Virus record (IMG/VR): IMGVR_UViG_3300037457_000049
Coordinates: 1 to 50,789 of that record
Source: a virus
Taxonomy: Duplodnaviria > Caudoviricetes
Length of the DNA stretch: 50,789 nucleotides
Strand: one strand, 5' to 3'
Part shown: positions 1 through 50,789 of the stretch, one piece after another
How the letters are laid out: each line of letters starts with the position of its first letter
Position numbering within the stretch: the first letter of the stretch is position 1
Program-made: the position numbers and the translations under genes
The notes under the pieces: generated by a model
What the model saw: the letters and a program-made list of their open reading frames with translations, nothing else
Database searches by the model: none
What the model was told of the DNA's origin: nothing

Positions 1-13
1 AGAAGGCGGCAGA
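1..13. repeat. 13-bp terminal direct repeat (AGAAGGCGGCAGA), second copy at 50777-50789; circular assembly overlap
   Basis: First and last 13 nt are identical; merging them joins ORF 50371.. in frame to ORF ..638. Confidence 0.85.
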
Positions 14-26
14 CGTTCGGTTCGAC

Positions 27-638
27 GTGCGCCACGGAGACCTGTCGTCAGCCCTGTCGGACATCGAGACCGGCACCATCGATGCCATCATCACCGACCC
101 GCCATACCCGGCTGAACACCTGCCCCTGTACGGAAAACTCGCTGAGCACGCCTCCCTATGGCTGAAGCCAGGCGGGATCTGTGGCGTGATGAGCGGGCAG
201 ACTCACCTGCCCGACGTGATGGCCTTGCTCGCCCAGCACTTGGCCTATCACTGGACGATCGCCTACCTGACGCCTGGTGGCCAGGCCGTCCAGGTGTTTC
301 CACGCAAGGTGAACACGTTCTGGAAGCCGGTCCTGATCTACCGCAACGGCGAGGGCGACGCAGCCGAGTGGTTCGGCGACGTAGCCAAGAGCGACGTCAA
401 CGACAACGACAAACGGTTCCACCACTGGGGGCAGTCCGAGTCGGGCATGGCTGACCTGGTGAAGCGGCTCACCCGACCAGGAGACACGATCCTCGATCCG
501 TTCATGGGTGCCGGCACCACCGGAGTTGCAGCACTCGCACTCGGCCGGTCGTTCATCGGCTGTGACGTCAATGCCGACCACGTTAGCGACGCCCGGGAAC
601 GGCTGGAGCAGACCGTGCTCGAAAGGCTTGGTGTTTAA
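27..638 (+). CDS. Beta-class N6A/N4C DNA methyltransferase domain; C-terminal part of a gene starting at 50371
   Basis: Motif IV ITDPPY precedes motif I ILDPFMGAGTTG; frame is open back to the window start. Confidence 0.9.
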   Translation: MRHGDLSSALSDIETGTIDAIITDPPYPAEHLPLYGKLAEHASLWLKPGGICGVMSGQTHLPDVMALLAQHLAYHWTIAYLTPGGQAVQVFPRKVNTFWKPVLIYRNGEGDAAEWFGDVAKSDVNDNDKRFHHWGQSESGMADLVKRLTRPGDTILDPFMGAGTTGVAALALGRSFIGCDVNADHVSDARERLEQTVLERLGV

Positions 639-1167
639 CGTGAACCCGGGAGGGCGAGGGTCGAGGTCTTGGCGGCGGGTCAGCCGGGACGACCGGATCA
701 GGTACGACCGGATGTTGTCAGAGCGGCATCAGGACTTCTGGGGAGATGACTGCCCGGCGGTCGACCTGGACTTCCTCATGTGCGAATACAACCACGGCAT
801 CGCGGTCGTCATCGTCGACTACAAGCACCACTCGGCGAACCTGGCCAAGACGAACTCCGCCACCTACAGCACGTTGTCCGAGCTGTACGGACCCAACGGT
901 CGGCAACTGCCGTTCTTCGTTGCCCGCTACTGGCCAGACATCTGGGCGTTCAGGCTGCTAGCCGTCAACGACGCTGCCAAGAAGGCCGGCGAGCGGATCA
1001 TCCCGCCGCGGGTCGCGTTCGATCCCAACGGTCAGACCGACATGACTGAGCAGTGGTACGTCCGCTTTCTGTACCTCCTTCGGAAGGAGGCCCTCACTGC
1101 CGGAGACAACCGCACGATCGGCCGGCTGAACAATGAGATGCCCCCGGCCGAGGAGGAGTCGCCATGA
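631..1167 (+). CDS. Putative PD-(D/E)xK-fold nuclease-like protein
   Basis: CPAVDLDFL..EY..VIVDYK resembles the D...(D/E)xK catalytic pattern; GTG 631 overlaps the MTase stop (ATG 712 is an alternative). Confidence 0.55.
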   Translation: MFNVNPGGRGSRSWRRVSRDDRIRYDRMLSERHQDFWGDDCPAVDLDFLMCEYNHGIAVVIVDYKHHSANLAKTNSATYSTLSELYGPNGRQLPFFVARYWPDIWAFRLLAVNDAAKKAGERIIPPRVAFDPNGQTDMTEQWYVRFLYLLRKEALTAGDNRTIGRLNNEMPPAEEESP

Positions 1168-1415
1168 CCCGCCCCGGCTCGCGTGAGCACGCCCGGCAAC
1201 CCACCCAACGGACCCCCGCCGGCTACACCACCGACGCCATCCCACCCCCAGACCTGCCCGTGCTCGTCTGCTGGTGCGGCGGCCGGTACCGCGACCACCC
1301 CGCCAGCGAAGCCGCCCACCGGGCGGTGTTCGGACACAACCCCATCCGGAAGCCCGCACCCCCAGCCGGGGAAAGCGCACCGGAGCAACACCACGAGGAA
1401 GGAGCATCGGCCTAG
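1164..1415 (+). CDS. Hypothetical protein (CWC...H motif)
   Basis: RBS GAGGAG, ATGA overlap with upstream gene, stop overlaps next start. Confidence 0.65.
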   Translation: MTRPGSREHARQPTQRTPAGYTTDAIPPPDLPVLVCWCGGRYRDHPASEAAHRAVFGHNPIRKPAPPAGESAPEQHHEEGASA

Positions 1416-2203
1416 TGCCATGGTTCCTGGTGGACGACCGATTCCACTCCCATCCCAAAGCGGCAGCCGCGTCGTTGGCCGCGCTCGGGCTGTGGACAGT
1501 GGCAGGGTCATGGGCTCGCGACCACCTGCAAGACGGTGAGATCCCCGAGCACATGATCCCGTCGCTGTCGCGTGGCGCGACCGGACTAGCGGACGAGCTG
1601 GTGTCATGCGGGCTGTGGAGGAGGACGAAGGCGGGCTACCGGTACCACCAATGGACGGCCGACGGGGACGGGTCGCCCCGCAACACGACCCGATCGGAAG
1701 CGATCGCGCAACGCCAACGCAAGTCATCGGGGGGTGCCCTCGGCAACCATCGGAGGTGGCACGCCGCCCGCGGGGTCAACGTGGACGACTGTGCCTACTG
1801 CCAGCCTAAACGTGGCTCACCTACCGATCGGACCACCGATCGGTCTACCGATAGGGGTAGCGATCGGACTCCGAATCCCCCTGTACCTGTACCTGTACCT
1901 GGTCCTAACGGTGGTAAAGGTGGGGGAAAAAGCTCACCCACCCCGGCCGTCCACAGCCCACCGACCCCCCCTGTGGACAACCAACCCCGGCAACCCCCGC
2001 CGCGGCACTGTCCGCGGCACCCGGACGGCACAACCCGCAACTGCGGACCCTGCAAGGACGCCCGGCTGGCGTGGTTGGCGTGGGAGGCCGAACGCGCCGC
2101 ACGGTGGCAGACCGCGGCCACGTGTCCCGAACACCCCGCCCAACTCGCCGACCACTGCTCGGCCTGCCGCTCCGAGCGGCTGGCCAGGAAGGACCCACCA
2201 TGA
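1415..2203 (+). CDS. Phage replication initiator-like protein (N-terminal winged HTH, C-terminal Cys/His motifs)
   Basis: N-terminus PWFLVDDRFHSHPK...ALGLW...SW...DG is typical of actinophage initiators; RBS GGAAGGAG; internal iteron-like repeats. Confidence 0.7.
   Translation: MPWFLVDDRFHSHPKAAAASLAALGLWTVAGSWARDHLQDGEIPEHMIPSLSRGATGLADELVSCGLWRRTKAGYRYHQWTADGDGSPRNTTRSEAIAQRQRKSSGGALGNHRRWHAARGVNVDDCAYCQPKRGSPTDRTTDRSTDRGSDRTPNPPVPVPVPGPNGGKGGGKSSPTPAVHSPPTPPVDNQPRQPPPRHCPRHPDGTTRNCGPCKDARLAWLAWEAERAARWQTAATCPEHPAQLADHCSACRSERLARKDPP
1820..1906 (+). repeat. Iteron-like repeats, probable replication origin
   Basis: Four tandem 12-mers (CCTACCGATCGG, ACCACCGATCGG, TCTACCGATAGG, GGTAGCGATCGG; 1820-1867), then CCTGTA x3 from 1880. 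Confidence 0.65.
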
Positions 2204-2568
2204 CCACCCACCAGCCACCCGACTGGACCCCACCGACCAAGGACCTGCCGCACGCGCCACCGCCCATCGTCAACCTGGTCGCGGAGAAGCCAAGGTGCCC
2301 CGCGGCCACCGCCGACGGCTCGTGCCGCTGGCCGCTGTCCGCCGGCCCGTGCCCGTGGCACCTGGACGCTGGGCACCTCGACGCCGACCGCCGGGCCGAT
2401 GCGCTCGACGCCGTGTGGATCGCCCGTTACCCGGACTGCTCGGCGCTGGCCGCGTTCGCCACCGAGATTGACGCCCTGCGGCACGCCGTGAAGCACAGCA
2501 TGGAAGTGGTGCGCGTGCCGTGGGGCGAAGACATCCGCGCCTACCAGCCAGGAAGGACCACCCGATGA
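2200..2568 (+). CDS. Hypothetical protein
   Basis: RBS AGGAAGGA, ATGA overlaps at both ends; C-x7-C-x7-CxxH motif. Confidence 0.7.
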   Translation: MTTHQPPDWTPPTKDLPHAPPPIVNLVAEKPRCPAATADGSCRWPLSAGPCPWHLDAGHLDADRRADALDAVWIARYPDCSALAAFATEIDALRHAVKHSMEVVRVPWGEDIRAYQPGRTTR

Positions 2569-4661
2569 CCGCCACCCACCCGACTGCCGGCTGGCGGGAC
2601 GACCCCGACGTGCTCAGCTGGGACTGGCGGCACCAGCCCGACATGGGTGAGCTGGCGCTGCTGCTGGCCCGCCATGGTGTCCGCCTGACGGAGCTGGACA
2701 CCGGCAGCGACCAGTTCGCCATCCGGATCACCACCGACCCGACCCCGCAGCCGGCCACGCACGCGTCCGGCCCGCTCGCCGGCCAGCCGGTGACCCCGAC
2801 CCCTGTCGAACAGTTGGTGGAGCACATCGCCCACCACCGTCCCCCCGGCCGGCCGGTTGTCGACTGCCAGTGGTGTCCGGAGCCGGAGCCCGAGCGGGTG
2901 CCCGTGGTGGTGCTGGAGGATGCGCTGTGCCGCCGTGTGTGGGCCGGCGCGCTGCGGTGGGCCGCGCCGCCCGGCATGGTGGGCAACCTGCCCGACCACA
3001 TCCGCCGGTGGGCTAACCAGATCGAGGCCGGCCAGCTCACCCCGTGGGCCGGCCAGCCGGAGCCGCCCGCCGCGCCCGCCCAGCCGGCCCAGGACGATCC
3101 GCGCGACTACTACCCGATGCATGACCACGGGTACGGCCGCCACTCCCACCACGTTGCCCAGAAACATGCTGGCGACGTGGCCAACCCGCGAGCAAACGAC
3201 CACAGCGGCCTGCCGCGCGTCACCCAGCAGGAGGCCTACCAGCCAGCCGCCGGCCCCACCCCGGGCCAAGCGGACTTGGCGTCAGGGGGTGACGCGCAAA
3301 GTGAACCGGCGGTTCCGTTGGCGCCAGCGCCCACCGGCGCGGCCATCCTGGGCCGGGCGCTGCTGGGTGCGCGCGTCTGGCGCTGCCCGGTCGCCCACCC
3401 GGCGCACGGCCAGTGCGAGCTGTACCAGGGCCACCGGCCCGCCGGCGACCCGGACCGTCGGCACCGCACCGGCGCGCTGTCTTGGTTGACCGACGCGGAG
3501 ATCCAGGCGTGCGGGCTGCCGCCGCTGGCCTCCTACGCCGGCACGGACTTACAATCCGGGCCGGCAAATGCAAGCGCGGAGTCGGCCGCTACGGCTAATT
3601 TGGCCACCGCTAGCCACGGATTAGCCACCCCCGCCCCGGAGTCGGCCGGTGGCCCCGGATGGGACCGGAAGACGATCGTCGCGCTCGCCGCCGGGTTGGC
3701 CGGTGAGGTGCTGGATGCCGAGCTGATCAGCCCGGAACGGGGCCGGGAGCTGAGGGATCAGGTGCTGGCCCTGCTCGCCGACTTGGACCTGTACGTCGGG
3801 GCGCTGGATACCCGCTCCACCCAGCTCTACGATGCGTTGGCCGAGCGGGACGCCGCCCGCGCCGAGCTGGAGGCTGCCCAGCGCATCCTGGGGCACGGGG
3901 TGCGCGTCGAGAAGATGCTGGAGGGCGAGCGGGACGCCGCCCGCGCCGAGCTGGCCGTGGTGTCCGCCGACCTAGTCCGATTCACCAAGACCGCCCTGGC
4001 GTGGGCGGATGAGGGCTGCCGCTTCGAGGTGCAGCGCGACCAGGCCCAGCGCGAGGTGGCCCGGTTGGAGGAGGAGCTGGTCGGTGTCCGCAGCGAATGC
4101 GACCGGCTACGCGACGCGCTCACCAACTCCCGCGCGGCGGCATCGGACCGCAAGGCCGACGCGGACAAGATCGCGCACGACCTGATCACTGAGCGGAACC
4201 AGGCCGTGCGCGATGTGCACGCGGTGAACGAGGCGCTCCGCGCAGCCACCGCTGAGCAGGCCACCGCCCGCGAGGAGGTCGACCAGACACGGCTGCAAGC
4301 GGCCGAGGCGCGCACCGTCGCCGACAGCTACGCCGAGCAGCTGGACGCCGCCCGCGCCGAACTGGCCCGTGTCGCTGGCAGTCTCGCAAACCGGGACGCA
4401 ACCCTGGCGGCGCGTACGGCTCAGTTGAACGCCGTGCGCGAGCAACTGGCCGAGGTGACCGAGTCCGAGATCCGGGCACGCGCCGAGCTGGCCACCGCCC
4501 GCCGGGACGCCGCAGCCGACACGCTGAAGTGGCTCGGCGACGGTCGAGCCGGCGTACCGCTCAACTCCGGCGCCATACGCACACTGGCCGCCGAGGTCCG
4601 CGCCGGCACCCGCCCCGTCCCTGGCAGCCCGGAGCCGGACGGAGGTGGCGACGATGGCTGA
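2565..4661 (+). CDS. Large mosaic protein with C-terminal coiled coil
   Basis: 698-aa ORF with RBS; ERDAARAEL heptad repeats (29-bp direct repeat 3842-3870/3926-3954). Confidence 0.7.
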   Translation: MTATHPTAGWRDDPDVLSWDWRHQPDMGELALLLARHGVRLTELDTGSDQFAIRITTDPTPQPATHASGPLAGQPVTPTPVEQLVEHIAHHRPPGRPVVDCQWCPEPEPERVPVVVLEDALCRRVWAGALRWAAPPGMVGNLPDHIRRWANQIEAGQLTPWAGQPEPPAAPAQPAQDDPRDYYPMHDHGYGRHSHHVAQKHAGDVANPRANDHSGLPRVTQQEAYQPAAGPTPGQADLASGGDAQSEPAVPLAPAPTGAAILGRALLGARVWRCPVAHPAHGQCELYQGHRPAGDPDRRHRTGALSWLTDAEIQACGLPPLASYAGTDLQSGPANASAESAATANLATASHGLATPAPESAGGPGWDRKTIVALAAGLAGEVLDAELISPERGRELRDQVLALLADLDLYVGALDTRSTQLYDALAERDAARAELEAAQRILGHGVRVEKMLEGERDAARAELAVVSADLVRFTKTALAWADEGCRFEVQRDQAQREVARLEEELVGVRSECDRLRDALTNSRAAASDRKADADKIAHDLITERNQAVRDVHAVNEALRAATAEQATAREEVDQTRLQAAEARTVADSYAEQLDAARAELARVAGSLANRDATLAARTAQLNAVREQLAEVTESEIRARAELATARRDAAADTLKWLGDGRAGVPLNSGAIRTLAAEVRAGTRPVPGSPEPDGGGDDG

Positions 4662-5487
4662 CCGGCAGCACGTTGTCATGCTTTCCGGTGGCATCACCAG
4701 CTGGGCCGCCGCCCGGCGGGTCGCCGACCAGCACGGCACCGACCATCTGACGCTGCTGTTCGCCGACACGCTGGTAGAGGACCCGGACCTGTACCGCTTC
4801 TTGCGCGACTGCGAGCGTGACCTGCACGTGCCGGTCACCCGCGTCGCCGACGGTCGCACCCCGGCCCAGGTTGACGCTGATCGTCGCTGGCTGTCGAACA
4901 GCCGCACCGCGCAATGCTCGCTGGAACTCAAGATCAAGCCCTGCCGGGCCTGGCTCACCAAGCACACCGACCCCGCCGACACCACCATCTACGTCGGCAT
5001 CGAGTGGACCAGCTCCGACGCCGGCCGGCTGCCCGCCATCCGCAAAGGTTGGCAGCCGTGGCCGGTCGAGGCGCCGCTGCTCGACCCGCCGTACATCGGC
5101 AAGGAGGGCTGGATCGCGGAGGCGCGGCGCCGGGGCATCACCGAACCCCGGCTGTACGCGCTCGGGTTCGAGCACAACAACTGTGGGGGCGCCTGCGTCC
5201 GAGGCGGCCAGGCGCAGTGGGCGCACCTGTTGCGGGTGTTCCCGGATCGGTTTGCCGCTGCGGAGGCGCACGAGCAGCGGATGCGGTCCACGCTCGGCGC
5301 CAACGTGTCGATCCTGCGCGACCGCACCGGCGGTACCACCGCACCGCTGACCCTCACCGCGCTGCGGCACCGGATCGAGACCGATCCGCAGGTGGCAATC
5401 GGCGGTCTGGACTGGGGCGGGTGTGGTTGCTTCGCCGGCAGCCCGGAGCCGGCCCCAGCCGGCGGAGAGGAGCCCAGCGATGGCTAG
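4654..5487 (+). CDS. PAPS-reductase-like (adenine nucleotide alpha-hydrolase fold) protein
   Basis: PP-loop-like VVMLSGGITS, LLFADT..ED.DLYRFL, CS.ELK, HNNCGGACV, terminal GGCGCF; RBS GGAGGTGG. Confidence 0.8.
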   Translation: MADRQHVVMLSGGITSWAAARRVADQHGTDHLTLLFADTLVEDPDLYRFLRDCERDLHVPVTRVADGRTPAQVDADRRWLSNSRTAQCSLELKIKPCRAWLTKHTDPADTTIYVGIEWTSSDAGRLPAIRKGWQPWPVEAPLLDPPYIGKEGWIAEARRRGITEPRLYALGFEHNNCGGACVRGGQAQWAHLLRVFPDRFAAAEAHEQRMRSTLGANVSILRDRTGGTTAPLTLTALRHRIETDPQVAIGGLDWGGCGCFAGSPEPAPAGGEEPSDG

Positions 5488-5764
5488 CCGCACTGAGCGG
5501 AGATGGCCACCTGTCCAGCCGTTCGACGGCCAGCCGCCACCGGTGAAGCCCGGCGATCAGGTGGAGATCCGCGACGCTCACGGTAAGTGGTGGCCAGCGG
5601 TCGCCGTGAGCAAGCCACGGTACGACTTCGACCGGGGCATCCCGCCCCGGACGCACCTGACCGTTGCGGTGGACGGCCGTCCGCCCTTCCGGTGGGCCGG
5701 TCCGGTGAACTGGCCGGCTGAGCATGTGCGACCAGCGAGTGGAGAGGAGCCCAGCGATGCCTGA
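5480..5764 (+). CDS. Hypothetical protein (SH3/Tudor-like pattern)
   Basis: VKPGDQVEIRDAHGKWWPAV; RBS GAGGAG; coupled to neighbours. Confidence 0.65.
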   Translation: MASRTERRWPPVQPFDGQPPPVKPGDQVEIRDAHGKWWPAVAVSKPRYDFDRGIPPRTHLTVAVDGRPPFRWAGPVNWPAEHVRPASGEEPSDA

Positions 5765-6212
5765 CTGGTTGTGGCGATGGCTGCCGCTACAGTGGCGCTC
5801 AATCCGGTCCCATGGCCTGGACTACAACGCGGCCGGCGCCGAGGGGTACGTGTGCGTCTACCGGGGCCGGTGGCGCCGGCCGTTTGAGGTGGTGGCGTCA
5901 CGCGCCGAGATGCTGACACTCGCCGCCTGGATCCGCGACAGGGAGCAGTCCAGCATGGCTACCGCCCCGACCACGTGGGAGCTTCCGGCCGAGCCCGGCC
6001 CGGAGGTGGTTGCGGTGGACGACGGGCACGGCTGCCGGTGGGAGCGGGACGTGCCCGGCCACTGGCGGCTGGTGTGGCAGCCGCCGGCCCTGGGTGGCCG
6101 GCGTGCGTGGCACCCGGTCCTGTGCGTCAAGCCGTGGCGGTCGCTGCTGGCCGACCACAGCCCGCTGTCCGCCGCCCCACCCGAGTCCCCGGAGGTGCCC
6201 GATGCCGGCTGA
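5757..6212 (+). CDS. Hypothetical protein
   Basis: RBS GAGGAG; overlaps both neighbours. Confidence 0.6.
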   Translation: MPDWLWRWLPLQWRSIRSHGLDYNAAGAEGYVCVYRGRWRRPFEVVASRAEMLTLAAWIRDREQSSMATAPTTWELPAEPGPEVVAVDDGHGCRWERDVPGHWRLVWQPPALGGRRAWHPVLCVKPWRSLLADHSPLSAAPPESPEVPDAG

Positions 6213-6498
6213 CCGCTACGCCCCGGCCACCGTGGAGCTGGTGGTCGAGGCGCTCACGCCGGGGCGAAACGCCGACCGCGACTACTACCGGCGTCAGGCC
6301 GTGGCGGTGCTGGACGCGCTCACCGCCGCCGGCTGGCGACCACCCCCGCCGGCACCGGACGGCATCCACTGGCGCACCGGCGGCAGCGTCGGGTGCACCA
6401 TCTACGGCCCGTATGGAGACCTGGCCGGGATGATGCGCACCCCCGAGGCCGCCGCGGCCGTGGTGCGGGAACTGAACGCGCGGGCCGACCATGGCTGA
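6202..6498 (+). CDS. Hypothetical protein
   Basis: RBS GGAGGTG; overlaps both neighbours. Confidence 0.65.
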   Translation: MPADRYAPATVELVVEALTPGRNADRDYYRRQAVAVLDALTAAGWRPPPPAPDGIHWRTGGSVGCTIYGPYGDLAGMMRTPEAAAAVVRELNARADHG

Positions 6499-7363
6499 GT
6501 GCGCCGTCTGCGGCAAGCCGGTCCCCGACGTGGCCTACGTCGGCGCCGAGTGCGAACGCGACCTGGCCGGCCGGCTCCGCGACACGGCCGACCTGTGGCC
6601 CGAACTGCTCACCACCGCCGCCGGCCAGGCCCGCATGGCCGACCCGGGACCACGAGCACGTGGGCTGGCACCACCGGAGCCGATCCGCCCCGACATCGGC
6701 GGCGCCGACCAACAGCCAGGCCCGCCCACCGGCCTACCGTTCCGCTGGCACGCCGCGGAGGTGGCCGACGCGGTCCGCAACACGGTGACCACCTGGTCCC
6801 GGTTGGTGCTGGAGGAGCGGCACGGACCATGGCCGGATGCGACTGTCCCGACTAGGTCCACGTCGGCATGGATGCGCTGGCTGGCCGGCCAGCTCGGCTG
6901 GTGCCGCTACCAGCGCTGGGCGGCCGAGTGCTGGGATGAACTGGGCTACGCCTGCTCCCGCATCACCCCGGCCGTCGACCGGCCACTACCCCGACTGGAC
7001 GCCGGGCTGTGCATGGCCGAGCTCGAGGACGGCACACACTGCCCCCAGCGGCTCTCAGCGCCACCAGGAGCCCGGCTCATCCACTGCCCCGGCTGCGGAG
7101 GCCACTGGGACGCGACGGACCGCTCCACGGTCATCCTGGCCGCGGCAGAGCACGTCCTGGGGACCGCGGCCGAACTGTCGGCGTGGCTGAACATCCACGG
7201 CCACCCCACACAAGCCGCCACCGTGCGCCGCTGGGCGATGCGCCGCCAACTCCAGCAAGGCGGTGCCGACCGGAACGGCAACCCCACCTACCCGTTCGGC
7301 CGGGCCATGCAGCTACGCACACAGCTCTGGGGACGGCGCGGTCCTAGCAGGTCAGCGGCATGA
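6491..7363 (+). CDS. Zn-finger + C-terminal HTH protein, probable late-gene regulator
   Basis: CAVC, C..C/CPGC motifs, AAELSAWL...QAATVRRWA HTH; last early gene before HNH/terminase. Confidence 0.7.
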   Translation: MAECAVCGKPVPDVAYVGAECERDLAGRLRDTADLWPELLTTAAGQARMADPGPRARGLAPPEPIRPDIGGADQQPGPPTGLPFRWHAAEVADAVRNTVTTWSRLVLEERHGPWPDATVPTRSTSAWMRWLAGQLGWCRYQRWAAECWDELGYACSRITPAVDRPLPRLDAGLCMAELEDGTHCPQRLSAPPGARLIHCPGCGGHWDATDRSTVILAAAEHVLGTAAELSAWLNIHGHPTQAATVRRWAMRRQLQQGGADRNGNPTYPFGRAMQLRTQLWGRRGPSRSAA

Positions 7364-7366
7364 TCG

Positions 7367-7375
7367 TGCTATCGT
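7367..7375 (+). promoter_or_regulatory. Candidate extended -10 (TGcTATCGT), possible late promoter
   Basis: TGnTAnnnT immediately after the putative regulator gene. Confidence 0.35.
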
Positions 7376-7409
7376 CACGCAAAAGTGCCAGTGGACGAGG
7401 TGTGTCCTG

Positions 7410-7661
7410 ATGAGTGGAGTCCCCACCCAGCCCGAGGTACGGCAGTACCTGCTCTCCCGCCACGCACCAGCCAGATGGGCCGACTTCCTCGACGGCCTGC
7501 CCTGGCGCTACATGCGCCCGCTGGTGACCATCGCCATCAACTCCCACACCCACCCGGCCCTAGCCCTGGGTGCTGCCATCGCCCACTCGGGCGACCAGGA
7601 GTTCCGGCAGGTCGGCACCGCCCACCTGGCACGCAAAGCCCCGGCCGATGGCACGGACTAG
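7410..7661 (+). CDS. Hypothetical protein
   Basis: RBS GAGGTG, ATG 7410, overlaps the HNH start. Confidence 0.55.
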   Translation: MSGVPTQPEVRQYLLSRHAPARWADFLDGLPWRYMRPLVTIAINSHTHPALALGAAIAHSGDQEFRQVGTAHLARKAPADGTD

Positions 7662-7944
7662 CGACAGTGGCTACGGGTGGGAGCACCAGCAGCTACGGGA
7701 GTCGTGGCGCCCGGCGGTGGAGGCCGGGCAGGTGGACTGTGCCCGCTGTGGTGAGCCCATCTTCCCCGGCGCGCTGTGGGATCTCGGCCACGACGACCAC
7801 GACCGCACCATCTACCGCGGGCCGGAGCATCGTGCGTGCAACCGCGGCGCGAGCGCGCGCGCGCTGAACAACTCGCGCCGCCAGCGCGAGCTGTGCTGGT
7901 GCGTCGGCGGGTGCCTGGTCCACGAACCGGCCGACGCAATCTGA
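7648..7944 (+). CDS. HNH endonuclease (terminase-associated)
   Basis: GYGWEHQ, CARC, WDLGHDD, GPEHRACNR; immediately upstream of the terminase genes. Confidence 0.85.
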   Translation: MARTSDSGYGWEHQQLRESWRPAVEAGQVDCARCGEPIFPGALWDLGHDDHDRTIYRGPEHRACNRGASARALNNSRRQRELCWCVGGCLVHEPADAI

Positions 7945-8120
7945 CAACCCGGACAGTCCGGACATTTTTAGAACAGACATATGCTGACATCGCGCGCTAT
8001 CGGGAAGTTTTATTTACCGGGTGGGGGTATCCGGGACAGCAGGTCGCGGGTCCGCGAAGTGGCCGGCTGCATTCATGGATTTCACTGGCTATTATGGACG
8101 GTTCGTGGTAGGATGAGGCC
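7945..8120. other. Probable cos / packaging-initiation region
   Basis: AT-richer gap between HNH and TerS, with T-tracts (ATTTTTAG, GTTTTATTT) flanking TGACATCGCGCGCT; expected position for HK97-type cos phages. Confidence 0.5.
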
Positions 8121-8978
8121 ATGGAACCCTCGGTCATCACCCGCCCCCGCCGGCCCCGGGCCGCGATGGTGGCGGCTCACGAGTCGGCGGCTGCTGTGTT
8201 CGCCGCGCTGGAGCCGGGTACGGAGCTGCTGTGTCTGACCCATGGTCAGTTTTCGCTGGTGGATGCGCTGACGGCGATCTTGGACCGGACCGGCCCGGCG
8301 GATGTGGCGGTCTCGACCTGGAGCGCGGCGAAGGCCGATCTGCTGCATGCGGAGAAGTTCCTGGCGGATGGTCGGATCCGTTCGCTGCGGTTTGTGGTTG
8401 ACCGGTCGTTCGCGACCCGGCAGCCGGATTACTGCGCGACGCTGGTCAAGCTGTTCGGCCCGGAGTCGATCCGGTCGACGGCGCTGCACGCCAAGTTCGC
8501 CGTGGTCAGCAACGACGCGTGGCACGTGGCGGTGCGGACGTCGATGAACCTGAACGAGAACCGGCGTATGGAGTACGTCGAGGTCTCGGATGACGTCGAG
8601 GTGGCCGGGTTCTTCCTGGCGCTGGTTGACGAGCTGTTCACCGGGGTCGCGGCCGGTGACATGAACAACTACGGGATGCCGGACGGCGGCGGCCGGTTCG
8701 CGCCGGCGCCGCGGTTGTCGGGCACGAACGCGGCGGAGCTGGAGGCGACTCTGGCGGAGCTGCGGCGGATGGGCCGGCTGGAGCGGGTCGACTCGGCCCG
8801 GGTCCAGATGGCCCGGTCGATGGCGTCGGTCCTGGACGATGACCCGGCGGCGGCGGCGCTGTGGCGGCAGTACCGGGAGGTGATGGGGGAGCTGACGGCT
8901 GATGACGGCGATTCTGGCGAGGCAGAGCGCCTCATCGCTGAGTTGTCCGCCCCGGTTCTCGACGCGCCGCCGGCCTGA
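8121..8978 (+). CDS. Terminase small subunit with N-terminal PLD-like nuclease domain
   Basis: LHAKF...TSMNLN (HxK...SxN); helical C-terminus ending AAALWRQYREVMGEL overlaps TerL; TGgTAGGAT 6 nt before ATG (leaderless). Confidence 0.7.
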   Translation: MEPSVITRPRRPRAAMVAAHESAAAVFAALEPGTELLCLTHGQFSLVDALTAILDRTGPADVAVSTWSAAKADLLHAEKFLADGRIRSLRFVVDRSFATRQPDYCATLVKLFGPESIRSTALHAKFAVVSNDAWHVAVRTSMNLNENRRMEYVEVSDDVEVAGFFLALVDELFTGVAAGDMNNYGMPDGGGRFAPAPRLSGTNAAELEATLAELRRMGRLERVDSARVQMARSMASVLDDDPAAAALWRQYREVMGELTADDGDSGEAERLIAELSAPVLDAPPA

Positions 8979-10461
8979 GCGGGCGACGTTCGGCCACGAG
9001 CTGGCGGCGGTTGCTGACCGGCTGGCGCAGCCGTTCATGCCGTGGCAGCGGTATGTGGCCGACGTCGGGTGTGAGGTCGACCCGGCGACCGGGCTGCCGG
9101 CCTACCGTGAGGTGGTCGTCACAGTCCCCCGACAGCAGGGGAAGACGACCCTGTTCCTGTCCTGGCAGATCAACCGGTGCAACTCGGCGCGCTGGTCGCA
9201 TCCGCAGCGGTCGGTGTTCACCGCCCAGTCGGGTAAGGACGCCCGGGACAAGTGGTTGGACGAGCTGTTTCCGCTGATCCGTAACTCGGCGATCGCCAGG
9301 CTGGTCTCCCGGAAGGGTAAGCGGCTGGAGATCAACGAGGGGATGGGTAACGAGTCGGTCCGTTGGGCTACGGGGTCGCTGATCCGGCTGTTGTCGACCT
9401 CGGCGAGCTCGGGCCACTCGAAGTCCATCCATCAGGCGGTGATGGATGAGATCTGGCATGACGCGGATGAGCGGCGGGAGCAGGGTCTGCGCCCGGCGAT
9501 GATCACGGTTCCGGATGCCCAGTTGCTGGTGTGTTCGACGGCTGGCACGGACGCGAGTGTGATCCTTAACCGGAAGGTGGAGGCGGGCCGCGCGGCGACG
9601 GTGGCTGATGTCGGCTCGGGCGTGGCGTACTTTGAGTGGTCGGCGCCGGACGGGTGGGACCCGGCGGATGAGGCTTCGTACTTCGGGTTCATGCCGGCGC
9701 TGTGCCCTGACCCGCCGTGCCGGTGCGCTCCGGCGGGTCAGCGGTGGCGGCACACGGTGACGATGGACGCGATCCGCTCTGAGCGGGCGGCGATGGAGCC
9801 GGCGGAGTTCGCGCGGGCGTACGGCAACCGGAAGACGTCGCGGATGCTGCAGGGTGTGATCACAGAGGCTCAGTGGCGGGCGCTGCAGGACCCGGACTCG
9901 GCCCGGGTGGGTGATGTGGCGCTGGGCGCGGATGTGGATCCGTTGCGCGAGTTCGGGTCGGTGGCTGTGTTCGGGTTGCGCGCCGACGGGCTGGGTCATG
10001 GGCATCTGGTGGATTACCGGCCGGGTGTGGACTGGCTTCCGGCCAGGTTGGCGGAGCTGCGGGCCGCGTTGGACCCGATCGGGCTGGCGCTGGGCCGTGG
10101 CACCTACGAGTCGCTGAAGGACGCCCTGGCCGATGTCGGCCTGTCGGTGCCGGAGGTGCCGGAGGAGCCGTGTCGGGGTGATGTGGCGGTGATGACGCCG
10201 ATGACGATGGCGGCGGCGTGCGGTCAGATGCTCGACGCGGTTAAGCAGTGTTCGTTGCGGGTGCGGCCGACGAAGCCGTTGGACGATTCGGCGGCGGTGG
10301 GTCAGGTGCGGCAGGGTGCTGACACTGTGGCGTGGTCGCCGCGGGTGTCGGGTGGGCAGATCGGCCCGATTGTGTCGTTGACGTTGGCGCGGTGGCTTCA
10401 CGGCGCGTGGGGTGAACTGGTGGCCGAGGCCGATTATGACGTGCTGCAGAGCTTCTATTGA
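8902..10461 (+). CDS. terL: Terminase large subunit
   Basis: PWQ, Walker A VPRQQGKTT, Walker B AVMDE, STAG, C-terminal nuclease region. Confidence 0.95.
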   Translation: MTAILARQSASSLSCPPRFSTRRRPERATFGHELAAVADRLAQPFMPWQRYVADVGCEVDPATGLPAYREVVVTVPRQQGKTTLFLSWQINRCNSARWSHPQRSVFTAQSGKDARDKWLDELFPLIRNSAIARLVSRKGKRLEINEGMGNESVRWATGSLIRLLSTSASSGHSKSIHQAVMDEIWHDADERREQGLRPAMITVPDAQLLVCSTAGTDASVILNRKVEAGRAATVADVGSGVAYFEWSAPDGWDPADEASYFGFMPALCPDPPCRCAPAGQRWRHTVTMDAIRSERAAMEPAEFARAYGNRKTSRMLQGVITEAQWRALQDPDSARVGDVALGADVDPLREFGSVAVFGLRADGLGHGHLVDYRPGVDWLPARLAELRAALDPIGLALGRGTYESLKDALADVGLSVPEVPEEPCRGDVAVMTPMTMAAACGQMLDAVKQCSLRVRPTKPLDDSAAVGQVRQGADTVAWSPRVSGGQIGPIVSLTLARWLHGAWGELVAEADYDVLQSFY

Positions 10462-10477
10462 GAGGGTGGCAACGAAG

Positions 10478-10681
10478 ATGGCCGAGTACGTCTATGTGCT
10501 TGCGGCAAGCAGCCGGACATACCGCTACCCGGATGCGCGCATCACGGTTACGACCGGCGGCCATCTGATCATCAAGGCAGGCAGAGACAGGACGGTGGCG
10601 GCGTTCGAGCCTGGCAGGTGGTTCGGCGCCGAACTTCGGCAACTGGATTCGGCACCGACCCCGGCGGCGTCCGGTGGCTGA
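10478..10681 (+). CDS. Hypothetical protein
   Basis: RBS GAGGGTG; small beta-rich ORF after terL. Confidence 0.6.
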   Translation: MAEYVYVLAASSRTYRYPDARITVTTGGHLIIKAGRDRTVAAFEPGRWFGAELRQLDSAPTPAASGG

Positions 10682-10838
10682 GACGTTGACTGAGCGGATC
10701 GACCGCGAGCTGATCGCCCAGGGATACCCCGAGGCATGCGTGACGTGGGTGTGCGCCGGGCATCGGCGGCACTGCAACCGGATCGGGACCGAGCATGGTC
10801 AGCACGCGTGCTGGTTGTGTGAGAACGCCGTCTACTAG
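10674..10838 (+). CDS. 54-aa Cys/His-rich microprotein (not in ORF track)
   Basis: MAETLTERIDRELIAQGYPEACVTWVCAGHRRHCNRIGTEHGQHACWLCENAVY; start overlaps upstream stop. Confidence 0.5.
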   Translation: MAETLTERIDRELIAQGYPEACVTWVCAGHRRHCNRIGTEHGQHACWLCENAVY

Positions 10839-10841
10839 AAC

Positions 10842-10983
10842 GATGGGCGCCCGTTTCCGGGCGCCCATCCGGGGTACCCGCTGAGGTGACCCCAACCCGC
10901 CGCATCCCCGAGGGGACTCCCGTAAACGGCCCGTGGCGGAAGACCGGCGTCTGAGCTGGGGGCGACCCCCCGCATCAGCCGCT
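10842..10983 (+). ncRNA. Candidate structured RNA between terminase and portal
   Basis: Perfect 12-bp hairpin 10842-10869; CCGCCGC/GTGGCGG stem enclosing two hairpins; GGGG-GCGA-CCCC inside CTGA..TCAG. Confidence 0.4.
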
Positions 10984-11015
10984 ATTGGTTGACAGCCTAC
11001 CGCGAAGGAGGTTCG

Positions 11016-11207
11016 GTGCGCATTCTGCGAGGTTCGGCGCGCACTGTGCTGACTGACGCGCTGGACGTGCTGGGGGTGCTGGCGGTGGCGGCCGGTGTCG
11101 GTGCCGGGGTGGCCGCGTGGCTGGGCTGGTGGGGCCTGGCCGTTGCTGGCGGGGTGCTGCTGGCCGGGTCGGCGTTGGCTGAGCGGATGGGCGGTGGTGG
11201 ACGGTGA
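11016..11207 (+). CDS. Small membrane protein (pre-portal)
   Basis: RBS AAGGAGG; two hydrophobic segments. Confidence 0.75.
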   Translation: MRILRGSARTVLTDALDVLGVLAVAAGVGAGVAAWLGWWGLAVAGGVLLAGSALAERMGGGGR

Positions 11208-11494
11208 GCACGGACTTTGTCCCGGCGCCTCTTATCGAGGTGCCGCTACGTGACGTGCTGAAGCAACACGCCCAGACGGGCCAGTTCGGGGGCTGCCATC
11301 TGCGGATGAGCGCTGACACGCTCGCGTCCTGCCGGGCCTTCACCGCTTCGCCGCGGCGGATGCCGTGGGAACCCGACCTGGGGATGCTCACCGGCCTGTC
11401 GGTGGTGGTCGACGAGTCGGTGCCGTACGGGCGCTACCGGCTGCGGGACAACGCCCCGGCTGGTGACGTGCGCAGGATCGGCCCGATGCTGTGA
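11204..11494 (+). CDS. Hypothetical protein resembling a capsid-protein fragment
   Basis: GTGA overlaps at both ends; MSADTL...W.PDLGMLTGLSVVVDESVP.G. Confidence 0.6.
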   Translation: MSTDFVPAPLIEVPLRDVLKQHAQTGQFGGCHLRMSADTLASCRAFTASPRRMPWEPDLGMLTGLSVVVDESVPYGRYRLRDNAPAGDVRRIGPML

Positions 11495-12762
11495 GCCTGT
11501 TCCACCGTCGGACGTCGAAGATCGACGGGCCGCCGCTGTTCGATGGGGACATCCCGCCGCGGCCGGGTAGTACCGGCCGGCGTGGTGTGGTGTCGGTGAC
11601 GTCGGACTCGGCGATGCGGCACTCGGCCGTGTGGGCGTGCCTGCGGATCCGCGCCGACCTGGTCTCGACGTTCCCCTGTGACACGTTCCGGCGGGTCAAG
11701 GGCCTGCGGCCGGTGGAGGTGCCCAAGCCGGCGGTGCTGGTCGACCCGGGTGGGGAGCGGTGGGACTACCAGGACTGGATGTACGCCAGCCAGGTGGACC
11801 TGGACCGGGCCGGCAACGTGCTCGGGCTGATCACCGACCGGGACGGGAACGGCAAGCCGGCGCGGATCGACCTGCAGGGCCTGGGTGACTGGACGGTGCG
11901 GGAGCTGCGCGATAGCGGCGAGCTGCGTTACCGGGTGAAGGGCAAGGATTACACCCCGGATGAGGTGTGGCATGAGCGTCAGTACGTGGTGGCTGGTCTG
12001 CCGGTGGGCCTGTCGCCGATCGCGTACGCGGCCTGGTCGGTAAGCGAGTACCTGTCCGCTCAGCAGTTCGCCCTGGACTGGTTCGGCGGCGGCGCGATTC
12101 CCAAGGCACACGCGAAGAACACCGCCCGGACCTTGCAGCCGGGTGAGGCGGCGGCGCTGAAGCAGCGTTACCGGGAGACGCTGGACCACGGCGACCTGCT
12201 GGTCACCGGCCGGGATTGGGACTACAACCCGCTGCAGGCCGAGAAGATGGGCATGGAGTGGCTGGAGGGCCGTAAGTACGGCCTGGCCGACATCTGCCGG
12301 TTCCTGGGTGTGCCGGCCGACATGGTCGAGGCGGCGGTGTCGGCAGGCGGCTCGGTGCGGTACGAGAACATCACCAGCCGGCATCTCGACTTCCTGATCC
12401 TCCACCTTGGCCCGGCGGTCAACCGGCGCGAGAAGAACCTGACGAAGCTGCTGTCCGCGCCCCGGTTCGTCAAGCTGAATACCGACGCGCTGTTGCGGAT
12501 GGACCCGGAGAAGCGGGCTCAGATGATGGACGAGGCGATCGAGCATCGCCGGATGACGGTGACCGAGGCCAGGGAGTTGGACAACCGGCCGCCGTTGACG
12601 CCTGAGCAGGAGGAGGAGTTTGTGCGCCTGTTCGGTGTGCCGCGGGCGTCCGCGGAGACGACGGTCCGGGATGAGCGTGCGGAGCCGGAGCGGTGGGAGC
12701 GGGTGTCTCCGTGGTCGGCTGTGCCGGCGCCACGGCCGCCACGATTCGAGGATGTGAGCTGA
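11491..12762 (+). CDS. Portal protein (HK97 family)
   Basis: SAMRHSAVWAC, GN, GLSPI, ICRFLGVP, TEARELDNRPP; size and position. Confidence 0.95.
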   Translation: MSLFHRRTSKIDGPPLFDGDIPPRPGSTGRRGVVSVTSDSAMRHSAVWACLRIRADLVSTFPCDTFRRVKGLRPVEVPKPAVLVDPGGERWDYQDWMYASQVDLDRAGNVLGLITDRDGNGKPARIDLQGLGDWTVRELRDSGELRYRVKGKDYTPDEVWHERQYVVAGLPVGLSPIAYAAWSVSEYLSAQQFALDWFGGGAIPKAHAKNTARTLQPGEAAALKQRYRETLDHGDLLVTGRDWDYNPLQAEKMGMEWLEGRKYGLADICRFLGVPADMVEAAVSAGGSVRYENITSRHLDFLILHLGPAVNRREKNLTKLLSAPRFVKLNTDALLRMDPEKRAQMMDEAIEHRRMTVTEARELDNRPPLTPEQEEEFVRLFGVPRASAETTVRDERAEPERWERVSPWSAVPAPRPPRFEDVS

Positions 12763-14415
12763 GTGACCGAGAGCATCCACGTCCGCCGACTCGCGGCGCT
12801 GAGGGACCGGACCGCGGCGCGGATCGTCGCCCGGGCGACGCGGGAGGGCCTGACCGTCGCCCAGCTGGCCGACGTGCGGCTGCCCTGGTACGCGATCCGC
12901 AACCAGGCCGAGGGTGATGACGGGCCGGCCACGGTGTGGATCTATGACGAGGTGGGCGGGTCGTTCGGGGTGGAGGCGGAGCAGTTCGCCCGGGACCTGG
13001 ACGAGATTCAGGCCCGGTCGATTTTGGTCCGGATGAACAGTCCGGGCGGAGGCGTGATGGACGGCATCGCCATCCGTAACTCGCTCAAGCAGCACCCGGC
13101 CCTAATAGCGGTGTCCGTCGATTCGCTATGCGCGAGTATCGCAAGCGTCATCATCACCGCCGCCGACCCGTACGACCCACGCGCCGACACTGGTGGTGTG
13201 CGGATGCGGCCGGGTTCCCAGTTGATGATCCATGACGCGCTCGGAATGGAGCGGGGCCAGGCTTCCGACATGGCGGCCATGTCCACGTTCCTTGATCGGC
13301 AATCGGACAACATCGCCGGGTTCTATGCGCGCAAGGCAAAGGGCGACAAGGCCGAGTTTCGGCAACTGATGCTGGAAGAGACGTGGATGTTCGACCATGA
13401 GGCGGTCGCCATGGGCCTGGCGGACGTAGTAGTGGAGGACGATCCGGCGCCGGACGCGGAGCTTGAGGAGCGGATGGGTCACCGGCACGAGCTGCGGGAC
13501 TTCCGGCATGCCGGTCGCCGCGCCGCGCCGGCTCCGCGGCGGCGGACCGCGGCGAAGCCTGAGAAGCGGACGGAGGGGGCTATGCCGGTGATGATGGCGC
13601 GGGCCAGCAGCGACGCGGAGCGGCGGCAGGCAGCCGTCGCGCGGAGTGAGGCGGCTGGTGACCGGTCGGGTCGGGTGGCCCGGCGGGCGGCGCCGGTGGG
13701 TGTGGGCGCGTCGCGGATGGCCGGGTTCCCGGCCCGGATGCGCGCCGAGCTGGTGGAGCACAACGGCCAGCGGCGCTACCACCTGGAAGGTCACGCGAGC
13801 GTGGTCGAGCAGCCCTACGAGATGTGGGACAGCTTCGGCCCGTACATGGAGATCATCGAGCGCGGGGCGTTTGACCGGACGCTGGCGGCCGGCCCGGACG
13901 TGGCGTTCCTGGTCAACCACCGGGGCGTGACCATGGCCCGGACCACGAACGACACGCTGCGGCTGGCGATGGACGACCCCGGCCTGAAGACAGACGCCTG
14001 GCTGAACCCGAAGCGTCAGGACGTCTCGGACCTGGTCACCGCGATCGAGGACAAGGACGTCACCGAGATGTCCTTTGCTTTCATGCTCGCCGATGGTGCC
14101 GGCCGCTGGAATGAGGATTTCAGCGAGTTCCGGATCAGCGAGGTGGACATCGACCGCGGCGACGTCAGTGCGGTGAACTACGGCGCGAACCCGTACACCG
14201 ACGTGTCGGCCCGTTCCCGTGAGGTGCTGTCCGACCTGGACCACCTGCCGGCCGGTGCCGCCCGGGCGGCGGTGGCCCGTCTGCAGGCCCGCGCCGATGT
14301 GGCCGGGACTAAGATCGTGGATGTGGCGGCCGAGCTGGGCGCACCAGCCGAGCTAGCGCCGCCTGCCAGGCAGGGCCGCAGCATCGCCCACCTGGAGGCG
14401 TTGCTCGAATCGTAG
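12763..14415 (+). CDS. Capsid maturation protease: ClpP-like domain fused to HK97-type prohead protease
   Basis: NSPGG, CASIAS, MIHD, ETW (ClpP-like); EGHAS, GAF, LVNH, EMSFAF, VSAVNYGANP (HK97-type). Confidence 0.9.
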   Translation: MTESIHVRRLAALRDRTAARIVARATREGLTVAQLADVRLPWYAIRNQAEGDDGPATVWIYDEVGGSFGVEAEQFARDLDEIQARSILVRMNSPGGGVMDGIAIRNSLKQHPALIAVSVDSLCASIASVIITAADPYDPRADTGGVRMRPGSQLMIHDALGMERGQASDMAAMSTFLDRQSDNIAGFYARKAKGDKAEFRQLMLEETWMFDHEAVAMGLADVVVEDDPAPDAELEERMGHRHELRDFRHAGRRAAPAPRRRTAAKPEKRTEGAMPVMMARASSDAERRQAAVARSEAAGDRSGRVARRAAPVGVGASRMAGFPARMRAELVEHNGQRRYHLEGHASVVEQPYEMWDSFGPYMEIIERGAFDRTLAAGPDVAFLVNHRGVTMARTTNDTLRLAMDDPGLKTDAWLNPKRQDVSDLVTAIEDKDVTEMSFAFMLADGAGRWNEDFSEFRISEVDIDRGDVSAVNYGANPYTDVSARSREVLSDLDHLPAGAARAAVARLQARADVAGTKIVDVAAELGAPAELAPPARQGRSIAHLEALLES

Positions 14416-14417
14416 GG

Positions 14418-14558
14418 CCGGCAGTCATACCGGACCCGGCAGTACCGGCAGTCAGACCGGAAACCGTAACCAGCACCGCGGACAGCGAGCCGACACTCAG
14501 ATCGGTGGCCATCCGCCGAAAGCGCACGCCAACAGTCAGATCGGCGGCGCGCGGCGGA
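14418..14558 (+). promoter_or_regulatory. Repeated stem-loop/operator element in the capsid gene leader
   Basis: Four copies of CC(G/A)(G/A)-CA(G/C)TCA(G/T)A-(C/T)CGG at 14418, 14445, 14490, 14529, plus a truncated copy at 14436. Confidence 0.65.
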
Positions 14559-14597
14559 CGTGGAGCAGCCAACAAGCTGTCTCTAGGAGAACCGATC

Positions 14598-16028
14598 ATG
14601 GCAACCATTGAGGAACTGATCCTGTCCATCGAGGTGGAGCAGGAGCAGGCGACCAAGCGGCGTGACCGCTCGGTCGCCGAGGTGAAGTCGATCCTGGCCA
14701 AGGCCCGCGCGGACGGCCGGGCGAACCTGACCGAGGAGGAGGACTCCGACTGCGAGGCCGCGATGAAGCGGCGGAAGTCGGCGGAGGCGGACATCCGCGG
14801 CATCGGAAGCAAGCTGCAGCGGGCCAAGGAGGCCCAGGAGGCTGAGCGGGAGATCGAGGCCGGGCTTCAGGAGCGGACCGCGGACCCGAAGACCACGGCG
14901 GGCGCGCGGCCGGCATACGACCGTGTCGCCCGGGTGGGGTCGGAGGAACGGACCTATCACCCCGGCAACTCCCGCAGGGGCAAGGAGTTCCTGCAGGACG
15001 TGGTCCGCAACTTCCTGTACCAGGACCCGGAGTGCCAGGGCCGGCTGGCCCGTCACATGTCGGAGGAGCGGGTCGAGCGCGGGCAGTACCTGACCCGCGC
15101 CACGGGCACCGGCGCGTTCGCGGGCCTCACCGTTCCGCAGTACCTGACCGAGATGTTCGCGCCGGCGGTGGCCGCCCGGCGGCCGTTCGCGGACGCGATG
15201 ACCTCGCTGCCGCTGCCGGCCAACGGGATGACGGTGAACATCTCGCGGATCACCACGGCGACGTCGGTGGACCTGCAGGCCGCGGAGAACGACGAGGTGG
15301 ACGAGACCGACGCCGATGACACGCTGCTGACGATCAACGTTCAGACCGCGGCCGGAATGCAGACCATCTCGCGGCAGGCGATCGACCGGGGTACCGGCAT
15401 CGAGGAAGTGACGATGCGGGACCTTCAGCGCCGGTACGCGACCCGGCTCGACTCGACGATCATCAACCAGGCGGTCACCGGGCTGCTGGCTGTGGGCACG
15501 GACGTCACCTATGACGACACCACTCCATCGGGTGCCGAGCTGTACCCGAAGATTCTGGAGGGTGCGGCGGCGTCGGAGGCGGCGCTGCTGGGCCAGGCCG
15601 ACCCGGATGTGGTGGTCATGCACTCACGGCGGTGGTACTGGCTGCAGAGCCAGATGGTCAGCACCTGGCCGCTGATCGGGCAGCCGGGCATCGACCCGCG
15701 CCACGGTGGCGAGAACCTGGCCGAGACGTACGGCTCCGGGTTCCGGGGCGTGCTCCCGTCGGGGATGCGGGTGATCGTGGACAACAACATTCCGATCAAC
15801 CTGGGTGGCGGCACCAACCAGGACACGGTGGTCGTGGTGCCGCGGGACGAGTCGTTCCTGTGGGAGGACCCGGACGCGCCCCAGTTCATCCGCGCCGAGC
15901 AGGCCAAGGCCGCCAACCTCGGGGTGCTGCTGGTCCTTTTTGGCTACTTCGCTTACACCATGGCGCGTTACACCAACTCCCACCAGCAGATCACCGGGAC
16001 CGGGCTCGTGACGCCGGTGTTCGGCTGA
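14598..16028 (+). CDS. Major capsid protein (HK97 fold) with N-terminal scaffold/delta domain
   Basis: RBS AGGAGA; coiled-coil N-terminus; GLTVPQYL, ISRQAIDR, VVMHSRRW, GMRVIVDNNIP. Confidence 0.93.
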   Translation: MATIEELILSIEVEQEQATKRRDRSVAEVKSILAKARADGRANLTEEEDSDCEAAMKRRKSAEADIRGIGSKLQRAKEAQEAEREIEAGLQERTADPKTTAGARPAYDRVARVGSEERTYHPGNSRRGKEFLQDVVRNFLYQDPECQGRLARHMSEERVERGQYLTRATGTGAFAGLTVPQYLTEMFAPAVAARRPFADAMTSLPLPANGMTVNISRITTATSVDLQAAENDEVDETDADDTLLTINVQTAAGMQTISRQAIDRGTGIEEVTMRDLQRRYATRLDSTIINQAVTGLLAVGTDVTYDDTTPSGAELYPKILEGAAASEAALLGQADPDVVVMHSRRWYWLQSQMVSTWPLIGQPGIDPRHGGENLAETYGSGFRGVLPSGMRVIVDNNIPINLGGGTNQDTVVVVPRDESFLWEDPDAPQFIRAEQAKAANLGVLLVLFGYFAYTMARYTNSHQQITGTGLVTPVFG

Positions 16029-16031
16029 TCG

Positions 16032-16589
16032 ATGCACACCAGCGTGTCGGCCTGGGTGAGCCGCGTGCTCACCCGGGCAGACATCGCCGGCCGGACGGTT
16101 CTGGAGGTCGGCTCGCGCGACGTCAACGGGTCCGTCCGGGCGATGGTGGAGGCGCTCGGCCCGGCCACCTACGTGGGCACCGACATGCAGTCCGGTCCGG
16201 GTGTCGACCAGGTGGTCCGGGCTGAGGACCTGCCCGCCACCTTCGACGAGAACGCATTCGATGTGGTCGTCTCGACGGAGATGCTCGAGCATGCCGCGGC
16301 CTGGCGGGACTGCCTGATGGCCATGGCGCTGGTGCTGCGGCCGGGTGGTCTGCTGGTGCTGACGACCCGGTCGCCCGGTTTCCCCCGGCATGACTATCCG
16401 GGCGACTTCTGGCGGTTCAGCCGGGAGGTGGTGGCAGCCGCGCTGATAGCGGCCGGGTGCGGCGCATTCGAGCTCGTGGGCGACCCTCAGCCGGGCCATC
16501 CAGGTGTGTTCGTCCGGGCGCGCAAGTCGGACCCGTGGCGGCCGGACTGGCCGCGGCTGGCAGCGGTAGAGGTGGAACCGGCGCCGTGA
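16032..16589 (+). CDS. Class I SAM-dependent methyltransferase (non-DNA type)
   Basis: VLEVGSRDVNG, YVGTD, FDVVVSTEMLEH, LRPGGLLVLT, HDYPGDFWRF. Confidence 0.9.
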   Translation: MHTSVSAWVSRVLTRADIAGRTVLEVGSRDVNGSVRAMVEALGPATYVGTDMQSGPGVDQVVRAEDLPATFDENAFDVVVSTEMLEHAAAWRDCLMAMALVLRPGGLLVLTTRSPGFPRHDYPGDFWRFSREVVAAALIAAGCGAFELVGDPQPGHPGVFVRARKSDPWRPDWPRLAAVEVEPAP

Positions 16590-17137
16590 GGCTGGTCCGG
16601 TCGTGGCCGGCGGTGGTCCCAACCGGTCGAGCGCGGGTCGAGGACTGCATGGAGCGGCTGGTGATGTCCGGCTACGACTACTCGGTGCTGGCCGGCGTCG
16701 GTGATGACGTGCTGCTGCTGGAGTGGGATGTCGCGGTCGGCGGTGAGGAGCTTGCGGCGTTCGCGGCTCGGGCGGCTGAGCAGCCGGACCGGGTGCTAGC
16801 CGCACCGTACCGGCTGCATCCCGGGTGTTCCATACGCGGCCCGGCCAGGGCGCCGTGCTGGTCGGCATGGCACTACCGCGGCGGTGACCAGCAGCTGGGC
16901 GGACTGGTCGAGGTCACGGCCGGCGACCCGGTGGCTCACGTCTCCGGTCTGGGGCTGGTGTACCTGCCCCGACGTCTGATCCTGCGCTACCTGGCCGAGC
17001 GGGAGCCTGGCTGGGGGTTCAGCGACATCGCTTTCTCGGGCTGGCACTTCCGGCGGGTGCGTCCAGAGATCCTGTTGGACTGGTCGGCCCGGCCTGTCCA
17101 CCTGCACTACCAGATACCCACTGTGGAGGGATCGTGA
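16586..17137 (+). CDS. Putative minimal GT-A-fold glycosyltransferase-like protein
   Basis: VLLLEWDV (DxD-like), LAAPY, GLGLVYLP, DIAFS, PVHLH; GTGA-coupled to the methyltransferase. Confidence 0.55.
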   Translation: MRLVRSWPAVVPTGRARVEDCMERLVMSGYDYSVLAGVGDDVLLLEWDVAVGGEELAAFAARAAEQPDRVLAAPYRLHPGCSIRGPARAPCWSAWHYRGGDQQLGGLVEVTAGDPVAHVSGLGLVYLPRRLILRYLAEREPGWGFSDIAFSGWHFRRVRPEILLDWSARPVHLHYQIPTVEGS

Positions 17138-17445
17138 GCAAGGAACCGACGCATGTTGTGCAGGCCCGTAATGAGCTGGCGAACGCGGAGGCGTACGGCC
17201 AGCGTGACCGGGTGCGCGCGGCGGAGAAGGTGCTGGCGGCGGCCGGTCTGCGTAAGGCTGCCGCCGCGGATGAGGACGAGGCGCGGCAGCGTGCGCCGGA
17301 GGGTCGCAGTGCCGCGCCGCGGGTGACCGCCGACAACGCCGTGGTGCGGGAGTGGGCGGCGCGTGCCGGCTACGAGGTGTCGGCTCGGGGGAAGATCCCG
17401 GACGACGTGCTGACTGCGTACTCCCGGGCGCATGGGGGTCAGTGA
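17134..17445 (+). CDS. Small protein with C-terminal Lsr2-like DNA-binding domain
   Basis: NAVVREWAARAGYEVSARGKIPDDVLTAY matches the Lsr2 C-terminal pattern; N-terminus unlike the Lsr2 dimerisation domain. Confidence 0.8.
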   Translation: MSKEPTHVVQARNELANAEAYGQRDRVRAAEKVLAAAGLRKAAAADEDEARQRAPEGRSAAPRVTADNAVVREWAARAGYEVSARGKIPDDVLTAYSRAHGGQ

Positions 17446-17555
17446 TGGAGCCGGCCCAGGTGACCGCGCGGATTGACCTGTCGCTGGCTGGAGTGGGCGA
17501 GCCGGAGCCGGAGCCCATCGACCAGCCCGAACCCGAGGAGTGCACCGATGAGTGA
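17445..17555 (+). CDS. 36-aa acidic microprotein
   Basis: TGATG coupling upstream, overlaps next start. Confidence 0.5.
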   Translation: MEPAQVTARIDLSLAGVGEPEPEPIDQPEPEECTDE

Positions 17556-17886
17556 CCCGATTCTGCGCAACGCTGCCGCCGACGCGGCGGCGGCCAACCT
17601 GGAAGGCGCGTTTTACTCCATCCACGACGGAGGCACGGCCGGTGACGAGGTCAGTAACGAGCGGCTGGCCCCGGATTACAACACCGCGTCGGGCGGCGTG
17701 GCCGCGCTGAACGCGACCCTGTCGTTCACCGGTACCGGCAGCGCTGCCGTGTCACATCTGGCCTGCTGGACGACCGGCACCGTCGGCACCGGCACGTTCC
17801 GCTTCGCGGTGCTGCTCGCCGGAGACCCGACCTTCAATGCCGCAGGCGAAATCGACCTCACCGCCGCGCCGATCACCGTCACCTGA
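17548..17886 (+). CDS. Small virion fibre/whisker-associated protein
   Basis: RBS GAGGAG; Gly/Thr/Ala-rich beta protein within the structural operon. Confidence 0.6.
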   Translation: MSDPILRNAAADAAAANLEGAFYSIHDGGTAGDEVSNERLAPDYNTASGGVAALNATLSFTGTGSAAVSHLACWTTGTVGTGTFRFAVLLAGDPTFNAAGEIDLTAAPITVT

Positions 17887-17896
17887 GGAGGAACAA

Positions 17897-18193
17897 ATGG
17901 CCGCTGGGTACGCAGCTCTGACGACGAAGGACCAGGTCAACCAGACCATCGGCCGGATCGCGGTGCAGCTTCGGGAGCTGTTCGACGCCGTCGAGCAGTT
18001 CAACGCGTTCTTTCAGGCGCGGGGGGCGACTGGGCTGGAGACGGAGTTTGGTTTCGCGAGCGCCGATGCGAACCTGATCGGCACGGTCAACAACGACTTC
18101 GAGCAGCTACGGCAGATCTACCTGGGCGCTCAGGCGCTCGCGTCGGCGAAGGACTTCCGCGCATTCTCCGACGACGTCGAGGGTCTGCGGTAG
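17897..18193 (+). CDS. Hypothetical helical protein
   Basis: RBS GAGGAGG; within the structural operon. Confidence 0.7.
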   Translation: MAAGYAALTTKDQVNQTIGRIAVQLRELFDAVEQFNAFFQARGATGLETEFGFASADANLIGTVNNDFEQLRQIYLGAQALASAKDFRAFSDDVEGLR

Positions 18194-18204
18194 GGGCCTG
18201 ACCG

Positions 18205-20997
18205 GTGCCGACCGTCCGGCGGCTGGACGCCGACGATGCTGTCGTCTTCGCCGCCGGGTTAGGCGGCGTCGACAGCTTCGCCTTCGGCGCGCTTGCGTTC
18301 TTGTTCCGGCCACTGGCCGCCTACGACTCCACAAACAGGACGCTGCTGGCCGCCTACGACTCGACCGGCGCCCAGGTCGGGAAGATCGCACTCAGCACGG
18401 CCAACAAGGTTCAGTGGTTCACCGGCGGCTCGGGCGGCAACGGGCCGACCGCCACCGCCGGCGACTGGCACGCGCTGATAGTCCGCAAGGTCACCGGCAC
18501 CGCGCAGGTCCGGTTCAGCCTCCTGAACGTTGCCAGCGGTTGGACCCACGTCGACACCGCGGGTACGTTCGGCGACTGGACAGCGCCGACCGGTGGGACC
18601 TGGAGCACGTCCGACATCACGTTTGGCTGGGGTCCGGGTTCCGACCTGGCCGCCATGGCGGTATGGGCGAACGTGCTGCCGTGGGCGGCCGACACGTTCG
18701 GTGACGCCGAGATCGAGGCGGCCGGACTGGAAGGCCACCTCAACAACTGGCAGACCGCGGCCCCGACGGCAGGGTGGGCGTTCTTCCAGCCCGACGTCAA
18801 CGTCAACATCGAAGACTGGACCCTCGACCGGGCCGACGAGATTTCGGTAGCTGTCGGCGCCGCGGTGAACGCGACCGACCTGGATTTCCAGTATGAGGAC
18901 ACCGGCCTCGCCATCGTCTCGCGTAACTTCCTGCGCAACACACAGGACGAGCCGGGCGCTGGCGGCACGGTCTTTGACCTGTCGGAGGACCCGGGCACCG
19001 CAACCACGCTCGGCTCGGGTAGCACGTCATCCGGCGGCTACACGAAGATGCTCGAATGGGTGCGGACGGTGGGGACCGCGGTCGGCTCGGCCACGATCTC
19101 CACCCAGTTGCAGGTCACCGCCGTGTCCGCGGCCACCCTGGCCTACAAGTGGCAGGTCCACCGTTACAACTCGGCCGGGGTGCTTCAGGCTGACTCCGAC
19201 TTCTCCGGCGAGCACAACACCGTCGGGATCAAGGTCGCGACGCTGACCCTGGCCACGACCTGGTCGGCTGGTGACCGGCTGGGGTACTCGCTGTGGCTGC
19301 GCAAGGCCAGCGGCGGCGGCAGCCGGAACATCACCATCGCGGTCAACGACCCCGACTCGTGGGCCGAGTACGAGGTGGCGGTCATACCCCCCGCCATCGT
19401 CACCGCCTCGATCCCGCTGGCCGTCGCGGTTGCGCCGGCTGTGGCCGCCGACCATGCGGTCACCGCCGACATCCCGCTGGCCGTGGCGGTCGCCCCGACC
19501 GTCGCGGCGCCAAGCGCCACCGGGCTGGTCTCCGGTGAGGTGTCCATCAACCCGGCGACGCTGAGCTGCGCCGTGGGTGAGCGGCTGGTCTGCATCGCCT
19601 GGTCCCGCGGTGGCGGCACCAGCTTCGGTGTGACACCGGATGCGGGCGGGTCCAGCTGGACCAACCGGGTGGTCGAGGCCACACTGCCGACCAACGACCT
19701 GGCCCGCCGCTCCGTGGGCGTGGCCGAGCTCGTGCCCGCGTCCGAGGTGGTCGGCGGCGTGTTCACGGCGGCCTGGTCGGGCGATGCCACCGACGCGATC
19801 TGGCTGCGGGTCCAGGAGGGCGGCAGCTTCGGCTTCGCCGCCGCTGCGGTGGCCGACTCCGACACCAGCTTTGTGACGAGCCTGGCCACCGGGGACACGG
19901 CGAGCATCCCGGCCGGGGACCTGCTGCTGGTCGCTGCTGCGGCGATCCGCGACGGTGGTGCGGCCGGCACCAGCTGGGCCAACGCGGACATCAACCCGGG
20001 GCTGGTCGGCGGCGGGAACCTGCTGCTGGACGGCTACGCGGGCAAGGGCGCCGGCGGCAACGGCGGCGTGGCCGGCTACCTGATCCTGGACGGCCAGGGC
20101 GCCGGGGTCCGCGCGGACACGCTCACCCTGCCCGGTGGTGACGCGGCCAAACAGATCAGCGTGGCGCTGGTGGTGTGGTCCACCGGCGTGACCAGCACGC
20201 CTGAGGTGACCGCTGCTATCCCGCTGGCTGTGGCGGTCGCCGCGACTGCTGAGGCCGAGCACCAGGCGACCGCCGACGTGGACCTGGCGGTCACGGTCGC
20301 CGCCGCCGTCGAGACCGACCACGCCGTTACCGCGGCCGTGCCGCTGGCCCTCGACGTTGCGGCGGTGGTCGACGCACCGGCCGGCGCCAGTGAGGTGACC
20401 GCGGGCATCGGCCTGTCGGTGGCTGTTGCCGGCACGGCCGCGGCGGAGCACCGGGTGACCGCCGACGTGCCACTGTCGGTTGCCACCGCTGCCACCGCCA
20501 CCGCGCAGCACCAGGTCGCCGCCGCGGTTCCGCTCCAGCTGGACGTGGCCGCTGTCGTCGTCGCGCCGGTGGTCGGCGCCCCCGGCCAGGTCACGGCCGC
20601 GGTGCCGCTGAGCCTGGCCGTGGTCGCGACCACGGCCACCGGCTACCAGGCGGCCGCCGGGATTCCGCTGGCGTTGTCGGTCGCGCCGGTGGTCGAGGCG
20701 CCCGAGGTGGTGCTTCCCGGTCAGGTCGGTGCGACGATCCCGCTCGCCCTGTCCCTGGTGGCCACCACCGCGACCGGCTACCTGGCCACGGCCGCGGTGC
20801 CGCTGTCGCTGTCGGTCGGCGCGGTCGGTGGCGCCGGCCACGCGGTGGTCGCCGACGTGCCGCTCGGTCTGGCGTTGGGTGCGACGGTGGCGGCGTTCGA
20901 CCCGACCCGACCCGGGACCGCCACGCTGGTCGCGTCCCGTACCGCCAGCGTCACCGTCATCGCCCAGCGGGTGCCGACCTCAGGAGGTGTCACGTGA
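18205..20997 (+). CDS. 930-aa putative head/neck fibre: LamG-like N-terminus and ~20-aa Ala/Val repeats
   Basis: GDWHALIVRK (LamG-like); about 13 repeats of VTAxxPLxxxV; lies between capsid and adaptor genes. Confidence 0.65.
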   Translation: MPTVRRLDADDAVVFAAGLGGVDSFAFGALAFLFRPLAAYDSTNRTLLAAYDSTGAQVGKIALSTANKVQWFTGGSGGNGPTATAGDWHALIVRKVTGTAQVRFSLLNVASGWTHVDTAGTFGDWTAPTGGTWSTSDITFGWGPGSDLAAMAVWANVLPWAADTFGDAEIEAAGLEGHLNNWQTAAPTAGWAFFQPDVNVNIEDWTLDRADEISVAVGAAVNATDLDFQYEDTGLAIVSRNFLRNTQDEPGAGGTVFDLSEDPGTATTLGSGSTSSGGYTKMLEWVRTVGTAVGSATISTQLQVTAVSAATLAYKWQVHRYNSAGVLQADSDFSGEHNTVGIKVATLTLATTWSAGDRLGYSLWLRKASGGGSRNITIAVNDPDSWAEYEVAVIPPAIVTASIPLAVAVAPAVAADHAVTADIPLAVAVAPTVAAPSATGLVSGEVSINPATLSCAVGERLVCIAWSRGGGTSFGVTPDAGGSSWTNRVVEATLPTNDLARRSVGVAELVPASEVVGGVFTAAWSGDATDAIWLRVQEGGSFGFAAAAVADSDTSFVTSLATGDTASIPAGDLLLVAAAAIRDGGAAGTSWANADINPGLVGGGNLLLDGYAGKGAGGNGGVAGYLILDGQGAGVRADTLTLPGGDAAKQISVALVVWSTGVTSTPEVTAAIPLAVAVAATAEAEHQATADVDLAVTVAAAVETDHAVTAAVPLALDVAAVVDAPAGASEVTAGIGLSVAVAGTAAAEHRVTADVPLSVATAATATAQHQVAAAVPLQLDVAAVVVAPVVGAPGQVTAAVPLSLAVVATTATGYQAAAGIPLALSVAPVVEAPEVVLPGQVGATIPLALSLVATTATGYLATAAVPLSLSVGAVGGAGHAVVADVPLGLALGATVAAFDPTRPGTATLVASRTASVTVIAQRVPTSGGVT

Positions 20998-21839
20998 TTG
21001 ATCTCGGTGACCCTTATCAGGTTGCGGTGGCTATCCGCGACTCGGACGGTGTGCTGACCGACCCGGCCACCGCCACGCTGACGATCACCCTGCCGGACCT
21101 GACCGCGGTCACGCCGTCGGTGCCGGCGCCGGCCGAGACGGGCATTCTGCGGGTCGACTACCTGACCGTGCAGGCCGGTCCGCACCGGTGGCGGCTGACC
21201 ACCACCGGCCCGGTGACCGCCCACGCGGACATGTTCGACGTCCGAGACGCGGCCCCCGCACTGTTGTTTTCGCTGGTAGATGCGAAAAAGCACCTGAACA
21301 TCCCACCCGACCGGACCACCGACGACGAGGAGCTGCGCCTGTTCGTGGAGGCGGTGACCGAGGTGGTGGAGCGGGATCCGGAGTGGGGTGTCGGGCCGGT
21401 GGTGGCGCGGACCTACGTCGACCGGATCCACCCGTGTGACACCCGCGCGTTGCTGCTGCGGCACCGGCCGGTGCTGGCCATCACCTCGGTGGTCGCGGTG
21501 CTGGACGGCGGCACCGACTACGACCCGGCCGAGCTCGACGTGGACGAGCAGGCCGGCATCGTCATCCGCAAGGCTGCACGCGGGTTGTGGTTCACCGGCG
21601 GGCCGTGGACCGTGACCTACCTGGCCGGGCGGCGGCAGGTGCCGGCGAACATCAGCCACGCCGGGCGGATCATTCTCCAGCACATCTGGTCGACCCAGCG
21701 GAGCCGGGACATCCGCCGGCCGCCGGCAGCGCTCGCCTCCGACATGACTGAGGTGCGTGGCGGCGGGATGACGTTCTCGGTGCCACGCCGGGCGGTTGAG
21801 CTGCTCGGCGCCGACGCCCAGGCCGGCGGGTTCGCGTGA
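20994..21839 (+). CDS. Head-to-tail adaptor with extra N-terminal beta domain
   Basis: SLVDAKKHLNI...DDEELRLF, VTYLAG...VP; RBS AGGAGG. Confidence 0.8.
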   Translation: MIDLGDPYQVAVAIRDSDGVLTDPATATLTITLPDLTAVTPSVPAPAETGILRVDYLTVQAGPHRWRLTTTGPVTAHADMFDVRDAAPALLFSLVDAKKHLNIPPDRTTDDEELRLFVEAVTEVVERDPEWGVGPVVARTYVDRIHPCDTRALLLRHRPVLAITSVVAVLDGGTDYDPAELDVDEQAGIVIRKAARGLWFTGGPWTVTYLAGRRQVPANISHAGRIILQHIWSTQRSRDIRRPPAALASDMTEVRGGGMTFSVPRRAVELLGADAQAGGFA

Positions 21840-22294
21840 GCACCATCCCGGCGGTGTTGGACGCGTTGGTGGCTGCGGTGCGGGCGGTGATGCCGGACGT
21901 GCAGGTGTGCGACGGGCAGCCGGTGGAGGACCTGGCCGATGAGGTGGTGGTGGTCGGCTGGCAGATGGAGCGGGCGGCCGTGTCGGTGGACTGGCACCGG
22001 CAGGACGCCGGCGGCATGGTCGACCGGGAGGTCTACGACGTGGCCGGGCTGATCTCCGTGGTCACCGGCGACACGACGACCAAGCCGGTGCGGGACCGGG
22101 CTTTCGAGCTTTGGGCTCTACTGGTGGCCGAGCTGCGCCGCGACCCGACCCTGGGCGTGGCGGGTGTGATGCGGGCGCGGCCGTTCGTGGCCGCGTTCGA
22201 CCAGGTTCAGACCTCAGGTGATGACGTGTCGGCCGGTGGTGCGTCGGCGACGATCTCCTGGGTCGTTTTGGTCGACGCGTTCGACGGCGGCTGA
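21836..22294 (+). CDS. Tail terminator-like protein
   Basis: STIPAVLDAL...VCDGQP...LRRDPTLG; position. Confidence 0.65.
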   Translation: MSTIPAVLDALVAAVRAVMPDVQVCDGQPVEDLADEVVVVGWQMERAAVSVDWHRQDAGGMVDREVYDVAGLISVVTGDTTTKPVRDRAFELWALLVAELRRDPTLGVAGVMRARPFVAAFDQVQTSGDDVSAGGASATISWVVLVDAFDGG

Positions 22295-22296
22295 GC

Positions 22297-22713
22297 GTGC
22301 CGGTCACCGGGGTCAGTGAGCTACGCAGGCTGATCGTCGACCTGGGCGCGTTGCCGGCCGACATCCGCCGGGAGCTGGCGCCCGAGTTCGTGCGCGCCGC
22401 CCAGCCGATCCTGGCCGACGCGCGGGGCCGGGCGAGCTGGTCGACCCGGATCCCCGGGTCGTTGCGGGTGCGCGCCAGCCGCTCCCGGAAGCGGCCGGGT
22501 GTCCAGTTCGTGGCGTCGGCCGCGCTGGCCACCCACGCGCGGCTGTACGAGTTCGGCCCGTTCAAACATCCGGTGTACGGCCACCGGGACCGGTGGGTGA
22601 CCCAGGACGCCCGGCCGTTCCTGCTGCCGGCGATCCGCGCGGGCCGGGACGAGTTTGTCCGGGCGGCTGACCGGGCGGTGGTAACGGCGGCGCGTAGACG
22701 GGGCTGGCGATGA
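22297..22713 (+). CDS. HK97 gp10-like tail completion protein
   Basis: GVSELRR, HARLYEFG, RPFLLPA. Confidence 0.75.
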   Translation: MPVTGVSELRRLIVDLGALPADIRRELAPEFVRAAQPILADARGRASWSTRIPGSLRVRASRSRKRPGVQFVASAALATHARLYEFGPFKHPVYGHRDRWVTQDARPFLLPAIRAGRDEFVRAADRAVVTAARRRGWR

Positions 22714-22726
22714 TCAGGAGGAGAGC

Positions 22727-23047
22727 ATGGCGACAGTGAGCACGGAGCCGGTCCCGACGACCGGCCTTGAGGCGACCGCGAACGCGGCCACCGGTGGCGC
22801 CGGTGACAAGGTGCGGCCCGACAGCATCATCCGGGTCATCAACGCCTCGGGTGGCAGCGTCACCATGACGATGGTCACGCCCCAGACGGTGGACGGCGAC
22901 CTGGCGGTGGCTGACCGGACGGTGGCGGTGCCGGCTGGTGAGGCCCGCTACATCCGGGCGACCGCCACCTACCGGAACCCGGCCGATGGCCTGGTGACCA
23001 TCACCTGGTCGGCCACCGCGGACGTCACGTTTGAGGTGATCTCCTGA
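22727..23047 (+). CDS. Probable virion structural protein (beta-sandwich)
   Basis: RBS AGGAGG; position before the tail tube gene. Confidence 0.65.
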   Translation: MATVSTEPVPTTGLEATANAATGGAGDKVRPDSIIRVINASGGSVTMTMVTPQTVDGDLAVADRTVAVPAGEARYIRATATYRNPADGLVTITWSATADVTFEVIS

Positions 23048-23241
23048 TGGCCTGGATCACCCACCCTCAGCTCGACGGGCGGCTGGTGGAGGTGCCCGAC
23101 TCGGCGGTGATGGTGTGGGCTGCCGCCGGCTGGCAGGAGACCGACCCGCCCGCGCCGCCGACCCCGCCCGAGCCCGAGCCGGTCACCAGCCGGCGCCGCA
23201 AGAGCCAGCCGGCCGGACCGGCACCGACCACTGAGGAGTAG
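23047..23241 (+). CDS. Small hypothetical protein
   Basis: TGATG coupling; 64 aa. Confidence 0.65.
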   Translation: MAWITHPQLDGRLVEVPDSAVMVWAAAGWQETDPPAPPTPPEPEPVTSRRRKSQPAGPAPTTEE

Positions 23242-23243
23242 CA

Positions 23244-23747
23244 ATGCCAGCCACACCGATCACCGCGGCGGTCCGGTACATCCACCCCGGCGTGTCCAAG
23301 ATGTATTTCCTGACCGCTATCGCGGCGGCGACCACACTGCAGGCGACCCGGACCGAGCTGGACGCCGGTACCGATCTGTCCCCGGAGCTGCGGGCGACCT
23401 CCGGGTGGAACGTGTCGAGCAACATCGTCGATGCGCCGGACGCCGGCTCCGCCTTCACCTCCAAGGTGATCGGCCGGACCACGGCCGAGAACAGCACCGC
23501 GACGTTCTACATGACGAAGACCGGCGCGGACGCGTTGCGTGCCCTGCTTCCCCGGGGTACGACCGGGTTCGTGGTCTTCTGCTGGGGCGGTGACGTGGCG
23601 GCCAACCTCGCAGACACGTTCCCGGTCACCGTCGCGTCCGCGGCCAAGTCCGTGGACCTGGCCGGTGAGGACCCGGCCAACGTGGTGGTGTCCTTCGCGA
23701 TCACGCGGACGCCTGCCATCGACTGGGCGCTGCCGGCGCTGGTCTGA
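23244..23747 (+). CDS. Major tail (tube) protein
   Basis: TRTELDAGTDLS...GW...GTTGFVV...GGD...FPV; directly upstream of the tail assembly chaperone. Confidence 0.85.
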   Translation: MPATPITAAVRYIHPGVSKMYFLTAIAAATTLQATRTELDAGTDLSPELRATSGWNVSSNIVDAPDAGSAFTSKVIGRTTAENSTATFYMTKTGADALRALLPRGTTGFVVFCWGGDVAANLADTFPVTVASAAKSVDLAGEDPANVVVSFAITRTPAIDWALPALV

Positions 23748-24310
23748 TGGCTCAGCGTAAGAAGTCGGCCGGGGCTGGCCGCAGCCAGCGGGAGCGGCTG
23801 CTCAGCCGGCCCCGGCCGTCGCTGCCGTACCCGATCCGCGTCGCCGACCCGACCGAGGCGCGGCAGCGGTTGGCGGAGGTGCAGCAGCACGCGCGGCAGT
23901 CGCTGCTGCGTCACGACAAGGATTCGCCGGAGTACCGGGCTGCCCAGGGGCGGGTGGCTGAGGCTGAGGCGGTCGTTGACGCCTGCTACGCGACGGTGAT
24001 GATCACCGCGCTTCACCCGGCCGTCTACGAGGCGCTGAAGGCCGACCACCCGCCGAAGCCGGGGCCTGCAGGGGATGGCGACCCGGCGGACGTGGAGGTC
24101 GACACGTTCGTGCCTGCGGTGTTGGCGGCGGGCACCGACGCGGGGATGTCGGCCGAGGACTGGGCTGCGTTCCTGGCCGAGCACTGCTCGGACGGTGAGC
24201 GTCAGGAGCTGCGGGTGCTGGTGCTCGGCCTGAATGAGCGGGCGCGGTTCGTGGATTCGGTGGTGCTCCCAAAAGGCTTGACCGGGATGCCCAGCTGGCC
24301 CTTGAGCTGA
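23747..24310 (+). CDS. Tail assembly chaperone (gpG-like)
   Basis: Between tube and TMP genes; slippery C CCA AAA near its 3' end. Confidence 0.85.
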   Translation: MAQRKKSAGAGRSQRERLLSRPRPSLPYPIRVADPTEARQRLAEVQQHARQSLLRHDKDSPEYRAAQGRVAEAEAVVDACYATVMITALHPAVYEALKADHPPKPGPAGDGDPADVEVDTFVPAVLAAGTDAGMSAEDWAAFLAEHCSDGERQELRVLVLGLNERARFVDSVVLPKGLTGMPSWPLS

Positions 24311-24627
24311 GGGTCTGCCGGGCCTACCAGATCCCCCACTCGGCGTTTCTGTCCTGGTCGGCCGACGACCGGGCTAAAGCGATCTGGGAGTTCGTCCGCT
24401 CGGCGGAGACCTGCCCGGGTTGTGGCACCCGCGCGGCAGAGTGGAAGCCCGAGCTGGGTGGGCACCCGGCGGCGCATCTGCCGAAGCTGGAGCTGTGCCA
24501 CGGCTGCGAGCAGCTGGAGAACATGCGCGCGTCGTTGGCGCACCGTGACCCGGCCGAGGTGCGTGGGGTGCACGTGAGGCTGGTCCGCAACGAGGAGGTG
24601 CGCCGTGCCGGGAACGATGCGGCGTGA
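24268..24627 (+). CDS. -1 frameshift extension of the tail assembly chaperone (gpGT-like)
   Basis: CCCAAAA at 24268-24274; -1 frame reads RLDRDAQLALEL...CPGC...CHGC...NDAA to TGA 24627. Confidence 0.8.
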   Translation, partial: PKRLDRDAQLALELRVCRAYQIPHSAFLSWSADDRAKAIWEFVRSAETCPGCGTRAAEWKPELGGHPAAHLPKLELCHGCEQLENMRASLAHRDPAEVRGVHVRLVRNEEVRRAGNDAA

Positions 24628-27409
24628 CCTCGTCATCGGGGTTGAGGCGGAGACCGGCAAGACGGAAGACGGGTTCAGCAAGCTGACCAAGGGCTCCAGC
24701 GCCTACGAGCGGGAGCTGCGGAAGCTGGAGCGGCAGCAGGCCAAGGTCGACGCGGCGATGACCAAGGTCGGCCGGGGGATGCTGGTCGCCGGTGCGGCGA
24801 TCGCAGCCGGGCTCGGGCTGGCGGTGAAGGCCGCCATCGACTGGGAGTCGAGCTGGGCCGGGGTGCTGAAGACGGTTGACGGCACCGATGAGCAGATGGC
24901 TGCGCTGGAGAAGGAGATCCGTGGCCTGACCGCCGTGTTGCCGGCGACCCACGCTGAGATCGCCGCGGTGGCTGAGGCGGCCGGTCAGCTCGGTATCCAG
25001 CGAGAGAACGTGGCCGGCTTCACCAAGGTCATGATCGACATGGGCCAGTCGACCAACCTCGCCGCGACCGACGCGGCCACGGCCTTGGCTCGAATGATGA
25101 ACATCATGGCGACCGCGCCGGAGGATGTTGACCGGCTCGGGTCGACGATCGTGGACCTGGGTAACAAGTCGGCGACCACCGAGGCTGAGATCGTGAGCAT
25201 GGCGCTGCGGCTTGCCGGCGCCGGTAACCAGATCGGCCTGACTGAGGCCGACGTCCTCAGCTTCGCGGCGGCGCTGTCCAGCGTGGGTATTCCGGCCCAA
25301 GCCGGCGGTACCGCGGTCAGCCGCGTGTTCCTGGAAATCGACTCCGCGGTGCGGGCCGGCGGTGACGCCCTGGATGTGTTTGCCCGCACGGCCGGGATGA
25401 CCGCGGAGCAGTTCGTCCGGGCCTACCAGCAGGACGCGGCCGGCGCGATCGCCAGCTTCGTGACCGGGCTCGGCCGTATCCAGGCCGAAGGCGGCGACGT
25501 CAACGCGGTGCTGGCCCAGCTGGGGCTGACCGAGATCCGGGTCTCGGACGCGCTGCGCCGGCTGTCCGGCTCGGGTGACCTGCTCACCCGCTCGCTTAAG
25601 ACCGGATCCCAGGCCTGGCAGGAGAACACGGCACTGACTGAGGAGGCCGAGCGCCGGTACGGCACCGTTGAGGCTCGGCTGGCCATCGCACGCAACCAGG
25701 TCCAAGACTTCGCGATCAGCATGGGCCAGACGTTCCTGCCGGCGGTCGGCGCAGCGGCGGACAAAACCGCTGCGCTGGCTGGGGTCATCGGCGGCCTGCC
25801 GGGGCCACTACGGACCATGCTGGCGGTGCTCGCGCTGCTGACCGCCGGGTTGCTGCTGGCAGGCGGCACGGCGTTGATAGCCGTGCCGAAGATTCACCAG
25901 TTCCGTCAGGCCATGGACCAGATCGCCGCCAGCGGCGGCCGGGCCGCGGTCGCGGTCGGTGCCTTCCGGTCCGTGTCCGGTGGGGTGACGTCGTTCCTGG
26001 CCGGGCCGTGGGGTATCGCGCTGGGGGTGGCGGTCACCGCGTTGAGTGCCTACGCGGTCAGTCAGGCCAACGCCCGGGCGAAGGTCAAGGACCTGTCGAC
26101 CACGCTGGACGACCAGACCGGGGCAGTCACCGACAACACTCGGGTCTGGTTGGCCAACGAGCTCGCGAACCGTAAGGCCACCGGCGTGTTCAGCGTGTCG
26201 GGGCGTGAGCTGAACGACTTCACTCAGAACCTGGAGCGGGCGAACGTCGGGATGGACGTGGCCGTCGACGCGGCACTCGGCGAGGCGGCCGCTCTCGACT
26301 TCCTGAACCAGCGGCTTGAGGCTGCCAAGCGTCACGAGGAGGAGCTGGGCGAGGGGATCGGCCTGGCCAGCTCTGAGCGGGGCAAGGCCCGGGCTGCGGC
26401 TGACTCCCAGCGGCGCGCCATCGAGGAGATCATCGAGGTTGTCCAGGATGAGGGCGCCCGGGTCGGCGACGCTCAGAAGCTGCACGAGCTGCTGAACCAG
26501 GCCCGGGGTGAGGGTGCCGACAGTGCCCGGGAGCTGACCGAGCAGGAGCAGCGGCTGGTGGGCGCGTTTGAGGTGACCGCCGAAACCGCCGGGGATCTGG
26601 CGGAGGGCATCAAGGAGCTAGACGAGGCGCTCGATGCCCTGTTCGTCGGCCTGTTCGACGTCGAGGAGGCTCAGGACGCCGCGGCCAACGCGATGCGGCG
26701 GCTGACCGAGGAGGCTGCCGAAAACGGGGCGAAGCTGGACGGCAACGGCGAGGCCGCGCTGTCCAACCGGGACAACGTGCGGGCGTTGATCCGGTCACAC
26801 CTGGATGTCATTTCCACGATGGCTGAGGCTGGCGTCGGCGCTGATGAGTTGACCACGGAGACGGAGAAGTTGCGCCGTAAGTTCGTCGAGCAGATGCGCC
26901 AGGCCGGGTTCAGCGAGAAGGCGATCGAGCGCTACGCCGAGGCGTACGACCAGATCCCGAGCGCCGTGTCGACGTCGATCCGCACGCCGGGCCTGACCGC
27001 GGCCGAACGCAACGCCCGCAACCTGAAGTTCGCGCTGGACCGGATTCCCCGCCGGGTCGACATAGACATACACCAGTCGATCACAGCGCCGGTCGGCTCT
27101 CAGCGGGTCGGCTTCCAGCACGGTGGCGAGGTTCACGGCCCGGAGGGCGCCGACCGGGTGCCGGCGATGCTCACGAACCGCGAGTTTGTGGTCCGGCAGC
27201 CGGTCGCTCAGGCGAACCGGGCCGCGCTGCTGGCACTCAACGCGACCGGCCGCTGGCCGGTCGGCGGCGCGGGTGGAGAACGGGAGATCACCATCCGTTT
27301 CGACGGTGGACCCCATGCCGACTCCCGGCTGGCGGACCTGGTGACCTGGGCAGTCCGGCACAAGATGCTGGTCAGCGACTCATTCCGCAGCGACGTCCGC
27401 GGGCGTTAG
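24605..27409 (+). CDS. Tape measure protein
   Basis: 934 aa, Ala-rich helical, AIDWESSWAGV core, hydrophobic middle segment; RBS GAGGAGG. Confidence 0.95.
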   Translation: MPGTMRRDLVIGVEAETGKTEDGFSKLTKGSSAYERELRKLERQQAKVDAAMTKVGRGMLVAGAAIAAGLGLAVKAAIDWESSWAGVLKTVDGTDEQMAALEKEIRGLTAVLPATHAEIAAVAEAAGQLGIQRENVAGFTKVMIDMGQSTNLAATDAATALARMMNIMATAPEDVDRLGSTIVDLGNKSATTEAEIVSMALRLAGAGNQIGLTEADVLSFAAALSSVGIPAQAGGTAVSRVFLEIDSAVRAGGDALDVFARTAGMTAEQFVRAYQQDAAGAIASFVTGLGRIQAEGGDVNAVLAQLGLTEIRVSDALRRLSGSGDLLTRSLKTGSQAWQENTALTEEAERRYGTVEARLAIARNQVQDFAISMGQTFLPAVGAAADKTAALAGVIGGLPGPLRTMLAVLALLTAGLLLAGGTALIAVPKIHQFRQAMDQIAASGGRAAVAVGAFRSVSGGVTSFLAGPWGIALGVAVTALSAYAVSQANARAKVKDLSTTLDDQTGAVTDNTRVWLANELANRKATGVFSVSGRELNDFTQNLERANVGMDVAVDAALGEAAALDFLNQRLEAAKRHEEELGEGIGLASSERGKARAAADSQRRAIEEIIEVVQDEGARVGDAQKLHELLNQARGEGADSARELTEQEQRLVGAFEVTAETAGDLAEGIKELDEALDALFVGLFDVEEAQDAAANAMRRLTEEAAENGAKLDGNGEAALSNRDNVRALIRSHLDVISTMAEAGVGADELTTETEKLRRKFVEQMRQAGFSEKAIERYAEAYDQIPSAVSTSIRTPGLTAAERNARNLKFALDRIPRRVDIDIHQSITAPVGSQRVGFQHGGEVHGPEGADRVPAMLTNREFVVRQPVAQANRAALLALNATGRWPVGGAGGEREITIRFDGGPHADSRLADLVTWAVRHKMLVSDSFRSDVRGR

Positions 27410-27651
27410 TCCCGCTGGCGAAGCTGCCAGTTGACCGCACCCGCGGCGAGCAGCCCGGCCGCCAGCGACCCGCCGACGATCACGAACGCCATCCCGAGGT
27501 TTGCCCACACCGGGCTGTAGCCGGTGGAGTCGGGGTCCGCGGCAGTGGCCACGGCGATCACCCCGCCGATCAGGGCGGCGACGGCGAGGAACCAGCCCAT
27601 GGTCATCCACGGGTTGGCGGTGGTGGTGGTGGGACTCTGCGTGGTGGTCAT
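27406..27651 (-). CDS. Two-TM membrane protein, antisense moron with own leaderless promoter
   Basis: Two hydrophobic helices; -10 TACCAT (27664-27659) 7 nt before ATG. Confidence 0.75.
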   Translation of the reverse strand: MTTTQSPTTTTANPWMTMGWFLAVAALIGGVIAVATAADPDSTGYSPVWANLGMAFVIVGGSLAAGLLAAGAVNWQLRQRD

Positions 27652-27707
27652 GCCCCGGATGGTACGGCCACCGGTCCAGCCCGGCGAATCGATCTAGGAG
27701 GTGTGGC

Positions 27708-28199
27708 GTGAGTCCGACACCGCTCGCGGCCACCACCCGCTACATCGCCGCCGGGCAAACCCGGATCTACTGGGTGGAGTCGATCGCCGTTCTGGCGTGG
27801 CCGACCCGCGCGGAGGTCGACGCCGGTATCGACCTGACCGGCCAGGTCGCCACGGTGGTCGGATGGCACGTGCGCCGCCGCGTCCGCTCCGGCCAGGCGT
27901 ACCGCGACGACTTCGAAGTGCAGCTGCACGGGTCGCTGTTCGTGGATGATTCCCGGCTGGTGTTCTACGGCGACCGGACCGGTGGGGATGTCTCCGCGGC
28001 CCTGCCGGAGGGTACGAAAGGTCACGTGCTGTACCTGTATGGCGGGGATGTGGCGGACAACCCGATGGATGTGTGGCCCGTTCGGGTGGCCGCGCTGGGC
28101 CGGGGGATTGAGCTGGGTGACGACCCGGCGCGGATCGACATGCAGTTCACCGTGCGGGGCACGCCTGCGCTCGGGCGTCCCGTTCCGGCGGTGGCGTGA
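27708..28199 (+). CDS. Second tail-tube-protein paralogue
   Basis: Aligns by eye end to end with 23244-23747; RBS AGGAGG. Confidence 0.8.
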   Translation: MSPTPLAATTRYIAAGQTRIYWVESIAVLAWPTRAEVDAGIDLTGQVATVVGWHVRRRVRSGQAYRDDFEVQLHGSLFVDDSRLVFYGDRTGGDVSAALPEGTKGHVLYLYGGDVADNPMDVWPVRVAALGRGIELGDDPARIDMQFTVRGTPALGRPVPAVA

Positions 28200-31006
28200 T
28201 GGCCGAGCTGACCACACGGACCGTCGAGATCTTCTACGGCGGGCAGTGGCATGACATCACCGCCGACACCAAGGAGGAGGACCCGGCCCAGACCACCCGC
28301 GGGATCGCCAACGAGGGCGGTTCGGCCGACGCCGGCTCGCTCGGACTGACCTTGTGGAACGGCGAGAGCAACGTCAACCCGGCGGTCAGCAACCGGTACG
28401 CCACGCGTAACCCGCTGTCCGACCTGTTCGGGCTGATCGGGCCGAACACGCCGGTGCGGCTGTCGGCCGGGCTGGTCGGGGACACGCCGACGGTGCGCAC
28501 GGTGCAGGAGGTGGCGTCCTGGCCGCCGCGGTGGGACGTGTCTGAGCGTGACCGGTGGGTGCCTTTGCAGGCCGCCGGGGTGCTGCGCCGGCTGGGGGTG
28601 GCGAGCTCGCCGGTCCAGTCGGCGCTGCGCCGCTACTTCCTGGCCATGAGAGAGCGGCTGCACGCCTACCTGCCGCTGGAGGACGGGACGGACACCCGCC
28701 GGACCACCAACCTGGTGCCCAGCCAGACCGGGATCGCCTACGTGGCGCCGCGGCCCGAGTTCGCCCAGGACGCGACCCTGCTAGGTTCGGACCCGCTGCC
28801 CGAGTGGCCGGTCAGCGGCTACTTCGGGTGGGGGACGGGCGGCTCGGTCGCCCCGCACGGGCCACCATGGGCGGTGTACGTCGTGTTCCGCGCGCCAGCC
28901 GGCTCCGGTGAGTGCTGGCTGTGCGAGTGGAAGACGGACGGGGAGGATACCGACTGGTCGCTCAAGATCAGCTCAGGTGGCAAGCTGCAGGTGGTCACGG
29001 ACAACGATGGCGCCACCGGTGTCACCCACACCAGCACAGCGGCCAACGTAGACGACGGCGAATGGCAGCTAGGCGGGGTGGTGGTCTACAACGACCCGGA
29101 CTCGCCCGGCACCCAGATCGTTGAGCTGCTGGCGCGCGGGAGTTGGGAGGCGTTCGCCTCCGGCGCCCCGGTCGGCCGGGTCACCCGCATCCGTCCCCGG
29201 CCGCTGTTCGCGTCCCCGTCCGGCAAGGATCCGGTTGGGTTGGGCCACATGGCGGTTGCGTCCGACCCGAACCACTTCAAGCTGATCCAGCCGACGTTTG
29301 ATCTAGCCCCGGGGGTCGTCTCCCCGATTGAGGGCTGGGCCGGTGAGACGGCGCTGGACCGCACGGAGCGGCTGTGCCTGGACGAAGGGCTGAGCCTGAC
29401 CTTCGGCGCGCGGGTGGCCGTGGACACGTTTGACCGCACGGAGTCATCCGGCTGGGGCACCGGCTGGACCACGTCCGGCGGCGACGCGGCCGACTACGCG
29501 GTCAGCCCCGGTGAGGCGACGATCGACGTCGACACCCTGGAGTCGGGCCGGGAGTGCATCCTGGCCGTGTCCGTGCAGGACTTCGACAAGACGGTCCTGG
29601 TCCGGGTCGCCGACGTGCTCACCGGCGGTCCCGGTGACCTGATGTTCGCTGCGATCGTGGCCAGGGCGCTCGACGCGAACAACCGGTACAGCTTCTCGGG
29701 ACGGTTCTTCACCGGCGGCACGGTCTCAGGGTCCATCTCGGCCACGGTGGGCGGCATCGCCACCCTGCTGGCGCTGACCGGCGTGGACGGCAGCGTCGCG
29801 TATGACGACACGACGGTGATCGCCATCCGGGCACAGGGCCGCGGCAGCGTGCTGCGGATGAAGCTTTGGGACGCGGCCGGTCCCCAGCCGTCCAACTGGT
29901 CGGGGGAGGCGGTCGACTCGTCACTGCTGGCGGCCGGCGCGGTCGGCGTGCGGACGTCGCTGACCGCTGGCATCACCAACACGCTGCCGGTGACGTTGGC
30001 GGTCTCCGGGGTCTCGGTCGGTACGGCTCCGGAGTCGGCGATGATGGGTCCGCAGCAGCCGGGGGAGTTCCTGGGCGTGCTGGGCGAGTGCGCGAAGGTT
30101 GAGGCGGCCGGCAGCCGCGCGCCGATCCTGGTGGAGCAGCAGGCCGCGGCCGGGCTGCACTTCAACGCGTTGACGTCCCTCTACCTGCCACGTACGGCGG
30201 ACCTGACGCTGGACTGGGCTGAGGCCCATGTCTCGCCGCCGTTCGAAGTGACGCCGGATGATTTCGGGTTGGCGAACGACGTGACCGCCGGCCGGCCGGA
30301 CGGTGGGGAGCACCGGACGGTCATCACCACCGGCCCGCGCGGGGTCACCAGCGCCGGGCGGGTGGCGAAGCGGGAGCTGTTCGAGGTGGCGTCCGACGTG
30401 CAGCTGGCGTCCGTGTCCGGCTGGTGGGCGTGGCACGGCACCTGGGATGAGGACCGGTACCCGACCATCCGCATCAACATGCGCTCGCTTTCGCTGCGGG
30501 CGGACGGGGCGGCGCTGCTCGCCGCCGTCCAGGCACTGACCGAGGGCGCGCTGATCGTCATCGCCAACCCACCGGCCGGCATGCCCGCCGAGCAGATAGA
30601 GCAGATCGTCCTCGGCATCACCGAGACGATCACCGTGGATGAGTGGCTGATCGATCTGCACACCACCGCCGCCCGGCCGTTCCTGGTCGCCGTCATCGGC
30701 GACCAGACCTACGGCATCACCGGCTCGGACTCGACCACGCTGGGCGAGGCGTTGGACACCACCGAGACCGGCGTCGACATCGACTGTGGCGCCGGCGATG
30801 ACTGGGTCCACGAGGGCGTCGACTACGACATCAAGATCGGCGGGGAGCGGATGACCGTGACCGCCGCGGGTGCGGCCAGCGGAGCCTTCCCGAACCGCAC
30901 CCAGACGCTGACCGTGGTCCGCTCAGTGAACGGCATCGTCAAGGCGCACGCCACCGCCGCGCCGGTGGAGATGTGGCACCAGACCGTGATAGGACCCTGG
31001 GGGTAG
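28196..31006 (+). CDS. Large minor tail / tail-tip hub protein with LamG-like insert
   Basis: GQWHDIT, AYLPLEDG, DDGEWQ, NDVTA.R, YPTI.IN, GERMTVTA. Confidence 0.8.
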   Translation: MMAELTTRTVEIFYGGQWHDITADTKEEDPAQTTRGIANEGGSADAGSLGLTLWNGESNVNPAVSNRYATRNPLSDLFGLIGPNTPVRLSAGLVGDTPTVRTVQEVASWPPRWDVSERDRWVPLQAAGVLRRLGVASSPVQSALRRYFLAMRERLHAYLPLEDGTDTRRTTNLVPSQTGIAYVAPRPEFAQDATLLGSDPLPEWPVSGYFGWGTGGSVAPHGPPWAVYVVFRAPAGSGECWLCEWKTDGEDTDWSLKISSGGKLQVVTDNDGATGVTHTSTAANVDDGEWQLGGVVVYNDPDSPGTQIVELLARGSWEAFASGAPVGRVTRIRPRPLFASPSGKDPVGLGHMAVASDPNHFKLIQPTFDLAPGVVSPIEGWAGETALDRTERLCLDEGLSLTFGARVAVDTFDRTESSGWGTGWTTSGGDAADYAVSPGEATIDVDTLESGRECILAVSVQDFDKTVLVRVADVLTGGPGDLMFAAIVARALDANNRYSFSGRFFTGGTVSGSISATVGGIATLLALTGVDGSVAYDDTTVIAIRAQGRGSVLRMKLWDAAGPQPSNWSGEAVDSSLLAAGAVGVRTSLTAGITNTLPVTLAVSGVSVGTAPESAMMGPQQPGEFLGVLGECAKVEAAGSRAPILVEQQAAAGLHFNALTSLYLPRTADLTLDWAEAHVSPPFEVTPDDFGLANDVTAGRPDGGEHRTVITTGPRGVTSAGRVAKRELFEVASDVQLASVSGWWAWHGTWDEDRYPTIRINMRSLSLRADGAALLAAVQALTEGALIVIANPPAGMPAEQIEQIVLGITETITVDEWLIDLHTTAARPFLVAVIGDQTYGITGSDSTTLGEALDTTETGVDIDCGAGDDWVHEGVDYDIKIGGERMTVTAAGAASGAFPNRTQTLTVVRSVNGIVKAHATAAPVEMWHQTVIGPWG

Positions 31007-31007
31007 C

Positions 31008-31436
31008 ATGGCCGGCACACTCTATGTGGACGGACGCATCCCGGGTCAGCGGATCGCCACGAGCACCGCCACCTCGGACTCGGCCGGGTGGACCACCACC
31101 GAGACGGTCGCGATGACGCTGGTGGTGCCAGCGGTGGGCGGCCGGACGTACAAGCTCGTCGTTGACGCCTCGTACGGGTCGTCTGTCGACGGGGACGTCG
31201 AGTTCGTGCGCATCCGGGAGGACAGCGTGACGGGGACCACGATCCACTCATCCCGGGTGGTGGTCCAGGACGGCGCCGGTGTGCGGGTGCACGCGGAGAC
31301 CGAGTGGACAGCTCCGGGCACCGCCGCGAAGACGTTCGTGTTGACCGGCGAGCGGGAGTCGGGTACCGGAACCGGCCGGGTCGACGCCGGCGCCATCAAC
31401 CCGGCGTATCTGTACGCCGACTACCTGAGCGGGTGA
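31008..31436 (+). CDS. Minor tail protein
   Basis: Thr/Gly-rich beta protein between hub and lysin. Confidence 0.65.
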   Translation: MAGTLYVDGRIPGQRIATSTATSDSAGWTTTETVAMTLVVPAVGGRTYKLVVDASYGSSVDGDVEFVRIREDSVTGTTIHSSRVVVQDGAGVRVHAETEWTAPGTAAKTFVLTGERESGTGTGRVDAGAINPAYLYADYLSG

Positions 31437-31439
31437 GCG

Positions 31440-32498
31440 ATGCGTGCTCTGTGGTTGGTCGACGTGCTCGTCGACGCCGGCTTGCAGGTGGTTCCTCACA
31501 TCGGTTGGCAGACCCGCGGGTGGGAGCCGTGGGCGCCCCAGTACGGGATCGTCCACGCCACCGCCGCACCGGCCAGCCAGGCTGATGAGGATCAGGTGCG
31601 GATTGTCCGCGACGGCCACTCGACGCTGGCCGGGCCGATCGCCAACTGCTGCGTCGACCGGACGGGCCGGTGGCATGTGCTCGCGTCGGGCCGGTGCAAC
31701 ACCGCCCTGACCGGCTGGGCCGGCCCAGCCGCCGGGCTCGGCAACACCAACCTGCTCGGGGTGGAAGCGTGTAACAACAACAACCGGCCAGGGGAGCCGC
31801 CGGAGCCGTGGCCGGCTGTGCAGTACGAGGCGTACGCCCGCGGCTGGGCGGCGATCTGCCGCCGACTGAGCTGGTCGGCTGGCCGGCTGGTCGGGCACAA
31901 GGAGCACCAGCCCGGAGACAAGAGCGACCCGACATTCGGCATGGCCGCCTTCCGTGGCCGGGTCGCCACGCTGATCGAGGGAGACAGCATGTGGAGTGAG
32001 AGCCTGAACCGCGACGGCAGCGGAGCCCAGATCACCGCCCTCGCCGACGACACCCTGCCCGACAACTGGTCGCGGACCGCCGCCGGATTGCAGGGCTACG
32101 CGGCGATGGCCGCGTCACCGATCGGCCGGGCGCGGGCCGCGGCCGACGTGTGGCAGCGTGAGAACCCGACCGCCGGCGCGAGCTACGGGACGCTGCTGAG
32201 GCAGGTCCACGACGGCTCGGCGCCGGGTCAGATCCGGGACCGGGAGCTGCTGGAGGCGGTGCTGGCCGCGGTCACCGGCGGCGACGCGCTGGCCGTGTTG
32301 GCCAGGATCGACCAACACCACCTTGAGGTCAGCATCCGGCTGGCGGAGATGGACACGGCGCGGGAGGTGGCCGAGCGGGCGGCGGCGGCGGAGCGGGCGG
32401 AGCTGGCGGAGCTGGTGCGGCAGGCCACCAGCGGCGAGCGGGACGCGGCCGCGGTGGTGGACGAGATCGGCCGGCGGCTGGCCCCGGCGCCGGCCTGA
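31440..32498 (+). CDS. Endolysin, N-acetylmuramoyl-L-alanine amidase (Amidase_2 type)
   Basis: GWQTRG, IVHATA, GVEACN, GHKE...KSDP. Confidence 0.9.
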   Translation: MRALWLVDVLVDAGLQVVPHIGWQTRGWEPWAPQYGIVHATAAPASQADEDQVRIVRDGHSTLAGPIANCCVDRTGRWHVLASGRCNTALTGWAGPAAGLGNTNLLGVEACNNNNRPGEPPEPWPAVQYEAYARGWAAICRRLSWSAGRLVGHKEHQPGDKSDPTFGMAAFRGRVATLIEGDSMWSESLNRDGSGAQITALADDTLPDNWSRTAAGLQGYAAMAASPIGRARAAADVWQRENPTAGASYGTLLRQVHDGSAPGQIRDRELLEAVLAAVTGGDALAVLARIDQHHLEVSIRLAEMDTAREVAERAAAAERAELAELVRQATSGERDAAAVVDEIGRRLAPAPA

Positions 32499-32512
32499 GC
32501 ATGGGGGTAGGC

Positions 32513-32860
32513 ATGAGCGCGGCTGACGACGACTACCGGCGGGGCCACCTGGCCGGCGGGATCGCCGAGCGGCTGGACTCGCACGATCGGCATTTCGCCG
32601 CCATCAATGGCTCGCTGGAGAAGATCTTTTCCGAGCTGCACGCGACCCGGCTGGCGATGCAGCGCATGGCCGATCAGTCGGTCGCCGACGCCGCGACGGT
32701 GATCACGACCGCTGCGGCGCTGGAGAAGGCTGAGGCGGCGCGCCGCGAGCGGGGCGACCAACGTTGGTCCCCGGTCGCCCGGCTGGCAACCGTGTTCGGT
32801 GCGCTGGCAGCGGTGGCCGGTGCGGTGGCCGCCATCGCCTGGTACCTGTCGCAGAGATGA
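32513..32860 (+). CDS. Lysis-cassette protein (coiled coil + C-terminal TM)
   Basis: C-terminal hydrophobic helix; follows the lysin gene. Confidence 0.7.
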   Translation: MSAADDDYRRGHLAGGIAERLDSHDRHFAAINGSLEKIFSELHATRLAMQRMADQSVADAATVITTAAALEKAEAARRERGDQRWSPVARLATVFGALAAVAGAVAAIAWYLSQR

Positions 32861-32872
32861 GAGGTAGAGGAC

Positions 32873-33115
32873 ATGAGGCGGATACGCAAGCTGTTCGCGG
32901 CGATCCTGGGCGGGCTGACCGGCGGCGCGGTGGTGGGCGTGGCGCGGCTGTTCGGGCTGGAGCTGGAGCCGGAGGTGGCCGGGCTGATGGTGCTGGTCAC
33001 CGCGTCGCTGTCCACCTATCTGGCGCCGGCCAACGAGCCGGCGCTGCCCGCGTTGACCGCGCACGAGCTGCGGGGCATGGCGGACCGGGCGGCGCGTCAG
33101 GAGGCCCAGCGGTGA
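32873..33115 (+). CDS. Holin-like protein
   Basis: Basic N-terminus, two TM segments, YLAPAN. Confidence 0.7.
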   Translation: MRRIRKLFAAILGGLTGGAVVGVARLFGLELEPEVAGLMVLVTASLSTYLAPANEPALPALTAHELRGMADRAARQEAQR

Positions 33116-33426
33116 GCGAGCCGACCGACTACCAGCCCAACGATGACGGCGGCGGTATGGAGCTGGTCATGCCGTTCGTGGTCTGCCAGTCCAAGGGCGG
33201 CCCGTACGACGATTCGGCGTTCGCGGCCGGCTGGCAAGCTGGCGCGATCGACCAGGCCCTACAGGTGGCGGCGTCCGGCCCGGCCGTCACACTGCGGTAT
33301 CCGATGGTGCATGCCGCGCTGGTGCCCCAGCTGGAGCTGATCGGGATGAAGCACGGCTGGCCGAAGTTCGAGGCGGTCTCGACCGCTGACGGCTGGTGCG
33401 AAGTGACGTTCACGCGGGAGCGCTGA
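33112..33426 (+). CDS. Hypothetical protein
   Basis: RBS AGGAGG, GTGA overlap; ELVMPFVVCQSKGGPYDD. Confidence 0.7.
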   Translation: MSEPTDYQPNDDGGGMELVMPFVVCQSKGGPYDDSAFAAGWQAGAIDQALQVAASGPAVTLRYPMVHAALVPQLELIGMKHGWPKFEAVSTADGWCEVTFTRER

Positions 33427-33674
33427 TGAGCCCGGCCACCCGTTGGCGGATCGCGTTCCTAGGCCTCACCGGGCTGGTCATCGGCATGGAGATCCTGGCC
33501 GCGTGCGACAGCTCAGCCGACACCGAACCGTGGACCACGCTGATAGTCCGGCACATCCCCGGCGAGGTGACCGCGGCGCTGATCGGCGCGCTCAGCCTCT
33601 GGCTGGGCGCCCACTTCTGGCTGGCCTACCGGCGCAAGCGCGAGCGGGGCCGCGGGACAATAGGACCGAGGTAG
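33426..33674 (+). CDS. Two-TM membrane protein
   Basis: TGATG coupling; two hydrophobic segments and a basic tail. Confidence 0.7.
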   Translation: MSPATRWRIAFLGLTGLVIGMEILAACDSSADTEPWTTLIVRHIPGEVTAALIGALSLWLGAHFWLAYRRKRERGRGTIGPR

Positions 33675-33685
33675 AGGAGAGCAAC

Positions 33686-33898
33686 ATGCGAAAGTTGATC
33701 ATCATCGCGGCGCTGGTCGCCGCCGGCGTCAGCGCCGGCGCCAGCCCGGCGCACGCCGCGCCGATCGAGTGCCCACCCGGGCAGGAGGCGGTGAACCCTC
33801 CCGAGGGCGGGTGGGTATGCCGGAACGGCGGCGGCAACGACAGCAACGCGGAGGATCCGAAGAACCCGAACGCGGACAAGGGTGATTTCCGCCCCTGA
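33686..33898 (+). CDS. Small secreted peptide (signal peptide + 46-aa mature part with 2 Cys)
   Basis: MRK-hydrophobic-PAHA|A; RBS GAGGAG. Confidence 0.75.
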   Translation: MRKLIIIAALVAAGVSAGASPAHAAPIECPPGQEAVNPPEGGWVCRNGGGNDSNAEDPKNPNADKGDFRP

Positions 33899-33950
33899 CC
33901 GAATGGCATAACTGGCTGCGCTGGCGGAGCGCGGCGGGTGGTGGGTGAGT

Positions 33951-33988
33951 GGGAGCCCTCCCGGACTTGGTGGCCCGGGAGGGCTCCC
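33951..33988. terminator. Terminator hairpin between convergent operons
   Basis: Perfect 14-bp stem GGGAGCCCTCCCGG/CCGGGAGGGCTCCC. Confidence 0.75.
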
Positions 33989-34000
33989 CTCCGTCGTGTC

Positions 34001-34240
34001 CTAGTCGCACCCGCACGGACACCCGCGGGTGACGCCCTGCAGGTGGCCGTGCCGACGCGCCCACATCTCGTACTCGTGCCGGTGCGCCAGGTCGCCCTGG
34101 CGCTGCTGCATGTACCGGTGAGCCGCCCGGTCCTCATACGTTCCACCGGCTGGTGCCGCTGGTGCGGGGGTGAACCACGGCTGGTCCGGCGGGTCCATCG
34201 CGAAACCGCCATCCGGGTTGTATCCGCTGATCGTGATCAT
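34001..34240 (-). CDS. Hypothetical protein
   Basis: RBS GAGGAG on the minus strand. Confidence 0.65.
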   Translation of the reverse strand: MITISGYNPDGGFAMDPPDQPWFTPAPAAPAGGTYEDRAAHRYMQQRQGDLAHRHEYEMWARRHGHLQGVTRGCPCGCD

Positions 34241-34279
34241 GTCTGCTCCTCTGGTCGGTTGGGTCGGGGCCGGTTCGGG

Positions 34280-34747
34280 TTACTCGCCGGCCGCGTCGCG
34301 GCACTGGGCCGCCTGGTCGCGGTACCCGGACGAACTGACCCGCGCGGTCAGCCCCTCCACCTCCACCGTGATCTCCTCCAGCCGTACGGTCAGTCCATCG
34401 ATGGCCGCGGTGTCGTACGTCGCGCCGGCCTGGGCCGCCTCGTAGACCATCATCGGCAGGTCCTCGACGATGCCGGCGAACTCGCTGGTGATCGCCATCA
34501 GCTCCTCAGCGTCGTCCAGCGCGTCCAGGCACGCGGCGGCGACGGTAACGACCGCTGCGGGCGGCGGGCTGGTGGCCGCGGGGGCGGTGGCGTCGCCGCT
34601 GCCGCCGATGCCGATCCCGATGAGCAGGCTGGCCAGGCCGGTGAAGCCGACCACTAGCCACGCGGGGGGCCTGCGCCGTACCGGCTGGACCGGCTGGATG
34701 GGTGCGGTGGGCATGGTGGGTGCTGTGGGTGTGAGTGGGTAGGTCAT
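34280..34747 (-). CDS. Membrane-anchored extracytoplasmic helical protein
   Basis: RRR + TM helix, Pro/Ala linker, helical domain with two Cys. Confidence 0.7.
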   Translation of the reverse strand: MTYPLTPTAPTMPTAPIQPVQPVRRRPPAWLVVGFTGLASLLIGIGIGGSGDATAPAATSPPPAAVVTVAAACLDALDDAEELMAITSEFAGIVEDLPMMVYEAAQAGATYDTAAIDGLTVRLEEITVEVEGLTARVSSSGYRDQAAQCRDAAGE

Positions 34748-34829
34748 GGGATCCTGCTCTCTGGTCGGGTGGTGGGTCTGCTCCACCACTCGGCCCCCGC
34801 CCGCCGGAGCGGGTGAGGACCGGGCAGCG

Positions 34830-35453
34830 TCAGGACTCCGGCGTGATCTGCTGTACGTGGGCCACCGCAACCCGGAACGGCCCACCAAGCGGGTCGGGTC
34901 CGGTGATCATGTACACGGTTGGGTGGCTAGGGCCACGGAGCACAACCTGCCGCGCCTCCTGCCATTCGGCCTGCGGGCCGGCGATCTGCCGGGCAAGCGT
35001 GTCCAGGTCCGGCGCCTCATACTCGACACCACTGTCCACGTCGCGGTAGGTGCTCATGATCTCCGGCCCGCCGGCCACGAACACGGTGCCCAGCTCGTCA
35101 TCGGCGTAGGCGCCGGTCTCGCCGGCCGCCAGCGACTGGGCGTGCTCGGCGGCGGTGGCCGGGCGGATCGCCTCGCCGGTGGTGTAGTCGGTCAGCGTGC
35201 CGTGGTCCTGCCGGGCGGGGTGGTCGGTGAAGTCGAGGCCGCGGTTGCGCTCCAGGCCGACGAGCTCGCCGGCGCCGTGGTGCTCGAAGTCGGCGACGTC
35301 CTGCGCGTCGTTCGGGTTGTACTTCCAGCCGCCCATGCTGATCGGGGTGCTGGCGGACTCGGGGCTCTGGGTCATGGTGGTCTCCTCAGTGTCGTCGGGG
35401 ATGGTGACGTGGCGCTGTAGCGTCTCGGACCAGTACGTACGCATCAAGATCAT
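34830..35453 (-). CDS. Hypothetical protein (alternative start 35375)
   Basis: RBS before 35453 and a second GAGGAG before ATG 35375. Confidence 0.65.
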   Translation of the reverse strand: MILMRTYWSETLQRHVTIPDDTEETTMTQSPESASTPISMGGWKYNPNDAQDVADFEHHGAGELVGLERNRGLDFTDHPARQDHGTLTDYTTGEAIRPATAAEHAQSLAAGETGAYADDELGTVFVAGGPEIMSTYRDVDSGVEYEAPDLDTLARQIAGPQAEWQEARQVVLRGPSHPTVYMITGPDPLGGPFRVAVAHVQQITPES

Positions 35454-35722
35454 CCTTCCTGGTGGTCAGTGGACACGGACAAGATCCAGTGGTCCAGCAG
35501 GTCACCCAGCAGCGCCCCGTGGACCTCCCGCGGGCCGAGCTGCTCACCCCACCCGTCGCCGCGCTCGGCGATCAGCAGGTAGCCGCTGTCTGGGTGCCTG
35601 GAGTACCGGCGCCAGCCCAGCTCGGGCCTGCCGGGGTGGACCATCAGGACCACCAGCCCGGCGTCGAGCCGGTCACGAAGATCCTTGGCGGTCTGGGTGG
35701 TGGTGGCGTTCATCAAGATCAT
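35450..35722 (-). CDS. Hypothetical protein
   Basis: RBS GAAAGGG; ATGA coupling to the next gene. Confidence 0.65.
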   Translation of the reverse strand: MILMNATTTQTAKDLRDRLDAGLVVLMVHPGRPELGWRRYSRHPDSGYLLIAERGDGWGEQLGPREVHGALLGDLLDHWILSVSTDHQEG

Positions 35723-35780
35723 CCCTTTCGGTGGTGGTAGTGGGTGGTGGGTGGTGGGTGTCAGTGTGGCCGACGGCCGG

Positions 35781-36008
35781 TCAGCGGAGCTGGTCCTCGG
35801 TCACGTGGTAGCCGCTCCAGCTGCCACCGACGCTCATGATCCAGCGGGTCTTACGGCCCGGTGTCGCGTCCTCCTCCCAGGTCACAGCCTCGTCGGGGTA
35901 CGGCTCGTCGCGGTACTCGGCCCGCTTCCGGGCGGCGGCCTGCGCAGCCTCACGCTCCCGGAACGCCCCGAGATAGCCGCTGTTGCAGAACAGCGTGTAG
36001 ATCTTCAT
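35781..36008 (-). CDS. Hypothetical protein, first gene of the leftward operon
   Basis: ATG 36008 with GAGGGG upstream. Confidence 0.65.
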   Translation of the reverse strand: MKIYTLFCNSGYLGAFREREAAQAAARKRAEYRDEPYPDEAVTWEEDATPGRKTRWIMSVGGSWSGYHVTEDQLR

Positions 36009-36028
36009 AGCGTTCCCATCCCCTCTCG

Positions 36029-36425
36029 GTCCTGCCTCCACCGGCACAGCCAGCGACGCTGCTTTTTCATCCGCGTGTTCCGCAAGCGGGGCGGGTATAG
36101 CGGCTACGACTAGCGGCCACGCCCAGACCGTGACCTTGCCGTGCCGCGCGGCTTCCCCCGGTTACCCGGGTTCGCTGGGCGCTGGCTGTGCTGGAGGCTG
36201 CAGGTCCCTGCGTCCTGCATCCTCCTAGCTGGCGCGGGTGTAGGGCTCATTGATGGGGGCGACTTCGGCCTATCCCCGGTTCCCGCTGAGCCAGTCCGGG
36301 GAGCACATCGCCGCGTGACGGGTCAGCCGCGCCAGCTAGGAGGCTGCAGGTCCTCCTTCGTCCCTGGGCGGTTCTAATCGCGGTGGCCGCTGTTCTCATT
36401 TGGCCGGGGACCTCTTTGCTCTTGT
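36029..36425 (-). ncRNA. Candidate large structured RNA / leader with tandem domains
   Basis: 24-bp inverted repeat 36214-36237/36327-36350; second long stem 36031-36055/36180-36204; 15-bp direct repeat 36193-36207/36339-36353; GUAA and G(CUUG)C tetraloops on the minus strand. Confidence 0.6.
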
Positions 36426-36542
36426 ATCTACAGCTTAGCTGACTATGTAGCTACTCACAAGCCTGAGAGGTCATACTTTCGGCCAGTCATGTAGCTACGT
36501 ACGGCCGACGTTGCACGGACGGTACGTAGCTACGCTGGGAAG
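36423..36542. promoter_or_regulatory. Divergent promoters with four GTAGCTAC-type operators
   Basis: GTAGCTAC at 36447, 36491, 36526 and GTATCTAC at 36424; leftward TTGTGA-N17-TAAGCT (36460-36432); rightward -10 TACGCT 36531-36536. Confidence 0.75.
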
Positions 36543-36758
36543 ATGGCCACTCCCCCCGACCCGCCCTACCCGGGTACCCGCCTACACGCCATGCGCATTC
36601 CGAATGAGCTGTGGTACCCGGCGCTGGAGATTGCCCGCGCCCGGGCGGCTGCCGGAGTGGAGGGGGAGACCCTCACTGCGGTGGTGGTGCGGGCGCTGCG
36701 GGCGTACATCCGGCGGCACGGTGACCTGACCCGCGTGGTCGAGCGGGAGGAGACGTAG
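36543..36758 (+). CDS. Ribbon-helix-helix transcriptional regulator
   Basis: TRLHAMRIPNELW...LTAVVVRALRAYI; leaderless start. Confidence 0.75.
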   Translation: MATPPDPPYPGTRLHAMRIPNELWYPALEIARARAAAGVEGETLTAVVVRALRAYIRRHGDLTRVVEREET

Positions 36759-37105
36759 TGTCGCGAAGGGCGGTGACCCAAGAAACGCACGGTACGTGCA
36801 AGCACAGGTACTACCGCATGGACTGCGCCGAGTTCGACGAACTCATCGCGCGCGCCGGCGACCGCTGCGAGATCTGCCGGGCACGCGGGCCGGAGACCGC
36901 CCATCGGCGCCTGTTCATAGATCACGACGAACGGCTGGGTCGATGGGCGGTGCGCGGTCTGCTGTGCGGCACCTGTAACAGCAACATCGGGAGGGGCTGG
37001 CAGGCGCCGGCGCTGTCCTCTTACTTGGCGAATCCATGGCGCGGTGCCGCGGACCAGCATCGGGCAATCCTGGACTTCAGGAAGATCCGCTACCAACGAT
37101 CTTGA
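36758..37105 (+). CDS. Endonuclease VII-domain protein
   Basis: CEIC...IDHD...VRGLLCGTCN. Confidence 0.9.
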   Translation: MSRRAVTQETHGTCKHRYYRMDCAEFDELIARAGDRCEICRARGPETAHRRLFIDHDERLGRWAVRGLLCGTCNSNIGRGWQAPALSSYLANPWRGAADQHRAILDFRKIRYQRS

Positions 37106-37117
37106 TCGGAGTGAGCC

Positions 37118-37753
37118 ATGACGCTGGTGGAGTTTGTGCTCGCCCGGCTAGCCGAGGATGAGTTCGATGCGCTGGCCGCTTGCCAGGGCGACGGCTACCG
37201 AGATTGGGACGTGCCGTCAACCGGCGTGGTCCAGGTAGCGGGTGGGGACCTGGACGGCTTGGCGCTGGCACCGCGTAACGCGGCCCTGCACATGGCCCGC
37301 CACGACCCGGCGCGGGTGCTGCGCCGGGTGGCTGCCGATCGGCGGATCGTGGCGCTGCATCACCTGCTTGAGTACCGCGGCCCCGGCGACCCGCCCGGGT
37401 GCGCCGTCTGCTCTTGGCGTGATGACCAGGATGAGCTGCACAGCCGGAGTGGCGGCCCTAAAGGGCGAGGGCGGCTCTGCAAAGGCGGGCGGCTGCGTCG
37501 CCCTTCCCGGTCAGCCGGTAGTAGCGGCGGCGCGGCCGGCGGACGGACTGCGGCGCCACGTCCTCCGCGGCGGAGTCGACCCAGCCGGCGCGCTCCAGCC
37601 GGGCCAGGATCGGGTACAGCGTCCCGGATTGCAGACCGGTCTCCCGCATCAGCTCCAGGCCGTACCGGGGCTGCGTGTCCAGGAACGCGACCAGGACCTT
37701 CGCCGTGGCTACAGTCACTTGCACGAACTCACTGTACCAGGGTCTCTACATAG
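37118..37753 (+). pseudogene. DUF6221-like gene, apparently 3'-truncated near 37445
   Basis: LVEFVLARLAEDE, HMARHDPARVLR; then runs antisense through the PadR gene with low-complexity sequence. Confidence 0.6.
37458..37724 (-). CDS. PadR-family transcriptional regulator
   Basis: YGLEL, SGTLYPILARLERAGWV, RRRYYRLT; leaderless, TGgTACAGT 6 nt upstream. Confidence 0.9.
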   Translation of the reverse strand: MQVTVATAKVLVAFLDTQPRYGLELMRETGLQSGTLYPILARLERAGWVDSAAEDVAPQSVRRPRRRYYRLTGKGDAAARLCRAALAL

Positions 37754-37857
37754 GGGCGGCCAGTCCGGAACCCGACAGCCGGCCGAGCCGTCCGGATGAC
37801 CCCCACGCGCGCCCCTCCTGCGATCACTGTGGTGGCGGGAGAGGGGGAGGCGTCGCC

Positions 37858-38112
37858 ATGCGGGCAGCGCTCTACGTGCCGCAGCACCGGGAGCTGGACC
37901 GGATCATCCGGCACTTGACCGAGGTGGCGCAGGGCCGCGGTTGGACGGTGGAGCATGTGGTGTGGCGGTGGCCGGATCTGGTGCGGGTGTGCGCGGACGG
38001 CGCGGCCGATGTTGGTCTGGTGACGTCCCGGTCGGTGTTGCCGGCGGGGCGGTTGCCGCGGCTGGTGGCCGCGGACGAGCTGGTCCGCTGGCGGCCGAGG
38101 TGGGCGGCGTAG
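37858..38112 (+). CDS. Small protein resembling a degenerate serine-resolvase catalytic domain
   Basis: MRAALYV, AQGRGWTV, ADGAADVGLV; the catalytic R-x-S is absent; RBS GGAGG. Confidence 0.5.
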   Translation: MRAALYVPQHRELDRIIRHLTEVAQGRGWTVEHVVWRWPDLVRVCADGAADVGLVTSRSVLPAGRLPRLVAADELVRWRPRWAA

Positions 38113-38116
38113 ACGG

Positions 38117-38147
38117 AAAACCGGCGAGCGCCGGGGGGCGTCTCGCC
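38117..38147 (-). terminator. Leftward intrinsic terminator (integrase transcript)
   Basis: Hairpin 38123-38147 followed by a U-tract on the minus strand. Confidence 0.5.
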
Positions 38148-38175
38148 AGGTCCATACCTCTCGGACATTTCGGAT

Positions 38176-38216
38176 AGCGCTCTCCCCTCAATTGCGGGGA
38201 GAGCGCTGGTGTTTTT
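38176..38216 (+). terminator. Rightward intrinsic terminator
   Basis: 12-bp stem AGCGCTCTCCCC/GGGGAGAGCGCT followed by GGTGTTTTT. Confidence 0.7.
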
Positions 38217-38247
38217 ATCCCTTTTTGTCCGACCTTGCTACAGCCGC

Positions 38248-39039
38248 TTATTGCCCCGGCGGTGGCAGCGCCAGCACCGCCGCGCGCATCGCCGCGTCGG
38301 ACACCGACGTGTACACCGCCGTCGTCGCCGGAGACGCATGGCCCAGCAGCTCCTGCGTCACCCTCAGATCCCGCACCGCCGCCTGGACGTGCGTGCCGTA
38401 CCAGTGCCTCAGCCGGTGCAACCCGCCGGCCACCCCCAGCCGGCGGAACTCGCCGGCGCCCGCGTGGGACACCTGCCACGGCGTCCGCCCGGCGGCGACC
38501 AGCCCGGCCGGCAGCTTGGTCACCGCCGCCCACACCGCCGGGTGGGTGGGCACGCTGCGCTGCCGGTCGCCCTTGCCGTGCAGCCGGGTGCTCTGCTCCG
38601 TGACGTCGGACCGGTCCAGCCGGGCGATCTCGCAACACCGCGCGCCGGAGTAGGCGGCGATGACCGCCCACGTCCTGACCGGCTCGGCCGCCCGGTCCAG
38701 GATCAGCGCGAGCTCGTGATGCTCGACCGGCCGGGGCAGCCGGCGCGGCCGCTTTATCCTCGGCAGGTCGGCGGCAGGGTTGTCGCCGCGGAGCCGCCGC
38801 GTTGAGCACACCCACCGGTAGAAGCTGGTCAGCGCGGCGCGGTAGGCGGCGCGGGTGGCCAGGGAGCGGTGGGTGCCGAGCCAGGCGACCAGCTCCTCCG
38901 GCAGCGCCTGGCCGAGGCCGCGGGGCAGCTCCCGGCTGGCGCGGGTGAGCACGCACCGGTACGTGTCGCGGGTGGTCTGCGGGTGGCCGACGGCTGCCAG
39001 GTGGTCCAGCCAGGCGCTGATGTGGGGGGTGTCGTCCAT
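38248..39039 (-). CDS. Tyrosine recombinase/integrase lacking an arm-binding domain (start could be 39111 or 39123)
   Basis: SGARCCE, GKG, HRLRH, LLGH, AVY: full R-K-H-R-H-Y set. Confidence 0.92.
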   Translation of the reverse strand: MDDTPHISAWLDHLAAVGHPQTTRDTYRCVLTRASRELPRGLGQALPEELVAWLGTHRSLATRAAYRAALTSFYRWVCSTRRLRGDNPAADLPRIKRPRRLPRPVEHHELALILDRAAEPVRTWAVIAAYSGARCCEIARLDRSDVTEQSTRLHGKGDRQRSVPTHPAVWAAVTKLPAGLVAAGRTPWQVSHAGAGEFRRLGVAGGLHRLRHWYGTHVQAAVRDLRVTQELLGHASPATTAVYTSVSDAAMRAAVLALPPPGQ

Positions 39040-39107
39040 GCCTGGACGCTCGGCCGGGCCGGGTGTGCCGGGTCGGACCGGGGGTGTGGTGGCCACCCGG
39101 GCGGGTG

Positions 39108-39563
39108 TCATCCGTGCTGCCATGCGGGTCTGCGCGTCCGGCCGGTTGCGGTGGTGGCGGTGGGCCGGCGGGTTGTCCGGGTGGTGGATGCTGGCGTGGT
39201 CCGTACGGCTGAGCCGGCGGGGTGGGTGTTGGCGCGGGGGCTCATACTTTCGGTCAGCGTCCCGGAACGATGATTAAGGTCGCGCGGGTGTCGGCGCTCG
39301 GTTGCCAGCTGGCCACCGCGTAGCAGCCATAGCAGGTCGACCCCCAGCCCCTCGCTGATCTTCTCCGCCGCGTCGATCAGGTCGCGCGGCTTCATCCCGC
39401 GTTCCCAGTTCGACCACGAGCCGTAGTTGAGGCCGCATCTCGCCGCCGCTTCGCGGATGGTCAGGTCACCAGCGTGCAGCCGGGCGAGTATGAGCCTGGC
39501 TCGGAAGGTGTCGCTGGGGATGGTCCGTCCGGTTTCGTGTGGCGTTACTTCTGTCGATTCCAC
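39108..39563 (-). CDS. Immunity repressor (XRE HTH)
   Basis: LTIREAAARCGLNYGSWSNWERG...LGVDLLWLL; leaderless GTG after TTGTCA-N18-CAAACT. Confidence 0.85.
   Translation of the reverse strand: MESTEVTPHETGRTIPSDTFRARLILARLHAGDLTIREAAARCGLNYGSWSNWERGMKPRDLIDAAEKISEGLGVDLLWLLRGGQLATERRHPRDLNHRSGTLTESMSPRANTHPAGSAVRTTPASTTRTTRRPTATTATGRTRRPAWQHG
39242..39273. other. Candidate attP core inside the repressor gene
   Basis: TCATACTTTCGG-N8-CCGGAACGATGA, arms 9/12 complementary, just after the HTH domain. Confidence 0.45.
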
Positions 39564-39689
39564 GTCAGGAGTTTGACATGGCGTAGGTACCCATGACAAG
39601 CCCTACTGGCTTCACGGCGTCAAACCTTTGCCCGTTCGGGTGATGGTGGCCCGTGGACAAACTAGCTTCACCATGTCAAGCTTCTGGCT
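39564..39689. promoter_or_regulatory. Lysis/lysogeny switch: divergent promoters and three operators
   Basis: TTGACATGGCGTA 39573, TTCACGGCGTCAA 39611, TTCACCATGTCAA 39667; rightward TGGACA-N17-CAAGCT, leftward TTGTCA-N18-CAAACT. Confidence 0.7.
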
Positions 39690-39914
39690 ATGCGAGAAGG
39701 AACTACCCGGCTTTACCGACAGCTTGAGCGCCACCTAGACGGCAGCCTCGCCTCCTACGTGGCCGAGCGTCGGGCCAAGGATGTGGGCTGGCGCGCGATC
39801 GCCGCTGAGCTGGTCGAAGCGACCCAGGTTGAGGTCTCACACGAGGCGATCCGTAGCTGGTTCGAGAACGCCCCGGCCAGTCCGGCGACCGAGCCGGCGG
39901 GGGGCCAGCGATGA
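39690..39914 (+). CDS. Cro-like HTH protein
   Basis: GWRAIAAEL...VSHEAIRSW; divergent from the repressor. Confidence 0.75.
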   Translation: MREGTTRLYRQLERHLDGSLASYVAERRAKDVGWRAIAAELVEATQVEVSHEAIRSWFENAPASPATEPAGGQR

Positions 39915-40201
39915 CCCCCCATCAGGAACTGATTGCCTACGCCGGCTTCGCCGGACGGGTCCAGGACGCGGCCGAACGCGCCGGCTCGCTGGTCGAGCTA
40001 CAGAACGCGATCAAGGCAGCGCTGACCCAGCTGCGCGCCGACACCTACCCGCGGCGGATCGGCACCCTAGACGGCGCCGACGTATGGGAAGACGGACCAG
40101 GCGCCTACTGGATCGACCGCCCGGGCAACCCCGGCTATCTGCACAGCTCCCAGCGGCCCCGGCTGGACGGGGAGCGTCAGGCCGGAGGCGACCGTGTCTG
40201 A
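39911..40201 (+). CDS. Hypothetical protein
   Basis: ATGA coupling. Confidence 0.65.
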   Translation: MTPHQELIAYAGFAGRVQDAAERAGSLVELQNAIKAALTQLRADTYPRRIGTLDGADVWEDGPGAYWIDRPGNPGYLHSSQRPRLDGERQAGGDRV

Positions 40202-40400
40202 GCTGATGCTCCACATGACCGGCACCCAGTGGCGGCTAGCGAAGCGCCGTGCGCTGGGTGAGGTCGGCATGACCTACGAGGAGCTGGCCGACTGCGCACG
40301 GCGCCGGGACTATCCGTCGAGCCGTGCGCGGGTGCTGTGGGTCGTCATCGGCCGCACCCCGAGCGAGGCGGAGCCGCGGCCGGCGGGGGGCCAGCGATGA
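40194..40400 (+). CDS. Hypothetical protein
   Basis: RBS GGAGG; overlaps neighbours. Confidence 0.65.
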   Translation: MSELMLHMTGTQWRLAKRRALGEVGMTYEELADCARRRDYPSSRARVLWVVIGRTPSEAEPRPAGGQR

Positions 40401-40507
40401 GCCGCTGGCTGTCCGCCGCCCTGATCGCCGTGGCGCTGTGGCTCATCGCCATCGCCGCGTTCCTGGCCGCCGCGACGCTGATCGACATCGTGGGTGGTGG
40501 GTCATGA
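40397..40507 (+). CDS. 36-aa single-TM microprotein
   Basis: MSRWLSAALIAVALWLIAIAAFLAAATLIDIVGGGS; ATGA coupling at both ends. Confidence 0.65.
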   Translation: MSRWLSAALIAVALWLIAIAAFLAAATLIDIVGGGS

Positions 40508-40611
40508 CCGCCGCGCTGATCGGCTGGTCGCTGGCCGGCTGGACGCTGCTCGCCGCCGGGCTGCTCCTGGCCACGGCAGTAGTCATCGACACCATCGGCG
40601 GTGAGTCATGA
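40504..40611 (+). CDS. 35-aa single-TM microprotein
   Basis: MTAALIGWSLAGWTLLAAGLLLATAVVIDTIGGES; ATGA coupling. Confidence 0.6.
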   Translation: MTAALIGWSLAGWTLLAAGLLLATAVVIDTIGGES

Positions 40612-40687
40612 CCACCCCGGACCCGTACGACGGCTGGCCGCGCCCCACACACCACCCGGGCGGACCCGACGGACCGAGGTGGTCGCG

Positions 40688-41410
40688 GTGAGCATCAGGA
40701 GCACCCTGCGTCGAACCCCGGTCCGACCGGTCAACGCCGTCCACCAGGTAGTCCCCGACAGCTTCGCGGTCACGCTCCGGCTGCTGCGGCACAACCGGGA
40801 CCCGCGGCTGCCGATGGCCCTGTGCCTAGCAGCACAGGAGGGCTGGACCTACGTGGCCCTCGCCCAGCCGCTCGGGGTTAGCCGCGAACGGGTCCGGCAA
40901 CTCGCCAACGGCGCAACCGGGCACGCCCACGGTGTCGACATCCCGCCGCCGCCGCACAGGCCCGACCCCCAGCCGCCGGGCACACCTCCGCCGACGTCTC
41001 CACCCACGCTGAGCAGACAGGAAGTGAACCGGTTCCGGCGAATGCACCAGGCCGTCAGTGCGGTCAACGGGGCGACCCCGGCCGACGATCCGCTGCGGCA
41101 CCTGTCGACGCGGCTCGCCGCGGAACTAGCCGCGGCGCGCAGCCGTGGGGTGTCTGTCTACATGATCGCCAAGCAGCTCGGCGTTACGCACGGGGCGATC
41201 CGGTTCCGCCTCGGCCGGCACGGCTATCTGCCGCTGCCGCCGTCGATGCGGGGCCAGCGGTACAGGGGCGTTACGAACAAGCGCGCCAACTGTAAGCGCG
41301 GCCACCCGTTGTCCGGCGCCAACCTGGGCGTGACCTGCAGCGGACGCCGGTGGTGCCGAGCGTGCAGCCGAATCCGCAAAGCCCGCGAGCGTCTGGCAGG
41401 TGCGCGATGA
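40688..41410 (+). CDS. Double-HTH protein with C-terminal Zn finger
   Basis: ALAQPLGVSRERVRQL; IAKQLGVTHGAI; CKRGH...CRAC; RBS GAGGTGG. Confidence 0.7.
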   Translation: MSIRSTLRRTPVRPVNAVHQVVPDSFAVTLRLLRHNRDPRLPMALCLAAQEGWTYVALAQPLGVSRERVRQLANGATGHAHGVDIPPPPHRPDPQPPGTPPPTSPPTLSRQEVNRFRRMHQAVSAVNGATPADDPLRHLSTRLAAELAAARSRGVSVYMIAKQLGVTHGAIRFRLGRHGYLPLPPSMRGQRYRGVTNKRANCKRGHPLSGANLGVTCSGRRWCRACSRIRKARERLAGAR

Positions 41411-41739
41411 GGCGCGACCGGTCCCGCAAGGACCACCCCGACTACCGCCGTGGCTACCGCGACGGGCGGCTCTACGCCACCGGCCACAACCACGGCCGCG
41501 CCGCCGCCGGCGGTAAGCCACCCCGGGGCTGCCTACGGCGGCTGCTGCTGCTGCCGCTGCTCATCCCGCTGGCACTCGCCCGGCACCGCCACGAGTCCGG
41601 GCCGCTGGGCCGCCGCCGCGACGACCCCCGCCACGCCGAAGGCGACTGGCACACCGAGCGGGGCGACCTGCCACCTGACCACCAGAACGGCGGACCCCGC
41701 AAACCGCTGCGGACGAATCTTGAGGAGCCGTCCCGATGA
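41407..41739 (+). CDS. Hypothetical protein
   Basis: ATGA coupling at both ends. Confidence 0.55.
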   Translation: MRRDRSRKDHPDYRRGYRDGRLYATGHNHGRAAAGGKPPRGCLRRLLLLPLLIPLALARHRHESGPLGRRRDDPRHAEGDWHTERGDLPPDHQNGGPRKPLRTNLEEPSR

Positions 41740-42116
41740 CCACCACCCCAGACCCCGCCCAGGTCGCCCGCCAGCTCACCCCACCCATGCGCCGGGCACT
41801 ACGCGCCGCCGCCGCCGGCGACCTACGCCGCGACGAGCTGGGACACCCCGCCCGGCCGTACATCCATGGCTACGCCCACGCCTACCGGCTGCGCGGAACC
41901 ATCGACGCGCTGCGGCGCCGCGGATCAGTCCGCACCGGCGCCGTACGCGTACCCGGCACCAGCTACTCCGTCTACGAGATCACCCCCGCCGGCGCCGCCG
42001 TGCTCGCCGCGCTGGACACCGACCGTGGCGGCACCACCATCGGCGACGCGGCCGCCTTCCTCCTGCTCGTCGCCGCCCTGGTTGGCGTCGTGCTGCTCAC
42101 CGGGAACTGGAGCTGA
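41736..42116 (+). CDS. Hypothetical protein (winged-helix-like + C-terminal TM)
   Basis: LTPPMRRAL...TIDALRRRG...YEITPAG; RBS GAGGAG. Confidence 0.6.
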   Translation: MTTTPDPAQVARQLTPPMRRALRAAAAGDLRRDELGHPARPYIHGYAHAYRLRGTIDALRRRGSVRTGAVRVPGTSYSVYEITPAGAAVLAALDTDRGGTTIGDAAAFLLLVAALVGVVLLTGNWS

Positions 42117-42118
42117 CC

Positions 42119-42349
42119 ATGGCCACCAGCCGCAAGTTCGGCCCCAAGAGCCCAGACCACCCGGGCGTCGGCCGCCCATGCCCGGCGTGCAGTACCCCGT
42201 TCGTCGCGGGCGACTACACGGCACTGGTGGCGCTCGGCCCCGGCTACAACCCGGAGACGCGGCGTAAGGCCCGGGCCGGGCAGGCGTACAACGCAGTGGC
42301 GGTAGAGGTCCACTGGGCCTGCGCCACCGGTGAGGACGGCACGTCGTGA
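42119..42349 (+). CDS. Small Zn-binding hypothetical protein
   Basis: CPAC...HWAC; RBS GGAG. Confidence 0.65.
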   Translation: MATSRKFGPKSPDHPGVGRPCPACSTPFVAGDYTALVALGPGYNPETRRKARAGQAYNAVAVEVHWACATGEDGTS

Positions 42350-42864
42350 TCCGCCGCCACGTGGCCGTGTGGGTCACCCACCCCGCCACCACCACCACCC
42401 TGGCCACCGCCGCGATCCTCGCCGGTGTGGCCGCCGGGCTGGCGCTGCTGGTCGCCGCCGGTCCGCTGCCGCTACTCGGCGCGGTGTTCGCCACCACCAC
42501 CCTGCTCCGCCCGTTCCGGCGCCCCCTGCCGGCGGGTGGACGCCCCGGCTCCCGCTGGCACGCGGTAGCAGCCGGGGCCGCGGCGCCCGCCCCCGTCCTT
42601 GGGTGCGCGGCGGCGGGCGCCGCCCACACTCCCGCCCGGGTTGTAGCCGGGCGGGCCGGGCGGCCGGCGGCGGGCAACCGGAGACCCCCCGCCGGCCGTC
42701 ACCGCGCCGGTGGCACCCAGCTACCCGCCCGCCGCGGCCACGTGGCCTACCGGACCGGCCGGGCACCCGTGCGGCTGCCCACCCACCTGGACCCGCCGGG
42801 TGGCGCGGTGCCTGCGCCCTGCGCCGCCGCGTCGCCCGGCACTCACCCGAAGGGACCACGATGA
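42346..42864 (+). CDS. Hypothetical membrane protein
   Basis: GTGA/ATGA coupling; hydrophobic N-terminus. Confidence 0.5.
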   Translation: MIRRHVAVWVTHPATTTTLATAAILAGVAAGLALLVAAGPLPLLGAVFATTTLLRPFRRPLPAGGRPGSRWHAVAAGAAAPAPVLGCAAAGAAHTPARVVAGRAGRPAAGNRRPPAGRHRAGGTQLPARRGHVAYRTGRAPVRLPTHLDPPGGAVPAPCAAASPGTHPKGPR

Positions 42865-43214
42865 CCACCAGCACCGACATCGCCATCCGGCTCGCCACCG
42901 TCGCATCCGCCGTGCGCCACGTGTACGGCGTCGTCGACGCGACGCTCACCCTCCACTGCGAGCGTGACGACACCGCCGCCGTGACCAGGCTCGCCGGATT
43001 CATCGGCCTTCCCGAGCCCACCACCGAGGGGCCGCTCGGCAGCAGCCGCTACCTGACCGCCACCAGCCCGATCTACGAAACGCCGACGGTCCGCGTCATG
43101 TGCGCACTCAGCGCGGAGACGCGGGAACAGGCACGCGCCCGGCTCGCCGCCGAACTGGCTCAGCTCGACCGCGAGATAGCAGCCAACGGGGCGGTGGCAC
43201 ATGCAACTGCGTGA
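42861..43214 (+). CDS. Hypothetical protein
   Basis: RBS GAAGGGA; ATGA coupling. Confidence 0.65.
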   Translation: MTTSTDIAIRLATVASAVRHVYGVVDATLTLHCERDDTAAVTRLAGFIGLPEPTTEGPLGSSRYLTATSPIYETPTVRVMCALSAETREQARARLAAELAQLDREIAANGAVAHATA

Positions 43215-43734
43215 CCGGATCTCGGCCGACCTGCTGAGCACGGACCCCGCCGTCGACTGGCGAACGCGTGCCGCATGCCGCGACGAAGATCCTGAGCTGT
43301 TCTTTTTGCCCGGCGAGAAGCTGACCGCTGCCGCGCAGGCCCAGGTCGACCAGGCGGTGGCAGTATGCGCCCGCTGTCCGGTAGTGGCTGAATGCCGCCA
43401 GGACGCCGACGACCAGCACGCCACACACGGGGTCTGGGGCGGGCAACTACGTGAGAAGCTCAGCACGAAGATGCGGCTGTGTGAGCAGTGTCCCCGGCTG
43501 TTCTCGCCGCGGCGCGCCGACCAGCGGTTCTGCTCCCACGAGTGCCATCACGAGTCGCTGCGGCGCAGCAACTGCGGCACGACCACCGGCGCGCGTGGCC
43601 ACCGTAAGCGTGGTGAGCCGGTCGACGCGGCCTGTCAGATGGCCGAGTCGTTGTACCGCGCCCGCCGCGCCCGCAACCGCCGGGAGCGTAAGGAACGCGC
43701 CGCCGCAACCACCACATCGGAGGCATGCGCATGA
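43201..43734 (+). CDS. whiB: WhiB-family regulator with C-terminal Zn-finger extension
   Basis: WRTRAAC..DPELFF..CARCPV..EC..GVWGG, then CEQC..FCSHEC and CGT..H..C. Confidence 0.9.
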   Translation: MQLRDRISADLLSTDPAVDWRTRAACRDEDPELFFLPGEKLTAAAQAQVDQAVAVCARCPVVAECRQDADDQHATHGVWGGQLREKLSTKMRLCEQCPRLFSPRRADQRFCSHECHHESLRRSNCGTTTGARGHRKRGEPVDAACQMAESLYRARRARNRRERKERAAATTTSEACA

Positions 43735-43964
43735 AACTGACCTGGTTCGAACGGCAGCTGGACCGGATGGTCTGGCGCTGGTTCAGCGCCGGCACCGGCG
43801 CCGGAGCCGCCGTCTTGGTGGCACTCCAGCATCTCGGCATCTGGGGCGCCCTCGCGGTGTACCTCGCGATCATCGCTGCCCTGGCGCTGCTGTCCACCTG
43901 GCACGTCCGCCGATTCGCCACGCGGGTTACTCGCGAAGCCAACGAAGAAAGGGCACGTCGATGA
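43731..43964 (+). CDS. Two-TM membrane protein
   Basis: RBS GGAGG; hydrophobic segments. Confidence 0.65.
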   Translation: MKLTWFERQLDRMVWRWFSAGTGAGAAVLVALQHLGIWGALAVYLAIIAALALLSTWHVRRFATRVTREANEERARR

Positions 43965-44557
43965 TCCAGAAGCTGATCGTCATGCTGGCCACCGCGGCCA
44001 TTGCCGCACTGTGGCTGTGGTCCGGCGTCCGGGGCCGGGCTACCGAAGACGCCACCCACGCACCAGCGGCCCGGCCGTGGCGCCCCACCCTGACCCTCAT
44101 CCTCAGCCCCCTACGCGTGGCCCGCTGGGCAGTAGCCGGCTGGGCATGGCGGGCCGCCGCCCGCGCCGACCAGCGGGAGCTAGCCACCGCCGCGGCACTG
44201 CTCAACTACGACACCCCGCCGGCGGTCGAGCTGCCGCCGTGGCGCTCAACCCGCCCGGTGTGGCCGGCAGACGACCGGTGCCCCAACCCCAGCTGCGGCT
44301 CCACCCGCTGCCGGCCCTGGTGGGAGGGCCGCGACTGTGAGGCCGACCAGCACCAGCGGCCAGCCGCCTACGCCGCCGGCCACCCGCTACCCGCCCCCGG
44401 CCGGCACAGCATGGCCGTGCGGATCCCCGCCTACTGGCGGCGGGTCAGGCTCGACAACCGCCGGGTGGCGGTGCAGCTCGACCCGACGTGGTGGGCTCAC
44501 CGGCTCGGCCGGCCGGTGCAGCTCGCCGGCCACGCCCGGACGTGGAGGCTCCCGTGA
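43961..44557 (+). CDS. Hypothetical protein with N-terminal TM
   Basis: RBS GAAAGGG; ATGA coupling. Confidence 0.55.
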   Translation: MIQKLIVMLATAAIAALWLWSGVRGRATEDATHAPAARPWRPTLTLILSPLRVARWAVAGWAWRAAARADQRELATAAALLNYDTPPAVELPPWRSTRPVWPADDRCPNPSCGSTRCRPWWEGRDCEADQHQRPAAYAAGHPLPAPGRHSMAVRIPAYWRRVRLDNRRVAVQLDPTWWAHRLGRPVQLAGHARTWRLP

Positions 44558-44614
44558 GCGGCCGGCTGGCCGGTACCGACCAACTTCCCGTAACCACAAC
44601 CAGAGGAGAGCGAC

Positions 44615-44806
44615 ATGGCCAAGTTCGAGATCGGCGACGCGGTGCAGATGGAGGGCGTCCCGATCGTGGTGGAGGTGCTGGAGATCGGCACCTGCGACGA
44701 GGGTCCGGAGTGCCCGCTCGGCCCGGAGACGTTCCGGTTCAGCGACCCGGGTGGGCTCGGTGACGATTGGATGCACACCAGCCAGTTCGAGAAGGTGGGC
44801 GGCTGA
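44615..44806 (+). CDS. Small hypothetical protein
   Basis: RBS GAGGAG; KFEIGDAV N-terminus. Confidence 0.7.
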   Translation: MAKFEIGDAVQMEGVPIVVEVLEIGTCDEGPECPLGPETFRFSDPGGLGDDWMHTSQFEKVGG

Positions 44807-44808
44807 CC

Positions 44809-45006
44809 GTGAGCGCCACCGCGGTGCTCGCCCTCGCCGCCGCCGCATGCGCCCGGCACACCGACGGCTGCCCCGTCTGCCAGGACCCGCCCGACATCAC
44901 CCGCGGCCCCCGCCCGGCGTGCAACACCGGCCGGCAGCTACACCTGCGCCACGCCCGGGCGTGGCGGGGCGCGGTCATCGCACTGTCCACCCGGGGCCGG
45001 CCATGA
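44809..45006 (+). CDS. Small Cys/His hypothetical protein
   Basis: H...CPVC...C..G motif; coupled to the next gene. Confidence 0.55.
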   Translation: MSATAVLALAAAACARHTDGCPVCQDPPDITRGPRPACNTGRQLHLRHARAWRGAVIALSTRGRP

Positions 45007-45236
45007 CCGCCCGCCGGGTCACCACCAGCACCAGCGACTACAGAGGTGTGCGGCTGGTCGTCATGCGCGACCGTTGGGTGTGGCGCCGCTGGCGGTGGCT
45101 GGTGTTCGAGCAGTACTCGCCCTACCAGGTCGACGGCCGGACGTGGCGCCGCGCCACCGCGACCGCCCACGGCGAGCTGGTGCGCGCACTGCGCATCGGC
45201 GCCAGCAACGTACCACCAGACAGGAGGACGCTGTGA
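45003..45236 (+). CDS. Hypothetical protein
   Basis: ATGA/GTGA coupling. Confidence 0.5.
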   Translation: MTARRVTTSTSDYRGVRLVVMRDRWVWRRWRWLVFEQYSPYQVDGRTWRRATATAHGELVRALRIGASNVPPDRRTL

Positions 45237-46255
45237 GCGCCGTCGAGCTGCTGCCACCCCACCAGGCGGTACCCGCCAACCCTGAGTGGCATCGGCTGCG
45301 CCGCGCGGGCATCTCCGCCAGCGAAATAGCTAGTGTGCTCGGGATCTCCAAGTGGGACTCGCCGTTCAGCATGTACTGGTCCAAGGTCAACGACTGGCGT
45401 GCGGAGCAGTCGGATGAGATGAGCATCGGCGCCGCCGTGGAGCAGGCCGTGGCCGACCTGTGGGCCGACCGGTGCGACCCGCACGAGAACCTCGCGCTGG
45501 CCCCGGCCGGGCTCTACGCCCACGGCGACCAACCGTGGATGCTCGCCACCCCCGACCGGCTGGTGCATCCGTCGTGCGCTGAGTGCGGCGACGGCCGCAC
45601 TCAAACCGGTTGGCCGACGCTAGGTACATACTGTTGGACCTGCTCGCAGTCGCTGGGTCCGCCGCTGGCGGTGCTGGAGTGCAAGTGGGCCGGTAGCTGG
45701 GACGGGTGGGGCGACGACGGCACCGACGACATCCCCGTCTACTACCGCGCACAGGCACTGTGGCAATGCCATGTCCTCGGCGTAGACCAGTGGTACCTCG
45801 GGGTGCTCGGACCGTCCGGGTTCCGCTCCTACGCCGGCTGCCGCGACCGCGCCGACATCGCCGTCATGGTCGAGCACGGCCGGCGGTTCATGGACCGGCT
45901 GAACCGGCTCGACCCGCCCGACATCGACGACGGCCACCCCGCCACCACCGCCGCGCTTAAACGGCTGCACCCGAGCATCGAACCCGGCGACGTGGAGACC
46001 ACGCCCGAGTTCGCCGACGGATGGCGCCGCGCCCGCGCCCTGCGTAAGCGCGCCGAGGACCTGTGCGACCGGTTCGAGGTCCGGGCCCGGCACGACCTCG
46101 GCCACTACCACCGGCTCGTCTGCGGCGGCAAGCTAGTCGCCTCCCGCAGCGTGTTCGACCAGGGCACCGACCAGGCCGAGCTGACCGCCATCGAAACCGA
46201 CTGGCCCACCACCGACCGCCTAAACCCAGGAAGGTTGCTCACCCATGCCCGCTGA
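45233..46255 (+). CDS. YqaJ/lambda-exonuclease-like (RecE partner) exonuclease
   Basis: W.RLRRAGISASE, LATPD, LECK, YRAQALWQ; RBS AGGAGG. Confidence 0.9.
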   Translation: MSAVELLPPHQAVPANPEWHRLRRAGISASEIASVLGISKWDSPFSMYWSKVNDWRAEQSDEMSIGAAVEQAVADLWADRCDPHENLALAPAGLYAHGDQPWMLATPDRLVHPSCAECGDGRTQTGWPTLGTYCWTCSQSLGPPLAVLECKWAGSWDGWGDDGTDDIPVYYRAQALWQCHVLGVDQWYLGVLGPSGFRSYAGCRDRADIAVMVEHGRRFMDRLNRLDPPDIDDGHPATTAALKRLHPSIEPGDVETTPEFADGWRRARALRKRAEDLCDRFEVRARHDLGHYHRLVCGGKLVASRSVFDQGTDQAELTAIETDWPTTDRLNPGRLLTHAR

Positions 46256-47123
46256 GACCGTCAGCAACGCCGTTGCCCAGCGCGACAACAGCCCGTCCGG
46301 GCTGATCAAGCAGTACAGCACCAGCTTCGCCCAGGTGCTCCCGTCGCACATCAAGGCCGAGACATGGGTGCGGCTGGCCCAGGGCGCGCTGAAACGGGGC
46401 AAGCGCGGCTCGGACGGGCGTTTCGAGCTGGAGACCGCCGCCGCCAACAACCCCGGCGTGTTCCTCGCAGCCCTGCTCGACGCCGCCCGGCTCGGCCTGG
46501 AGCCCGGCACCGAGCAGTACTACCTCACCCCGCGAAAGGTCAAGGGCCGGCTGGAAATCCTGGGAATCGTCGGCTACCAGGGCCACATCGAGCTGATCTA
46601 CCGGGCCGGCGCCGTGTCGGCGGTGGTGGTCCAGGTGGTCCACGCCCGCGATGAGTACCGCTACGACCGGGGTGTGGACGAGGTGCCGGTGCACCGGTTC
46701 CCGCCGTTCGCCCGGTACGCCGAGCGGGGCGACCGGCTCGGGGTGTACGCCTACGGCCGGATGAAGGACGGCGCCGTGTCCCAGGTGGTCGAGCTGAACG
46801 TCGACGACATCGAGCGGATCAAGCGCTCGGCCCAGGGCGCCGACTCCGAGTACTCGCCGTGGAAGCTGCACACCTCCGGAATGTGGCTGAAGTCCGGCGT
46901 GCGGCAGCTGCAGAAGTGGGTGCCGACGTCGGCCGAGTTCCGGATGGAGATCGCCCGCGCGATGGCCGAGGCCAACCGGGTCGCCGCTTCGCCGGACATG
47001 CCGGCTGGGGTGGAGCTGCCGCTGCCTGACATCGACGGTGAGGTGGTCGACGAGCCGGAGCCGGCCGACTGGCCAGCCACCACCGAGCCCGGAAGCGGAA
47101 CTGCCACCACCGAGGGGAACTGA
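46245..47123 (+). CDS. recT: RecT single-strand annealing protein
   Basis: AARLGLEPG, YYLTP, GYQGHIEL.YR, MWLKS..RQL.KWVP.S. Confidence 0.92.
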   Translation: MPAETVSNAVAQRDNSPSGLIKQYSTSFAQVLPSHIKAETWVRLAQGALKRGKRGSDGRFELETAAANNPGVFLAALLDAARLGLEPGTEQYYLTPRKVKGRLEILGIVGYQGHIELIYRAGAVSAVVVQVVHARDEYRYDRGVDEVPVHRFPPFARYAERGDRLGVYAYGRMKDGAVSQVVELNVDDIERIKRSAQGADSEYSPWKLHTSGMWLKSGVRQLQKWVPTSAEFRMEIARAMAEANRVAASPDMPAGVELPLPDIDGEVVDEPEPADWPATTEPGSGTATTEGN

Positions 47124-47124
47124 C

Positions 47125-47907
47125 ATGGGACTGGACATCACGCTAAACACCGCCGAGCAGGCGGAGCACAACGCCATGCACGAAGCGGCATCCGAGGCGC
47201 TGTACGCCGAAGGGCCGGACGGGAAGTCGGCGCGCGACCGCATGTCCGACGAGGAGTACCAGGCATGGCGGGAGCTGAACGGGGAATGGCAGGGCGGCAC
47301 TGACGTCCCCAGCCAGCGGCACCCGGGGCATCTGTGTAACCGCCGTTACCTTCGTAGCTCGTACAACGAGTCAGGTTTCAACCGGGCAGTTGAGCAGATC
47401 GCCGGCCAGGATCACGGCTTCTACTGGATCTTCGAGCCGCTGGGTCGGGACTGGGAAGACGAAGGCGGAGAGCTGACGGCCGCCGACGTGCCGGCGCTGC
47501 GAGAGGCCCGGCAGCGCGCCGAGCAGGTTGCCGTCGAGATCCGCGAAGGGGACCCGCTGCGCGCCACCGACGTGCACGCGCTGTTCGGACCCCAGGAGCA
47601 CCTTTGGACGGACCCGCCGACGTCCGACCAGGCGCTCGGCTGGTACCGGGAGCAGAGCAAGCAACCGGCGTCGTTCGCCAGCTACAGCACCGGCAAGGGC
47701 GCCGTGTTCGGCGACGGACTGGTGGTGCTGGCGGCGACCGTGGGCCGTGACGTGCTGGGCGGGCCGGCCGCCATCCTGATCTACCGGCTGGACAAGGAGA
47801 CCGTCGACCACTACGTGCAGTCGGCCGAGATCGCGGCTGAGTTCTGCGATGAGGCGATCGGGCTGATTGAGCGTGACGGGTCATGCCACCTGAGCTGGAG
47901 CGGATGA
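47125..47907 (+). CDS. Hypothetical protein
   Basis: RBS GAGGGG; MGLDI N-terminus, 260 aa. Confidence 0.75.
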   Translation: MGLDITLNTAEQAEHNAMHEAASEALYAEGPDGKSARDRMSDEEYQAWRELNGEWQGGTDVPSQRHPGHLCNRRYLRSSYNESGFNRAVEQIAGQDHGFYWIFEPLGRDWEDEGGELTAADVPALREARQRAEQVAVEIREGDPLRATDVHALFGPQEHLWTDPPTSDQALGWYREQSKQPASFASYSTGKGAVFGDGLVVLAATVGRDVLGGPAAILIYRLDKETVDHYVQSAEIAAEFCDEAIGLIERDGSCHLSWSG

Positions 47908-48440
47908 TGACCAGCCGCGTCATCGGGCTGGACCTGAGCCTGGCCAGCTCCGGCGTGGCCGGCAACGCCGGCGGCGGCTGGGTCGCGCGCATCCGCACCC
48001 AACCCAGCACCGACCCCGCCCAGCTGCACCGGCTGCGCACCATCCGCAACGCCGTCATGGACTACGTGCGCCACGCCGACCTGGTCGTGGTGGAGGGGCT
48101 GGCGATGGCCTCGACCACCGGCCAGCACCTCACCCGCGCCGGACTGTGGCACCTGGTGGTCGAGGCGATCGACGCCGCCGGCATCCCATGGGCGCAGGTC
48201 ATCCCCGGGACGCTGAAGCGGTACGCCACCGGCAAAGGCAACGCCGGCAAGGACCAGGTGCTCGCCGCGGTCGTCAGGCGCTACCCGGCCGTCGAGGTGA
48301 CCAACGCCGACCAGGCCGACGCGCTGATCCTCGCCGCCATGGGCGCCGACCACCTCGGCCACCCGATGGTGCCCATGCCCGCCGCACACCGCGCCGCGCT
48401 GCAGGCCGTGGCGTGGCCCGACCAGAAAGGACCATCATGA
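47904..48440 (+). CDS. RuvC-like Holliday junction resolvase
   Basis: VIGLDLSL, VVVEG, LKRYATGKGNAGK, DQADA. Confidence 0.88.
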   Translation: MMTSRVIGLDLSLASSGVAGNAGGGWVARIRTQPSTDPAQLHRLRTIRNAVMDYVRHADLVVVEGLAMASTTGQHLTRAGLWHLVVEAIDAAGIPWAQVIPGTLKRYATGKGNAGKDQVLAAVVRRYPAVEVTNADQADALILAAMGADHLGHPMVPMPAAHRAALQAVAWPDQKGPS

Positions 48441-48922
48441 CCACCTACACCACGGCGCCCGAAGTCGAGCGCATCGCCGACCGGCTGATCGAAGAACACC
48501 ACAAGCACCTCGTTGGCATCCCGATCAGGTACGTGTTCCGCGACAAGGCCGCCAGCAGCCGCGGAAAGCTCGTGCTCGGCAAGGCGCGCAAGTCCACCGG
48601 CCTGAACGCGACGCTCGTGCACCTGGTCCGACACGACGAACCACCCGACCGCGTCGACTTCTTCGTCGTCGAGATCGCGCTGAACACATGGCGCGCCCTA
48701 ACTGACGCCCAGAAGACGGCGCTGGTCGACCACGAGCTGTCGCACTGCCTCACCGAAGTACCCGATGGCCTGGACGATGACGTGGCGCTTGTCCTGGCGG
48801 GACACGACATGGAGGAGTTCGCCGCCGTCGTACGGCGTCACGGGCTGTGGCGGCCGGACCTTGAGACGTTCATGGTCAACTCGCAGCAGCCGACGCTGCA
48901 CGAGACGATGGCCGGGGGCTGA
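48437..48922 (+). CDS. Putative phage metallopeptidase
   Basis: LVDHELSH (HExxH), HDMEEF..VVRRHGLW. Confidence 0.8.
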   Translation: MTTYTTAPEVERIADRLIEEHHKHLVGIPIRYVFRDKAASSRGKLVLGKARKSTGLNATLVHLVRHDEPPDRVDFFVVEIALNTWRALTDAQKTALVDHELSHCLTEVPDGLDDDVALVLAGHDMEEFAAVVRRHGLWRPDLETFMVNSQQPTLHETMAGG

Positions 48923-48926
48923 GCGG

Positions 48927-49313
48927 ATGGCCGACTACGTTGCGGACCCCGGCTCCGGTAAGCCGACGTGCACCGACTGCGCCGTCGGGGCGTGTATGTC
49001 CGTTCCCGGCTGGCACTGCCAGGCGGAGGCGTGCCGGTGTGGCTGCCGCGGGGGTGACGGTCGCTGCGCCGACTGCGCCATCGGCGAGCACGGGCTGTGC
49101 GTCGGGCCGGTCGAGGGCGACTGGTGCCAATGCGGCTGCCAGCCCGGCCCCGACCGGGCCGCCGATTTCATACCGGGTTTCATACCGGAGCCGCCCGACC
49201 TCGACGACCGGCCGGTGGACAAGCTGGCCGTCATCGCTGCCGAGCTCGCAGCCGAGCGGACCGGCAGCCTGCGGGACCTGACCGCCGAGCGGTACCAGGG
49301 CGGTGGGCGATGA
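48927..49313 (+). CDS. Cys-rich hypothetical protein
   Basis: Two repeats of CxDC...CxCGC. Confidence 0.6.
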   Translation: MADYVADPGSGKPTCTDCAVGACMSVPGWHCQAEACRCGCRGGDGRCADCAIGEHGLCVGPVEGDWCQCGCQPGPDRAADFIPGFIPEPPDLDDRPVDKLAVIAAELAAERTGSLRDLTAERYQGGGR

Positions 49314-49984
49314 CTCCGTACTACGAGGACGACAAGGTCACGCTCTACTGTGGCGACTGCCGAGAGATCACCGAGTGGCTGGCGGCCGACGTGCTGGTCA
49401 CCGACCCGCCATACGGGCGCGGGTGGAAGCAAGGGCGCCATTGGGACGCCGCGCACGCCGACGACCACCACCCCGGCATCACCGGCGATTCGGACACGTC
49501 CCTGCGTGACTGGGCGCTCAGCACGTGGGGCGCCCGCCCGGCCGCTGTCTTCGGTGACCCGATGCTGGCGCCGCCGACAGGAACCAAGTTTGTGGGCTTC
49601 TACCGCAAGCCACCCAACGCCGGTACGCGTGGTGCCATCGGCGGGTTTCGCCGCGACGTGGAGGTGTTCTACCTGCTCGGCGGCTGGCCCGCTGGGCTCG
49701 GTGGCCGGAGTTCCATCGTGGCGACCGTGACTGGCGGTCAAGGCGGCCCCGCCAGCCCCCAGGGGCGCTACGGCCACCCGCACACCAAGCCGGTCGACGT
49801 GATGGAGCAGCTTGTCGACGCCTGCCCGCCCGGCGTCGTCGCCGACCCGTTCGCCGGCTCCGGCTCCACGCTGGTGGCCGCCCGCAACCTCGGCCGGCGC
49901 GTCATCGGCGTCGAGATCGAGGAGCGGTACTGCGAGGTCGCCGCCCGCCGGCTGGCGCAGGGCGTGCTGGAGGTGCCCGCATGA
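49310..49984 (+). CDS. Beta-class DNA methyltransferase
   Basis: LYCGDC, VTDPPY, HPHTKP, DPFAGSGST, GVEIEERYC. Confidence 0.92.
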   Translation: MTPYYEDDKVTLYCGDCREITEWLAADVLVTDPPYGRGWKQGRHWDAAHADDHHPGITGDSDTSLRDWALSTWGARPAAVFGDPMLAPPTGTKFVGFYRKPPNAGTRGAIGGFRRDVEVFYLLGGWPAGLGGRSSIVATVTGGQGGPASPQGRYGHPHTKPVDVMEQLVDACPPGVVADPFAGSGSTLVAARNLGRRVIGVEIEERYCEVAARRLAQGVLEVPA

Positions 49985-50142
49985 ACCTCCACCTGCCCCA
50001 CCCGCGCCGCACGGCCCGGGAACGGCGCGCCGCCGTGGAACGGCGGATCGCCGTGGCCGTCGCCCGGGCTCACCTGGCCGACCGGACAGAGCAGACATGG
50101 GACTGGGCCGCCGAGATGGAGCGGCGGAGGGGTGCGCGGTGA
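49981..50142 (+). CDS. 53-aa hypothetical protein
   Basis: RBS GGAGGTG; ATGA/GTGA coupling. Confidence 0.55.
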   Translation: MNLHLPHPRRTARERRAAVERRIAVAVARAHLADRTEQTWDWAAEMERRRGAR

Positions 50143-50378
50143 GCGCGGTGTGGCTGGCCGCCACCGCCGCACTCGGCCGGCCGGTACGGGTCGGCGAGAC
50201 GTATCCGCATATCTGCGGGTCCATCGTGGTCGGCCGGGTGACCGGCCGGGAGATCCGGCTGTGGCGCCGGGACTGCGCGGCGTGTGCGTGGGAGGCCGGG
50301 GAGCGGCGGCGTGAGGTTGAGGTGACCGAGCAGATGCTGGCGGCGGATCGGCGAAGGGTGGGGGAGCGGGATGAGTGA
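50139..50378 (+). CDS. Hypothetical protein
   Basis: RBS GGAGGGG; HIC...CAAC. Confidence 0.55.
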   Translation: MSAVWLAATAALGRPVRVGETYPHICGSIVVGRVTGREIRLWRRDCAACAWEAGERRREVEVTEQMLAADRRRVGERDE

Positions 50379-50789
50379 TCTGGCCGAGGTAGTCGCCGGC
50401 GAGATTGTGGAGCAGCGGACACCCGAGCAGTGGGCGGCCGTGGTGCGGTCGGACCTCGGGCAGGCGGTAGCGGGTTTCATCGCAGCCGGCCGGCATCTTA
50501 CCGAGGCGAGGAGGGCGATTCCGCATGGCCGATGGGAGACCTGGTGCAAGGACTGGGTTGGCATCAGTCCGGAGACCGCGCGTCGTCTCATGATTGTGGC
50601 GGCACATCCGGCCCTATCAAATCCAAATCATGGTTTGGATTTGCCACACTCGTGGCAGACCCTCTACGAGTTGTCACAGCTAGACCCGCCACTGCTTGAG
50701 GCGGCTATCACGGCAGGCAAGGTTCACCCGGAGCTAGAGCGTAAGCAGGCGCGCGCGCTGGTCATCGAGTACAAGCAGAAGGCGGCAGA
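50371..50789 (+). CDS. DUF3102-like N-terminal domain of the MTase that continues at the window start
   Basis: AGRHLTEARRAIPHGRWETWC...ISPETARRLM...LPHSWQTLYEL; no stop before the window end. Confidence 0.75.
   Translation, partial: MSDLAEVVAGEIVEQRTPEQWAAVVRSDLGQAVAGFIAAGRHLTEARRAIPHGRWETWCKDWVGISPETARRLMIVAAHPALSNPNHGLDLPHSWQTLYELSQLDPPLLEAAITAGKVHPELERKQARALVIEYKQKAA

Follow-up and report, generated by a model that had tools for sequence, protein, structure and literature searches.

A predicted modular leader RNA built of helix-clamped domains in uncultured phages

Described leader RNAs and the locus in the window

Few structured leaders are known behind repressor-controlled phage promoters (L5 Pleft, HK022 put and the dicB leader), and these are poorly understood. 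Long helices are also familiar as RNase III processing stems, namely the leader-trailer helices of rRNA, sites in T7 early mRNA, DicF in the dicB operon and the Correia elements of Neisseria; in these systems the flanking helices or terminal inverted repeats are cut and the enclosed RNA is released or matured. The nearest studied case for the locus described here is the Pleft leader of Cluster A phages. In mycobacteriophages L5, D29 and StarStuff this leader, a region of ~500 nt between the repressor-controlled Pleft and the first gene, gives rise to non-coding RNAs that are very abundant, stable, processed and toxic (PMC5712189). In HK022, putL and putR specify small RNAs (~70 nt, two stem-loops) just after an early phage promoter, putL lying just downstream of PL, and put acts in cis (PMC9378689). 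conAn2 of the pLS20-type conjugative plasmids is a large leader (260–600 bp) of a mobile-element operon, with a 238-bp center between 20-bp inverted repeats; it follows the conAn1 gene and needs the protein of this gene for long-range action, and its repeats can be mutated without loss of antitermination (PMC8191782).

The window, by which we mean the whole stretch of DNA analyzed, is an entire virus record of IMG/VR, 50,789 bp long, with a completeness rating of 100% and 70.7% G+C. It is the complete 50.8-kb genome of an uncultured temperate siphovirus-like phage. A leftward operon of ~2 kb is placed between the lysis genes and the integration genes, and the 535-bp gap between this operon and an Arc-like repressor gene holds the structured leader (Table 1). 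The 75-aa protein encoded by the first gene of the operon has only 4 close relatives among 5.8 billion proteins, and a search for their loci led to the same contigs that are described below. No match to the 75-aa or the 207-aa operon protein was found in phages by tblastn, the 71-aa repressor had no Pfam match, and the window contains no tRNA or tmRNA.

Behind the promoter, the leader consists of D0 (52 nt), D1 (137 nt) and D2 (174 nt), followed by the ribosome site and the ATG at 36008. Like the Cluster A Pleft leader, it sets several hundred non-coding nucleotides between a repressor-controlled promoter and the first gene in a temperate phage, and the L5 leader is likewise strongly structured (z −5.2). 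However, the two are alike in neither sequence nor model: the D1 model scored at best 9.5 bits on L5, and blastn found no phage record. The L5 leader has no inverted repeat of at least 12 nt and so lacks the helix-clamped cassette plan, although units closed by helices might be visible in the Cluster A leader alignment that supplements PMC5712189. In addition, the operon behind the L5 promoter is the main early lytic one, situated at the end of the genome, whereas in the window a short accessory operon sits between lysis and immunity genes. D0 resembles the put RNAs in size, position and number of hairpins, in outline only, its 52 nt lying inside a 5-bp closing helix; unlike put, there is one copy per genome here and large extra domains come after D0, and the hosts and polymerases differ. 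The element shares with conAn2 its nature as a large leader of a mobile-element operon, but no ORF precedes it (it starts within ~40 nt of the promoter) and its repeats show compensatory change. Compared with the known RNase III processing stems, the enclosed cores are new and cleavage is a proposal. Terminal inverted repeats bounding a short core are found in Correia-like miniature inverted-repeat elements as well; in contrast to those, the domains described here are single-copy and fixed in place, and no dispersed copies turned up in the genome and metagenome collections scanned.

Anatomy of the leader

The sigma-70-like promoter was read from the sequence on the minus strand, exactly where the initial annotation had placed it, ~415 nt before the first convincing gene. 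Transcription probably starts near 36425 on this strand, and the first credible start codon, the ATG at 36008, lies ~415–418 nt past this likely start. A simple promoter scanner, at its thresholds, did not call the promoter of the window; it called the homologous promoter of L124 (TTGACG-17-TATAGT, 10/12) and that of the related locus L107 (TTGACG-17-TATAGT), which has its own operators. All 16 loci of the family described below have a TTGnnn-N16/17-(T/C)AnnnT match 12–38 nt ahead of the leader domain, with variable spacers and operators, and at the position of the window's operator repeats the relatives carry quite different repeats.

Table 1 Positions of the leader and of neighboring features in the window
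Feature	Position	Strand	Remarks
Large terminase, portal, protease, major head, tape-measure and endolysin genes	~8.9 to 32.5 kb	rightward	
Hairpin ending the leftward operon	~33960–34000		strong
Leftward operon	36008 to ~34001	−	5 small genes (75, 90, 207, 202, 79 aa) without known families
First gene of the leftward operon	35781–36008	−	75 aa, no known family
Ribosome binding region and ATG (36008–36006) of the first gene	36006–36025	−	outside the D2 helix, not sequestered
D2	36031–36204	−	174 nt; multi-branched core including GUAA and CUUG hairpins
Inverted repeat of D2	36028–36055 with 36180–36207		28 nt, 82% complementary, 124 nt between arms
15-mer GGACCTGCAGCCTCC	36339–36353 and 36193–36207	−	two exact copies
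D1	36214–36350	−	137 nt; 83-nt core nearly invariant
Closing helix of D1	36350–36324 with 36240–36214	−	27 positions, 25 paired
Inverted repeat of D1	36214–36240 with 36324–36350		27 nt, 93% complementary, 83 nt between arms
Linker GAAGGAGGA	36351–36359	−	purine-rich; ribosome-binding-site-like, without a start codon behind
D0	36360–36411	−	constant 52-nt domain, present in 14/16 loci
Closing helix P0 of D0	36411–36407 with 36364–36360	−	GUCCC with GGGAC, 5 bp
Sigma-70-like promoter	36432–36460	−	TTGTGA (36460–36455), 17 nt, TAAGCT (36437–36432)
Operator-like repeats around divergent promoters	36444–36533		ATGTAGCTAC at 36445–36454 and 36489–36498
Operator-like repeat ACGTAGCTAC	36524–36533		
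Perfect inverted repeat	36491–36502 with 36522–36533		12 nt, within the operator zone
Arc-like (ribbon-helix-helix) repressor gene	36543–36758	+	71 aa; PHROG 6506, E 5.9e-8
Endonuclease VII, DUF6221 protein, leftward PadR-type regulator, tyrosine integrase	beyond the repressor gene, in this order		
RecT-like and RuvC-like genes	near the right end		

The initial annotation had described structured, independently closed domains downstream of a real-looking promoter, and both folding and the inverted repeats bore this out: the minus-strand RNA of 36025–36430 folded at −194 kcal/mol (z −3.67), and none of 100 shuffles was as stable. The 15-mer said to open both domains is indeed present in two exact copies. 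With up to 2 mismatches it has 3 matches in the window against 0.35 expected, a number reached by 1/100 shuffles. As for the layout of two domains, D1 and D2 are there, but the small constant D0 ahead of D1 had been overlooked. The interior of D0 is predicted to form two hairpins, GGCC/GGCC and GCG/CGC. The linker behind it is purine-rich, as are the linkers in all domain classes.

The stem of D1, described earlier as 24 bp with one mismatch, was recovered with a single G.A, and two more pairs lie beyond a C.C. Pseudoknot pairings can be drawn in D1; all their columns are invariant across 6 sequences, and RNAalifold favors a nested alternative. In D2, the inverted-repeat search returned the expected perfect 12-bp stem; the bulged extension described with it is an irregular outer stretch, in which A.C, U.U and G.A mismatches occur. 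All 5 D2 copies have the G(CUUG)C loop. The GUAA loop is found in 3/5, the other two having a shorter hairpin, CCCG-ACAC-CGGG, instead.

Tetraloops and a G-U pair had been taken to favor the minus strand. This argument fails over all classes: the helices common to both strands contain 19 wobble columns with G.U, a pair in the sense strand only, versus 22 with A.C, which pairs in the antisense strand only. The antisense strand folds as well or better in 6/7 classes; for the leader region of the window, the plus-strand fold has −205 kcal/mol with a z of −2.73. Because the sequences do not settle the strand, the direction of function is read from the context, in which the element always runs from promoter to first gene, in one orientation and once per genome.

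A family of sixteen related loci

The plan of the leader is common to 15 other IMG/VR contigs, which gives 16 loci with the window. Scanning viral contigs with the 15-mer returned 59 loci, 4 of them related (L008, L021, L032 and L058). A scan with the D1 core motif added L107, on a 100-kb contig, so that five close relatives in total came from D1 and D2 motifs; the D0 motif returned 13 viral loci, of which 10 were new (L127–L136). Further D1/D2 motif scans also yielded L106, L108–L114 and L125, which were rejected as chance matches, so that only L107 was gained. The family of 16 uncultured contigs is narrow, and relatedness inflates all the counts given here.

In every one of the 16 loci, promoter and leader are followed by one or two domains closed by helices and then by ribosome site and ATG. 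In the ten loci from the D0 scan (10/10) the order is promoter, D0, purine-rich linker, large domain or domains with closing helices of 20–29 positions, ribosome site and ATG. The element keeps one orientation and the position between promoter and first gene in 16/16 loci, with one copy per genome and one D0 per D0-bearing locus. The domains fall into several classes: D1 with D2 (the window's group of 5), D1 alone (L107), X with Y (L127, L133 and L134), X' with Y' (L129, L130, L132 and L135) and Z alone (L128, L131 and L136). Closing helices of 18–29 positions with 16–28 pairs are predicted in all 16 loci. Their outer 5' end is CCUG in 22/28 domain instances (CUUG or CCUA in Y and Z) and their outer 3' end is CAGG in 27/28, as counted by eye from the listed helix-end sequences. 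D2 and Z have a motif in common in the 5' part of the core, CAGCGAAC, a hairpin and then GGAAGCCGCGC, in which the hairpin stem differs (CCCGG/CCGGG versus CCGC/GCGG).

By sequence comparison, the domains are truly modular: D1 stands alone in L107, and different helix-closed domains follow the same D0 elsewhere. The lone D1 of L107 is 89% identical to that of the window, lies just past the promoter and is directly followed by an unrelated 64-aa gene. In G004 (L032/L118), D1 and D2 lie ahead of a different gene, and similarity ends right after the D2 helix. In L058 and L021 they come behind a different leader that has no D0, so D0 is not needed there. The first downstream genes amount to about eight unrelated sequences across the loci, as judged by eye. 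Wherever flanking sequence is available, the loci have the same neighborhood: integrase, DUF6221-like and small regulator genes on one side, and on the other a short operon whose small genes lead into the lysis region. The closing helix is a hybrid in L134 and L133, where a 5' arm of type X' pairs, with mismatches, with a 3' arm of type X; this is evidence of recombination inside the arms.

D1 and D2 are 95.9–99.3% and 94.6–96.8% identical, respectively, to their counterparts in three relatives; in the same comparison, identity is 82.7–92.0% at the third codon positions of the adjacent gene and 36–69% in the promoter/operator part. Alignment of the close relatives gave the same picture, the stretch from the first closing helix to the ATG being nearly the same and the promoter/operator part quite different. 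The interiors of D0, D1 and D2 hardly vary among copies.

The initial annotation had suggested covariation among homologues as a check, and compensatory changes support the predicted helices in D0, D1, X' and Y. In the D1 helix, 4 pairs are changed on both sides in L107 and still paired, a count reached by 0/500 shuffles and contributed by this single lineage; the G.A mismatch of the window is U-A in L107. P0 of D0 is GUCCC/GGGAC in 6 loci, GUUCC/GGGAC in 7 (U.G replacing C-G) and AUCCC/GGGAU in L107, where one pair is compensatory. In X', both sides differ at 7 pairs, and 3 of these are clear of a stretch that an indel has shifted. For Y the counts are 1 two-sided change, 4 one-sided changes with pairing retained and 1 with pairing lost, and Y' has no two-sided change, 4 one-sided pair-keeping changes and 1 broken pair. 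The five copies of D2 have no two-sided covariation; their variation is found in 12/62 unpaired versus 5/118 paired columns (p = 0.0016). The D2 hairpin GCUA-GUCG-UAGC, which is GCGA-GUCG-UCGC in L058, was rejected as a compensatory change, as L021 and G004 carry the mismatched intermediate and RNAalifold leaves both columns unpaired. A conserved protein-coding frame had been suggested as another check, and none was found: 1- and 2-nt indels among the close relatives break both small ORFs that can be drawn in the region, which is therefore read as not coding.

Outside the family, Rfam 15 at gathering thresholds matched nothing, either across the whole window or in ten related loci, in agreement with the initial annotation, which had not recognized a known RNA family here. 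At relaxed thresholds, the best match of the window had E 0.79 (E up to 10), and with E up to 1 L127 had none, L129 one at E 0.15 and L128 one at E 0.9, all far below gathering scores. blastn of 36000–36480 found no match in phages (50,697 records) or plasmids. A scan for the arm pattern returned only the 4 known relatives from viral contigs, 4 hits from 185,579 species genomes and 35 hits from 241 million metagenome records, the hits of the last two sets all being unrelated. In 401 sampled genomes of the phylum of L067, the D0 pattern had 12 matches in 11 genomes, all with 2 mismatches; because a reversed control pattern matched about as often, D0 was not found beyond chance level in these genomes. 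Against the remainder of its own genome, the element showed no significant complementarity of at least 13 nt (best E 0.25), and the literature search found no description of this leader element. A search for RNA runs that contain 35700–36560 returned none. DNA contigs of runs X6, X7, X8 and X13 contain fragments of relatives, including an L107-type contig of 2257 nt; both arms of a new variant were not found in these contigs.

As far as the sequences tell, this is a real, conserved, non-coding and modular structured element. It is a new, uncatalogued family with an unusual cassette design, within the known but poorly understood promoter-proximal leader RNAs of phages. To these it adds a clear design in 16 genomes and at least six classes, namely a constant domain and interchangeable helix-clamped domains with standard ends. 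The units of 52, 137 and 174 nt are defined and testable, and can be used to ask about processing, effects on transcription and RNA binding partners. They are candidates for RNA family databases, which have nothing here, and they raise the question of whether phages are mosaic at the level of RNA modules as they are for genes.

Proposed working of the leader and its alternatives

Our preferred reading, which we hold tentatively and at somewhat less than an even chance, is that of a leader RNA whose clamped domains are cut out at the long helices, probably by RNase III. The leader would be the untranslated start of a short accessory operon, which lies in the immunity region of this temperate phage under an operator-controlled promoter. 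Once transcription sets in, the RNA would fold while it is being made into a chain of self-contained domains: the small constant D0 would come first, at the 5' end, followed by the large cargo, one or two domains per phage (here D1 and D2), held shut by helices of 20–29 positions with the outer end CCUG...CAGG. Host RNase III, or a similar double-strand-specific nuclease, would cut the long helices. Each domain core would thereby be freed as a stable small RNA, and the mRNA downstream would be left with a processed 5' end. D0 and the conserved helix ends would be common processing signals and also recombination joints, which would account for the swapping of cargo between phages. We infer the direction of transcription, the cleavage and the role of the released RNAs. 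Because the element sits inside the transcription unit, a sense RNA should be made whenever the operon is, and domains with modeled energies of −45 to −110 kcal/mol are expected to fold. Helices of at least 20 pairs are the standard substrate of RNase III, and the closing helices are predicted to be uninterrupted or nearly so over ~20 bp or more. The processed-leader reading fits best because of the sharp module borders, standard ends, interchangeable cores and constant 5' domain. A more far-reaching proposal, which we consider unlikely, is an exchangeable small-RNA cassette system, in which D0 and the CCUG...CAGG ends would serve as a shared frame for landing and processing, holding unrelated structured cargo RNAs that would be swapped by recombination and cut out by a double-strand nuclease once the promoter fires. 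If so, the host or rival phages may be what the cargo RNAs act upon, with decoys for host defense or RNA-binding proteins as one possibility, and such action would fit the diversity of the cargo and its place among fast-changing accessory genes.

The main rival, serious though doubtful, is processive antitermination or anti-pausing, modeled on put and conAn2. In this view the nascent leader, and within it mainly the promoter-proximal D0 as candidate active part, would bind RNA polymerase and render it resistant to pauses and terminators, so that the polymerase could pass the large hairpin-rich domains and the operon that follows. D0, with ~52 nt, two hairpins and a place 12–38 nt past the −10 box, is the most widely conserved domain (14/16 loci) and recalls the put RNAs, while the inverted-repeat-bounded conAn2 is a model for the whole leader, and the element sits right after a regulated promoter of a mobile element. 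However, the operon of the window is only ~2 kb long, and no terminator-like site was found in it or in the longer operon of L124 with a scanner that needs U tracts, so that sites without them would escape. D0 is moreover absent from L058 and L021, no second copy lies behind another promoter in the window or five relatives, unlike putL/putR, and no conAn1-like gene lies ahead of the element. The leader might instead be a cis-acting gate, which we regard as rather unlikely. It would lower or condition operon expression in one of two ways: its long G+C-rich hairpins could form a transcription barrier or attenuator, or its conserved cores could bind something and so sense a ligand, a protein or temperature. 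The D1 and D2 cores are more conserved than their closing helices (in L107, 4 helix pairs are changed and very few core positions), as one would see where a P1 helix closes an aptamer or a core that binds protein. In L5, RNA falls by >90% from the leader to the first gene without an evident terminator (PMC5712189). Yet nothing resembling the expression platform of a riboswitch or attenuator was seen, since no U-tract terminator follows D1 or D2 and the ribosome site is unpaired, outside the D2 helix. The relaxed Rfam searches of the window and of three other classes likewise speak against this reading, and one sensed signal is hard to reconcile with very different cores that are interchangeable behind the same promoter type and D0.

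Two further readings were weighed against that of a processed leader. The inverted repeats might act at the DNA level, as hairpins or cruciforms of single-stranded or supercoiled DNA, as binding or recombination sites or as the ends of small non-autonomous insertion elements that came to rest between these genes, any RNA structure being a by-product. The pairing without strand preference, both strands folding equally well, would be expected of such an element, as would terminal inverted repeats with conserved outer ends, which bound small insertion elements too, and the recombination within the arms seen in L134 and L133. We nevertheless consider this quite improbable: the element occurs once per genome at the same place and in the same orientation in all 16 loci, no dispersed copies were found in the species genomes, metagenome records, phages and plasmids searched, and the compensatory changes keep complementarity and not a fixed end sequence. 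Sites such as cos, ori or attP would be looked for in the terminase, replication and integrase-adjacent gaps, and the leader is distant from all of these. A two-state switch, proposed by the initial annotation, would replace the closing helices by a pairing between the 3' arm of D1 and the 5' arm of D2 and so toggle expression. The two arms do pair, because D1 and D2 share the outer arm sequence, but the alternative hairpin has only −18.8 kcal/mol, far weaker than the predicted duplex energies of the closing helices (−52.1 kcal/mol for D1 and −45.2 kcal/mol for D2), and the D1 helix would be complete before D2 is transcribed. A toggle between D1 and D2 is also at odds with L107 and the three Z-class loci, which have a single domain, and we regard it as highly improbable. 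In G004, whose linker is shorter by 8 nt, the alternative hairpin would be left with a loop of just 2 nt.

Linkers and closing helices of the leader domains

Purine-rich linkers are common to all domain classes. The linker that joins D0, the short first domain of the window's leader, to D1 (GAAGGAGGA) closely resembles a ribosome-binding site, and no start codon lies behind it on the minus strand. We take this linker to be reminiscent of the SD-like 5' mRNA stabilisers of Bacillus. The first large domain of the D0-bearing relatives L134 and L133 has a hybrid closing helix with mismatches, its 5' arm resembling class X' (GCUUCGAGGGG) and its 3' arm class X (CCCCCCGUGGC). Judged by sequence, this hybrid helix points to recombination within the arms.

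Contig G005 and the abundance of a D1 carrier

The 53,369-bp contig G005 bears two differing copies of the 75-aa gene that opens the window's leftward operon, one at each end (L065, 1-340; L064), with 89% and 92% identity to the window's gene. The start of G005 falls inside D2. The arrangement resembles strain variants assembled together, with the break at the conserved element, rather than a genuine terminal repeat. In the sediment run X7, compared with window 36256-36399, a D1 of the type seen in L107 (the relative in which D1 stands alone) was found on a 2257-nt contig at a depth of 127, about 10 times that of the flank contigs; a D1 carrier is therefore abundant in this sample.

The leftward operon and further observations

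The hairpin at the end of the leftward operon probably terminates transcription from both directions. Operon proteins that differ greatly in length share the conserved motif GTLTDY(T/R)TGEPIRPATAAEHAQSLAAGE, which belongs to no known family. Two large ORFs of the window had no PHROG match at E 1e-5.

Positions of features in the window and in related loci
Feature	Source	Positions	Strand	Remarks
D0-D1 linker	window	36351-36359	minus	GAAGGAGGA; strong ribosome-binding look-alike
Hairpin, ~17 bp	window	33960-34000		GGGGAGCCCUCCCGGGC...; between converging lysis and leftward operons; z -5.5 over 146-nt stretch
Large ORF	window	2520-4661		713 aa; gene-like codon bias
Large ORF	window	18205-20997		930 aa; gene-like codon bias
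Motif protein	window	34830-35453
Motif protein	L124	10768-11292
Motif protein	L127	5328-5489
Motif protein	L134	11785-12030

Near the 3' part of the Pleft leader of phage L5 (L126, 51,083-51,672, minus strand) lies a tRNA T arm-like stretch (GGGUUCGAUUCCC), at which ARAGORN called no tRNA. Near-perfect palindromes of ~120-145 nt, bounded by CTGCAGCCTCCGGTAC...GTACCGGAGGCTGCAG, form a separate family unrelated to the window's element. They occur on metagenome contigs of low G+C (37-47%; L076-L078, L081, L083, L086, L087, L092-L094, L096-L098, L100-L102 and L104), and were picked up only because they have 11 letters in common with the window's arms.
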